This document shows, one piece after another, positions 1 to 64,000 of a stretch of 64,000 bases of DNA. The number at the start of each line of letters is the position of its first letter. Positions within the stretch are counted from its first letter, which is position 1. The notes under the pieces were generated by a model. The model saw only the letters and a program-made list of their open reading frames with translations. It made no database searches and was not told the origin of the DNA. This DNA is from a virus. Taxonomy: Duplodnaviria; Heunggongvirae; Uroviricota; Caudoviricetes. The DNA lies in the IMG/VR virus record IMGVR_UViG_3300045988_149282, positions 1 to 64,000 of that record; one strand, given 5' to 3'. Position numbers and translations under genes: made by a program.

Positions 1-154
1 CCCCAACCAAAGCCAGCAATGCTGGCTTAATTTCATCTTTAGCCGCAGGGAAGAGCCTGCATATCGCTCATGCACCTGATCAATATGCTTTGTAGCCGTT
101 TTCTTACTGGTATTATTTACGCCATTAAGAAAATAAGTTGTTTACGGAGTTGTG

Positions 155-466
155 ATGAAAAAATCATTGGTTCTTGGTCTGGACAAAGACCAGAAGAGAA
201 AAGAGAAGCCTGCGCTGGTTGCTCAATTAACTTTGCTGGACATCGTTGCCAATGGAACCTCTATTCGTCTGTTCCGTGAAAGAGCGGTGTCTTTCGATAA
301 AAACACCTTTACTCGTTATGTAATGAATGTTCGTCGCCAGCGTGGAAAAGGCTGGATGGCATTTCAAAGAATGTGGCCGGAACATCAGCTCGAACTGGCT
401 TTGATGGAAGTTAACCGCGTTGCCCAGCAAGAAATTCAGAGAGCATCAGTGATGGCAATAGCCTGA
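155..466 (+). CDS. hypothetical protein (~103 aa)
   Basis: ORF track 152..466 (GTG); first ATG at 155 preceded by GGAG; hairpin plus T-run terminator follows at ~502-529. No recognisable motif. Confidence 0.5.
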   Translation: MKKSLVLGLDKDQKRKEKPALVAQLTLLDIVANGTSIRLFRERAVSFDKNTFTRYVMNVRRQRGKGWMAFQRMWPEHQLELALMEVNRVAQQEIQRASVMAIA

Positions 467-501
467 TAATGTGCAAGTGGTAATTAGTCGACAGTACGAC
501 A

Positions 502-529
502 GCCCCGCCATCCTTACGGGGCTTTTTTG
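502..529 (+). terminator. Rho-independent terminator (hairpin plus T-run)
   Basis: GCCCCG...CGGGGC stem followed by TTTTTTG, downstream of the 155..466 ORF. Confidence 0.6.
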
Positions 530-586
530 TATTGTAAGTACTTACCTATGGCGGTAGTATTACGACGCATTTACATGGAGGTAAAA

Positions 587-994
587 ATGAGTTTGACCAA
601 AGAAGATTTAGTATTTGACCTTTACTACGCATCCAGCACTGACGAAGAAGGCAATAAACTGGCCCAGCTGACCGTTCAGTTCCGTGATGCATCGGCTGTT
701 CCGCATGTGACTACCCAGCTGGCCCGCACAACTCTTAAGCGAGATCGCTCGAAGGTTTATGCCGTCGGCGAGCAATCCGTGAAAAATGGTTCAGACACTC
801 TGCTGGCCGCCATTGAAGCCTATTATCGAACAGACCCGAAGACCATTTTCGAAAACCTGATGGCCCAGGTTCAGGATATGATCGAGGGCAACCTTGGCGC
901 CAACAATACCTGGGTTGGTTCTTACGGCATCACCATTGTGTCTGGCGGCTCTCTGGAAGAGTATCTGCCTGAGTCCGTCTACAACGTCCAGTAA
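587..994 (+). CDS. hypothetical protein (~135 aa)
   Basis: ORF track 527..994; internal in-frame ATG at 587 has RBS GGAGGT ~6 nt upstream; starts just after the upstream terminator. Confidence 0.5.
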   Translation: MSLTKEDLVFDLYYASSTDEEGNKLAQLTVQFRDASAVPHVTTQLARTTLKRDRSKVYAVGEQSVKNGSDTLLAAIEAYYRTDPKTIFENLMAQVQDMIEGNLGANNTWVGSYGITIVSGGSLEEYLPESVYNVQ

Positions 995-1120
995 ACCAGC
1001 CAATGGCGCGTAACCCGCGCCATTTTCCCCAACCCGTAAACAAGTTGTTTTATGCCTCTCCTACGTTGCGATAATAACACCAACAAGAAAACAAGTTATT
1101 AACGCAGTGAGGAAACGCAC

Positions 1121-1402
1121 ATGACCGATTTCACCATCTCCCCGAAAGAAGAAAACGTATGGCTGGAATCCTGGCTTGACCTGTCGCCGGCCGAGCAGAA
1201 AGAAATGGATCACGTCGAACCGGACGAACAAACCAGCTCCCGCTTCTTCCATTATCAGGATAGCGTTTATGACATTGCCGATTTCATGCGCGATGACCGC
1301 TTCCCGGAATGGCACGCCGGCTATCCACTGAATGCCTTCGCTATGCTGATGATCCGCGTGACAGATTCAGGCGACGCCATCGACATCGGATTACTTCATT
1401 GA
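1121..1402 (+). CDS. hypothetical acidic small protein (93 aa)
   Basis: ORF with GAGGA RBS; preceded by the conserved AACAAGTTGTT-type motif (1037-1100). Confidence 0.5.
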   Translation: MTDFTISPKEENVWLESWLDLSPAEQKEMDHVEPDEQTSSRFFHYQDSVYDIADFMRDDRFPEWHAGYPLNAFAMLMIRVTDSGDAIDIGLLH

Positions 1403-1464
1403 GAGGGGAGGGCCACCGATGCTGGTGGCCATCAATTACCACCTGCTTTCCCGCAGGCTAAAAA

Positions 1465-1551
1465 CACCCACCTCTTACCGCCAGGCTACCGAAGCACCCA
1501 CCTGTTCCCGTCCGGCTACCGAAGCACCCACCTGTTCCCGTCCGGCTACCG
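1465..1551. repeat. tandem direct repeats, ~3 copies of a 30-bp unit (iteron-like)
   Basis: CACCCACCTGTTCCCGTCCGGCTACCGAAG repeated head-to-tail (two near-identical copies plus one diverged, and a more degenerate copy at ~1438-1464) in the intergenic region. Confidence 0.7.
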
Positions 1552-1637
1552 CAACTTTCCACTTTGACGCCTTATTCGTACAACGATAATTAACACCAAC
1601 AAGAAAACAATTTGTTATTTACGATAAGGAATTAATC

Positions 1638-2120
1638 ATGAATTTTATCGCTACTGTAAACGCACCCGCACATGGCAATATCGCTGTAACGTTCTCTGAC
1701 ATTGAAAAACGAGTACTTGGTGCATGGCGCGACAATGAGACGGTAGAACTGTCAGCACAAGAAAAATGCATTATTGCACGCGACATCATTGGCAATCGTC
1801 GTTACTCGCGGGTATTTGAGAAAGCGTATGTGGTAAATTCTGGATTCGGAACGTTCGTCTTTCCGGTGCGCTCCGGGCGATTCTGCCAGTCCAAGCTGAT
1901 TGAGTTCGCTACGCAGATTTCTGTCTGGATTAAAACTCAATCGTCGTTCAAATTTTCCGACGATGAAGCAGTATCGCAGGGGATGCGGATCGCCAACAAT
2001 GCAATTAAATGCAAAAACATTACGTATACCGCTGGCGTTGATACATGGAAACTGTTTTGCGCTAACTTTATGCTGAATGTATACGCAAGCAACCGCATCC
2101 ACATCCTTGATGGCGTGTAA
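1638..2120 (+). CDS. hypothetical protein (160 aa)
   Basis: ORF with AAGGA RBS; preceded by a second copy of the upstream motif block (1583-1616); hairpin terminator follows at ~2124-2152. Confidence 0.55.
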   Translation: MNFIATVNAPAHGNIAVTFSDIEKRVLGAWRDNETVELSAQEKCIIARDIIGNRRYSRVFEKAYVVNSGFGTFVFPVRSGRFCQSKLIEFATQISVWIKTQSSFKFSDDEAVSQGMRIANNAIKCKNITYTAGVDTWKLFCANFMLNVYASNRIHILDGV

Positions 2121-2123
2121 CTG

Positions 2124-2152
2124 AGAAGAGGGCCAGAAACGGCCCTTTCTCT
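2124..2152 (+). terminator. Rho-independent terminator (candidate)
   Basis: AGGGCC-AGAAAC-GGCCCT hairpin followed by TTCTC, after the 1638..2120 ORF. Confidence 0.5.
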
Positions 2153-2711
2153 ATAGCCACCAGCTGCCGCAGGGAAATTTTCAGAAACGGCGAGGAACGT
2201 ATTCATGAGCCGACGGGGAACGGCCAGGATTTTTTCGGGAAACGGCTGCATTTGCCTTTGTGTAGAAAAAACATCGGGAAGCTGGTGGAATCCAACCAGC
2301 GGTTGTCGGACAGGTGAGCGGGGAAAATTATGATGACTTTCGTCACCTGAGACATCCAGATTTCTTTCGTAGCATAATCACATACGTGATTAAGTGGTGT
2401 GATTATGTGAAAAATCACGCGCACATAATACACGAGCGGATACGGAACAAAACAAAATACCGATCCGCACCGACAAATAAGCGCGGATCACATAGCAAGA
2501 CTAAAAGCCAATGATTAACCATACTCTATAGCGCAATATAACGCGTTTTAAGCGCGTTAATGTGTTAAGTAATGGGCATGTACTGGTAAGGATATAAAAG
2601 CGCGTCTATGGCGTTATTTTGGCGCTTATTTTTATGTTGTTGGAGTGAGTTAAAGACAATAAAAACGCGCCATCATTGGCGCGTTATGGTAGGTGTATTG
2701 GAAACGAAAAA

Positions 2712-2730
2712 AGCGCCCATAGTGGGCGCT
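2712..2730. terminator. bidirectional hairpin terminator (AGCGCCCA-TAG-TGGGCGCT)
   Basis: Perfect 8-bp GC-rich stem flanked by an A-run upstream and T-run downstream; immediately 3' of the minus-strand gene ending at 2736. The same stem recurs at 3217-3237. Confidence 0.55.
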
Positions 2731-2735
2731 CGATT

Positions 2736-2966
2736 TTATTTGTGTAAACTGATTTTAAATCCCATTTCTACGAACGCTTTTAACATTAAAAATATATCAG
2801 CGTCGTTCACGTCTGCTTTTTTTCGCTCCTGGTCGCTCAATAAGTCAATTTTGCGCGTCGTTTCGTCTATAAACTCGACTGCGCGCCCAGCGTAACCAGC
2901 GATCCCAGCGATGCGATTAACATAATATTCATTATGGACGTTAACGCCAGCGATAAGAACAAACAT
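2736..2966 (-). CDS. hypothetical small protein (76 aa)
   Basis: Minus-strand ORF with AAGGAG RBS upstream of ATG at 2966; bidirectional hairpin terminator immediately downstream (2712-2730). Confidence 0.45.
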   Translation of the reverse strand: MFVLIAGVNVHNEYYVNRIAGIAGYAGRAVEFIDETTRKIDLLSDQERKKADVNDADIFLMLKAFVEMGFKISLHK

Positions 2967-2986
2967 GATTAAGCTCCTTAAAAAAA

Positions 2987-3190
2987 TTAAATAGAATTTT
3001 GAAGTTTTCCGATTAATACGCTTAAGCGTAAGTATTCACGTTTGCGCTTGCAATCTCGCTTGCTGTTAAGCAAATCAGAAAACGTAAAATTTAATTGGTC
3101 GCGTTGCGCGATCAAATCGTCGATTAATTCCAGTTTATAAGCGCGATAATTTGCGCGATATTCTGCGCGGATCTTGTCATAGCTGACCAT
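2987..3190 (-). CDS. hypothetical small basic protein (~67 aa)
   Basis: ORF track 2987..3235; internal ATG at 3190 has RBS AAAGGAGC; the longer start would overlap the hairpin at 3217-3237. Confidence 0.4.
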   Translation of the reverse strand: MVSYDKIRAEYRANYRAYKLELIDDLIAQRDQLNFTFSDLLNSKRDCKRKREYLRLSVLIGKLQNSI

Positions 3191-3238
3191 CTTTAAAGCT
3201 CCTTTAAAGCGCCCACAATGGGCGCTTGATTCCATTAA

Positions 3239-3889
3239 TTACGCTTTAAAAGCATCAGCTAAATAATTGTAGAAATCATTCTTGATAAAGCGATATTGCT
3301 GTGTACCAGCTTTTGCGCTTCCCATTCCTTTGACTTTCTCAACAAGCCCAAGACGTTCGCAAAGATTGATCAACTGGTTGGCTTGAGTATAGCCAGCGTC
3401 TAATTTAATTTCACACGCTTTTTTAGCTTCATTCATTAAATCGAAAACAGCACCATTGGTGAACGTGTCGATCTCGTCGTTAATCATATCGATTAAAGCG
3501 AATACACGAGATCCAGACATATCAGCGATGGAATAAACGCATTTGCCAGATTTAATTGATTTAACCAGATAAACCAGTTTTTCCAGAGAATAACTATTAG
3601 TCATTGCATCACGGAAAAATACTTCTGGCGCTTGTTTGCTTGCTTTAATTGCATAGTAGAAAACAGAGCATAATTTTTCGTCTTCTACTGCGTTTACGAC
3701 GTTGTTGATGAAGTAAGCAAGTTTCGTGGTCGCAGCTTGCATATTTGCTTTGTCTGCTTTGGTGTGCGTACCATTTTTATAATGTTCATTATATGTTTGA
3801 GTTGCCAGATCTGCTTTTTCGCGCAGTTCATCGGATACAATGGAAGCAGCTTCAACGATGGATTTTTTAGAAATGATAATGTTAGCCAT
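3239..3889 (-). CDS. hypothetical protein (216 aa), possible DNA-binding/regulatory protein
   Basis: Minus-strand ORF, AT-rich; weak HTH-like C-terminal segment; long AT-rich promoter-like region upstream (3890-4150). Confidence 0.5.
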   Translation of the reverse strand: MANIIISKKSIVEAASIVSDELREKADLATQTYNEHYKNGTHTKADKANMQAATTKLAYFINNVVNAVEDEKLCSVFYYAIKASKQAPEVFFRDAMTNSYSLEKLVYLVKSIKSGKCVYSIADMSGSRVFALIDMINDEIDTFTNGAVFDLMNEAKKACEIKLDAGYTQANQLINLCERLGLVEKVKGMGSAKAGTQQYRFIKNDFYNYLADAFKA

Positions 3890-4147
3890 GATGGATATCC
3901 TTACGAAAAATTAAAATGAATTTATTTTTTACTGTCGTTAGCTAGCTCGCTTTCGACGAGTTCAATTATCGATACGTGAAAAAAGATTGCAAGTATTTTT
4001 TTTAAATTTTCTGCAGGGATGAAAGTCCTAGAAATAAAAGCGAGATCGTCGAAGGTGTTCCCTAAATAAATAATCAATTCGGGCTTTTAACCTTATATAT
4101 TTATACAGAGTGGCATTGAATGAGTTTTAAATGAATGGCATGTAAAA

Positions 4148-4173
4148 TAATAACCGGGCTTAGCCGGTTATTA
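4148..4173 (-). terminator. hairpin terminator for the minus-strand operon
   Basis: TAACCGG...CCGGTTA inverted repeat immediately 3' of the gene ending at 4185. Confidence 0.5.
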
Positions 4174-4184
4174 CCCTTATAGAT

Positions 4185-4709
4185 TTAAAATGGAAGGATT
4201 CGTTCAACCCAATCGAAGAAAACAAGTATTTTTCTGCCGTCTTCTAACTTAAGAGTGACCTGGCAAGCATCAACGCCTCTTGACACCCCTTCAATTTCAC
4301 GACCGTCTGCCATGTAGACCCTTATAGATTGGTCGTTTTGATAAGCCTTGCGACATATCGCAAAAAAGTCACGGCGTGATGGCTGATTGTCAACATAGTC
4401 TGGATGTATTGTTAGCCTACCTTTGAACTCGCGAGCAATGCCATCGATTACACCTGATTCAATTGTGCTAATGCGCTCAAGTGGGAGTCTTATACGATTT
4501 TCTTTATCATATGGAAGCGGGCATAAATCTAGCTTATTGCGGGAAGGCATTGTCCCCTGAACGTACATGCAAAACACCTGACCGTCTTCAAGCGTGACTC
4601 TTACAGGAATGTTGTTCTTCCGCCAGAACATAAGTATGTTTTCAGCATGTTCGTAGTCTCGCGGCCAGACTTCAGCCGGTATGCCGTAGGTGATGTCCGA
4701 TGTTCTCAT
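4185..4709 (-). CDS. hypothetical cytoplasmic protein (174 aa)
   Basis: Minus-strand ORF; start overlaps the stop of the upstream gene (ATGA); hairpin terminator downstream at ~4148-4173. Confidence 0.55.
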   Translation of the reverse strand: MRTSDITYGIPAEVWPRDYEHAENILMFWRKNNIPVRVTLEDGQVFCMYVQGTMPSRNKLDLCPLPYDKENRIRLPLERISTIESGVIDGIAREFKGRLTIHPDYVDNQPSRRDFFAICRKAYQNDQSIRVYMADGREIEGVSRGVDACQVTLKLEDGRKILVFFDWVERILPF

Positions 4710-5299
4710 TCTGATACTCTTAGAGGTGTTTTCAGCAACCCAAATTTAAATTCTTTGTTACCAACGACAAAGAAGGGAACCTCAACATAGATTTTTTTAT
4801 CGACGGATTTAGAGTTCGCTGTTTTCTGTATGTCACGAACGATACGTTTTGAGGTATTTTCATCGATAAACAATACCTTTCCACTTGTATTCCCTTCAGC
4901 CTTGGCGTAAGTAACGATAGGCTCTTCATTGCCAACCCTAATGTTTACTTGGCAACCTGTTGTAGCCATTTCATCACAGTAAAGTGTGCCGTCTTGAACT
5001 TCCAAAACAATTCCAGATGGCTTCATGGCTTCGTCAGAGCTTACATTAACGTTTTCTGGTACAGCGGTCCCGTTAATTTGCAACCGTAATCTTTCTTTTC
5101 CTGCATTAAGTATTGTTTCTTCTGCGTTATCTGAGAATCTGAACCAGACTGGTTGAATCAGACCTCGTGATTCGTATTTTAGTACGTCTTCAGAAGTATA
5201 CATGCTGTACGTTTTTTGCATGTCGGAGACGATATCTGACAACGCATTTGCGGAAAATGACGAGAGGTATATACAAGCAAGAAGTAACGAACGTTTCAT
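4706..5299 (-). CDS. secreted/periplasmic protein with N-terminal signal peptide (197 aa)
   Basis: N-terminus MKRSLLLACIYLSSFSANA is a typical Sec signal peptide; translationally coupled to the 4185..4709 gene. Confidence 0.55.
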   Translation of the reverse strand: MKRSLLLACIYLSSFSANALSDIVSDMQKTYSMYTSEDVLKYESRGLIQPVWFRFSDNAEETILNAGKERLRLQINGTAVPENVNVSSDEAMKPSGIVLEVQDGTLYCDEMATTGCQVNIRVGNEEPIVTYAKAEGNTSGKVLFIDENTSKRIVRDIQKTANSKSVDKKIYVEVPFFVVGNKEFKFGLLKTPLRVSE

Positions 5300-5479
5300 T
5301 TTTATACAGCGATTATTGCAAAGTAGAATTATAAATATCCAATAGTCTCAAACGATAAGTTTTCAACTGTAAATAGCAGACTTGTTTCTCTAAAAGCTGT
5401 GCGGCAAAGGCGTTGTTGCCGCACTCTGTCTATTAGCTCTTCAAGTCTGGCAATTCTGAAATTGACTAAGAATCCAATA

Positions 5480-5758
5480 TTACGGCAGTTTGCTTAGAAT
5501 TTGCTCTAAATCTTCCTTTGTCATATTAGAGTTCTCATAGATGCGCATGATTTTCTCACGAGCCTTAGCAGAGACTCCAACGGCAGATGAAACTTTGTCA
5601 AATTCAGCCATTGTCATCGCTTCCAGAATGGTATTGATAACTTCAGCCTTAGACATTTTGATGTTTTTTTCTTTTAGTTTCATTTGAAACTTTCCAAGTT
5701 TGTCATTGGCCTTATCGGACAATGCCACCTGACAATAAGTTGTTTTCTTTTCGCTCAT
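5480..5758 (-). CDS. hypothetical small protein (92 aa)
   Basis: Minus-strand ORF starting 2 nt after the helicase stop; hairpin downstream at ~5397-5425. Confidence 0.5.
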   Translation of the reverse strand: MSEKKTTYCQVALSDKANDKLGKFQMKLKEKNIKMSKAEVINTILEAMTMAEFDKVSSAVGVSAKAREKIMRIYENSNMTKEDLEQILSKLP

Positions 5759-5760
5759 AA

Positions 5761-7320
5761 CTAATCTCGTTTCAGAACTCCAAAATCGAATGCGCCATCA
5801 ATAGGCAATACACCTTCTGCAAAGCCAGGTGTGGTGTCGATGATGTGTTTTCGCTCATAAGAGTGAGACAACAGGTATTTGTTGCTAATGTCAATGAAAT
5901 CAGTGATAAAACACACGTTTGCCTGATTCTTCTTGGCTCGTAAGCCACGACCGACACGCTGCCTCATTTCAACTTCTGCTTTCCCACCACCAGCCAGAAT
6001 GACCGCACCAACGCTTGGCACATCAACACCGACATCCAGAATAGTCGAGCCTATTAAAACATCTATTTCGCCAGACGCTAAACTGTTCAGCTTTGCTTGC
6101 CTTGTCGCCTGGTTTGATTCCCCATAGATGAAGTCAACTCTAAGGCCGGACTCCTTCATCATCTCCATCAGGATTTGCCCGTGGCGTTTAAGACGAACCA
6201 GAGTCATGCAATTGAGAGAATGTTGCTTATAGAGCAATGCTTCGCGCACAATGGCCTCGTTACGTCCCAAATTATACACGATCCCCAACTGATAAGCCTT
6301 TTGGTAGGCTGTGCTCATACCTACTCTAAAATTGAGGTGTTTGTTGGCAAGTTCGGCCTTGATTCTGGCCTCGTCTGGCTTGTAGGCAACTTTATGATAA
6401 AGGAAGTATGGTTTTGCCAGAATGCCTCTATCAATCAGGTACTTTTCCGTGACTTTTATTTCAATTCGCCCGGCCACTGCCATCAGGCGCATGTTGGCTT
6501 CCGTCGAATCCTTCATGAACGGCGTGGCTGTAAGCGCCAGACGATAGTCTGCGTTCACACATAATCTGGCGATGTCATAGAAATTAGAGCCTGAAGACTC
6601 ATGCGCCTCTTCCAGAATAAGAAGAGAGACACTTGAAAGGAAGCGTTTCACCAACTCCCGACGTTTGAGGTGGTAGCTTTTCTTATCTGGTGTTGCATCG
6701 CGTGGTGGTTCTTCGAGGAAACTTGCAAGAGTTTGAACTGTAGCGACGTTGATATGTCGTGATACCTGGAACTCACCCGAGCCAATTACTCCAACCTTTT
6801 GGTCCTTTAACCACGGTTCGCCATTTTCGGCGCGGTAGTCGATGGATCTCTGGAAGTTTTCGGCCATTTGAAACATCAGAACAGAGCGGGTTGTTAAAAA
6901 TAATGTCATTCGACCGATACGTGCAGTTGCTTTGCAGGCAACGTTAGATTTCCCGCCACCAGTAGCGATCTGCGCAATCATCATTCCCTCTCGAACCAGT
7001 GTTTCTACTGTCTGATCTTGGTACGCATAATCAGGGTTGTATGGAAATGGGTTAACCGCAGGATTTGGTTTACCCAGCGTCGGGGCTTTGTCTTTGCGGA
7101 TATGAACACATTTGATGCCCGCCTTGTTCAAATTAGCCGCCACGGGCTTGGCAAAGCCAGCAGGGAACGAGTTTTTGCTCCAGTTGAACATTGTGCTTGT
7201 GCCCTTCCAGTCGCCAGCCTCGACTTCGTAGCTCAACATTTGCTGCACCAGTTGCTTTACCTTGTCATCTGCGCCAGAAATAAGCGCATTTACTGCGTTA
7301 GATACAATCCGAACAGTCAT
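5761..7320 (-). CDS. superfamily-2 DNA/RNA helicase (DEAD/DEAH-box, ResIII-like)
   Basis: Walker A (ATGGGKS), DExH motif II (LILEEAHE), motif VI (QRVGRGLRA); RBS AAGGAAAGAGG before ATG at 7320. Confidence 0.85.
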   Translation of the reverse strand: MTVRIVSNAVNALISGADDKVKQLVQQMLSYEVEAGDWKGTSTMFNWSKNSFPAGFAKPVAANLNKAGIKCVHIRKDKAPTLGKPNPAVNPFPYNPDYAYQDQTVETLVREGMMIAQIATGGGKSNVACKATARIGRMTLFLTTRSVLMFQMAENFQRSIDYRAENGEPWLKDQKVGVIGSGEFQVSRHINVATVQTLASFLEEPPRDATPDKKSYHLKRRELVKRFLSSVSLLILEEAHESSGSNFYDIARLCVNADYRLALTATPFMKDSTEANMRLMAVAGRIEIKVTEKYLIDRGILAKPYFLYHKVAYKPDEARIKAELANKHLNFRVGMSTAYQKAYQLGIVYNLGRNEAIVREALLYKQHSLNCMTLVRLKRHGQILMEMMKESGLRVDFIYGESNQATRQAKLNSLASGEIDVLIGSTILDVGVDVPSVGAVILAGGGKAEVEMRQRVGRGLRAKKNQANVCFITDFIDISNKYLLSHSYERKHIIDTTPGFAEGVLPIDGAFDFGVLKRD

Positions 7321-7402
7321 AAACCTCTTTCCTTAGTGCCTTTTGTATGTTATTTGGCTATTATAATAAGTAAGTGATTACTTAGTGGATTGTAGCAATA
7401 AA

Positions 7403-8083
7403 ATGGACGTAAAAATCACGATTTTGCAGGTTGATGTTGCCAACCTTCGCCCGAATACCTGGAACACCAATTCGGTTGGTGCGCAGAATTTCGAAAAACT
7501 GAAAGGTTCTATCGAAAAATTGGGCTTTTTTAAGCCAATTTTGGCTCGTGAGCTTGAAGATGGATTTTTTGAAATCCTCGGCGGCGAACATCGCTGGCGT
7601 GCTGCTATTGAGCAAGGAATTTCAACGGTTCCTGTGCTTTCTGTGGGCAAAATTAGCGATGTCGTGGCAAAACAGATGTCACTGGTGGACAACGAGCGAT
7701 ACGGTGAAGACGACCAAATCGCATTGCAACGCTTCATTGAAGAAATTCAGTCAGAACTTGACTATCAACTGTCTGAAATCGCCCCGTATGACGACGAAAT
7801 CTCGATGGTTTTAGCAAAAGAGGCGGCAATCGACCTTGAAGCACTGGAGGCGTTGTCTCGTGGTAGTGATGAGCCTGTCGATACCGACAAACGAGAGAAA
7901 ACCGAACGTGTGGGTGCGGAACATCAGACCATGCGCTTCAAAGTAACTTTCGATGCGTCAGATCGTGTTGCAGAAACTATAAAAAACATCATCAAAGAGC
8001 AGGCTATTAACACCGGTAATGAAATGGAGAACGCTGGTGAGGCTCTGGTGTGGCTGGTCGACTACTACAAGGAGCGTATGTAA
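7403..8083 (+). CDS. ParB-like nuclease domain protein 1
   Basis: ParB/Srx N-terminal domain signature (...FEILGGEHRWRAAIEQGISTVPVL...); ORF track 7385 (GTG), first ATG at 7403. Confidence 0.75.
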   Translation: MDVKITILQVDVANLRPNTWNTNSVGAQNFEKLKGSIEKLGFFKPILARELEDGFFEILGGEHRWRAAIEQGISTVPVLSVGKISDVVAKQMSLVDNERYGEDDQIALQRFIEEIQSELDYQLSEIAPYDDEISMVLAKEAAIDLEALEALSRGSDEPVDTDKREKTERVGAEHQTMRFKVTFDASDRVAETIKNIIKEQAINTGNEMENAGEALVWLVDYYKERM

Positions 8084-8751
8084 TGACCAAAAAGTTTGAA
8101 ATCGTATATCGCGACCCGGCAGATCTTATTCCCTATGAGATGAATGCCAAAAAGCATGATGAACAGCAGATCAGAGATCTGGCCGCAGCCATTAAAAAGC
8201 GCGGATTTGACCAGCCAATTACGGTCGATAAGAACGACGTAATTATTACTGGCCACGGCCGCCGTGAGGCTGCAATTTTTGCTGGACTTGAGCGCGTACC
8301 GGTTATTGTTCGTGATGATCTGAGTGATGACGAGGTACGTGCAAAGCGCCTTGAAGATAACCGACTTGCCAGCATTGATTACGATGCAATTAAGCTACAG
8401 AAAGAGCTTGAGTCGCTTGTTCTGGACGATATCGAGGTTTTCGGCTTCGAAGAGCGTGAGTTGAATGTTCTCGTTGGCAGTATGACAGAAGAAATGGACA
8501 CCGACTCGCTAGTTATCGATCTTGGCGAAGAAACTAAACGACAGAAGGATGAACACACCGAGATCAGTCGTGAAGTTGCAGCGGAAGAAGTACGTGTTGT
8601 CGACGTATTGGGCTTTAAAACGCTTCCTGCTGGCTCTGCCATTGTTGTTGGTGATTTGCTTGCCCACATGGAAGAAATGACGGGAGAAAGCGGGGTAGAC
8701 GCATTTGTGGCATATGCGGAGAAGATCTCTTCCGGGGAGATGGCTGCATGA
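8083..8751 (+). CDS. ParB-like nuclease domain protein 2
   Basis: ParB box (VIITGHGRREAAIFAGLERVPVIV); start overlaps the upstream stop (TAATG) with AGGAG RBS; acidic C-terminal half. Confidence 0.75.
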   Translation: MTKKFEIVYRDPADLIPYEMNAKKHDEQQIRDLAAAIKKRGFDQPITVDKNDVIITGHGRREAAIFAGLERVPVIVRDDLSDDEVRAKRLEDNRLASIDYDAIKLQKELESLVLDDIEVFGFEERELNVLVGSMTEEMDTDSLVIDLGEETKRQKDEHTEISREVAAEEVRVVDVLGFKTLPAGSAIVVGDLLAHMEEMTGESGVDAFVAYAEKISSGEMAA

Positions 8752-9413
8752 GCAAATACATCATCAACGTATCGTTTCAGACACGCGTAAATAAAACCAC
8801 GCGCACGTTGGAAATCGCTGAGTCGTTCGGGCTTGGCCTGGACGAAAAAGAGTGGACGCTTTACGACAATCTGGAGCTGGAAGTGAAGCAGGGCGATGTG
8901 GTGTACATCACCGGCCAATCCGGTTCCGGCAAATCCGTTGTGCTGCGCGAGTTGCAACGACAGCTGAAGGATGAAGGGCTGTCTGTAGCCTCCATCGATG
9001 ATTTTACCTTCGATAATGAGGTTAACGTCATCGATCAGTTGGGCAAAACGACCAGCGATGCGCTTGGGTTGTTATCTATGGCTGGTCTGAACGATGCATA
9101 TCTGTTTGTTCGCAAGCCTTCTGAAATGTCAGACGGTCAGAAATATCGTCTCAAGATTGCCAAACTGATTGAGTCAGGCGCTAAAGTGTGGGCTGCTGAC
9201 GAGTTCGGTGCTGTTTTAGACCGTGTAACCGCTCAGGTTGTGGCATCTAACCTCCAGCGTGCCGCTCGAAAGGTTGGTGCGACGGTAATGGTGGCGACGA
9301 CTCACGAAGACCTGAAGAACGCGCTGCGCCCGGATATGCAGATCACCAAGCACTACAAAGAACGCGTGAAGGTGGAATATCACAATGGTAGTCATGATGA
9401 GGTCCATTCATGA
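8748..9413 (+). CDS. small ABC-type ATPase (P-loop NTPase)
   Basis: Walker A (GQSGSGKS), ABC-signature-like SDGQKYR, Walker B (VWAADEFGAVLD), H-loop-like TTHEDL; start overlaps upstream stop (ATGA). Confidence 0.65.
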   Translation: MSKYIINVSFQTRVNKTTRTLEIAESFGLGLDEKEWTLYDNLELEVKQGDVVYITGQSGSGKSVVLRELQRQLKDEGLSVASIDDFTFDNEVNVIDQLGKTTSDALGLLSMAGLNDAYLFVRKPSEMSDGQKYRLKIAKLIESGAKVWAADEFGAVLDRVTAQVVASNLQRAARKVGATVMVATTHEDLKNALRPDMQITKHYKERVKVEYHNGSHDEVHS

Positions 9414-10300
9414 CGGACATCATCATTAAACGCTACCGCCCTGAAGAGTTTCCGCGTCATCTGGACTTTCTGGAGCGAATGACTGTTACAAAGGGAACTG
9501 TAGAGGACTGGCACGCTCTTAAGTCGCTTCACTACAAAACAGACGGCAAACCTTTCGCGCCAACTTACTATCGCTGCGAACTTGATGACCGTCTGGTGGG
9601 CGTCGTGGTTATGGCTTACCCGAAACTACTGTTGGCACCTCGCCACCGCATGTTTCCTAAGTTGAAACCAACCACTAATACCACCGTGGCTAACCAGTAC
9701 TGGGGTCGGTACGTGAATAACAACTTTGCGGTGATCAGTCGCTCAGTTGTGGATACTCAGTATCGTGGCGTAGGCGTCTCTTATCGAATGATTAACCTGG
9801 TTAGCAGGATGCATGACCGGCCAATCATTGAGATCCAGTCATCGATGAGCAAATACAATCCCTTCGCCATGAAAGCAGGGTTCAAGTTCATCCGCCCTGA
9901 GCGACCGAAGAGCTATGAAAGTGCACTGCGTGTGTTCCAGCGCCATTTCCGTTCCGACCCGGGTGATAACGAGGCGATCGTCAAAGAGTTGTTCGCAATG
10001 AGCGAGTCTCGTCGTCGCCGTGCACTGCGTGATCTGGTGGCGGACTACCACAAGAACAGTTCCCTGGCAAAAGCTGGGCGGAATCGTGGCACGACGATTC
10101 AGGACATTGCCGACAGTCTGGTGGACGAGGCCAGCATTGTGAAGCTGCTCAAGGACATTCACAACCTGAGCTTTACGTCTCCGTTGTATGGTGTGTACCG
10201 AAACCCTGACTTTGGTCGTCGACTGCCTGACACGCTGCCACTGCTGGCATTCGACAAACAACCTTTGGATAAACCGTTAGAAATTGCTTTACCGGCATAA
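9410..10300 (+). CDS. hypothetical protein, possible GNAT-like acetyltransferase fold
   Basis: Translationally coupled (ATGA) to the ATPase; weak GNAT motif-A-like segment (QYRGVGVSYRMINLV). The fold assignment is tentative. Confidence 0.4.
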   Translation: MTDIIIKRYRPEEFPRHLDFLERMTVTKGTVEDWHALKSLHYKTDGKPFAPTYYRCELDDRLVGVVVMAYPKLLLAPRHRMFPKLKPTTNTTVANQYWGRYVNNNFAVISRSVVDTQYRGVGVSYRMINLVSRMHDRPIIEIQSSMSKYNPFAMKAGFKFIRPERPKSYESALRVFQRHFRSDPGDNEAIVKELFAMSESRRRRALRDLVADYHKNSSLAKAGRNRGTTIQDIADSLVDEASIVKLLKDIHNLSFTSPLYGVYRNPDFGRRLPDTLPLLAFDKQPLDKPLEIALPA

Positions 10301-10309
10301 GGATTTGCC

Positions 10310-10576
10310 ATGACGTTAACCGATAAACAAAAGGACATCATCAAAACGCTCAATCTCGGTTATGAGCGAGGTCATTTACTTGATCTGGACGAATTGCTTG
10401 AAGTTTTGCCGTACAAGACAACCAAGCAAAGTATCCAGTTCTCAATTCGCGCTCTGATAAAAAAGGGGCTGGTGGAGAAAGGGCATACGCGCCAACGCAG
10501 TGACAATCGCTATCACCGCCGAACTCTTGGGTTAACTACTTTAGGTCGAGCCAAAGCGAAGTTACTGGTGATGTAA
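10310..10576 (+). CDS. small basic protein, possible winged-helix DNA-binding protein (88 aa)
   Basis: ORF with AAGGA RBS; basic C-terminus; followed by the 55-bp palindrome at 10601-10655. Confidence 0.4.
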   Translation: MTLTDKQKDIIKTLNLGYERGHLLDLDELLEVLPYKTTKQSIQFSIRALIKKGLVEKGHTRQRSDNRYHRRTLGLTTLGRAKAKLLVM

Positions 10577-10600
10577 TCGGTCTGGGAGCTTATTTAAAGA

Positions 10601-10655
10601 CCTGCTTCTGTATATATAAATAATAAGTAACTTATTAAATATATACGGAAGCAGG
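10601..10655. repeat. 55-bp palindromic element, copy 1 (exact duplicate of 47001..47055)
   Basis: CCTGCTTCTGTATATATAAATAATAAGTAACTTATTAAATATATACGGAAGCAGG; near-perfect inverted repeat (one G-T position) centred on AATAAGTAACTTATT. Confidence 0.8.
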
Positions 10656-10690
10656 CTTCGTAAGACATGCCAGACCTAGTTAAACGCCCC

Positions 10691-10733
10691 AGAAAACAAG
10701 TTGGTTAGCAGAAGCAGTAAACAAGTTGTTTTA
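10691..10733 (+). promoter_or_regulatory. two copies of the conserved palindromic motif AGAAAACAAGTTGTT (candidate operator/promoter element)
   Basis: AGAAAACAAGTTGGTT (10691-10706) and TAAACAAGTTGTTTTA (10718-10733), ~40 nt upstream of the 10772 start; the same motif recurs at 1037-1052, 1087-1100, 1603-1616, 44991-45006, 47921-47936 and (degenerate) ~60528-60545. Confidence 0.5.
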
Positions 10734-10771
10734 GAGCGCATGGACGCGCTCTGTGTGTTTTAGAGGGATCT

Positions 10772-11404
10772 ATGACGGTCGAAAAAGACGAGGTAAAAAC
10801 TCGCCTGACACCAGCGGAGTGGGCCGAAGCTGAAGCCAAATGGACGTCAGGCGAATATACACTCTCAAAGCTGGAGGAAGAGTACGGCATTCGTCGTGAA
10901 ACACTCTCCAGACATTTCAAAAAGCGAGGATTAGAGAAAGGCGCGGACTCTGTTGGGAAGATGGTTCGTGAGTCTCTTAAATCTGACGCAGAGCTTCGCG
11001 CTAAAGCCCGTGCGGAAAAGATAGAAGAACGTCGTACACGTTATGACGGCTGGGCGTATGCGTTGGGGCAGATGGTGATGGTCGAAGTCACTACGGCCAA
11101 ACGTGAGAGTAAGCCTTTAGGGGCGATTGAGGATTCTCTCAAGAGCTTACAGAGAGCCAGTAATACCCTTGCAAAATGCTTTGAAGTTTCGTCCAAAGCA
11201 TTGGGCATGGATCATGCGGAAAATGACGAGGAAGAAATTCCGAACCTGGTATTTGGTGAGCTTACGCCTTCCCAGGTGGCGAAATTACGTCAGGAAGACG
11301 ACGAGCCTGAAATCATCGATGACGAATTGCTTGAGACGTTGGAAGAAGAAGCTCTAAGCGAATTTGATGCGACAGATGATGGAAGTGAAGGGGAGGACGA
11401 ATAA
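10772..11404 (+). CDS. terminase small subunit (candidate)
   Basis: Immediately upstream of and abutting the large terminase gene; HTH-like N-terminus and acidic C-terminal tail; positional inference. Confidence 0.55.
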   Translation: MTVEKDEVKTRLTPAEWAEAEAKWTSGEYTLSKLEEEYGIRRETLSRHFKKRGLEKGADSVGKMVRESLKSDAELRAKARAEKIEERRTRYDGWAYALGQMVMVEVTTAKRESKPLGAIEDSLKSLQRASNTLAKCFEVSSKALGMDHAENDEEEIPNLVFGELTPSQVAKLRQEDDEPEIIDDELLETLEEEALSEFDATDDGSEGEDE

Positions 11405-12660
11405 TGGCAATCCCGTCCTCGCTCAGTCTTGTGCAACTGCATTCTGGACAGATGAAAGTCTTCCAGTCTCCGCATCGATTTAAAGTTGTTTGTGCTGGTC
11501 GACGCTGGGGAAAATCCCGGTTGTCGATCTCCACTATTATTCGTGCGGCGGCAAAGGAAAAAAAGCAAAGGGTCTGGTATGTCGCTCCTACTTACCAGAT
11601 GGCTCGCCAGATTTTGTGGGACGATCTACAGGAAGTTCTGCCTCGTAAGTGGGTTAGGAAAAAGAACGACACCACGATGACAATCGTGTTGAAGAACGGT
11701 TCGGAGATCGCCCTCAAAGGTGCTGATAAGCCTGACACTCTGCGCGGCGTAGCGTTGCATTTTGTAGTGCTTGATGAATTTCAGGATATGAAGGCTGACA
11801 CCTGGTACAAGGTGTTACGACCTACTCTTTCATCGACACGCGGCGGTGCACTGATCATTGGTACGCCAAAAGGCTTCTCGGAATTTCACAAACTGTGGAC
11901 TATAGGCCAGAACGTAGAGCTGCAAAGAAAGGGACAGTGGAAGAGCTGGCAGTTTGTAACTGCCGATTCTCCGTTTGTGCCTACGGCGGAAATTGAAGCT
12001 GCTAAGAACGATATGGACCCCAAATCGTTCGCTCAGGAGTACCTGGCCAGCTTTGAGAACATGTCCGGGCGCGTTTACTACCCGTTCGATCGTAACGTGC
12101 ATGTAAAACCGCTTCAGTTCAACCCTCGGTTGCCTATATGGGTAGGGCAGGACTTCAACATTGACCCGATGTCTTCAGTAATTTTGCAACCTCAGCCAAA
12201 TGGTGAGCTATGGGCAATTGATGAATTGGTGCTCTTTTCCTCTAACACGGCAGAAGTTTGTGATGAGCTTGAGAGACGCTTCTGGCGCTGGAAATCACAG
12301 GTAACGGTATTTCCAGATCCGGCAGGTGCTTATCGCCAACATGCTCGTGGGGAGTCTGACGTAGACATATTCAAAGAGAAGGGATTCTTACGTGTCGATT
12401 ATTCGAAAAAGCACCCGCCAATTGCGGATCGTGTTAATGCTGTTAACCGAATGCTGATGTCCGCATCTGGAGATATCCGGCTGTATATCGATCCGAAGTG
12501 CAAGCATTTGATTGATTCACTGGAAAAAGTCATCTACAAGCCTGGAACACGAGATATGGATAAGACAGGTGGCATTGAGCATAGTGCAGACGCATTGGGC
12601 TATCCAGTACATCGTAGGTATCCAGTCAAAAACCGTGTTATTCTTGGTGGTTCTCGATAG
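11404..12660 (+). CDS. terminase large subunit
   Basis: Walker A-like CAGRRWGKS, Walker B-like VVLDEFQDM, C-terminal nuclease-like region; located before the portal gene. Confidence 0.85.
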   Translation: MAIPSSLSLVQLHSGQMKVFQSPHRFKVVCAGRRWGKSRLSISTIIRAAAKEKKQRVWYVAPTYQMARQILWDDLQEVLPRKWVRKKNDTTMTIVLKNGSEIALKGADKPDTLRGVALHFVVLDEFQDMKADTWYKVLRPTLSSTRGGALIIGTPKGFSEFHKLWTIGQNVELQRKGQWKSWQFVTADSPFVPTAEIEAAKNDMDPKSFAQEYLASFENMSGRVYYPFDRNVHVKPLQFNPRLPIWVGQDFNIDPMSSVILQPQPNGELWAIDELVLFSSNTAEVCDELERRFWRWKSQVTVFPDPAGAYRQHARGESDVDIFKEKGFLRVDYSKKHPPIADRVNAVNRMLMSASGDIRLYIDPKCKHLIDSLEKVIYKPGTRDMDKTGGIEHSADALGYPVHRRYPVKNRVILGGSR

Positions 12661-12686
12661 GTAAGTAGTTATCTAAGGTTATTCAA

Positions 12687-14261
12687 ATGGAATTGAACGA
12701 CAAACAAATTAAGGATCTGGTGGCGCGACGCCACCCGGAATACGAAAAGAAAAAAGAACATTGGGACTTCCTCGCCAGCACTTACGCTGGCGGGCGTGGT
12801 TGGTTTACAGACAATATCTTTCGTTACTTTAAAGAGGGAGATCAGGAGTTTAAGGAGCGAGTTGAACGTGCTTATCGCTTCAACCACACTCGTGAGGTGG
12901 TAAACCTCATCAACAAATATCTCTTTAAAGAAGACATTCATAGAAATATCGAAGAGGCACCAGAGCAGATCCGCAATTTCTGGAAACGTGCGACTCGCCA
13001 GAATGCCTCTATTGACTCATTTATGGCCGCTATTGATTTGCAGTCGTCTATTTACGGTCGCATATGGGTTGTTGTCGATAGCACGATGAGTGGTGATGTT
13101 GAGTCAGTAGCTGACGAGAAAAAGAAAGATGCTCGCGCCTACGCCTACTGGATTTCACCTCAGCAAATGCTGGATGTGGCATGGGACGACGACGGGAATA
13201 TGTTGTGGGCGTTAATTGTGGAAGTCGCTCGTGATGACGCAGATCCTTTTACTTCTACAGGTCAGGAATACCAACGTTATCGTCTGTGGACACAAAACGA
13301 GTGGTATCTGTTCCGTGAGGAAGTGAAGAAGGGCGCTGGTGGAGCAGGTCGCCGTCAGGCAAAAGTTATTTTAGAGGATAGCGGTGAGCATAATCTCGGC
13401 GTAGTTCCTGTGTTTCCTGTTGATTGTATTGGAGAAAGTGAATCACCGTATTTCAGCCCATCGTTGATCGATGATATCGCTTATCTTGATCGTGCGGTTG
13501 CAAACTATCTGTCAAACCTTGATGCCATTATTCAGGATCAGACATTTAGCCAGTTGGCTATACCGGTACAGTCGCTTTTACCTGGTGATGAAAACCACAC
13601 TAAAGTGCTTGAAATGGGCACAAAGCGAGTCTTCACCTACGATTCTGAAGGTGGAAACCAGCCGTTTTATCTGTCACCAGACCCGAAACAAGCTCAGATG
13701 ATCATCACTACGATTAAGACGGTGATTAACGAAATCTACCATTCAGTTGGTGTAGCTGGTGAGCGAACGAAGCAGGACAACGCACAGGGAATCGATAATT
13801 CATCTGGTGCCGCAAAAATGTATGACTTCCAGCGTGTAAATAGCTTGCTTGTCACAAAAGCAGAGCGTCTGGAAAGGGCTGAACGCCAAATCATGCTACT
13901 GGTTGCGAAATGGATGGGGGTAGATCTGGACGAAGACCACTCTTTAATTGCGTATCCAGAAAGTTTCGATATTCGTGGCCTTACTGATGAATTTTCTGTT
14001 GCCGAGAAACTGTCATTACTTCAGGCACCGGACTCTGTACGTCGTCACCAGATGGAAATGCTTATTGAGAAGATTTTCCCGAACATTACTGAGGCGATGA
14101 AAAAGGAATTTGATAAAGATCTCTTGAATTTTCCTCCAAAAAATGATCTAAATACCCTTGAAAATAAGTCAGTACTTACTTATGATCGTGGTGCAGCCCA
14201 AGAAAGCGGGCAAGATCAACCCCGAGGGAATGGGGACTCATCTACTCAAGAGAACGAGTGA
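12687..14261 (+). CDS. portal protein
   Basis: 524-aa ORF directly after the terminase with an acidic C-terminus; canonical position and size. Confidence 0.75.
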   Translation: MELNDKQIKDLVARRHPEYEKKKEHWDFLASTYAGGRGWFTDNIFRYFKEGDQEFKERVERAYRFNHTREVVNLINKYLFKEDIHRNIEEAPEQIRNFWKRATRQNASIDSFMAAIDLQSSIYGRIWVVVDSTMSGDVESVADEKKKDARAYAYWISPQQMLDVAWDDDGNMLWALIVEVARDDADPFTSTGQEYQRYRLWTQNEWYLFREEVKKGAGGAGRRQAKVILEDSGEHNLGVVPVFPVDCIGESESPYFSPSLIDDIAYLDRAVANYLSNLDAIIQDQTFSQLAIPVQSLLPGDENHTKVLEMGTKRVFTYDSEGGNQPFYLSPDPKQAQMIITTIKTVINEIYHSVGVAGERTKQDNAQGIDNSSGAAKMYDFQRVNSLLVTKAERLERAERQIMLLVAKWMGVDLDEDHSLIAYPESFDIRGLTDEFSVAEKLSLLQAPDSVRRHQMEMLIEKIFPNITEAMKKEFDKDLLNFPPKNDLNTLENKSVLTYDRGAAQESGQDQPRGNGDSSTQENE

Positions 14262-14282
14262 TAAGTAACAAAAGGAATTTTT

Positions 14283-15170
14283 ATGAATCTGTGGCAAATG
14301 CTTTTGGCCCGTCGTGGTCTGATGGATGTCGCTGAAGCGCATGAGCGTGGAGGCGCTGGCGGTGTAGCTGCTGATAATGAGCAGAGCACACAAGATCCTG
14401 ACAAACAGGGTGAACAAAAAGAGCAGCCGAAGGGCGATGACGAATACGCTGGCATGACTCAGGAAGAGTTACTGGCCGAACTTCGTAAAACCAAGAAAGC
14501 TGGTGCTGAACTGCTGAAGGAGAACATGAAGCGCAAAGAGAAAGAGCGCACATTGGCCGATCAGCTTGCTCAGTACGGTGATATCGACCCGGCGCGTGCT
14601 CGCCAGCTTTTAGAAGCTGAACAGGCCGCAGAAAATGCACGTCGTGAGGCGGAGCAAGCTGAACTGGAGCGTCGTGGTGAGTTCGATGCTGTTAAAAAAC
14701 AGATGATCGAAGCACACCAGGCAGAGCTGGCACAGCGTGACGAACGTTATACAGCACTGGAAAGTGAAAACGCATCACTGAAATCTCAATTAGTCGAGAT
14801 GACCGTGGGCGCTTCCTTCAGTAACTCTCTCTTCCTACGTGACAAAGTTCTGATGACCCCGGCAAAAGCCCGCGTGATCTACGGTTCTCATTTTGAAGTG
14901 GGTGAAGACGGTAGCGTAGTGGGTTATGACAAACCGGCAGGTCATAAAGAACGAGCTGTTCTGGTTGACGGTGAAGGTAAGCCGTTGCCGTTTGAATCCG
15001 CGATTGAACGCATTGTGCGGGCAGATCCGGAAGCTGACGCATTGATGCGTAGCGAAGCCAAGCAGGGTGTAGGCTCACATTCCAAATCGACCTACACAAT
15101 ATCCCAACCGAAGAACAAGTCGACTATGGATAAGTTAGCCTCCGGTCTGGGGAAAATTGGACTTAAGTAA
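14283..15170 (+). CDS. scaffolding protein (candidate)
   Basis: Highly charged, A/E/Q/R-rich predicted coiled coil between portal and capsid genes. Confidence 0.6.
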   Translation: MNLWQMLLARRGLMDVAEAHERGGAGGVAADNEQSTQDPDKQGEQKEQPKGDDEYAGMTQEELLAELRKTKKAGAELLKENMKRKEKERTLADQLAQYGDIDPARARQLLEAEQAAENARREAEQAELERRGEFDAVKKQMIEAHQAELAQRDERYTALESENASLKSQLVEMTVGASFSNSLFLRDKVLMTPAKARVIYGSHFEVGEDGSVVGYDKPAGHKERAVLVDGEGKPLPFESAIERIVRADPEADALMRSEAKQGVGSHSKSTYTISQPKNKSTMDKLASGLGKIGLK

Positions 15171-15195
15171 CATCTAAATCAAAGGGAATTGATAG

Positions 15196-16071
15196 ATGCC
15201 ATTACTGCGTGAAGAAGCTGAAAAGCTGTCTAACAACGAACTCGAACAGGGTGTGATCGAAACCATCATTGATCGCGATGACCTGTTTGCCATCCTGCCT
15301 TTTATGAAAATTAATTCAAAGGCATATCTGTACAACCGTGAAAAAACGCTGAGCGAAGCTACTTTCATTGATGTGAACGACACCATCACCGAAGGTGCAG
15401 CAACCTTCGAAGAGAAAGTTGCGAAGCTGCGCATTCTGGCTGGCGACGTTGACGTCGACAAATTCCTGGCTACCACTATGGCTGATACCAACAACCAGCT
15501 GGCTATCCAGGTTCGTCAGAAAGTCAAAGGTCTGGCTCGTGCCTTCCGTCGCAATCTGATTGTTGGCGACTCCACCACTAACAACAAAGCCTTCGACGGT
15601 ATTCCGAAGCTGATGCATGACGATCAGAAGATCGACATCTCCGGCGCATCCATGACTTTCTCTATGTTCGACGAACTGGTCGACGCAGTTAAAGATCTGG
15701 GCGCAGACTGCATCATGATGCGTTCTGAGCATCTTCGCGCATATCGTGCGCTGCTGCGAACTGTAAACGTAGGCCCGTCCGAAATCATGATGGAAAACTT
15801 CGGTCGACCAATGCTGTGCCATAACGGCGTTCCGTTTATCGTAAACGACTTCATTCCGACCGATGCTGGCAAAGCAAGCATCTACTGCCTGCATCTGTCA
15901 GAAGAGAACGGCGTTACTGGTCTGTATGGCGGCGACAACGCAGGTATCGTTGTTGAAAACATTGGTACTGTACAGAACAAAGACGCAGTACGTACCCGTG
16001 TGAAGTGGTACTGCTCTCTGGCGAATAAGCACGATAAGGCTATCGCTGCACTGACCAATGTAAAAATTTAA
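15196..16071 (+). CDS. major capsid protein (candidate, HK97-fold expected)
   Basis: Position after the scaffold gene; strong AAGGGAA RBS; followed by a strong hairpin plus T-run terminator (16105-16131), typical of highly expressed capsid genes. Confidence 0.65.
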   Translation: MPLLREEAEKLSNNELEQGVIETIIDRDDLFAILPFMKINSKAYLYNREKTLSEATFIDVNDTITEGAATFEEKVAKLRILAGDVDVDKFLATTMADTNNQLAIQVRQKVKGLARAFRRNLIVGDSTTNNKAFDGIPKLMHDDQKIDISGASMTFSMFDELVDAVKDLGADCIMMRSEHLRAYRALLRTVNVGPSEIMMENFGRPMLCHNGVPFIVNDFIPTDAGKASIYCLHLSEENGVTGLYGGDNAGIVVENIGTVQNKDAVRTRVKWYCSLANKHDKAIAALTNVKI

Positions 16072-16104
16072 TCAGTGTTGTAGATAAGTAATTATCTATG
16101 TTTA

Positions 16105-16131
16105 AGGGTGGGCTATACGCCCACCCTTTTT
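16105..16131 (+). terminator. Rho-independent terminator after the major capsid gene
   Basis: GGGTGGGC-TATAC-GCCCACCC hairpin followed by TTTTTG. Confidence 0.65.
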
Positions 16132-16144
16132 GTAGGAGCAAGAA

Positions 16145-17065
16145 ATGCCAGAACAAAAGATGAAGATTACGGAAGAGGCATTTTCGGATTTTACGGGGCA
16201 TATGTGCCGCGCCGGATTTACCAATTCTATCTCCGATGAACCTTTAACCGAGCGGCAACAAAGTCAGCTATCTGCTTGTTTGCAGGCGGTTCCCTTCTCC
16301 CAATCCGTAAACATAACTCCGGCTTCACCATCAGTTTTGGTTGGGAAAACTGTTCAACTTAGTGCAGATATTAGTATGGGTAAGAGTGCCAGTTCATTTA
16401 CCTGGAAGTCAGCCAATGATCAAATTGCAACCGTTAACGGCACTGGATTAGTAACTGGCGTAGCCCCAGGCAAAGTAAAAATTACTGCAACTGATCAGGA
16501 AACCCAGCTTTCCGCTTCAGTGGAAGTCACCGTAAATCCGGTAGCCGTTCAATCCGTAACGGTAACGCCAGAATCAACGTCTGTTGAGAAAGGGAAATCA
16601 GTCAGTCTGAAAGCGAATGTTCAGCCGTCAAATGCGACGAATAAGGCTGTTACCTGGTCTTCCAAAAATGAAGATAAGGCAACGGTAGACCAGAGCGGGA
16701 ACGTAACTGGTGTAGAAGTTGGCACTGCGACGATTGAGATCGTTTCCCAAGATGGTAGCAAAAAGGCAACTGCAACGGTGGAAGTAACTGCGCCTGTTGT
16801 GGCTGTTACAGGCGTCGAAATCGCCCCAAATAGCACAACCGTTGAGGCAAACAAAACTGTTCAGCTGACCGCAAATGTCGAGCCGGCAGGAGCCACAAAT
16901 AAAACCGTTACTTGGGAATCCAAAAATACCGAGTTTGCAACGGTGGACAGCGAAACCGGTGTTGTAACTGGTGTTGCGGCTGGCACTGCCACAATCGAGG
17001 TTACTACCCAAGATGGTAGCCACAAAGCGACAGCGACCGTAGAGGTCACTGCCGCACAGGAATAA
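16145..17065 (+). CDS. capsid decoration-type protein with three tandem bacterial Ig-like (Big_2) domains
   Basis: Three ~85-aa repeats of the Big_2 pattern (VTVTP...V.L.A.V.P..ATNK.VTW.S.N...ATVD..G.VTGV..GTATI). Confidence 0.7.
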   Translation: MPEQKMKITEEAFSDFTGHMCRAGFTNSISDEPLTERQQSQLSACLQAVPFSQSVNITPASPSVLVGKTVQLSADISMGKSASSFTWKSANDQIATVNGTGLVTGVAPGKVKITATDQETQLSASVEVTVNPVAVQSVTVTPESTSVEKGKSVSLKANVQPSNATNKAVTWSSKNEDKATVDQSGNVTGVEVGTATIEIVSQDGSKKATATVEVTAPVVAVTGVEIAPNSTTVEANKTVQLTANVEPAGATNKTVTWESKNTEFATVDSETGVVTGVAAGTATIEVTTQDGSHKATATVEVTAAQE

Positions 17066-17109
17066 CCGACATTGGGCGGCGAAAGCCGCCCAAGAGGAGA
17101 GAAAGCGTT

Positions 17110-17544
17110 ATGAAACCAGCAAAAATTGTTTTATTAGAACCGCAATTTTCCGGTTATTCGGGAATGCTGTGCGGCGTTCAGTTCGAGAACGGGGTGTCCG
17201 TAGCGGAGTTGCCTTTTATCGATCAGCAAAGGATTTGTGCCTCAATGCGAGCATCAACAGTCGAGGGCAAAAATGTTTCTCCGTCTGCCGCATACAGTGA
17301 TCGTGGCGAGTTGACCGCAGACCTGATTACCGAGCCAGCAGCACCTGGCATTGTGCCAATGAAACGTGGGACACCAGATGAACCGGCCAAACAGATCCAG
17401 ACTTTCACACGAGAAGAGTTGGAGTCAATTGCAGACAATGAAGGCATTGCCGGTCTACGTGTGATTGGTAATCAGGTTGGTGTCAAAGCGAAAGGAATTG
17501 TCGAGATGATTGAAGGCATCCTGAAAGCACAAGGCGGTGAGTAA
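17110..17544 (+). CDS. virion morphogenesis protein (head module, function unassigned)
   Basis: ORF in the head/connector gene block with RBS GAGGAGAG. Confidence 0.5.
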   Translation: MKPAKIVLLEPQFSGYSGMLCGVQFENGVSVAELPFIDQQRICASMRASTVEGKNVSPSAAYSDRGELTADLITEPAAPGIVPMKRGTPDEPAKQIQTFTREELESIADNEGIAGLRVIGNQVGVKAKGIVEMIEGILKAQGGE

Positions 17545-18377
17545 TGGCGCAGATCGACTCGTATCGTAGCGGTGAAGCTGTTTCCCTTTCATTTGCCTTC
17601 AACGTGCTGGATATCGAATCTGCTACCTACACAGTAAAGGACAGCACCGGGGCTATTCTCGTTGATGGCGAGCCGCTAGAAATTACCAGCGGTCAAATGT
17701 CGATTCCGGTTGTCGTGTCGGCTGAATATAACCAGCTCTCTGAGAAAGAGCGAGATCTGCGGTACGTCATTGTGAAGGCTGTTGCATCGGGTCTGACGCA
17801 TGAAGAGCGGCAAATGTATGTTCTGCTGAATAGTTTTGAACTGTCGATACCAGAACAGTCGTTTGCAACTGTCGCTGATGCTCAAATGCAGGCGATCGAT
17901 ATGCTGAATGGGGACACTTTGCTGTCGGATGGTGAAGGCTTAATGCGCAAGCGTCTCATTGAGGCTACCAGACGAATTAAAACTTTACCGTTCTCAATCC
18001 GCAAAATTCTACGTATCGACTTTGACCGATACGATCGCCCTCAAAATATGCTGAATGTGTATGACATTCCGTGGGGAGCAGATGGAGCGTACCGGCATGA
18101 TTTAGTCGATTGGGAAAAGATGACGCAGGAGAAGTTTGAAGAGTTCCCTGACTACTTCAAAGAAGCGTTGATGCTTGCCGTTGTCAACGAAGCGTGTGAG
18201 ATCGCAAATGGCAATGATGTAGCCGCAGCACGAGAGGATGGCATTTTGTCAGAGTCCATCGGTGAAACAACCAACATGTACCGTACCGGTAAAGCTGCAA
18301 ACGTGCATGTGGCTCGCAGTACCTGGCGCTTGCTGGTCAGTTACATCAACAACCGTATGATTGTTCGCCGTGCGTAA
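17544..18377 (+). CDS. virion morphogenesis protein (head-tail joining region, function unassigned)
   Basis: Start overlaps the upstream stop (TAATG); inside the structural block. Confidence 0.5.
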   Translation: MAQIDSYRSGEAVSLSFAFNVLDIESATYTVKDSTGAILVDGEPLEITSGQMSIPVVVSAEYNQLSEKERDLRYVIVKAVASGLTHEERQMYVLLNSFELSIPEQSFATVADAQMQAIDMLNGDTLLSDGEGLMRKRLIEATRRIKTLPFSIRKILRIDFDRYDRPQNMLNVYDIPWGADGAYRHDLVDWEKMTQEKFEEFPDYFKEALMLAVVNEACEIANGNDVAAAREDGILSESIGETTNMYRTGKAANVHVARSTWRLLVSYINNRMIVRRA

Positions 18378-18456
18378 CGCCAGTCGCATTATTTACTTTT
18401 GGTCGAAAGGGTTTTTGGCCAGTAATGAGAGCGACCGACAACAACAGGGAGAGAGC

Positions 18457-40200: not shown

Positions 40201-40456
40201 TCGTAACGGTTATATTGTTGAAATGACATTTAACGTTGGCGGTCAGGAGGCAACTCGCAGTTTCCCGATCAACCCGCGAATGAATATGGGCTCCTACTCG
40301 ATGGAGTTTCGTTTTGCAGCGGATATTCCAGGCAACTATGACAACGTCCCGTTCTTTGTAAGAGCACGTGGTCGGGATGCTACTTGGAACTACCAGTGTT
40401 ATGTAGAAAACATCACTGCCACTGCTTTCCGTACAAACAGCAACTCATTCAGCTAA
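28298..40456 (+). CDS. giant central tail fibre / host specificity protein (J-like, ~4052 aa) with internal coiled-coil plus CBM-like domain array
   Basis: N-terminal J-like region with an FN3-like segment; J-like C-terminal region; between them ~2400 aa of repeated coiled-coil segments each followed by a CBM4/9-like domain (start N-L-x-x-N-x-x-F-E, end Y-x-D-D-V-x-V-x-D-V-T-D). ORF track TTG 28292, first ATG 28298. Confidence 0.85.
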   Translation: MDQFKKKRLPLLIAGAGGKKSSGSSRTPVEADDTVNSRAMASILDLLGEGVVGGLINGAKSIFIDGVALENEDGSFNYSGVTWDFRDGSQDQSPMPGFDFVETPKAVNTQLKTTNAVTVAIDNDDADRVRVIMKFPSLRSIDKKTGDTNGTSVQFKFQLANGNGSFYDVIATGESSSDVKLTAKKTGVYYRSYEIQLPKPGRAYKVRVLRLSADSNDQYLFNDTWVDSIGEIVDTPMNYPNSVLVGLKVNSEQFGSSMPSRSYLIRGLKIRVPSNYDENTNTYNGVWDGTFKLLSSSNPAWILFDLLTNARYGLGKFVSESMIDLGQLYQIGRYCDEEVDDGFGGKEKRFAINTQITSRQDAYRLIQDIAGAFRGMVFWAGGMVNIMQDSPSDPVMLFTNANVKDGLFTYKGSARKDRPSVALITYNNKQDGYKQNVEYVEDQEAMARYGERKTEAVAFGCTSRGQAHRVGLWLLYTARMESDMITFTAGLDASFLMPGETVLIQNKYRAGKRNSGRIVSFTKNSITLDAPVSLKKSGSFIRIINQEGKIVERDINETGDNITKVTFKTALATAEQPVANGVWTITEPDLVPMRARVVAIAQGETPGSFDITVVQNNASKYQAIDNGAALVPENTTVLDPTYSKPSNLVISEGTYLSSPGNLSVKLMLAWEGKSPEYWVSWRRSDEGNVSNWQSARATEEQYEIVNVAENGRYDFQLYSVSFGGKKSEIITAVYQVKGTMTPPGAPTSLTAVGDYRNVVLNWVNPDSVDLAQINVYASKTNKLDTATLIAQAATTTFTHAGLGDNETWYYWIRAVNKRGMVGQPNSNLGTEATTRDVLSFLKDKITSSELGKELLDEIDSKATQEAVDNAIGEVQNSVNESIQQVENDLAQTSSEIKAQVDSVNQSLKEDIKTVNQTIVDNIDAVNQTINTNISNVNSQIEAAKQSIKDGDAALSQEIKNAQSSLTTSLSQTSKDLTAAIQKETNDRIADVNDAAKQAADQLLSAKNELKTSIDSLSEVVTSGDENLARQISQIAAGTGEQFDSLKIWYFDQDAEGWTEDDNGYTPMSVTSDGWLKANNPTSTCRSPNGLTIDAHAYRFIKMRIKKVGNPTWNAKMFWIGADETGWNAGRSVVINEPEYDDKGIAILTLHDLEWRDSTTIRRFRFDFTSGQDTDNYLLFDWIAVGRPTPGAGMAALQEEQQARANADTAEAQARSTLAAQIRGSSESGNLDDIRSGLIYQEKNARITADAAEASARESLQTEFNRNKASVAEELHTLSTEQASQASKITGLQTSLGQKADASAVQTISQKVEEQGNTLKSQGAALSTLDNRVGSVESGVSANSKAITGLQSTVTQQDKTLSSQSESITTLNNSLSDIQSDTDTAKSNPSNLLVNASFERDLAGWSAGNSVSNVIKASAPHSGSKILVCAAGTVQITQSVSVVEGRTYKLSSFVRCTTDAVISSPGNNKLRIGAATLLKEIPIRPENLPKDETWKEVSDTWKATLTGKVDVSIMSSLKTGSQYFDDVGFVDVTDALAIEANASATNALTSRVSSVEGTITSQGQQITSMQNSIKNKADASAVTNLANRVTAAENQISSQSQSITSLSNSLDNANADADASKAIIGNMLKNNSFERGFEGWEYVGWTLLEAQNPKSGKYIIQAGKLASGGDSGCNQTIELQAGKTYRIGAWVRKSADFAINNAGNNKISLRNADLTPIKDIPITGAGLSTNWALISGEYTPAKTASVVVSLRASVASGYMYLDDVFCVDVSNEKAIDATSNALSTLNSTVTQQGKDITSNSNSITSLSNQMVNGRQNMWVRSVYNVQLANNTTEPTFSDINGKAPISIDEVPDAAKLDFASAGSYVIAHYKAFVKVNADTTITMAPGSRVFDDTGAVYVNGVRVAFGNASWNTVSFDLKAGWSTVEFLVNQWTGQAYINLGFKLSEKVAQLNSALGMNALSNAISAVTSNVSTVGDRVTSTSQSVTDLRNSLEQTNANLANKADAQALSTLQNTVSKQGDTISSQGNSITNLNNTLTAARNSGDNLIPNYDFLQGATAWDIQYPAGVAFGNFGDGKAGVKLNRTTTTSPGIFSNNNKPLPLNGQRKYRVVVKAKGVSGAMNMLIRRQNKIGQTDSNYEDKNVTLTSEWQTITWETGLTASNADGQNFKLYAHPANAEIWVDTFKVFDITDEVKIKANSDALSTLSSTVTQQGDKITSQGNSITKLTNDLEAADANIAKKADQSAVTTLTGRVEKTESGLTAANSNITSLSSSLSQQSKRGANLLPDGTFESYAVGHNLSNNRVIVTTDDSHGGNKCIRVTRPNDYNANATDNSDNHIFSGFQVRDNAVFYMECWVKLDANSTAMAENTQISIGLSLQYQDNSWQWPAVTKAAKDLSTAQWTKVSGYLKSTKSGIKQAMVRISIPNVSSVKAGNSFLIDDLVITEVTDAYNAQSTADANANAISTLDSTVSQQGDQITSQGNSITKLTNDLATTNNNVSKKADQSALSVLSGRVDQTESGLSSANSSITALNSSVRAGNATSGDLISNPTFDPEFSQMGFTVVPSSSEGVPANCPYAYVARIAARDHHPNFAAIPATLGDVYEMSALVACGTGSADFNLYLGTATRPSGSVGAPLSSGGNRKASATWQRVTWRFKITQGIVDRGFFRPFLQINQSSPFGTVWYVTDWHLRNVTDSSKVQDSLDATAKAVDSLTSTVNQQGENISSIGTRTTNLENNLRTTNANVAQKADANALTALTNRVTQTEKDINSTSSSVTNLNNKVDAISVGGTNLIKNSGDMTGWSNVVSDTYRGNAVIGATVKAGSGYRDLREITLESPVDAGEYVYSFYAKGGVAGQIMTAFFYNPNTTTSIETSQGAKGNNSDGRAQFTLTTSWARYWVKWKQTPTTSTKRLILCRIESNTSKDQTVYINSPKFEVGNVVSDWNESPSDSASASAVDSLTTKVNQQGTSISSIGNRTTSLENGLSTAQNNIAKKADASALQDLRNTVTSQGDDLTAANSSITSLHASMNRRTVFTVTARGNGNSVTHGVFDESGKNLFTPGRSWALVTFAKHSDGSTVIATSKTYDVFGSANNGATMSADIEALASGTYVCVLTFDEPTGNRGKVLSALESLGGTSEVVNSLPYRGAYILLGRKGMKPGDGLELRAPTGGDGTAHISTSVEFVNGVMMGLGAAGGVMMKADANASAITTLQNTVKTQGDNIDSLSSSTTALENSLASSNASVDAASQIPGNLIVNPSFERGTEGYTGWSGIATVATLQVPHLGTKAAKLAAGGSAGVGQKISFKKDRSYKIGIWAKQDPNTTIQSTDNTKFRVADGTGLIASKVYGPFTSNWQEVSWTWKATKDVLADVQFTAFLSAGAMYFDDFYVVDVTDSVETQANSSAITKLDSRVTKTENDITSQGSQVTQLKNDLATTNTNVSKKADAAALTALTNRVTQNEKEIGTQSSQTTSLKNSLSTVQAMGSNPWFDGSLETYSENQQISGSRAVVVSSQKRSGTKSLRVSRGAGEGGNSDKTIGKWIALRENAVFRIELWAMMPADQSPSSGWSTLVGLQTQNAANNNNWPTAITINEAALGARGAWKKFTGTLRVAAGHTRGAFWVSTRGTTGTGTPGYDLYIDDVVVTDITDAKEAQDSANSNASALTSLTSRVTNVEGQVTSQASQLSSLTSQVNDASSKVDQMAQTITNNEKTQSSLNTSLQSQIDAQASANIKNQTELNNATTSMAAIKSTQQTQATTISALSQQQTNLTAQVGGQSAELQELKKTVVENGNVNSTWMVKMETNSNGKKYAAGIALGIDGKNLQSQFLVQTDRFGLINTSNGNTTTPFVIENGVAYINAAVIKDGSITNAKIGGEIRSDNFVNGSNGWRIGKDGSSQFNNAIFRGHIEARSGTFKGTLEAQNFIGDIAVARRYAGLSFRRNNTVQRDGRYQNRGYGMTIVLSCTLIYQVTGGNEDRNGYIVEMTFNVGGQEATRSFPINPRMNMGSYSMEFRFAADIPGNYDNVPFFVRARGRDATWNYQCYVENITATAFRTNSNSFS

Positions 40457-40512
40457 CATGGCGCCCCTTTGGGGCGCCCACTAAACCGTATTAACTCAAG
40501 GAAGAGTAAATT

Positions 40513-41952
40513 ATGGCAATGTATGAAGTTGGCACCATAACGGGTGCTGCAAACCAGGCAAAGGTTACAGGTATTTCCACTAAGTGGTCGGAGACCGCCC
40601 TGGGTATTCAAGAGGGTTCGATTCTTGTCATTTATCGCAATGGAAGTGCCGATCTGTATGCCATCAAATCCGTTAATAACGACACTCAACTGACCCTGAC
40701 GAGAAACATTACAACAGCTTTTTCTGGTGCGAAATATGGAATTATCACATCAGAAACAGCCAGCACATCGTCTTTTGCTAATCAACTCGCCAGTGCATTC
40801 ACTCTGTGGCGTAATGTTGTCCAGGGGTGGTCTACAGCACTAACAGGTAGTGGCAATATTACAATAACAGACCCTTTAACGGGTGTATCTGTGACTGTTC
40901 CAGCAATTTCAGGAATGGCGAAAGCGTCCGATCTCACAGCACTTAGCAACTCGCTGAAAGATGTAGCGAAGACTACAACGGCAAACACATGGACGCAGGC
41001 GCAGACGTGGAACGCAGCATCTACGTTTAAAAATAACCTTACGGTGAACGGCACTTTTACAGTAAATGGGAATTTCTACGGCAAGCAGCTTGCTGGAGGC
41101 CACATAGAGTTAACAGGGGCGACCCCTTATATCGACTTTCACCACGGCAACACCACAACAGACTACACACATCGAATTATTACTGAGAATGGGGCATTGG
41201 CTGTTTATCCGGGCTTACGCGTCCGTGGTGGATTGGGGATTTATGGTGTAGCTACGCAATACGGAGATCAGTACGGGCAGGGATTTATCACCCGTCTTAA
41301 CACAGATCCAGGTAACGTAGCTAACGGCACAATCATTGCCTCTCCACGCGTCACAACTAGGTTCAACACTCGCGGCAGTGACACAAATGTTGACGGCGGA
41401 CAGGGGGCCATGTGGTTTGAGGAGCAGGTGGGGACGAACCATAGGCTGGTATTCATGCTTGGTGGTTTCAGTCAGCCTGTCCAATATTGGCACCACTTGC
41501 CTGATGGGCGGATCTATAGTAGTTCTCGCGGCGATGTTGCATTTAACGGGACGTCCGACGAACGGTTGAAACATAGTATAGAACCGACTGACGGCCATTT
41601 GTCAGTCGATCGCATTCGTCAGCTTGAGCTGGTGACGTTCGTCTATAACGATGACGAGCAGGAACGAGTACGCCGCGGGATTATTGCGCAGCAGGCTCAG
41701 CTGGTCGACAAACAGTATGTTAAGCAGATTAACACATCGTATATTCTCAACGGTGAGAAAGTGGACGATGACCGTCTGCAACTCGATAATAACGTTATTC
41801 TAATGGATACATTGGCGGCGGTTAAAGTACTGATTCAGCGAGTTGAAGAACTTGAGAATAAACTTAACTCATCAGAAGGGAGCGACGCCATAAATACAAA
41901 CCAGAATACCTTCGATACAGGCGTGGCCATGAGAAGTGAGCAATCAAATTAA
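40513..41952 (+). CDS. side tail fibre protein with C-terminal intramolecular chaperone (peptidase S74-like) domain
   Basis: C-terminal motif NGTSDERLKHSIEP... matches the autoproteolytic chaperone domain of endosialidases and T5 L-shaped fibre; RBS AAGGAAGAG. Confidence 0.75.
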   Translation: MAMYEVGTITGAANQAKVTGISTKWSETALGIQEGSILVIYRNGSADLYAIKSVNNDTQLTLTRNITTAFSGAKYGIITSETASTSSFANQLASAFTLWRNVVQGWSTALTGSGNITITDPLTGVSVTVPAISGMAKASDLTALSNSLKDVAKTTTANTWTQAQTWNAASTFKNNLTVNGTFTVNGNFYGKQLAGGHIELTGATPYIDFHHGNTTTDYTHRIITENGALAVYPGLRVRGGLGIYGVATQYGDQYGQGFITRLNTDPGNVANGTIIASPRVTTRFNTRGSDTNVDGGQGAMWFEEQVGTNHRLVFMLGGFSQPVQYWHHLPDGRIYSSSRGDVAFNGTSDERLKHSIEPTDGHLSVDRIRQLELVTFVYNDDEQERVRRGIIAQQAQLVDKQYVKQINTSYILNGEKVDDDRLQLDNNVILMDTLAAVKVLIQRVEELENKLNSSEGSDAINTNQNTFDTGVAMRSEQSN

Positions 41953-42042
41953 TTCAATTCGTATGTAAGTGCTTACCTACAATTAGTTTCTAATTTATGA
42001 TATAAATCTGCCATCCGATTTGACTTATTCATGGAGGAAGAC

Positions 42043-42366
42043 ATGTCAAACGAGATGGCAGGCGTGACGCCAGAGCAGGTGGAGCGCATTGCCGCAATTG
42101 TTGCGCGAGAAGTCGTAGGAAAATTAAGTAAGGAGCTTCGCGATGATATTGGCCAGGAGGTCAACGATCAGCTGCGAACCTACTTTGGCGATATGACTCC
42201 GGCGCAACATAGCATTCAGCATTCCAACCTGGACAAACTTCTTAATCGGCTCGACACGATTTCAAGCGGGTTCTTTGGAGGCATTATTTCCAAGATTACC
42301 TCGTTCCTGATCACCGTGCTGCTTTTGGGTTTGGCCGCTTATGGCGTGAAAAATGGACTGCAATAA
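42043..42366 (+). CDS. holin-like small membrane protein (candidate)
   Basis: ~107 aa with one C-terminal TM segment (ISKITSFLITVLLLGLAAYGV); first gene of the apparent lysis cassette; ATG 42043 follows GGAGG. Confidence 0.4.
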   Translation: MSNEMAGVTPEQVERIAAIVAREVVGKLSKELRDDIGQEVNDQLRTYFGDMTPAQHSIQHSNLDKLLNRLDTISSGFFGGIISKITSFLITVLLLGLAAYGVKNGLQ

Positions 42367-42379
42367 CAGGAGAACAAGG

Positions 42380-43072
42380 ATGAGTACTCCAAGAGGCATT
42401 CGTAACAACAACCCTGGCAACCTGGATAAAGGGTCGCCGTGGCAAGGGTTAGTAAACAACCCGTCGGAACCGCGGTTCTGTACTTTTAAAGACCCCGTAT
42501 GGGGGATTCGAGCACTGACAGTAACGCTCATCACCTACCATGATAAGCGCCGTGCAAAAGATGGCTCCAGCATCGATACGATCCGCGAAGTCATCGAGCG
42601 TTGGGCGCCGCCACACGAAAACAACACCGCCGCCTATATCAATGAGGTTTCTAAAGCCGTTGGCGTGACGCCGGACATGATCATCGATCTGCATGACTAC
42701 AATACTATGCGGCCGCTGGTGGAGGCGATTATTCGTCATGAGAACGGTCGTGGCCCTTTGAAAACACTCAACAGCTGGTATTCGGCCGAAGTTATTGACG
42801 AAGGTATGCGTCGCGCCGGCGTCGTTAAACCGGTAACTGCAGTGAAAGCCGTACCTGTCACGAAAGAAACTGCAGGCGCAACGGTGACTGCAGGTATCGG
42901 TATTGCGCAGCTGGCGGACGTAATGCCGCAGATCTCCGTTGCGATGGATAAGGCCCAGGGACATATTACCAGCGGGGATACCGTTCGCATTATCTTCGGT
43001 ATTGCGACCATTGTTGTCGCCGGCTTTATTGCCTGGTCGCAAGTTCGTAAGCATCAGGCAGGAGTGGTGTAA
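42380..43072 (+). CDS. endolysin-like protein (candidate cell-wall hydrolase) with C-terminal transmembrane segment
   Basis: Position between holin-like gene and spanins; soluble N-terminal domain (IRNNNPGNL...HENGRG) plus C-terminal TM helix (IIFGIATIVVAGFIAWSQV). Catalytic family not identifiable by eye. Confidence 0.4.
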   Translation: MSTPRGIRNNNPGNLDKGSPWQGLVNNPSEPRFCTFKDPVWGIRALTVTLITYHDKRRAKDGSSIDTIREVIERWAPPHENNTAAYINEVSKAVGVTPDMIIDLHDYNTMRPLVEAIIRHENGRGPLKTLNSWYSAEVIDEGMRRAGVVKPVTAVKAVPVTKETAGATVTAGIGIAQLADVMPQISVAMDKAQGHITSGDTVRIIFGIATIVVAGFIAWSQVRKHQAGVV

Positions 43073-43074
43073 CC

Positions 43075-43326
43075 ATGAACGGCAGCCTGCTTTCAAAGGT
43101 CAAATCGACCATCATGACTTTGGCTGCCGTCTTCTCTGTGCTCGTTGGGGCGTACACCTGGGGTGGACGTGCTGCCCGGCGGGCCATGGAAGAAAAGGCG
43201 CAGAGAGAAACCAACAAACGGCTTCAAGGCACAGTGGATGTGAAAAATGAGACGATTAATGAAGTCAGGACTAAGGATGCTTCTGCCGTTCATCGCGAGC
43301 TTCGCGATAAGTGGATGCGTGATTAA
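43075..43326 (+). CDS. i-spanin (Rz-like)
   Basis: N-terminal TM helix followed by a charged coiled-coil periplasmic domain; contains the embedded o-spanin start. Confidence 0.6.
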   Translation: MNGSLLSKVKSTIMTLAAVFSVLVGAYTWGGRAARRAMEEKAQRETNKRLQGTVDVKNETINEVRTKDASAVHRELRDKWMRD

Positions 43327-43474
43327 ACCCCAGACCGTGGGCGTACAATTCTGCGATGGGGCTAACCCTATCTACATCAGCAAGGACGACGCCCTGACAG
43401 AAGAAACTGAGAGGGAAATCCTGATCCACAACACGCTGGGTGAGCGAATCTGTGATTGGGGGAAAGGTACATAA
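43247..43474 (+). CDS. o-spanin (Rz1-like outer-membrane lipoprotein), overlapped with i-spanin
   Basis: Signal peptide with lipobox (FAISGC), short mature protein; starts within the 3' end of the i-spanin gene in another frame. Confidence 0.6.
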   Translation: MRRLMKSGLRMLLPFIASFAISGCVIKPQTVGVQFCDGANPIYISKDDALTEETEREILIHNTLGERICDWGKGT

Positions 43475-43715
43475 GGAACTGACGTAAGATGCGCTTGCGT
43501 TGATGTGAGGCGCATCTGTTTCTTCTATCTGTAATCGAGTAAATGCCGTCATCCAAGTTCACCGAACTTGATTATTCTTCACCGAACTTCACTCAAGGTA
43601 ATCTTGAATCATCCTGCTTAATGATGTAGATTTAACCAACAGCTGACGATGTCGTCAGCCGTTAGACCTGAAAAGGTGCCGCAATGACACTTGTGTTAAC
43701 GGCTAAGGTGGATAT

Positions 43716-44135
43716 ATGCTAAATTATCATGACAATACGCGTTCTATGCAGACGATCCGCACCAATACTGCGGTTATCGACAGCTTTCCTATGCGTATTC
43801 ACAACAGTGAAGACGCAGTAGAAGTGCGACGTATGTTGTGCCGTGAATCAGCTAACCGCCAGCACTTCATCGTCACTTTTAAGAGCGATGTGGCGCGTGC
43901 CGAAAAGATCTCTAATTCTACGTCACTGGTTAAACCGTTGGCCGAGGTTGTCACTAACGGTAAACGAACCTCTTTTGTTTTAGATGTTGCTGAACAATAT
44001 CCTGACTTGAAGTGTTTAGATCGTGATATTTCTTCACGAATCAAACAAGTTGTAGAGTCTTTTATGAAGAAATTCTGTAAAATCGATGATATGGAACCAT
44101 CAACGGCACAGAATACTTCATGGCACCATCTCTAA
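43716..44135 (+). CDS. hypothetical protein (139 aa)
   Basis: ORF with AAGGTGG RBS after the hairpin-rich intergenic region 43480-43700. Confidence 0.5.
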   Translation: MLNYHDNTRSMQTIRTNTAVIDSFPMRIHNSEDAVEVRRMLCRESANRQHFIVTFKSDVARAEKISNSTSLVKPLAEVVTNGKRTSFVLDVAEQYPDLKCLDRDISSRIKQVVESFMKKFCKIDDMEPSTAQNTSWHHL

Positions 44136-44893
44136 TTGGTCAGGCGAACAGATTAATCCCTGAAATAGAAGACTACAGCAAGGTCTTGTCTGAAATGCCG
44201 AGAGCGACGAGAATTATCGCTCTCGGTGAGTTCTATTTTATCTCCCGAGGTTTCGATCTAATTCGATTTACCGAATACGAGCTTGTTGATTCGGCCTATG
44301 AACGCTGTATTGTTGGCGAGTGTCTTGAGTCATGTGATCCTGATTACCAAGAGCAGGAAGTTAAGCGACTCAAACGTGCTGGTTACACACCTCTTGAGAT
44401 AGGAGCAGAAATTGAATCCTACAAGTTGCATGTGGGGCAGCCAGTCCAAACAGTCTTCCGCGTGGCCTACTGCGAGTTTCCAATCAAGGATAAATCTGGA
44501 GTAAAAGTCAGCGCCAAGCAGATTAGAGGGGTTTTTACTCATGCTGATTATATGGGATTAGGCATCGCAAGTTTTGCTTACCTTTATCTCGTAGATAAGT
44601 ATCAGTACTTGGTTTGCGATACGTTACAGACGGTAAAAGGCGCAACTCTTTGGGCTGTGAGTATGCGCAAACATGGACTGGTCGAAATTTACGATACGAA
44701 GAACGAAAATTTTATAGAGGAATTGGGTGAGGATGCCTGTGGCGTAAGTGGTTTTATTCCGTGGGATATCGGTAAGTCTGACGGAGGCCAGATGCGAAGA
44801 CGTGAAGAGTGGGGGACTAATAAAATCAATCTCACCCCAGGTGCTTGTACTCATATAGTGAACATTCTGAGTAAACGATCTATGAATCAATAA
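44120..44893 (+). CDS. hypothetical protein (257 aa)
   Basis: ORF overlapping the upstream gene end; strong terminator follows (44893-44916). Confidence 0.5.
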   Translation: MAPSLIGQANRLIPEIEDYSKVLSEMPRATRIIALGEFYFISRGFDLIRFTEYELVDSAYERCIVGECLESCDPDYQEQEVKRLKRAGYTPLEIGAEIESYKLHVGQPVQTVFRVAYCEFPIKDKSGVKVSAKQIRGVFTHADYMGLGIASFAYLYLVDKYQYLVCDTLQTVKGATLWAVSMRKHGLVEIYDTKNENFIEELGEDACGVSGFIPWDIGKSDGGQMRRREEWGTNKINLTPGACTHIVNILSKRSMNQ

Positions 44894-44916
44894 ACCCGCT
44901 ACGGCGGGTTTTTTGT
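44893..44916 (+). terminator. Rho-independent terminator
   Basis: AACCCGC-TACG-GCGGGTT hairpin followed by a T-run at the end of the 44120..44893 ORF. Confidence 0.65.
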
Positions 44917-44990
44917 TATTAAGCCCACCTATGTACCTATCATTAAACCTTTACACCGCAGCCGTAGGCATTTAGGCTATATCACATATA

Positions 44991-45006
44991 AGAAAACAAG
45001 TTGTTT
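44991..45006 (+). promoter_or_regulatory. AGAAAACAAGTTGTTT motif upstream of parA
   Basis: Exact motif 36 nt upstream of the parA ATG; palindromic core AACAA-G-TTGTT. Confidence 0.5.
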
Positions 45007-45041
45007 CAGACGATAATTATATACGCAAAGGGAACTCTCCA

Positions 45042-45710
45042 ATGACCAAGATCTTTGTGGTTGGCGGCACAAAGGGCGGGCCTGGCAAATCCACCGTTGC
45101 CCAGCAAATTGCCGTTTGCCTGAAAGTCAAAAAGAAGAAGAAGGTTTATATTACCGATATAGATATTCAGCGCACGACAACGAGCTGGTGTGAAGACCGT
45201 CGACAGAACGAAGACCTTGAGCTGATTCCTTTTGCATACGTTCAGGATGACATCATTAAGCACCTAAAATCGCTTCAGGGTAGAGCTGAGTTTGTAGTGG
45301 TAGATGCTGGTGGCTTCGACTCCGAAATTCAGCGACAAGCGATGCTGATGGCTGACGTTATCATTATCCCGCTGCGTCCTAAGCGTCGTGATTTGAAATC
45401 TTTACGTGACATCGATCCTATTATCGACAATGTTCGCAATGTAAACGATAAAGTGAAGGTCCGCGCGGTCATGAACCAGTGCCCGGCTTTGCCATCACAA
45501 GTGTCTCGCATTCTGGCGGCTAAAGAGATTGTTGAGACGTTTGGCATCGAGTCTGCGCCAGTCAATCTATATAACCGCAACGTCTATGATGATGCGGAAG
45601 AGTCTGGTCGCTCTATCTTTGAAATGACCGGTAGCGAGCGCGACAAAAAGGCGGAAGCCGAGTTTGAAGAATTTGTAGATTATCTGTTGAGTCTGGAGGA
45701 AGAAGAATAA
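45042..45710 (+). CDS. parA: ParA/Soj-family partition ATPase
   Basis: Deviant Walker A (GGTKGGPGKST) typical of ParA/MinD; size ~222 aa suggests a type Ib ParA; conserved upstream motif AGAAAACAAGTTGTTT at 44991-45006. Confidence 0.85.
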   Translation: MTKIFVVGGTKGGPGKSTVAQQIAVCLKVKKKKKVYITDIDIQRTTTSWCEDRRQNEDLELIPFAYVQDDIIKHLKSLQGRAEFVVVDAGGFDSEIQRQAMLMADVIIIPLRPKRRDLKSLRDIDPIIDNVRNVNDKVKVRAVMNQCPALPSQVSRILAAKEIVETFGIESAPVNLYNRNVYDDAEESGRSIFEMTGSERDKKAEAEFEEFVDYLLSLEEEE

Positions 45711-46069
45711 TGTCCATGAAAATGGGTGACCTAGCAAAGCGCAAAGAGCCTGATGCACCGGCTAAGAACACAACTCCTTTGCGCCAACCAGTCAGACCAC
45801 AGGGACGCCCGACTCGTGGCAAAGAGAAAATTAAAAGCCGCACAATGTCACTGGAGGACGAATACTTCGAACTGCTGGAGATGATGAAGTTCATCCCTCG
45901 CTTCGAGAAGTTCACTCGTTCTGACGTGATTCGAGCAGCCATTTTCCATCTGGCAGAGAAGTCACCGCAGGAAATCGAGGACATCGTGAAATTGAATGAG
46001 GCGATCACCGCTGCCGATGTCACGATGCGTACCGATGAAATCAAACGAGAGTTGATGAAGAAAGGTTAA
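45710..46069 (+). CDS. partition partner protein (candidate centromere-binding protein, ParG/RHH-like)
   Basis: Start overlaps parA stop (TAATG); basic disordered N-terminus with structured C-terminal region, as expected for a small ParA partner. Confidence 0.5.
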   Translation: MSMKMGDLAKRKEPDAPAKNTTPLRQPVRPQGRPTRGKEKIKSRTMSLEDEYFELLEMMKFIPRFEKFTRSDVIRAAIFHLAEKSPQEIEDIVKLNEAITAADVTMRTDEIKRELMKKG

Positions 46070-46073
46070 AAAT

Positions 46074-46104
46074 CATGCATTGGCGCGTACATTGCGCCAA
46101 TGCA
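46074..46104. terminator. bidirectional terminator between convergent genes
   Basis: 12-bp perfect inverted repeat ATGCATTGGCGC / GCGCCAATGCAT with 7-nt loop between the partition operon (+) and the GIY-YIG gene (-). Confidence 0.6.
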
Positions 46105-46121
46105 TAACTACAGTGTCAGCT

Positions 46122-46889
46122 TTATGCCGCGCTAACACTATGTTCAGTCCTAACCACCCCAACCTTCACAAAAGGGCTACCGTAGCTTGGTGGCTTCTTG
46201 ATTAATTTGCCTACATACAGTTTTCTAATATGCTCATCGGCTATTCTGCCAACAAATTCATAACGTTTTGTGTCGGGGCCAAGAGCTATATCCCTTGTAA
46301 AGTACTGCTGAGAACCGGCTTTGACCCAGCATTCAATCTGATAAACTTCCATTATCAGCCCACCATATGTAGCGTAGGCATATTTGAGATTCTCGTCTCT
46401 TGGAACCTTTGCCCATACGCCACGCGTAGCTTCATATAATGCCAGAGCGGACATTCCTGACTTGTAGGTGCTGTTTAGCAGGAAGGCAAGACCGGCGTGC
46501 TCAGGAGCAATTTCAGTTTCCTCTTGCAGCACTAAGTGATGGTAGGCGTCCAGTGATATTCTGCCCATCATGGAACCACTTCCTCGTACCTTATTCGTAA
46601 GCTCTCCGACCCCCATAAGGTCGATGCATGTCGCCTCAACAAGTTTGGCTGTGGTTTCATCCATACCATGACGAAGTATATCTATGCCTAATTTTTTATT
46701 AGCCAAAAGTTCTTTGATCCGCATGGATTTGGGAGAGTCATCGGGATACTTGATGTGATCGAGACAACGAGTCGATTTGCCTTTTCCTATGTAAAACGGT
46801 CTTTTCATCTTGTCTTCTGTATCATAGAGACAGTAAACATAGTATTTAGCCTTATCCAATGATCTCGCGTATACCGATAAATCGTCCAT
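46122..46889 (-). CDS. GIY-YIG family nuclease (homing-endonuclease-like)
   Basis: N-terminal GIY-YIG-type motif (YYVYCLYD ... RPFYIGKGK ... R ... H); convergent with the partition operon and separated by a 12-bp-stem bidirectional terminator. Confidence 0.55.
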   Translation of the reverse strand: MDDLSVYARSLDKAKYYVYCLYDTEDKMKRPFYIGKGKSTRCLDHIKYPDDSPKSMRIKELLANKKLGIDILRHGMDETTAKLVEATCIDLMGVGELTNKVRGSGSMMGRISLDAYHHLVLQEETEIAPEHAGLAFLLNSTYKSGMSALALYEATRGVWAKVPRDENLKYAYATYGGLIMEVYQIECWVKAGSQQYFTRDIALGPDTKRYEFVGRIADEHIRKLYVGKLIKKPPSYGSPFVKVGVVRTEHSVSAA

Positions 46890-47000
46890 TATTGCATCTC
46901 TTTGCTACTGACTAATGCGTTCTATTTTACACATAAGTTTTTAATCAATTTAACAGGCTCAAAGTGTAGAGCTTCTGGGCGTCTAAGACGACAAGTTATG

Positions 47001-47055
47001 CCTGCTTCTGTATATATAAATAATAAGTAACTTATTAAATATATACGGAAGCAGG
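47001..47055. repeat. 55-bp palindromic element, copy 2 (exact duplicate of 10601..10655)
   Basis: Identical 55-mer located between the GIY-YIG gene and the replication module. Confidence 0.8.
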
Positions 47056-47171
47056 TCTTTTAAAAGACACCACCAGAACAACTCCCTTCCGTTTCCACTT
47101 CCAAAAACTGCCACCAGTCGCTATCATCCGCTCATTGTGATAAGTAAGTAACTACCTACCAGGTGAGCCAC

Positions 47172-47912
47172 ATGAGCCAAATCTTTTTCGATACCATCGA
47201 CAACGACCAGTACGACTTCATGACAGAGTGGAATACCGCTGTTATGGACAAGTGGGTCGCTGAAAACATTGGTTTGTCGCGCTGTAAAGACGAGGCTGAA
47301 CTCTTCGAGACGAAGTGGTTTGATTACCGCGACATGCATCCTCTCATGGCCACCTGTCTTTTTACGGAGGCATACAAACGTCAGTACTCAAATATCATGC
47401 TGACGCACGGTCGCGAACACTTTGAAACAGCTCCGTTCACCACCGGGTTAAAACGCCTGCCTTATCAGGAGTTGTCGACTGCCAATAAAACGTCGCTATG
47501 GAAAGCACGCCAGTTTGCGGATCGCTATTGCTGCTCATACGACTACTTTATCTCCACCGTTCTTTCCGCAGCTGCACGACGGCTGTGGGACAAGCTGCCG
47601 CGCCCACAGCATTTATGGCAGCCAGAACTGATTGAGATATTTGAAGAGAAATTAGCCAGACGCGCAACAACCCGTCTGGATGACTCTCTGGTTAGCTTTA
47701 AGCATATGGGAGACATGCAGTTCAACCCGATTCAGGAAAGCTATTTTGAGTGGATTCTGGAGCGTTTGCGCACCATCCCTCGCAGCAAGCGCATACGCGC
47801 AATTTTCTCCGCTATCTGGCTAATGGAAATCGTTCCAGAGCGCCTTATTTCCGCCCACTTTCCAGAAGAACTGGAAGAAGCACGGCGGTTTATTGATCCC
47901 CTATCTAATTAA
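47172..47912 (+). CDS. hypothetical protein (~246 aa), replication-module associated
   Basis: ORF track 47163 (GTG), first ATG 47172; immediately upstream of the DnaB-like helicase. Confidence 0.5.
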   Translation: MSQIFFDTIDNDQYDFMTEWNTAVMDKWVAENIGLSRCKDEAELFETKWFDYRDMHPLMATCLFTEAYKRQYSNIMLTHGREHFETAPFTTGLKRLPYQELSTANKTSLWKARQFADRYCCSYDYFISTVLSAAARRLWDKLPRPQHLWQPELIEIFEEKLARRATTRLDDSLVSFKHMGDMQFNPIQESYFEWILERLRTIPRSKRIRAIFSAIWLMEIVPERLISAHFPEELEEARRFIDPLSN

Positions 47913-47920
47913 CTAATACT

Positions 47921-47936
47921 AGAAAACAATTTGTTT
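47921..47936 (+). promoter_or_regulatory. AGAAAACAATTTGTTT motif upstream of the DnaB-like helicase gene
   Basis: Motif variant 20 nt upstream of the helicase ATG. Confidence 0.5.
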
Positions 47937-47955
47937 AAAAAACAAAGGAAAGCAC

Positions 47956-49296
47956 ATGACCGAACTTTGCCATACAGGACGCGGGCTGTCCGAAGAGTTT
48001 GATGAAGATTTCCAGAACAGACTGACGGCATATTTTTGTCGTGATCACGAGTTTCTTACTCGTGCGGGAGATCTGGTTGTGCCTAGCCAGTTTGCCAATG
48101 CGGCCAATGCCATATTGGTTAATATGGTTTCGGGCTATTACCGTATGTACAAGAGCGCGCCCTCTTCATCTGCAATTCTGGATATGCTTAAGCGTGCGAA
48201 ACGCGATAAGACTATCCGTGAGGAACTATTCGCCGATGTTGTTGCTGCGTTTAAGCGCATTCTTGCAGAAAAATTGTCCGATACCTCGTACATGGTTGAC
48301 CAGGTATCAACCTTCGCAAAAAGTGTAGCGTTTGATGATGCTCTGATTAAGGCTGCTGAACTGAAAGAGAAAGGCGACTTTCAGGGGGCGATGGCAATCA
48401 TGGCCAAGGTTCAGCAGATTGGATCGAACGAAGCGACCGGAATCTATGACTACTACACCTCCGCAAGTGAGCGATTGAAAGCGCGTGAATATGAGGCTTC
48501 AGAGGAGTATGTACCAAACAGTATTACAACTGGACTCCCTCTTCTCGATAGGTTGCTGTACCAAAAAGGCTGGGCAAAGCGCGAAATGGTGCTCTTCATG
48601 GGGTTCGCTAAATCCGGTAAATCGACCGCAATGGGTGAGTTTTCCATAAACGCAACGCTTGCTGGCTACAATGTTCTGTATCTCTCGCTGGAGGTTCACA
48701 CCACCATTTTATCCGACCGTTTTGATGCAAGATTGTCGGAGACAGAAATGTCCAAGCTGGTGGAACGGCGCGATGAGGTTCATCGTAAGTTGGCAGAGTT
48801 GGGAGCCACGAAGGGGATTGGTAGTTTGTGGGTGGTTGAGCGTCCGTCAGGAAGTATGTCACCGGCAGATCTGGACCGTATGCTTAACAGCATGAAAGCC
48901 AACGGCATGGTGCCTGACATGGTTGTTGTCGACTACGCAGATTTGATGCGTGCCAGTTATGACCTTCGTGATGATCGCGCCAACATTCGTAGCATCTACA
49001 CCGATTTACGTGCTCTTTATGACAAGCATAACGTTGCTGGGATCACGGCATCGCAGACAAACCGTGAAGGTGGCGCGTCAGAAGTTGCCACAATGATGCA
49101 CGCTGCCGACAACATCGAAAAAGTACGTATTGCTGACCTGGTAATAACGATCAACAAAACCGAAGAAGAAGAAGCGAAAGGAGAGGCTCGTCTCTACTTT
49201 GCCGGTTCACGTAACCAGCAGGGAGGGATCAGCATTCGCGTTAAACAAAACCTCGAACAAATGCGCTTCATTGAGCGAATCTTAGACGTTACCTAA
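47956..49296 (+). CDS. replicative DNA helicase (DnaB-like, RecA-fold C-terminal domain)
   Basis: DnaB C-terminal motifs (SITTGLPLLDRLL), Walker A (GFAKSGKST), Walker B (VVVDYADLM), ITASQTNREG; RBS AAAGGAAAG. Confidence 0.85.
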   Translation: MTELCHTGRGLSEEFDEDFQNRLTAYFCRDHEFLTRAGDLVVPSQFANAANAILVNMVSGYYRMYKSAPSSSAILDMLKRAKRDKTIREELFADVVAAFKRILAEKLSDTSYMVDQVSTFAKSVAFDDALIKAAELKEKGDFQGAMAIMAKVQQIGSNEATGIYDYYTSASERLKAREYEASEEYVPNSITTGLPLLDRLLYQKGWAKREMVLFMGFAKSGKSTAMGEFSINATLAGYNVLYLSLEVHTTILSDRFDARLSETEMSKLVERRDEVHRKLAELGATKGIGSLWVVERPSGSMSPADLDRMLNSMKANGMVPDMVVVDYADLMRASYDLRDDRANIRSIYTDLRALYDKHNVAGITASQTNREGGASEVATMMHAADNIEKVRIADLVITINKTEEEEAKGEARLYFAGSRNQQGGISIRVKQNLEQMRFIERILDVT

Positions 49297-49377
49297 AAAA
49301 TAAGCGTGGAGAACACCTCCACGCTTGATTCATTGGTGAAACAACTTTTCTTTTGCCAAACCACAAAAGAAAAACAC

Positions 49378-50559
49378 ATGAACCTTTATATTATATCAAC
49401 ATTTAGGTTGGTCACAATATTGCCTGTTAAAAGTGGAATTATCGTGAGCGAGCTGAAAGAGCTAATTACCGAATTAGATTTTGAACAATGGTTGGATACT
49501 GAAGGTATCGTTTATCGACGTGGAGGCGTGAGTACTCGCGGTCGTGAAGTGAATATCAAGGAGTGTCCGGTATGCGGCAGCTCCAACTGGAAGGTATATT
49601 TCAATCTGACCAGTGGCGTCGGTAAATGCTTCGCTGGTGATCATCCCGAAGAGATTCAGTTCAATAAGCTGGTCTTCCTCAAGCACTACAGCGGCAAATC
49701 ACGACGACAGTTCGAGGAATATGTGCAGAACGCCCTTCTTTCCCAGGGGTGGGCACCAAAGAAAGAAGAGCTAGTGCTTGCAAGCACAGTCGAGTTAGAG
49801 GAGCCAGTTGCACTCCCTCGTCATTACGAGCTTCCTATAGATGGCCGTCTTCCAGACTATCTGGTTGAACGAAACATATCGCCTGAAATGGCAAAGTATT
49901 TTGACCTACGATACTGCGTCGAAGGCAAGCACGCCTATGTAGATCCGTATACAGATCAGGTTAAAGGACAGATATTCGATATGCGAATACTGATACCGGT
50001 TTACGATCTGGATGGGGTAATGAAGACATTTCAGGGACGAGACATTACCGGTACAGCAGAACGCCGCTACCTCTTTCCTATGCAACTTCCAGCTTCAGGT
50101 AAGTTTCTCTACAACGGCCATAATGCAGTCGGCAAACAGACTGTAGTTGTCTGTGAGGGGGCGTTCGATGTTATGGGGGTTAAACGAGCTATTTTTGACG
50201 AAGAAACATTACGTGATTACGTGGAACCAATAGGAACGTTCGGGATGCATCTATCTGGTAACACCACTCAGGATGCAGAAGATCAGTTAGGCGCGTTCCT
50301 GACGCTCAAGGCGCGTGGGTTACGTAATGTGATCATGATGTGGGATAGTGAAAAGCAAGCTATACGCAACACGATGGCCGCAGCCAGGCGACTGACCAGT
50401 ATTGGTCTTAATGTCAAAGTGGCGTGTTTGGGCGAGGAAGGACTCGACCCGGGCGATGCAACGCCAGAGCAAATCATCAAAGCCTATTATCGGGCAAAAC
50501 CGTATACCAAACAGTTGGAGTTGCAAAGCAAGGTTTTGGGCATTAAGGCTCTATCATAA
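49378..50559 (+). CDS. DNA primase (DnaG-like: zinc ribbon plus TOPRIM)
   Basis: Zn-ribbon (CPVCGSSNW...KCF) and TOPRIM-like motifs (VVVCEGAFDVMGV, MWDSEKQA). Start uncertain (ATG 49378 or GTG 49444); the track start 49306 lies inside a hairpin. Confidence 0.75.
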   Translation: MNLYIISTFRLVTILPVKSGIIVSELKELITELDFEQWLDTEGIVYRRGGVSTRGREVNIKECPVCGSSNWKVYFNLTSGVGKCFAGDHPEEIQFNKLVFLKHYSGKSRRQFEEYVQNALLSQGWAPKKEELVLASTVELEEPVALPRHYELPIDGRLPDYLVERNISPEMAKYFDLRYCVEGKHAYVDPYTDQVKGQIFDMRILIPVYDLDGVMKTFQGRDITGTAERRYLFPMQLPASGKFLYNGHNAVGKQTVVVCEGAFDVMGVKRAIFDEETLRDYVEPIGTFGMHLSGNTTQDAEDQLGAFLTLKARGLRNVIMMWDSEKQAIRNTMAAARRLTSIGLNVKVACLGEEGLDPGDATPEQIIKAYYRAKPYTKQLELQSKVLGIKALS

Positions 50560-50634
50560 CAATCACCTTTAAAATAAGTAGATGATTACTTATCTTTCTG
50601 TGAGAATACTTTCATCTGTTAGCTAGGAGTTGGT

Positions 50635-51417
50635 ATGAAAGACGAAATTCAGAAATTAGCCTGCGACATCATTGATAAAACTGGTTTAGAAATCAGCGAG
50701 AGCAATCGGCTAGACATCATTGAAAAAGCCGTAAAAACAGCAATGGATCATATCGCCACTCGTTTGGTCGAGATCCCGCTACCGGGGCTACCTTATCTGA
50801 AGGTTAAGTTACACGTATGGGGTGAACCTTCTTGTGCACGGCGTTCTGCATTAGTTGTTTTTATTAGCAAAGAAAACCCGATCAGTCTTAAAGTGCAGGT
50901 TGGGGCATGGATGGATGGCAAAGTGATCTACACAAATACCGTTTTTTGTGCGTCAAATGACAGTATTATTGAAGAGGCTATTCAAGAATCACTTCTAACT
51001 ATGCATAGCTTATTTTTGCTGGAAGACAAGCAAAACTACGAAGAGTACTTACGGTCGATAAAAGGTGAGAGAACATTGTCACTTAAAGCCGATTTCGTTA
51101 CCCCGACAAACCTGTTGGAAGTCTTGCTTAATAAAGGGGCTAATGATGCCGTAAATGTAATCAGAGAGAGTGAGTATGCGTCTCTTTGCGACATGTGCAA
51201 AAGCCAGTTGGATCTGGTGCATATCGTTATTGATGCTGGGAAGGCATGTGATGGCGTAATGGCGGAGTTTGCTGGGAAGATGGTCAGGATTGCTAACGAA
51301 TTACCGATGATAGAGCAAGAGGCTAAATCATACGCCACCAATCATGTCACAGAGCTTCTTGTCCCCTATCGCTTAGAAAGCGATCAGCGCAAGATGATTA
51401 GCTGGGGAAGTTGGTAA
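50635..51417 (+). CDS. hypothetical protein (260 aa)
   Basis: ORF with GGAG RBS, preceded by the TAAGTA-type hairpin motif at 50574-50593. Confidence 0.5.
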   Translation: MKDEIQKLACDIIDKTGLEISESNRLDIIEKAVKTAMDHIATRLVEIPLPGLPYLKVKLHVWGEPSCARRSALVVFISKENPISLKVQVGAWMDGKVIYTNTVFCASNDSIIEEAIQESLLTMHSLFLLEDKQNYEEYLRSIKGERTLSLKADFVTPTNLLEVLLNKGANDAVNVIRESEYASLCDMCKSQLDLVHIVIDAGKACDGVMAEFAGKMVRIANELPMIEQEAKSYATNHVTELLVPYRLESDQRKMISWGSW

Positions 51418-51472
51418 TCTCTCCGCGCGTCGTTTTTTACGCAAATAACGATAGGTAAGTACAAGATTATTT

Positions 51473-51955
51473 ATGGCGGTAGTTGTGAAAGCTGATTTGT
51501 CAAAAATCCCCTCTATTTCAGGAAATAATGGTTATTCACTTCGTTGTGAGGAAGTAAAGATAAACGGTGAGTCGGCATATTGCAGCTACTCCGTTTGCCA
51601 GCACACCATTCTTGCCTTCAAAGAAAACCGTCTTCCTCGAACTTCATTCCAGTCGTGCGCAACCGCTATCAAAGCAGGCAAATGCAAGGCGTTAAAAATG
51701 ATGGTTGAAGAGATTCGTAAAGGAGAATCTCTGTATTTCGAAGATATGACCGCGCTCATTAAGGAGGTTGAAGAACGGAATAAACAAGCCAGAACTTTAA
51801 AACGAAAACGTGACAGTGTAACGATTAATAGCATGGTTAAGAAGAGCGCCACATCACAAACAGCGATCACTGACGTGTATGCGGCGTTGCTTGAAGAAAC
51901 AACAAAAGAAACACATGAGCAAATCGATCAACATATGGAGGCAAAACAACAATGA
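51473..51955 (+). CDS. hypothetical Cys-containing protein (160 aa)
   Basis: ORF preceded by the GATAGGTAAGTA motif (51450-51465); overlaps the ligase start. Confidence 0.5.
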   Translation: MAVVVKADLSKIPSISGNNGYSLRCEEVKINGESAYCSYSVCQHTILAFKENRLPRTSFQSCATAIKAGKCKALKMMVEEIRKGESLYFEDMTALIKEVEERNKQARTLKRKRDSVTINSMVKKSATSQTAITDVYAALLEETTKETHEQIDQHMEAKQQ

Positions 51956-53274
51956 AAAAGTTGATCGCACTTAAGCATAAGCTGGACGAAATGAAAGCTA
52001 TGGGAACCAATGCAAAAAAAGAGGCATTGGCCAACATGGATGACTTTGAACAAAGCATGGTTTCATTGATGCTCAACCCTTTCATCCGTTTTGGGGTAAA
52101 GAAATACAAAGTGGCAAAGCCGCTTAGTGAGTCCGTCCCAAGTGACGAAAAAGCCATTGATGTACTGAATAAGCTGGCCTCTCGCGAGCTGACGGGGAAC
52201 GCAGCAATAGCAGCTGTTGAGTCTATCGTGGCGTCAATGTGCGCCGATGGGCAGGACGTGTTCCGTCGTTTCCTCTTAAAAGACCCGAAAGCAGGTGTTG
52301 GGATTAGCCTATGCAACAAGGTTTTTGAAAATCCCATTCCGAAATTCGAGGTGCAGCTGGCGTCACCGTATAAAGAAAAAGGCGACAAATACCCCTTCAA
52401 GCCAAATCCTAAAGCAAAATGGCCGATGATTGGCAGTCTTAAGCTCGATGGTTTGCTAGTAATTTGCGAGGTTATTGTTGACGAGGAAGAGGTTAACTTC
52501 CTTTCTCGTACTGGTAATCCAATCACGTCTCTCGATCACCTAAAGCCAGCAATGCTCGAATTAGGCAAACTTTCAGGCCACAAACACATCTTCTTCGATG
52601 GTGAAGGAACAGCCGGTTCATTTAACCAGTCCGTATCTGCATTGCGCAAAAAGAACGTGCAGGCAATTGGCGCTATTTATCATGTTTTCGACTTCTTCCT
52701 ACCGGAATGGCGAGCACAGGCTAAATCCAAAGAGTATGCAAAGACAGGTATGAAGCTGAAAGAGCGCCTGGCTATTCTCGTGGCGTTGTTCAAAAACGAT
52801 CGCAGTGAAGGCTACACACAAGACATTCACCTGCATCCGTTCTATATCATCCATAGCCACGAAGACCTCATCGAACGCTTCATGAAACGCCTGGACGATA
52901 ACGAAGAAGGGGAGATGGGTAAAGATCCGAACTCTGTTTACGAGTTTAAACGCACCCGCAGCTGGTGGAAGTTAAAAGACGAAGATTCAGAAGATGGTGA
53001 AATTATCGATTTTGAGCCGGGCGATCCGGACTCTGGTTTTGCCAACACGCTTGGAAAAATTGTTATTCGTCTTGAAAACGGCGTCATCGTGCGTGCGAGC
53101 GGCATTAAGCATAAATATCTGGACGAGATCTGGAACAACAAAGAGAAGTACCGTGGTCGTATTGTTGAGGTTCATTGTCACGAGAAAACACCGGATGGCA
53201 GCTTACGCCACCCACGACTGAAATGGCCGCGTTGCTTACGCGATACAGAAGATCGAATCGGAGATAAAGAATGA
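51952..53274 (+). CDS. ATP-dependent DNA ligase (candidate)
   Basis: Nucleotidyltransferase motif I KxDG (SLKLDGLLV), FFDGEG, motif V-like WWKLK; RBS GGAGG. Confidence 0.7.
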   Translation: MKKLIALKHKLDEMKAMGTNAKKEALANMDDFEQSMVSLMLNPFIRFGVKKYKVAKPLSESVPSDEKAIDVLNKLASRELTGNAAIAAVESIVASMCADGQDVFRRFLLKDPKAGVGISLCNKVFENPIPKFEVQLASPYKEKGDKYPFKPNPKAKWPMIGSLKLDGLLVICEVIVDEEEVNFLSRTGNPITSLDHLKPAMLELGKLSGHKHIFFDGEGTAGSFNQSVSALRKKNVQAIGAIYHVFDFFLPEWRAQAKSKEYAKTGMKLKERLAILVALFKNDRSEGYTQDIHLHPFYIIHSHEDLIERFMKRLDDNEEGEMGKDPNSVYEFKRTRSWWKLKDEDSEDGEIIDFEPGDPDSGFANTLGKIVIRLENGVIVRASGIKHKYLDEIWNNKEKYRGRIVEVHCHEKTPDGSLRHPRLKWPRCLRDTEDRIGDKE

Positions 53275-53450
53275 TGCTCGGCTGGATGATTGCATTTTTA
53301 GCAGTTGGTTTTTTCATCGGTATTGTGGTGATGTCCAGTTGCATTAATGACTACATTAAAAACGGTGTTATAGAAAGACGCGGTCGTATTTATCGCATTG
53401 TAGAAATAACCAACACCCTGAAGGAGATTAAGGATGATCGTATTAAGTAA
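53271..53450 (+). CDS. small membrane protein (59 aa), paralogue family member
   Basis: Below the ORF-track size cutoff; ATG overlaps the ligase stop; N-terminal TM helix then basic tail (RRGRIYRIVE). Confidence 0.4.
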   Translation: MMLGWMIAFLAVGFFIGIVVMSSCINDYIKNGVIERRGRIYRIVEITNTLKEIKDDRIK

Positions 53451-53649
53451 ACGGGAGAAGGAAACGCTTCATGAAATCAGTAAGTGGCCGGAGTTCCCTG
53501 AGTACTGGAAGCCTAAAACGCGAGCTAAGTTAGAGCGTTTAGGGTTGGTTGCAAACGTTTCTGAAACGAAGTGTTCGGCCAACTACCAGTTAACTGATAA
53601 AGGGAAAGTATTGCTACAGCAATTAGTAGAATCAGGAGTGTTAAAATGA
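53434..53649 (+). CDS. hypothetical small protein (71 aa)
   Basis: ORF with GGAG RBS. Confidence 0.4.
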   Translation: MIVLSKREKETLHEISKWPEFPEYWKPKTRAKLERLGLVANVSETKCSANYQLTDKGKVLLQQLVESGVLK

Positions 53650-53798
53650 TTCCATACATCTCATTAGCTTTTATGGGTGGCTTCCTTATCGGCTTCGGCA
53701 TCTGTCGTGATTTAATTAAGCAGGAACTTAAAACCAAAACACTGTGCATCGGAAAGCGTGTGTATCGGGTAGTTCATGAAACAAAGGTTAAAAAATGA
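53646..53798 (+). CDS. small membrane protein (~50 aa), paralogue family member
   Basis: Not in the ORF track (short); ATG overlaps the upstream stop; TM helix plus basic tail (GKRVYRVVHE) resembling 53271..53450. Confidence 0.35.
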   Translation: MIPYISLAFMGGFLIGFGICRDLIKQELKTKTLCIGKRVYRVVHETKVKK

Positions 53799-54085
53799 GC
53801 AATTTAACTTCTTGGGACTGGTGGTTGGCCACCTATTTCTTAGCGGCCGGAGTCGCATTCGCCTTTTACGTAGGTCAGTTAGTCGTAAAACTGTTGCTGA
53901 TTAAATTTGCTAGTCATAAACGTATCGATGATGGTCTGTGGCGTCTTGGCACCCTGGTGGAAACTCGCTACGGGCAACTTAAGGAGAACGAAACCATTAC
54001 TATCCAGGCGAAACGATTCACTGCCACCATCACAAGAACACCTAGTCGTAGAGTGGCCTTGATCAAAAAAGTCACAACCGAATAA
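53795..54085 (+). CDS. small membrane protein (96 aa), paralogue family member
   Basis: N-terminal TM helix (WWLATYFLAAGVAFAFYVG) followed by a basic region; third member of the apparent family. Confidence 0.45.
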   Translation: MSNLTSWDWWLATYFLAAGVAFAFYVGQLVVKLLLIKFASHKRIDDGLWRLGTLVETRYGQLKENETITIQAKRFTATITRTPSRRVALIKKVTTE

Positions 54086-54094
54086 AAACATCAT

Positions 54095-54116
54095 GATAAG
54101 TATTTACTTACTTATC
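54095..54116 (+). promoter_or_regulatory. TAAGTA-type hairpin motif (GATAAGTATTTACTTACTTATC) at the head of the tRNA/ncRNA region
   Basis: Inverted repeat GATAAGTA / TACTTATC followed by a T-rich tract, at the start of the ~780-bp noncoding stretch preceding the tRNAs. Confidence 0.4.
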
Positions 54117-54863
54117 TTTTATGTATAAGATGACTTTGTTTTCGTTGAGACGCGACTGTTTGAACTTAAATACAAGTGCAAACGAAGAAGTCTATCTGGC
54201 AGTAGCCTAATAAGCCAAACACCAGCGAGGTCAGTTTCCAGCCTCGTTACCGAAATGGGACACACTGAGCGAGTGTGATTGCAGAACGCAGGAGGGAACA
54301 TTCATGTTCCCTCCGATGAAGTAACAGAATGGGCGGTTGGTATATTTTCAACTCCATATGACTCCCGGATTCTTAGCCTCTGACCGCCCATCCTGTTACG
54401 TCATTTTGTTCAATTATGTCGTTTATACTGGGTTAAAAAGCGGCGACGTAGCCCGGCTGGTATGGTTAGCCAGCACACAACGTTGAGGCCATTACATTTT
54501 TATCAATTCTAAGGTTCTATTCACAGAGATACCGGCGAGCGTTGATATGTAACATGTTGGGCAAACATTCAATCGGAGTAGTGGCCTCAACGTTGTGAAG
54601 ACAGGATTGTTGTGTAGGTTTAACCACTGTTGCCATTGGTGCCTGTTTTCACAACAAATGATTCCATACATCACATTGTATAAATTACAAAGTAGGTGCT
54701 GTCCTCAGAAACATCATCTACTTAAAGATTTTGCCTTCTACTATTGAGCGAAGTCGAAAGCGTCTGGCACTAACGAAAAGTGCAAGTAGCGGTGCGTTTC
54801 CTGGCAGAAACTAAACCGTCGCGATTGGCACTGTTGAGTAATAAATACTGGCAGTGCTGAATT

Positions 54864-54938
54864 GATGGTGTAGCTCAGCGGTAGAGCAGTTGGCTGTTAA
54901 CCAACTGGTCGGTGGTTCGAATCCACCCACCATCGCCA
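54864..54938 (+). tRNA. tRNA-Asn (anticodon GTT)
   Basis: Hand-folded cloverleaf: 7-bp acceptor GATGGTG/CACCATC, D-arm GCTC/GAGC, anticodon loop CTGTTAA, T-loop TTCGAAT, encoded CCA. Confidence 0.8.
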
Positions 54939-54943
54939 ATTTA

Positions 54944-55030
54944 GGGGAGTTAGTCCGTAGAGGTAGCGGTGTAGACTGTAAATCTACTGTCATGGCGACT
55001 CGGGTGGTTCGACTCCATCACTCCCCACCA
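54944..55030 (+). tRNA. tRNA-Tyr (anticodon GTA), class II with long variable arm
   Basis: Acceptor GGGGAGT/ACTCCCC, anticodon stem GTAGA/TCTAC with loop CTGTAAA, long variable arm, T-loop TTCGACT, encoded CCA. Confidence 0.75.
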
Positions 55031-55034
55031 AATT

Positions 55035-55110
55035 GCCGGTTTAGCTCAGTTGGTAGAGCGCCTGCCTTGTAAGCAGGATGTCAGCGGTTCGAGTCCGTTA
55101 ACCGGCACCA
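55035..55110 (+). tRNA. tRNA-Thr (anticodon TGT)
   Basis: Acceptor GCCGGTT/AACCGGC, D-arm TAGCTCAGTTGGTAGAGC, anticodon loop CTTGTAA, T-loop TTCGAGT, encoded CCA. Confidence 0.8.
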
Positions 55111-55404
55111 ACATAATATTGAGAACATTGGCGTAACGGGTTCATATCCCAATTTATGAATATAATGTTGCGTTGCAGCGTGACAACCAGTGTTCTCAAC
55201 ATTGTGGTGAATGCACAGGCTGATGTGCGACGTAGAAGCAAGCGGATGAACTGCCTGAAGGCCGCTAACGTAGGCAATGCCGGAGATCAGCACCGGCCAT
55301 CACAATTTGGCTCTCTTGCAACAGCATAACGCTGAAATACGTCCAACCTGGTGCGGTCTGATCACCCGCCGTTAGCTCCACGAAACGGAGCACACAACAC
55401 AATT

Positions 55405-55491
55405 GGAGAGTAGGGAGCATGGTGCTCAAGCGGTCTTGAAAACCGTCCCATTGTGCAAACGATGATGGTTCGATTCCATTACTCTCCGCCA
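55405..55491 (+). tRNA. tRNA-Ser (anticodon TGA), class II (candidate)
   Basis: Acceptor GGAGAGT/ACTCTCC, anticodon stem GCGGT/ACCGT with loop CTTGAAA, long variable region, T-loop TTCGATT, CCA. D-arm atypical, hence lower confidence. Confidence 0.6.
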
Positions 55492-55628
55492 GACACAGCG
55501 TTGAGCGGTTTGGCCTTTTAATCAACCAGATTAAGACTCCGCTAACATAAACCAGACCGCTCAACGCTGTGATAGACAATTACGGCAGACGTTCTTAACC
55601 ATAGCTTGCTAACATCCTAGCAACACTT

Positions 55629-55657
55629 TTTTCAGCGCAAAATTCAAAGGGGCTTCG
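55629..55657. repeat. 29-bp direct repeat, left copy, flanking the lipoprotein cassette
   Basis: TTTTCAGCGCAAAATTCAAAGGGGCTTCG; 27/29 identical to 56550..56578. Confidence 0.65.
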
Positions 55658-55669
55658 GCCCCTTTTTTG
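55647..55669 (+). terminator. Rho-independent terminator after the tRNA cluster
   Basis: AAGGGGC-TTCG-GCCCCTT hairpin followed by TTTTTT; also forms the left copy of the 29-bp direct repeat flanking the lipoprotein gene. Confidence 0.65.
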
Positions 55670-55784
55670 ATTTGTTGACACTTAGTTATATTCACGTATC
55701 GTTTTATCGCTTTGATCCGAGGCAGCGTTAGACTGCCTTCATGTTCCTGATTAGATCGCAGCAGTTAAACATGGAGACAAATTA

Positions 55785-56339
55785 ATGAAGAAGTGCCATC
55801 TCAATATTTTCGCATCTCTAATAATTGCGTTAACACTAACAGGGTGTAACGAATCTGAAATAGATGAATTAACGTTAATAGGCAAAGATAAAAGTGAACT
55901 TGAACAAAATTATAAAGCCCAATTCAAGAAGCTAACACAAAATGTTGAAGTGTTTATTCTTCAAGATAAAAATAGTCCGACTGAAAAAGAACCGCATACG
56001 AATGGCAACCTGATCGACGGAAAAGTCGAAATGTCATTAACCAGTAATGTTGGTAAGTATACATTCATCCAGATAAGTGAAATGCTGACAAAGGAGTACG
56101 GAAAACCCGTTGCTACAAAAGATCGTGTTTTTAACAGAGAAGCAGTATCTGGCATGGACTGTATTGAAACTAAAACTTGTGGAGCTGGTAAATATTATGA
56201 AATCTTTCGAGGGAAGGATAGATTGATTATGGTGTCAAACGGTGCCGGTCTTTTACACGAAAAGGAAGGTGTAACACTACTCACCATCACCGATAAACAA
56301 TTTAAATTTTCTCGTTTAGAAGAAGATAAAATAAAATAA
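55785..56339 (+). CDS. lipoprotein (184 aa), accessory/moron gene
   Basis: Signal peptide plus lipobox (LTLTGC); AT-rich, K-rich coding sequence unlike the surrounding genome; flanked by 29-bp direct repeats. Confidence 0.65.
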   Translation: MKKCHLNIFASLIIALTLTGCNESEIDELTLIGKDKSELEQNYKAQFKKLTQNVEVFILQDKNSPTEKEPHTNGNLIDGKVEMSLTSNVGKYTFIQISEMLTKEYGKPVATKDRVFNREAVSGMDCIETKTCGAGKYYEIFRGKDRLIMVSNGAGLLHEKEGVTLLTITDKQFKFSRLEEDKIK

Positions 56340-56549
56340 TGACAGGGGCGTATACGCCCCTATCTAAAATTTGACATTAAACATATATTGCATCTGGTAT
56401 CAGCAATTTTTGTGCGCTATGTAAGTCCTTACCTGCAATCAGTCTCATAAATATCGGATTTTACGTAGCGTACCATCGTTACAGCAAGCATCAAATTATT
56501 CACTGACATTTATGCGCTGAAAACAGCGTTACTTACCGTAAAATAACAA

Positions 56550-56578
56550 TTTTCAGCGCAAAATTTAAAGAGGCTTCG
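56550..56578. repeat. 29-bp direct repeat, right copy, flanking the lipoprotein cassette
   Basis: TTTTCAGCGCAAAATTTAAAGAGGCTTCG; degenerate copy of the terminator-containing left repeat. Confidence 0.65.
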
Positions 56579-56590
56579 AATCTGCACAAC

Positions 56591-57919
56591 CTATTGTGCG
56601 TACTCGCCCAATTTTAATGTTTCACGCTTATATTCATCAACTATCTCACATGATTTAATATAGATATGGCACAATAGGTTATCACTATCATCATTATCGT
56701 TTATTGCCATAAGTGCCAACTTTTTCTCATATTCATCGATCGCATCACTCAACTGATCACCTGTAATTACATCTGACTCACTCGAGAAATATAACTGCCC
56801 AAGATTTACCGCATTTTTTCCAGTTTTTCTTTGCTCTATGTAATTTTTAATCATATCCTTCACATCCTTTTCACTACTCAGTATTTCACTTTCGAAATGG
56901 ACATGCTCTGAAATCGACGCGACTCTGCAACCGATCAAACGATGAATATAGTCATCAATAGACGTAACACTATCATTAGCTTTTTTTAGTGCTTCATCAA
57001 AAATGCTCTTTACCTCATTTGGCAAATTTTTAAAATAATCATCAATTAAACCAGATAATGGTGTTTGGTAGTTCATTAATACCGATGAAGCAACTTGCGG
57101 ACGACGAGCCACCCAGATTTCTTTGACTTCAACTTGAGAATAATATTCCTTAATCACGTTCCAAAAGTATTTTAACATCTTGGTTTTAAATATTTTATCA
57201 AATCTATCCTTTATAAATAGCTCTACTTCAGGCATGCTTGAATAAGCATCATCAAAGAATATTTCATCTTTGAAAAAATCATATTTATTTAATAAAGCAT
57301 ACAGTTTTTTTGAATCCAGCGGTTCACGAGAATCGATGTCCAATCCAAAAACTGCAATAACCAACTTCATTTGCGGTGGTATTTTTCCACTCAATTGAAT
57401 AATATATTCCATTTTTTCATCAAAACAATTTCCATCTATGTAAAATCGGTTATCTACATAGACTAATATATTGGTAATATGTTTTATGTACTGAATAACC
57501 TCATGCTTTCTTACCAATGGATAAAAAAACGAATGCATTTCATTTTTATTAAATTGTTTTTTTGTCTGTTCAATGATTGGTATGACATTATTGTACAACT
57601 CATCATGCTGATTTAATAAAGTGTCAAACCATTCTTTGAAAGAATTTTTTCTCATCTCAATCAATGAATCGGTAGTTATCCTAACGGCCTCCAGTGCTGC
57701 CTTTGCACTTTTTCTTGCTTCATAGGCGTTCCACGCTGTTGCACAAAAAGCCGCTGTCGTTATAAAACTACTCAATACAGCAATTTGGTCTGTAACCTTC
57801 CAATCTTGAAATGGCTCAAGTAGTAAACCTAAAAACAAAATTATTATGGAAAACATTAGAATTGCAACAGAAATAAAAACAGGCATGTATGCTCTCGTAC
57901 TTACCATTGTTAGTTGCAT
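56591..57919 (-). CDS. membrane-anchored protein (442 aa; two N-terminal TM helices plus large cytoplasmic domain), accessory gene
   Basis: AT-rich minus-strand ORF; TM helices VFISVAILMFSIIILFLGLLL and IAVLSSFITTAAFCATAW; GATAGGTAAGTA-type motif on the minus strand upstream (57981-58002). Confidence 0.6.
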   Translation of the reverse strand: MQLTMVSTRAYMPVFISVAILMFSIIILFLGLLLEPFQDWKVTDQIAVLSSFITTAAFCATAWNAYEARKSAKAALEAVRITTDSLIEMRKNSFKEWFDTLLNQHDELYNNVIPIIEQTKKQFNKNEMHSFFYPLVRKHEVIQYIKHITNILVYVDNRFYIDGNCFDEKMEYIIQLSGKIPPQMKLVIAVFGLDIDSREPLDSKKLYALLNKYDFFKDEIFFDDAYSSMPEVELFIKDRFDKIFKTKMLKYFWNVIKEYYSQVEVKEIWVARRPQVASSVLMNYQTPLSGLIDDYFKNLPNEVKSIFDEALKKANDSVTSIDDYIHRLIGCRVASISEHVHFESEILSSEKDVKDMIKNYIEQRKTGKNAVNLGQLYFSSESDVITGDQLSDAIDEYEKKLALMAINDNDDSDNLLCHIYIKSCEIVDEYKRETLKLGEYAQ

Positions 57920-58058
57920 TAAATATTAACTAAATTAAGTTGTGATTAACAGGCAAGTTTACGATGTATTGCAGACATTAAATAGGTTTTTACTTACCTA
58001 TCTTTTATAGTAATATTTATTTTCTGGTTAAGTAACACATAATTATTATGAGGTAAAC

Positions 58059-58304
58059 ATGACTATCGTTATCTACGGACGAGATAACTGCTCATATTGC
58101 AAACGTGCGGTCGAGCTGGCGAAACAACTAAAGGGACACGGCTATGGTGATTATGAGTACATCGACATCACCACTGCCGGTATCGATAAGGAAAAACTTA
58201 GCGAAATTGTTGGCAAACCGGTAGAGACTATCCCCCAGGTACTGATCGATGGCCAACCGATTGGCGGATACACAGAACTGGCTGCATACGTCACCACTCT
58301 CTAA
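58059..58304 (+). CDS. glutaredoxin (NrdH/Grx-like thioredoxin fold)
   Basis: 81-aa protein with CSYC active site near the N-terminus and glutaredoxin-like TIPQVLIDGQPIGG motif; hairpin plus T-run terminator follows. Confidence 0.8.
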   Translation: MTIVIYGRDNCSYCKRAVELAKQLKGHGYGDYEYIDITTAGIDKEKLSEIVGKPVETIPQVLIDGQPIGGYTELAAYVTTL

Positions 58305-58309
58305 TTTTA

Positions 58310-58333
58310 ACGGCTCACAGGAGCCGTTTTTGT
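58310..58333 (+). terminator. Rho-independent terminator after the glutaredoxin gene
   Basis: ACGGCTC-ACAGG-AGCCGT hairpin followed by TTTTTG. Confidence 0.6.
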
Positions 58334-58514
58334 TCCCACCAAACTCACGCTTGGTTCCCTTAAAATTCAAAAAACAACGGCTAAATGATTCCATACCTAC
58401 TATGTATGGAATCATTACTGAAAATGAGTTACTTTTACTCTTGATCCTATAAGAATCTATGCCTAATATACTGTTTACTTATACAGTGAATCGGCGTAAC
58501 TCGGTGATTGTCAT

Positions 58515-59618
58515 ATGAAAAATAGCTTTGACAGAGCACGCGCTGCGGAGAACACCTCAAAAGAGGCGATTGAGTATCTCGAAAGAGCATCTCAAATGCA
58601 GGCCGTTATGATCTCGCAGGTCAGCAATGACATGAGATTCTCGGACGCATTCATGTTATTCACTCGCTTATCTCTGCTGATAACAAGACGTCGGCCAGAG
58701 ATCGCTGTTCATTGTATTTTGATACATGTTTTGCCGCACATTGCCGATGTAAAAGTAAGTGACATTAATAGGTTCATGGTGAACCAACTGGTCAACCCAC
58801 TAATACTGGATGGCAAAATTGTTATGGGCCGCCGCGTTTTCTCTCTGATGAAGCAGTTCCTTAGCTGGTGCGCCTTCCAGGGGATGATAGACGTGTCACC
58901 GTTAAACGATATGTCACTAAACAAAGTTGCCGGTGGCGCAAAGCCTACACCTCGCGAGCGGAAGCTGACCGACGCAGAGGTATGGGTGTTCTGGAATATA
59001 TGGGACTACTTCAATGTGTGCGCTGGTACAAAATGGGCGGCCAGGCTGTGTCTTGTATCCGCAAGACGACCTGACGAAGTACTGCGGGCTAAAAAAAGTG
59101 AGTTCAATCTTAAGCGTGGGGTTTGGAATCAAGGCAAGAGGAACAAATCTGCCCGTGAGCATTCTCTGCCTTTAAGCTCATTAATGCGCACTTGTATTGA
59201 AGAGTTGTTCGAATATGGTAAAGACAGCCAGTGGCTCGTGCCTTCGAATAAAAAAATCGGGAAAGACCTTCCTATGTCTAAAGTGGCAATAGCCCAGGCA
59301 TTACGTCGTATTCTGGAACGACCAGAACTGATGGAGCTTGAGCCATTTACACCCCGAGATTTGCGCCGTACTGCGCGTAGTTACTTCCCAGCATTAGGCA
59401 TAAGCCAGGAGGTATCACGTAAAATCATGAACCACAGTCTTGAGGGGATAGATCGGGTCTACGACCGGCACGATTATATGGACGAGATGCGAGACGCCTT
59501 AGAAAGTTTCTCGACGTACATCGCATCAATCGTAGAGCAACCGGATTTAGACGAAATTGACCACAAATTTAAGGGAGATCGTCTATCAACAGAGCTTATT
59601 CGTGTAAATTTTTCATAG
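58515..59618 (+). CDS. tyrosine recombinase (phage integrase family)
   Basis: Catalytic-domain motifs: ARLCLVSARRPDEV (box I Arg), FTPRDLRRTARSY (H/RxxR region), RVYDRHDY (putative catalytic Tyr). N-terminal start uncertain. Confidence 0.75.
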   Translation: MKNSFDRARAAENTSKEAIEYLERASQMQAVMISQVSNDMRFSDAFMLFTRLSLLITRRRPEIAVHCILIHVLPHIADVKVSDINRFMVNQLVNPLILDGKIVMGRRVFSLMKQFLSWCAFQGMIDVSPLNDMSLNKVAGGAKPTPRERKLTDAEVWVFWNIWDYFNVCAGTKWAARLCLVSARRPDEVLRAKKSEFNLKRGVWNQGKRNKSAREHSLPLSSLMRTCIEELFEYGKDSQWLVPSNKKIGKDLPMSKVAIAQALRRILERPELMELEPFTPRDLRRTARSYFPALGISQEVSRKIMNHSLEGIDRVYDRHDYMDEMRDALESFSTYIASIVEQPDLDEIDHKFKGDRLSTELIRVNFS

Positions 59619-59999
59619 AGACTTTATGGCCTCAACAACCTTTTGTGATGCGCCTTTCTCTTTACCGAATCGCTCGTTATATGCAGCAAGAACCTGTTTT
59701 TCGTCCTCGTTAAGAGGAGCAGTGCCTTCTTTGTATAAAAATGCTGCGAGTTCGGGTTGGCGTTCTTCCAGCACCATCATCATAAGACGACTTGGCTCAA
59801 TGCCCAGTGCCAGCGCCAGCGGACGAACCTTATCGATAGGCAAAGGAATTTTGCCGCTTTTAATTAAAGAAAGGTTGTTGGCGTTTTTATACCCAATTGT
59901 TTTGGCTATCTGGGCCTGGCTCATAGGTGAGGATTCAATCAACCCTGCGATAAAAGCAGCATAGCGACTTTCTATAAATTCAATCTTGTTGTCAGACAT
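59613..59999 (-). CDS. XRE-family helix-turn-helix transcriptional regulator
   Basis: HTH_XRE-like segment (SQAQIAKTIGYKNANNLSLIKSGK); convergent with, and overlapping by a few nt, the recombinase gene end. Confidence 0.7.
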   Translation of the reverse strand: MSDNKIEFIESRYAAFIAGLIESSPMSQAQIAKTIGYKNANNLSLIKSGKIPLPIDKVRPLALALGIEPSRLMMMVLEERQPELAAFLYKEGTAPLNEDEKQVLAAYNERFGKEKGASQKVVEAIKSL

Positions 60000-60249
60000 T
60001 GTTACAACCTTTGCGCGTTCAATTCTCTCTGGTAAGTGCTTACCGATATTACATCAAAGGTTAGGGTTGTAAAGCTATTATCATTTTTTCGATAGGCACT
60101 TAAAAGACCGGTTAAAGGCCATTGCACGGAGAAAAATTGGCCCAAAACAGGTAAGAAAATTAACTTGCATATGATATGAATGTATTCAGTATTGATATAA
60201 ATTTTAGTAGTATTCCTTACCATAGTATAAGTTAGAATGGATTGATTGA

Positions 60250-60462
60250 ATGAACACCACTATTTCCAGCCTAATCGCTCTTGAGATCGGACACGTACAG
60301 AAATTAGCTGATGAGTGTGTAGCTGACATCCTCACCGATCTACCGAATGAGCAGATTCAGGTTGGTGTGAATGACACAACTGGCTTTATATTCGAACTTA
60401 ACAACAAACGCTTCACGCTTCTCAATATCGGCTCCGGGTCTTTAGCCGTCAGAATCTGTTAA
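60250..60462 (+). CDS. hypothetical small protein (70 aa)
   Basis: ORF only; weak support. Confidence 0.3.
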   Translation: MNTTISSLIALEIGHVQKLADECVADILTDLPNEQIQVGVNDTTGFIFELNNKRFTLLNIGSGSLAVRIC

Positions 60463-60560
60463 CCCCTCTTCTCCCTGCGCGAATGGCTTAGTTCCCTGTT
60501 CGCGCAGTGCTACATTAAACACACTAGTAAATAATTTGTTTTCATAACAAAGGATTAGCC

Positions 60561-62669
60561 ATGTCTAAAAAACGTTCCATCAAAGAGGTTCAGGACTTCC
60601 GTGACAGTGTAAAACGAGTAGTCGCTCTCCTTTCAGGTAAAAACATCCCTGTTGCAGAACGAGGGGACGACGCTTATGTACGCTATAACGATGATGGAGA
60701 GCCAATTCTCGTAAACATCCCATCAATCCCGGATAACGCAACACCGGCATTGATGAATGCTGTGCGCGGATTTCTCGATCATGAGGTTGCTCACATTTTG
60801 TTTACCGATATTCGTGTGTCCAACAAAATGAGAGAAAAAGGACGCGTTCCTTCCTGGTCGCTATGGAATGCCTTAGAAGACGTGTTCATCGAGCGAAAAA
60901 TGGGTCAGGTCTTTAACGGAACAAGACGTAATCTGATGGCAACTCAGCGCCTTATAATCGAAAAAGTCTTTAAACCAAAGGCTTCAGAGGCTATTGCTTA
61001 TTGTGGCAAAGATCAGCGCGCGCTTTTTCTAAACTTCTTTCTCTGTCCGGTTGTAAGAGCCTGGGATGGCCAAGCACCGTTCGTAGATTTCATGGATGAA
61101 TACTGGCCTGTCATTGAGAAACCAATTTCATTATTAAAAGAACATGGTATCGATGTGGCCGTGCGTAACATGTCTTGCACCGAGGATTGTGTAAAGGTGG
61201 CTGCGACCATAGCTAAGATCCTCAAAGACACTGAAAGTGAAAGCAAAGGTAAGGAGTCAGCTCCGGGAAAAACTTCCGATCCTTCAGACGCTGACCAGAC
61301 GGATGCCTCTGGAGAAAACAATGAAGACAACGAAGATCATGAGACACCCTCATCGTTAGATAATCACAAATCTATCGAATCAGAATCACATAGTAAGCAC
61401 AAACATGATAATAACGACAGCGATGATTCAGATAATTCTGAATCATCAGAAACAATATTCGATGATACAGAAAATGATAAAGAGGTATCAGATTCTGATG
61501 CTTCTGATAACGCGGCGTCAGAATCATTAACCGCTGACCACGAAAAAAGAAAAACGACAGAAGACGGCTCTTCAGATATCCCAACTCCGTCAAAAATGAG
61601 TCTGGAAGAGGCTTTAGAGGAGCTGGATAGCATAGAAGATGAAGTCGGAGGCATGACAGAAGATGCTCTATCCGAAACGATTAAAAGCGAGTTAACAGAA
61701 AGCTCGAAAAGCGAATACAGGCCATACAATCGCTCATACGACTTCATCGGCTCGATTGATCAGGCAGAAGCCCATATCAAACGGCTTATTAAAACATTCT
61801 CCGATATTGATTTGGGAGGATATCCAATCAGCCGCTATCGCATCGTTCCTGAAGGCAACCAGCTCTTCGACAAATATATTGAAAAGCATCTTTCGTCAGG
61901 TGTTTCGTCGACGCTGGCAAAAGACCTGGAGCGAGCAATAGCAAGCAGAAACAGAGTTCAGTTTATACCGGGCCAGCGTCGGGGGCGCATTCATGGTTCT
62001 AGTATCTACAGATTAGCAATGAATGATGCTCGCGTGTTTCGTAAAAAAGAAGAATCTAAAGCCGTTAACGCCTGTGTTCAACAAGTGATTGATTTATCAG
62101 GTTCAATGAGTGGTATAACGATTAAACTGGCTCTTGCAAGTGCATATACCATCGCCGATGCCCTTGATCGAATAAATGTTCCCAACATTATCACCGGCTT
62201 CACTACATTTGGTAGTCATATGGCGGCAGGAGAACTTAAGGCTGTCAAGTATGAGTTCTCTCGCTTTGAATCTTTAATGCTACCTATCATCAAAAATTGG
62301 AATGAAAAGGTAAATTCTCGCGAAGTTCGCTCACGTATGGGGTGCGTAGGCTACACATTCCCACTTCTTAATAACGTGGATGGTGAAAGCATAGCCAGCC
62401 TTGCATCGTTATTTTCCGGTCGCTTGGAGGACAGGAAGATCATGCTTGTTCTGAGTGATGGCGCGCCGTGGGCTGTTGGGAGAGGTTTTGACGCTCATTT
62501 GCGTTCAGTTGCGAAGCAAATTGAAACGCAGACTGATATTGATTTGATGGCAATTGGCATCATGACTGACGCACCGGAGAGATTTTACTCAAATCATGCC
62601 CTGGTAACGAGCGTTGATAGTCTTGGTTCATCTGTAGTTACTGAACTATCTCGTATCATTTTAAAGTGA
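60561..62669 (+). CDS. von Willebrand factor A (vWA) domain protein, CobT-like, with long acidic Ser/Asp/Glu-rich linker
   Basis: C-terminal vWA MIDAS motif (VIDLSGSMSG), N-terminal HEVAH segment, central ~150-aa acidic low-complexity region; paired with the downstream AAA+ gene. Confidence 0.7.
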   Translation: MSKKRSIKEVQDFRDSVKRVVALLSGKNIPVAERGDDAYVRYNDDGEPILVNIPSIPDNATPALMNAVRGFLDHEVAHILFTDIRVSNKMREKGRVPSWSLWNALEDVFIERKMGQVFNGTRRNLMATQRLIIEKVFKPKASEAIAYCGKDQRALFLNFFLCPVVRAWDGQAPFVDFMDEYWPVIEKPISLLKEHGIDVAVRNMSCTEDCVKVAATIAKILKDTESESKGKESAPGKTSDPSDADQTDASGENNEDNEDHETPSSLDNHKSIESESHSKHKHDNNDSDDSDNSESSETIFDDTENDKEVSDSDASDNAASESLTADHEKRKTTEDGSSDIPTPSKMSLEEALEELDSIEDEVGGMTEDALSETIKSELTESSKSEYRPYNRSYDFIGSIDQAEAHIKRLIKTFSDIDLGGYPISRYRIVPEGNQLFDKYIEKHLSSGVSSTLAKDLERAIASRNRVQFIPGQRRGRIHGSSIYRLAMNDARVFRKKEESKAVNACVQQVIDLSGSMSGITIKLALASAYTIADALDRINVPNIITGFTTFGSHMAAGELKAVKYEFSRFESLMLPIIKNWNEKVNSREVRSRMGCVGYTFPLLNNVDGESIASLASLFSGRLEDRKIMLVLSDGAPWAVGRGFDAHLRSVAKQIETQTDIDLMAIGIMTDAPERFYSNHALVTSVDSLGSSVVTELSRIILK

Positions 62670-62764
62670 ACAAAACAGCCTTAATGATAAGTTACTACTT
62701 ACGATAGATGATGATATATTTATATAAGAAGTTGAACGCTCATTAGAGAACAAAGGAAAAACGC

Positions 62765-64000: not shown

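Follow-up and report, generated by a model that had tools for sequence, protein, structure and literature searches.

The int–regulator locus

The window, i.e., the whole 64-kb stretch of DNA analysed here, represents an SSU5-like phage-plasmid and is ~98% identical to the E. coli phage Cyrano. The ORF list places in it a tyrosine recombinase gene, int (367 aa), tail to tail with a gene for an XRE-type regulator (128 aa), and the two overlap by 6 nt when both stop codons are counted (59613–59618; Table 1). The int stop codon, TAG, is the complement of the last codon of the regulator gene, and the stop codon of the latter, TGA, is the complement of the last sense codon of int. An earlier note on this DNA had described a convergent recombinase and XRE regulator overlapping by a few nucleotides in an element equipped with partition genes; both the pair (by ORF coordinates, Pfam, PHROG and fold) and its setting were confirmed. 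The neighbours named there were also found, namely a glutaredoxin gene (58059–58304), an AT-rich segment (31–36% GC at 56–58 kb) and four tRNA genes (54864–55491). The convergent overlap, 4–32 nt in length, recurred in all phage-plasmid lineages that were compared, including those whose recombinase is as little as 45% identical. The arrangement is not a product of chance. The pair is real, yet it is already annotated in a well-known phage-plasmid group; what had not been annotated before is a 33-bp palindrome that immediately precedes the int promoter.

Table 1. Features in and around the int–regulator locus (window coordinates)
Feature	Position	Strand	Basis or remark
Single 15-mer ATGATTCCATACATC (one palindrome arm + ATC)	53646–53660	+	At the start codon of a 50-aa ORF
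Second single 15-mer ATGATTCCATACATC	54658–54672	+	Upstream of the tRNA cluster
Variable cargo region (lipoprotein gene, AT-rich gene for 442 aa, glutaredoxin gene)	55670–58383		Homology breaks
33-bp perfect palindrome AATGATTCCATAC-CTACTAT-GTATGGAATCATT (13-7-13), probable Int recombination site	58384–58416		Inverted-repeat search, conservation
Putative int promoter, TTGATC (58441–58446), 17 nt, TAATAT (58464–58469)	58441–58469	+	Read from the sequence
LexA (SOS) box TACTGTTTACTTATACAGTG	58469–58488		Spans the end of the int −10 hexamer and the start-site region
Tyrosine recombinase gene int	58515–59618	+	ORF list, Pfam, family alignment, lambda Int profile alignment, AF2 model
XRE-type HTH regulator gene, putative prophage repressor	59613–59999	-	ORF list, PHROG 8, AlphaFold model, orthologue CYRAN_45
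14-bp palindrome GGTAAGTGCTTACC, candidate autoregulatory operator	60031–60044		Conserved block in an intergenic alignment of 10 lineages
Regulator promoter, TTTACA-16-TAATAT	60046–60073	-	Promoter scan
70-aa ORF, first gene of the rightward operon (cobT, cobS, dnaE)	60250–60462	+	PHROG 2627

Int comprises a helical N-terminus, a core-binding domain and a catalytic domain, and matched Pfam Phage_integrase (PF00589) with an E-value of 2.9e-10 (40.6 bits; cut-off 27.1). In a Foldseek search with the AF2 model (pLDDT 85.9), the best folds were lambda Int, Tn1549 Int and Xer; the match to lambda Int (E-value 8.5e-7) extended over residues 75–356 of the latter with a TM-score of 0.75 normalised to the target, whereas Cre ranked 36th (E-value ~8e-3). 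A phmmer search of the PDB returned no match, and Int shows no detectable sequence relation to Cre. The motif around the nucleophile, VYDRHDY...MR, is like that of P4-like integrases, and the nearest relatives in both sequence and fold are the lambda and P4-type integrases. Nevertheless, the arm-binding domain PF13356, which is present in the nearest outgroup proteins (26–34% identity to Int), was found neither in Int nor in its family by Pfam and the family alignment, and no excisionase gene was found near int. The tyrosine recombinase of SSU5-like elements has been counted as a persistent gene (PMC7969092). In the literature, we found no paper defining its site or role.

The catalytic positions of Int are R185, K211, R281, R284, H307 and Y316. 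In the family alignment, R185, R284 and Y316 were invariant, and K211 and H307 were kept in at least 90% of the 24 sequences; the profile alignment paired residues of Int with R212, R311, H333 and Y342 of lambda Int. The catalytic constellation called for in the earlier note is thus largely in place, as Int possesses the Tyr, both Arg, the Lys and the second His, all of them invariant or nearly so across 25–100% identity. The exception is the first His (lambda H308, Cre H289; the His-II position), which is replaced by Arg (R281 in Int) throughout the family: Arg occupies this position in all members lacking the arm-binding domain, and His in five of six outgroups possessing it. Such a substitution could have altered or abolished the chemistry of Int. 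Given the conservation of R185, K211, R284, H307 and Y316, we consider it plausible that Int is catalytically active.

A conserved palindrome upstream of int

The palindrome is placed 99 bp upstream of the int ATG (58515) in the window, and across 76 loci it keeps a fixed place, 128–132 bp ahead of the start codon of int. Its arms were invariant in 85 of the 85 loci of this arm type, though the nucleotide identity of int ranged from 74 to 100% (76 loci). The spacer between them occurred in 10 variants in the 85 loci, at times flipped, and its length was always 7 bp in all clades. In a distant clade of Int (45–48% amino acid identity), the same place is taken by (A/G)TGACTCCAGAC-N7-GTCTGGAGTCA(T/C), in which both arms are altered symmetrically relative to the ATGATTCCATAC clade. 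Furthermore, Int and the palindrome were found together, with neither the XRE gene nor any phage genes, on three large replicons: Pantoea vagans CP028350 (508 kb), Rahnella CP089920 (723 kb) and an Erwinia contig of 437 kb. These comparisons provide strong evidence suggesting that Int and the palindrome belong together. As a DNA hairpin, the palindrome was predicted to have a free energy of -11.2 kcal/mol (z = -7.5).

Two natural cases bear on what happens at the palindrome. Firstly, PhiR41_1 and IMG/VR contig 2541047850_000005 carry the spacer in opposite orientations between otherwise identical flanks, and such an in-place flip should be tolerable only if the site has no fixed partner within the same molecule. 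Secondly, up to the palindrome, IMG/VR contig 2731957815_000001 matches a Kluyvera-type relative (IMG/VR 3300011574_000026) at 100% identity, and from the palindrome on it matches Cronobacter pH322_1 at 99–100% for ~975 bp; the only sequence common to the three at the junction is the 33 bp, and the crossover maps inside it. The crossover in this contig could also have been produced by homologous recombination across the 33 bp, the sole identical stretch.

The earlier note had offered two possible roles for the recombinase, an integrase or a multimer-resolution/inversion enzyme. An integrase would carry the element into a host attB by an attP among the repeats of the tRNA region. In favour of this, the closest relatives of Int are lambda and P4-type integrases, tRNA genes stand 3 kb off, and existing annotations name Int an integrase. 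Nevertheless, in 5,426 complete E. coli genomes, the int–regulator locus occurred at 254 places (252 genomes) and the 33-bp site at 206 places, one per genome and all on plasmids, and not a single copy of either was chromosomal. Surveys have reported the P1, N15 and SSU5 types of phage-plasmids to be exclusively extrachromosomal (PMC9600943). Neither the arm-binding domain nor a nearby excisionase is available to Int, and the site that is conserved has palindromic symmetry and does not correspond to the 3' end of a tRNA gene. The att core suggested for the tRNA region gives way to the palindrome as the likely site of Int, and we regard chromosomal integration as highly improbable. An attP in the tRNA region itself was rejected, as the long hairpin repeats there share nothing with the conserved site and Rfam detected tRNAs only.

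Besides the full palindrome, single arms occur at a distance. The two plus-strand copies in Table 1 stand 4.7 and 3.7 kb to the left of the palindrome, and a third 15-mer, in minus-strand orientation within dnaE, is found ~6 kb rightward of it, past the end of the window. Among lineages of the ATGATTCCATAC clade whose sequence extends to 53646, nearly all retain the copy at this position; all single 15-mers are absent from the distant clade, which retains the palindrome. In the E. coli lineage, 20 nt are common to the copy at the start of the 50-aa ORF and the one in dnaE, the two being inverted relative to each other. The variable cargo region ends where the palindrome starts: in many pairwise comparisons, homology breaks at 55666–55678 and at 58382–58384, so that the right limit of the cargo is the left edge of the palindrome. 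The 15-mer at 54658–54672 was ruled out as the left border, which lies at ~55670.

If Int paired the palindrome with the 15-mers or with sites on cassettes, it could drive inversion as in a shufflon or capture of cargo as in an integron. The conserved single arms, which are plus-strand copies left of the palindrome and a minus-strand copy right of it, their 20-nt inverted match in the E. coli lineage, and the cargo hot spot adjoining the palindrome would fit this idea. Integron integrases have a LexA box at their promoter, and the one at the int promoter is reminiscent of them; likewise, the primary site of IntI is upstream of the gene and beside variable cargo. In contrast to integrons, however, no attC-like sites flank the cargo, and the site of Int is a perfect double-stranded palindrome. 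In none of the loci did the stretch from the tRNA cluster to the palindrome contain a further site, whether full or bearing an arm, and the spacers at the single sites differ from that of the palindrome and, in most lineages, from each other. The flanks of the single sites were arranged identically in the ~60 loci that reach the dnaE copy, none being inverted, which also speaks against the inversion enzyme of the earlier note; inversion between the 15-mers would split dnaE. Moreover, an in-place flip of the spacer would convert inversion to deletion, and the distant clade dispenses with the single sites despite having the palindrome. Rearrangement or capture by Int thus seems improbable to us.

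Int might alternatively have been domesticated, no longer recombining and binding the palindrome and the 15-mers as a regulator or architectural factor. Such a role would agree with the family-wide change of His to Arg and with the single-arm sites, which make no obvious sense in recombination; in addition, when the sequence is read in lineages without the LexA promoter, the right arm appears over the likely int −35 hexamer, which suggests autoregulation. On the other hand, the remaining catalytic residues are (nearly) invariant, the spacer always measures 7 bp although its sequence drifts, the natural crossover described above maps to the palindrome, and a basic residue at the position of the first His supports catalysis in type IB topoisomerases. 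We therefore give this possibility very little weight.

Control of int and the XRE gene

The XRE-type protein was identified through its fold and through PHROG 8 'transcriptional regulator' (1.3e-11); its score against Pfam HTH_19 (19.7 bits) was below the cut-off of 30.2. The best PDB matches of its AlphaFold model were XRE-type HTH domains, with weak E-values and TM-scores of 0.7–0.8 normalised to the target, and the Foldseek matches were C.BclI, C.AhdI, HigA, Stl and the DNA-binding domain of the 434 repressor. Pfam detected no S24 self-cleavage domain (Peptidase_S24) in the 128 aa, and all homologues, which are confined to phage-plasmid contigs of 100–116 kb, are 124–129 aa in length. The orthologue CYRAN_45 is 100% identical to the regulator and, according to published RNA-seq data, is expressed 10-fold over background in the LF82 lysogen. 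Phage SSU5, termed virulent in one abstract, has none of int, the regulator gene and the 70-aa ORF conserved beside the latter. On the basis of its expression, its position and the SSU5 deletion, the XRE protein is likely the prophage repressor. The SSU5 deletion itself was ruled out as a product of Int, as the junctions contain no arm sequence.

The regulator gene diverges from the rightward operon and has a promoter of which both hexamers are kept in 10 lineages. Just downstream of its −10 hexamer is GGTAAGTGCTTACC, which is unrelated to the recombinase site and is a candidate operator of the XRE protein. The 33-bp palindrome was ruled out as an XRE operator, as the regulator promoter has this other conserved palindrome and Int and the 33-bp palindrome occur together without the XRE gene.

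The hexamers of the putative int promoter match the consensus at 8 of 12 positions, which is under the threshold of the promoter scan, and the pattern was kept in 81 of 85 loci although the spacer varies. The LexA box at this promoter provides the single occurrence of CTGT-N8-ACAG in the window. It has four mismatches to the 20-mer consensus, and its core was exact in 76 of 85 loci, had one or two mismatches in eight and was absent in one (the Nissabacter locus). LexA would thus be expected, from the sequence and its conservation, to bind at the int promoter. In our scan for LexA boxes and antirepressor genes, which covered the whole genome of Cyrano and part of the genome of other relatives, two strong boxes were found in the 108 kb of Cyrano, one at int and the other at a UmuD-like gene. 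Published RNA-seq data show that int is expressed ~5-fold over background in the lysogen and is up ~19–25-fold in macrophages, an SOS-inducing environment (log2 of 6.1 in medium at 6 h to 10.3 in macrophages at 6 h), in parallel with CYRAN_98, the other LexA-box gene.

As there is zero intergenic space between int and the regulator gene, and no conserved terminator was predicted between them in either direction, the two transcripts must overlap. This raises the possibility of a switch triggered by the SOS response, in which int transcription, once LexA is inactivated, would run head-on into the repressor gene and so induce the prophage. Repressor levels would be lowered by collision or by antisense pairing, and such a switch can coexist with a recombinase role for Int. 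The XRE protein lacks the S24 domain, Cyrano is induced 39-fold by ciprofloxacin (published data), and the overlap has been kept in all the phage-plasmid lineages; all these would fit the switch, as would the limitation of strong LexA boxes in Cyrano to int and the UmuD-like gene. In macrophages, moreover, int rose 2.6-fold from 1 h to 6 h, the regulator fell ~1.4-fold, and the first rightward gene rose 4.3-fold; the mRNA of the latter, the 70-aa ORF, was up ~90-fold from LB to macrophages at 6 h. Nevertheless, regulator mRNA remained high in macrophages (~5-fold over the medium control), where the phage produces no virions. The mRNAs of int and the regulator also rose and fell together across the five conditions, and the overlap is conserved in lineages without the LexA box as well, namely an IMG/VR contig (56% Int identity), Xenorhabdus, Nissabacter and Providencia. 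Control of the repressor by antisense or interference via the int transcript is plausible, and an SOS-triggered induction of this kind deserves consideration although we hold it to be rather unlikely. Somewhat more doubtful is the extended version, in which neither an antirepressor nor cleavage of the repressor, but the LexA-gated int promoter, would sense DNA damage, acting through collision or antisense pairing, and in which Int may also bind the single-arm sites.

A candidate multimer-resolution module

Among the roles offered in the earlier note, the evidence favours the multimer-resolution enzyme. We consider it fairly likely that Int and the palindrome form a simple-site module for multimer resolution, similar to Cre/loxP, which derives from a lambda/P4-type ancestor with loss of the arm-binding domain, and in which int is controlled by LexA and the XRE protein is the repressor. 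Two Int monomers would bind both 13-bp arms of the palindrome; two palindromes would then synapse, and strands would be exchanged across the 7-bp spacer. By this reaction, Int would resolve plasmid dimers into monomers, in the manner of Cre acting on the loxP of P1. Dimer resolution is the most likely role, as there is exactly one site per plasmid (and one in the Cyrano genome) and the element is never chromosomal. As a side effect, crossovers between co-resident relatives may happen at the palindrome, so that the cargo hot spot would have its fixed right border there. Owing to the LexA box in this clade, Int would be low in lysogens and increase upon DNA damage, and the XRE repressor would be made from its own conserved promoter with the separate 14-bp operator. 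Multimer resolution accounts neither for the conserved single-arm 15-mers nor for the usefulness of SOS control.

The module shares with Cre/loxP of P1 (and with Dre/rox of D6, Vika/vox and FLP/FRT) a single recombinase gene beside a single site, which consists of two inverted 13-bp arms and a short asymmetric spacer. As in Cre/loxP, the carrier is a plasmid prophage, each replicon has a single site, neither arm-type sites nor an arm-binding domain are involved, and the expected role is dimer resolution. The likeness is functional, Int being outside the Cre lineage with no detectable relation in sequence. In contrast to Cre/loxP, the spacer is 7 bp instead of 8, the first His of Int is Arg, the promoter has a LexA box (in this clade), the gene is tail to tail with a repressor gene, and single-arm copies lie kilobases off. 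The lambda and P4-type integrases, the best profile and fold matches to the core-binding and catalytic domains, differ in that Int has no arm-binding domain, excisionase or chromosomal integration (5,426 genomes), and in that its core site is symmetric, with arms of 13 bp. XerCD/dif and the plasmid sites cer and psi resemble the module in the proposed role and in having two arms around a spacer of 6–8 bp, and Xer is among the fold matches. However, XerCD consists of two host paralogues acting on different arms, whereas Int is single, element-encoded and faced with identical arms, and no accessory sequences were identified.

SSU5-like phage-plasmids are common, as the 7.2 kb surrounding the locus (window 53400–60600) matched 1,366 plasmid records and the int–regulator pair is present in 252 of the 5,426 E. 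coli genomes, and they carry resistance and virulence cargo. The 33-bp site offers them a testable function in plasmid maintenance and would explain both the sharp right border of the cargo hot spot and the mosaic relatives that switch there. Int and its site, which show no sequence relation to Cre and come with naturally varying spacers and a second specificity of the arms, might also be tried in genome engineering as a recombinase/site pair. Finally, how SSU5-like elements sense DNA damage can be approached through the LexA box and through the overlap of int with the repressor gene. N15 and coliphage 186, in which non-cleavable XRE-type repressors are induced through the LexA-controlled partners AntC and Tum, respectively, are comparable in this respect, as these SOS-inducible prophages, too, have small HTH repressors without S24. 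As in the N15 case cited in PMC11652158, the LexA box is found on a neighbouring promoter and not on that of the repressor. Here, in contrast, no antirepressor gene was found, and the gene with the LexA box is that of the recombinase, running head-on into the repressor gene.

Plasmids of 240–252 kb carrying the locus were considered as cointegrates made by Int, and this origin was ruled out, as the locus keeps its usual flanks; the mobile elements near the locus on these plasmids are copies of IS26, IS1 and IS3 only.

The gene pair and its host element

The pair is an ordinary one that existing records already annotate. As the earlier note had described, a tyrosine recombinase gene (int) converges on an XRE-type regulator gene and overlaps it by a few nucleotides; the ORF list gives 6 nt with both stop codons counted, the stop codon of each gene being the complement of the last codon of the other. 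The neighbours named there, a glutaredoxin gene, an AT-rich stretch and a tRNA cluster (four tRNAs), were all found in the window.

The int product matched Pfam Phage_integrase above the curated cut-off (E 2.9e-10). Its model consists of three short N-terminal helices followed by core-binding and catalytic domains, which superpose on lambda Int 75-356, Tn1549 Int and Xer proteins. The arm-binding domain PF13356 was not found in the int family, and is carried by the nearest outgroups (26-34% identity). In a 24-sequence alignment R185, R284 and Y316 were invariant and K211 and H307 nearly so; a profile alignment places the conserved residues on lambda Int R212, R311, Y342 and H333, and R281 on H308. 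Thus, the active site to which the earlier note had tied the recombinase assignment retains the Tyr, both Arg, the Lys and the second His, and has lost the first His to Arg. This Arg occupies the position in every member without the arm domain, and His is retained in five of the six arm-domain outgroups. Type IB topoisomerases have Lys at the equivalent position, and by analogy a basic residue at R281 would be compatible with catalysis. Within the searchable literature the His-to-Arg change is new.

The element is an SSU5-like phage-plasmid. The region in the window shares ~98% identity with Escherichia phage Cyrano (pLF82) and 95-99% with phages CMS-2020a and PhiR41_1; the int region is ~74% identical to that of Klebsiella phage-plasmids. 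Relatives share the order ligase, small ORFs, tRNAs, cargo, int, regulator, 70-aa ORF, cobT, cobS and dnaE. A 7.2-kb stretch around the pair is matched by 1,366 plasmid records (Escherichia, Klebsiella, Salmonella, Enterobacter, Yersinia and others), in which the genes are labelled 'site-specific integrase' and 'helix-turn-helix transcriptional regulator'. Of 5,426 complete E. coli genomes, 252 have the locus, at 254 places in total; every place is plasmid-borne and none chromosomal, and a survey described the P1, N15 and SSU5 types of phage-plasmid as exclusively extrachromosomal (PMC9600943). The earlier proposal of an integrase with an att site near the tRNAs is not borne out by these counts or by a family devoid of PF13356; int is not a chromosomal integrase.

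Features of the int region and its surroundings
Feature	Position	Strand	Remark
int, tyrosine recombinase	58515-59618	+	367 aa; ORF list
XRE-type HTH regulator	59613-59999	-	128 aa; ORF list
Perfect palindrome AATGATTCCATAC-CTACTAT-GTATGGAATCATT (13-7-13)	58384-58416		99 bp upstream of int start codon
Putative int promoter TTGATC-17 nt-TAATAT	between palindrome and ATG		sequence reading
TACTGTTTACTTATACAGTG with CTGT-N8-ACAG LexA box	directly after TAATAT		sequence
Regulator promoter TTTACA-16-TAATAT	60073-60046	-	conserved in ten lineages
14-bp palindrome GGTAAGTGCTTACC, candidate operator	60031-60044		directly downstream of regulator -10; conserved in ten lineages
TGATA(T/C) direct repeats	60160-60215		~22 bp start to start; ahead of 70-aa ORF; kept in ten lineages
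15-mer ATGATTCCATACATC (one arm + ATC)	53646	+	start codon of 50-aa ORF
15-mer ATGATTCCATACATC	54658	+	upstream of tRNAs
15-mer ATGATTCCATACATC	inside dnaE, ~6 kb right of palindrome, past window end	-	
Small membrane-protein ORFs	53271-53450; 53646-53798		3' of ligase
Long hairpins	54316-54404; 54476-54597; 55109-55209; 55494-55571		in and around tRNA cluster
29-bp direct repeats TTTTCAGCGCAAAATTCAAAGGGGCTTCG	55629-55657; 56550-56578		93% identical
442-aa ORF	56591-57919	-	31-36% GC, most AT-rich part of window

A palindromic site upstream of int

Both arms of the 33-bp palindrome were invariant in 76 related loci taken from viral contigs, species-representative genomes and annotated records (int nucleotide identity 74-100%), and the site-to-ATG distance was 128-132 bp. 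In an enlarged set of 85 loci with this arm type, the 7-bp spacer took ten forms. PhiR41_1 (ATAGTAG) and IMG/VR contig 2541047850_000005 (CTACTAT) show an exact spacer flip between identical flanks, and TTAATAG and CTATTAA form a further pair. A distant clade (Xenorhabdus, Providencia, Pantoea, Rahnella and Erwinia; recombinase 45-48% identical) has (A/G)TGACTCCAGAC-N7-GTCTGGAGTCA(T/C) at the same position, two arm positions being altered symmetrically with the 7-bp spacing unchanged. Pantoea vagans CP028350 (508 kb), Rahnella victoriana CP089920 (723 kb) and a 437-kb Erwinia contig carry the recombinase and the palindrome by themselves, surrounded by ordinary plasmid genes and without an XRE gene or any phage genes; therefore, the palindrome belongs with the recombinase and not with the regulator. 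Exact, unannotated copies of the 33-mer were found in 206 E. coli genomes, one in each and never on a chromosome.

The bases adjoining the palindrome vary as well. The 4 nt outside the right arm (58417-58420) are hypervariable (ACTG, GCTG, AGTG, AGTA, CGTG, ACTA) among int regions otherwise 97-99% identical, and those directly to the left also differ among related loci. In PhiR41_1 (5985-6045 of the locus sequence) and contig 2541047850_000005, the arms are lengthened to 17 bp (CAGT...ACTG) and the 38-bp palindrome block is bordered by a 9-bp direct repeat, CTGAAAATG; spacer orientation is the sole difference between these two loci.

The palindrome also marks a breakpoint of mosaicism. Homology ends exactly at its left edge (58382-58384) in many pairwise comparisons, and an all-against-all comparison yielded 36 locus pairs at least 92% identical over 700 bp to the left and at most 90% over 1,200 bp to the right, plus 15 with the opposite pattern. 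The clearest recombinant is IMG/VR contig 2731957815_000001, which is 99-100% identical to a Kluyvera-type relative, IMG/VR contig 3300011574_000026, over 4.4 kb up to the site, without a mismatch in the last 160 nt, and then drops to 78-84% for ~1 kb. Over this ~1 kb, beginning at the site, the recombinant matches Cronobacter sakazakii plasmid pH322_1 at 99-100% identity; the left flank of pH322_1 is unrelated. All three carry identical 33 bp including the spacer CTATTAA, and the junction therefore lies inside the site. Judged from sequence, this is the pattern expected from site-specific exchange between two co-resident elements and a subsequent homologous crossover at 1 kb distance; recombination by homology through the 33 identical bases could also have produced the junction. 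Measured against the searchable literature, three things are new here: the 33-bp site, the way it co-varies with the recombinase, and the mosaic breakpoint that it forms.

The most likely role of int is dimer resolution in the plasmid prophage, after the Cre/loxP model. The likeness lies in (i) one site per replicon, (ii) an always-extrachromosomal element, (iii) lone copies on large replicons and (iv) moderate expression in the lysogen, E. coli LF82 (49.5 normalised reads vs a background near 10 in published RNA-seq). The spacer flips fit this role, as they are harmless only without a fixed partner site on the same molecule, and the RecA-like, UvsY-like and SbcCD-like proteins encoded by the element itself suggest that multimers should be frequent. 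Of the options in the earlier note, multimer resolution is thus favoured and integration fails. Cyclisation of virion DNA by int is less likely, given a distance of ~41 kb between the site and the terminase genes of Cyrano.

Single copies of one arm plus ATC (15-mers) lie kilobases from the palindrome, and no further arm copy was found elsewhere in the 108-kb Cyrano genome. Nearly all ATGATTCCATAC-clade lineages down to 56% Int identity preserve them, even at wobble positions, and the distant clade lacks them. An extra minus-strand copy lies within int in two lineages: it is exact in an IMG/VR contig whose Int is 56% identical, and has two mismatches, both in the outer part of the arm, in Klebsiella pJN2-26. 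Every copy is oriented toward the palindrome and has a spacer different from that of the palindrome; no inversion or deletion between 15-mers was seen in the related loci compared. The 15-mer upstream of the tRNA in SSU5 has one mismatch. The two small membrane-protein ORFs, the second of which starts with a 15-mer, resemble paralogues (…GRIYRIVEIT… and …GKRVYRVVHET…).

Transcription of int and the regulator

The LexA core at int is the sole one in the 64-kb window and belongs to one of two strong LexA boxes in the Cyrano genome, the other preceding a UmuD-like S24 peptidase gene. The core was exact in 76 of the 85 loci, with variable inner eight bases, had one or two mismatches in eight and was missing in one; lineages with a shorter site-to-ATG gap have no box. 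The published LF82 RNA-seq plotted coverage separately for the two strands. After LB overnight, 6 h in medium, and 1 h and 6 h in macrophages, which its authors described as SOS-inducing, log2 values were 5.6, 6.1, 8.9 and 10.3 for int and 7.2, 9.1, 11.3 and 12.2 for CYRAN_98, the other LexA-box gene. This pattern agrees with LexA control, short of proof. The best Cyrano box, TACTGTATGTGTATACAGTA, lies directly upstream of the peptidase gene (129 aa; 89275-89700 of the record), whose mRNA climbs in macrophages in parallel to int.

The regulator was sub-threshold against Pfam HTH_19 and matched PHROG 8 at 1.3e-11. The best matches of its AlphaFold model (pLDDT 77.6) were XRE-type DNA-binding domains, namely C.BclI, C.AhdI, HigA, Stl and the 434 repressor. 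Homologues of the regulator are confined to phage-plasmid contigs of 100-116 kb and, among phage records, to nine, all of which also carry this int. The Cyrano orthologue CYRAN_45 is 100% identical, is expressed 10-fold over local background in the lysogen and was taken as the putative master repressor by the authors of the LF82 study. The recombinase site and the candidate operator are unrelated. Ciprofloxacin induces Cyrano 39-fold; induction cannot proceed via self-cleavage, since the regulator has no S24 domain. The type phage, Salmonella phage SSU5 (NC_018843, locus 6855-6878), lacks a 6.5-kb block comprising cargo, palindrome, int, regulator and 70-aa ORF, its flanks being 95-98% identical to a Kluyvera plasmid that possesses the block. 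SSU5 is termed virulent in one paper (PMC5427195), and deletion and virulence together fit the loss of an immunity and plasmid-state module. The TGATA(T/C) repeats are possible operators or promoter elements for the early operon that runs rightward.

The two genes overlap tail to tail in every phage-plasmid lineage examined (4, 6, 9, 11, 16 or 32 nt). No conserved intrinsic terminator was predicted there in either direction, so overlap of the two transcripts is unavoidable. An int transcript under LexA control that enters the repressor gene would make an attractive SOS input, though we regard this as rather doubtful. From 1 h to 6 h inside macrophages, mRNA rose 2.6-fold for int and 4.3-fold for the first rightward gene, and fell 1.4-fold for the regulator. 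Nevertheless, regulator mRNA remains high, zero virions are produced in macrophages, and the overlap is also present where the LexA box is absent; the data are only mildly in favour. Such an input is compatible with the role of the recombinase. The putative LexA-controlled promoter and the conserved lock of int with the repressor gene appear in no earlier account in the searchable literature.

Cargo region and tRNA cluster

The four hairpins have 20-23 nt stems and 38-82 nt loops, and three share the motif CACAACGTTGAG...CTCAACGTTGTG; Rfam matched only tRNAs there. The 29-bp repeats flank a 184-aa lipoprotein-like gene, and the first stops just short of ~55670, the left limit of the variable cargo, an arrangement suggestive of a cassette-like unit. 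The 442-aa ORF, a cargo gene present in some relatives only, has no Pfam match; it falls into PHROG 18168 (unknown function) and has a membrane segment at its N-terminus. The cargo gene directly left of the palindrome in Cyrano, CYRAN_43 (locus 6992-7546, minus strand), is the top Cyrano gene in LF82, transcribed 723-fold over prophage background; therefore, the slot beside the site can house very strongly expressed morons.
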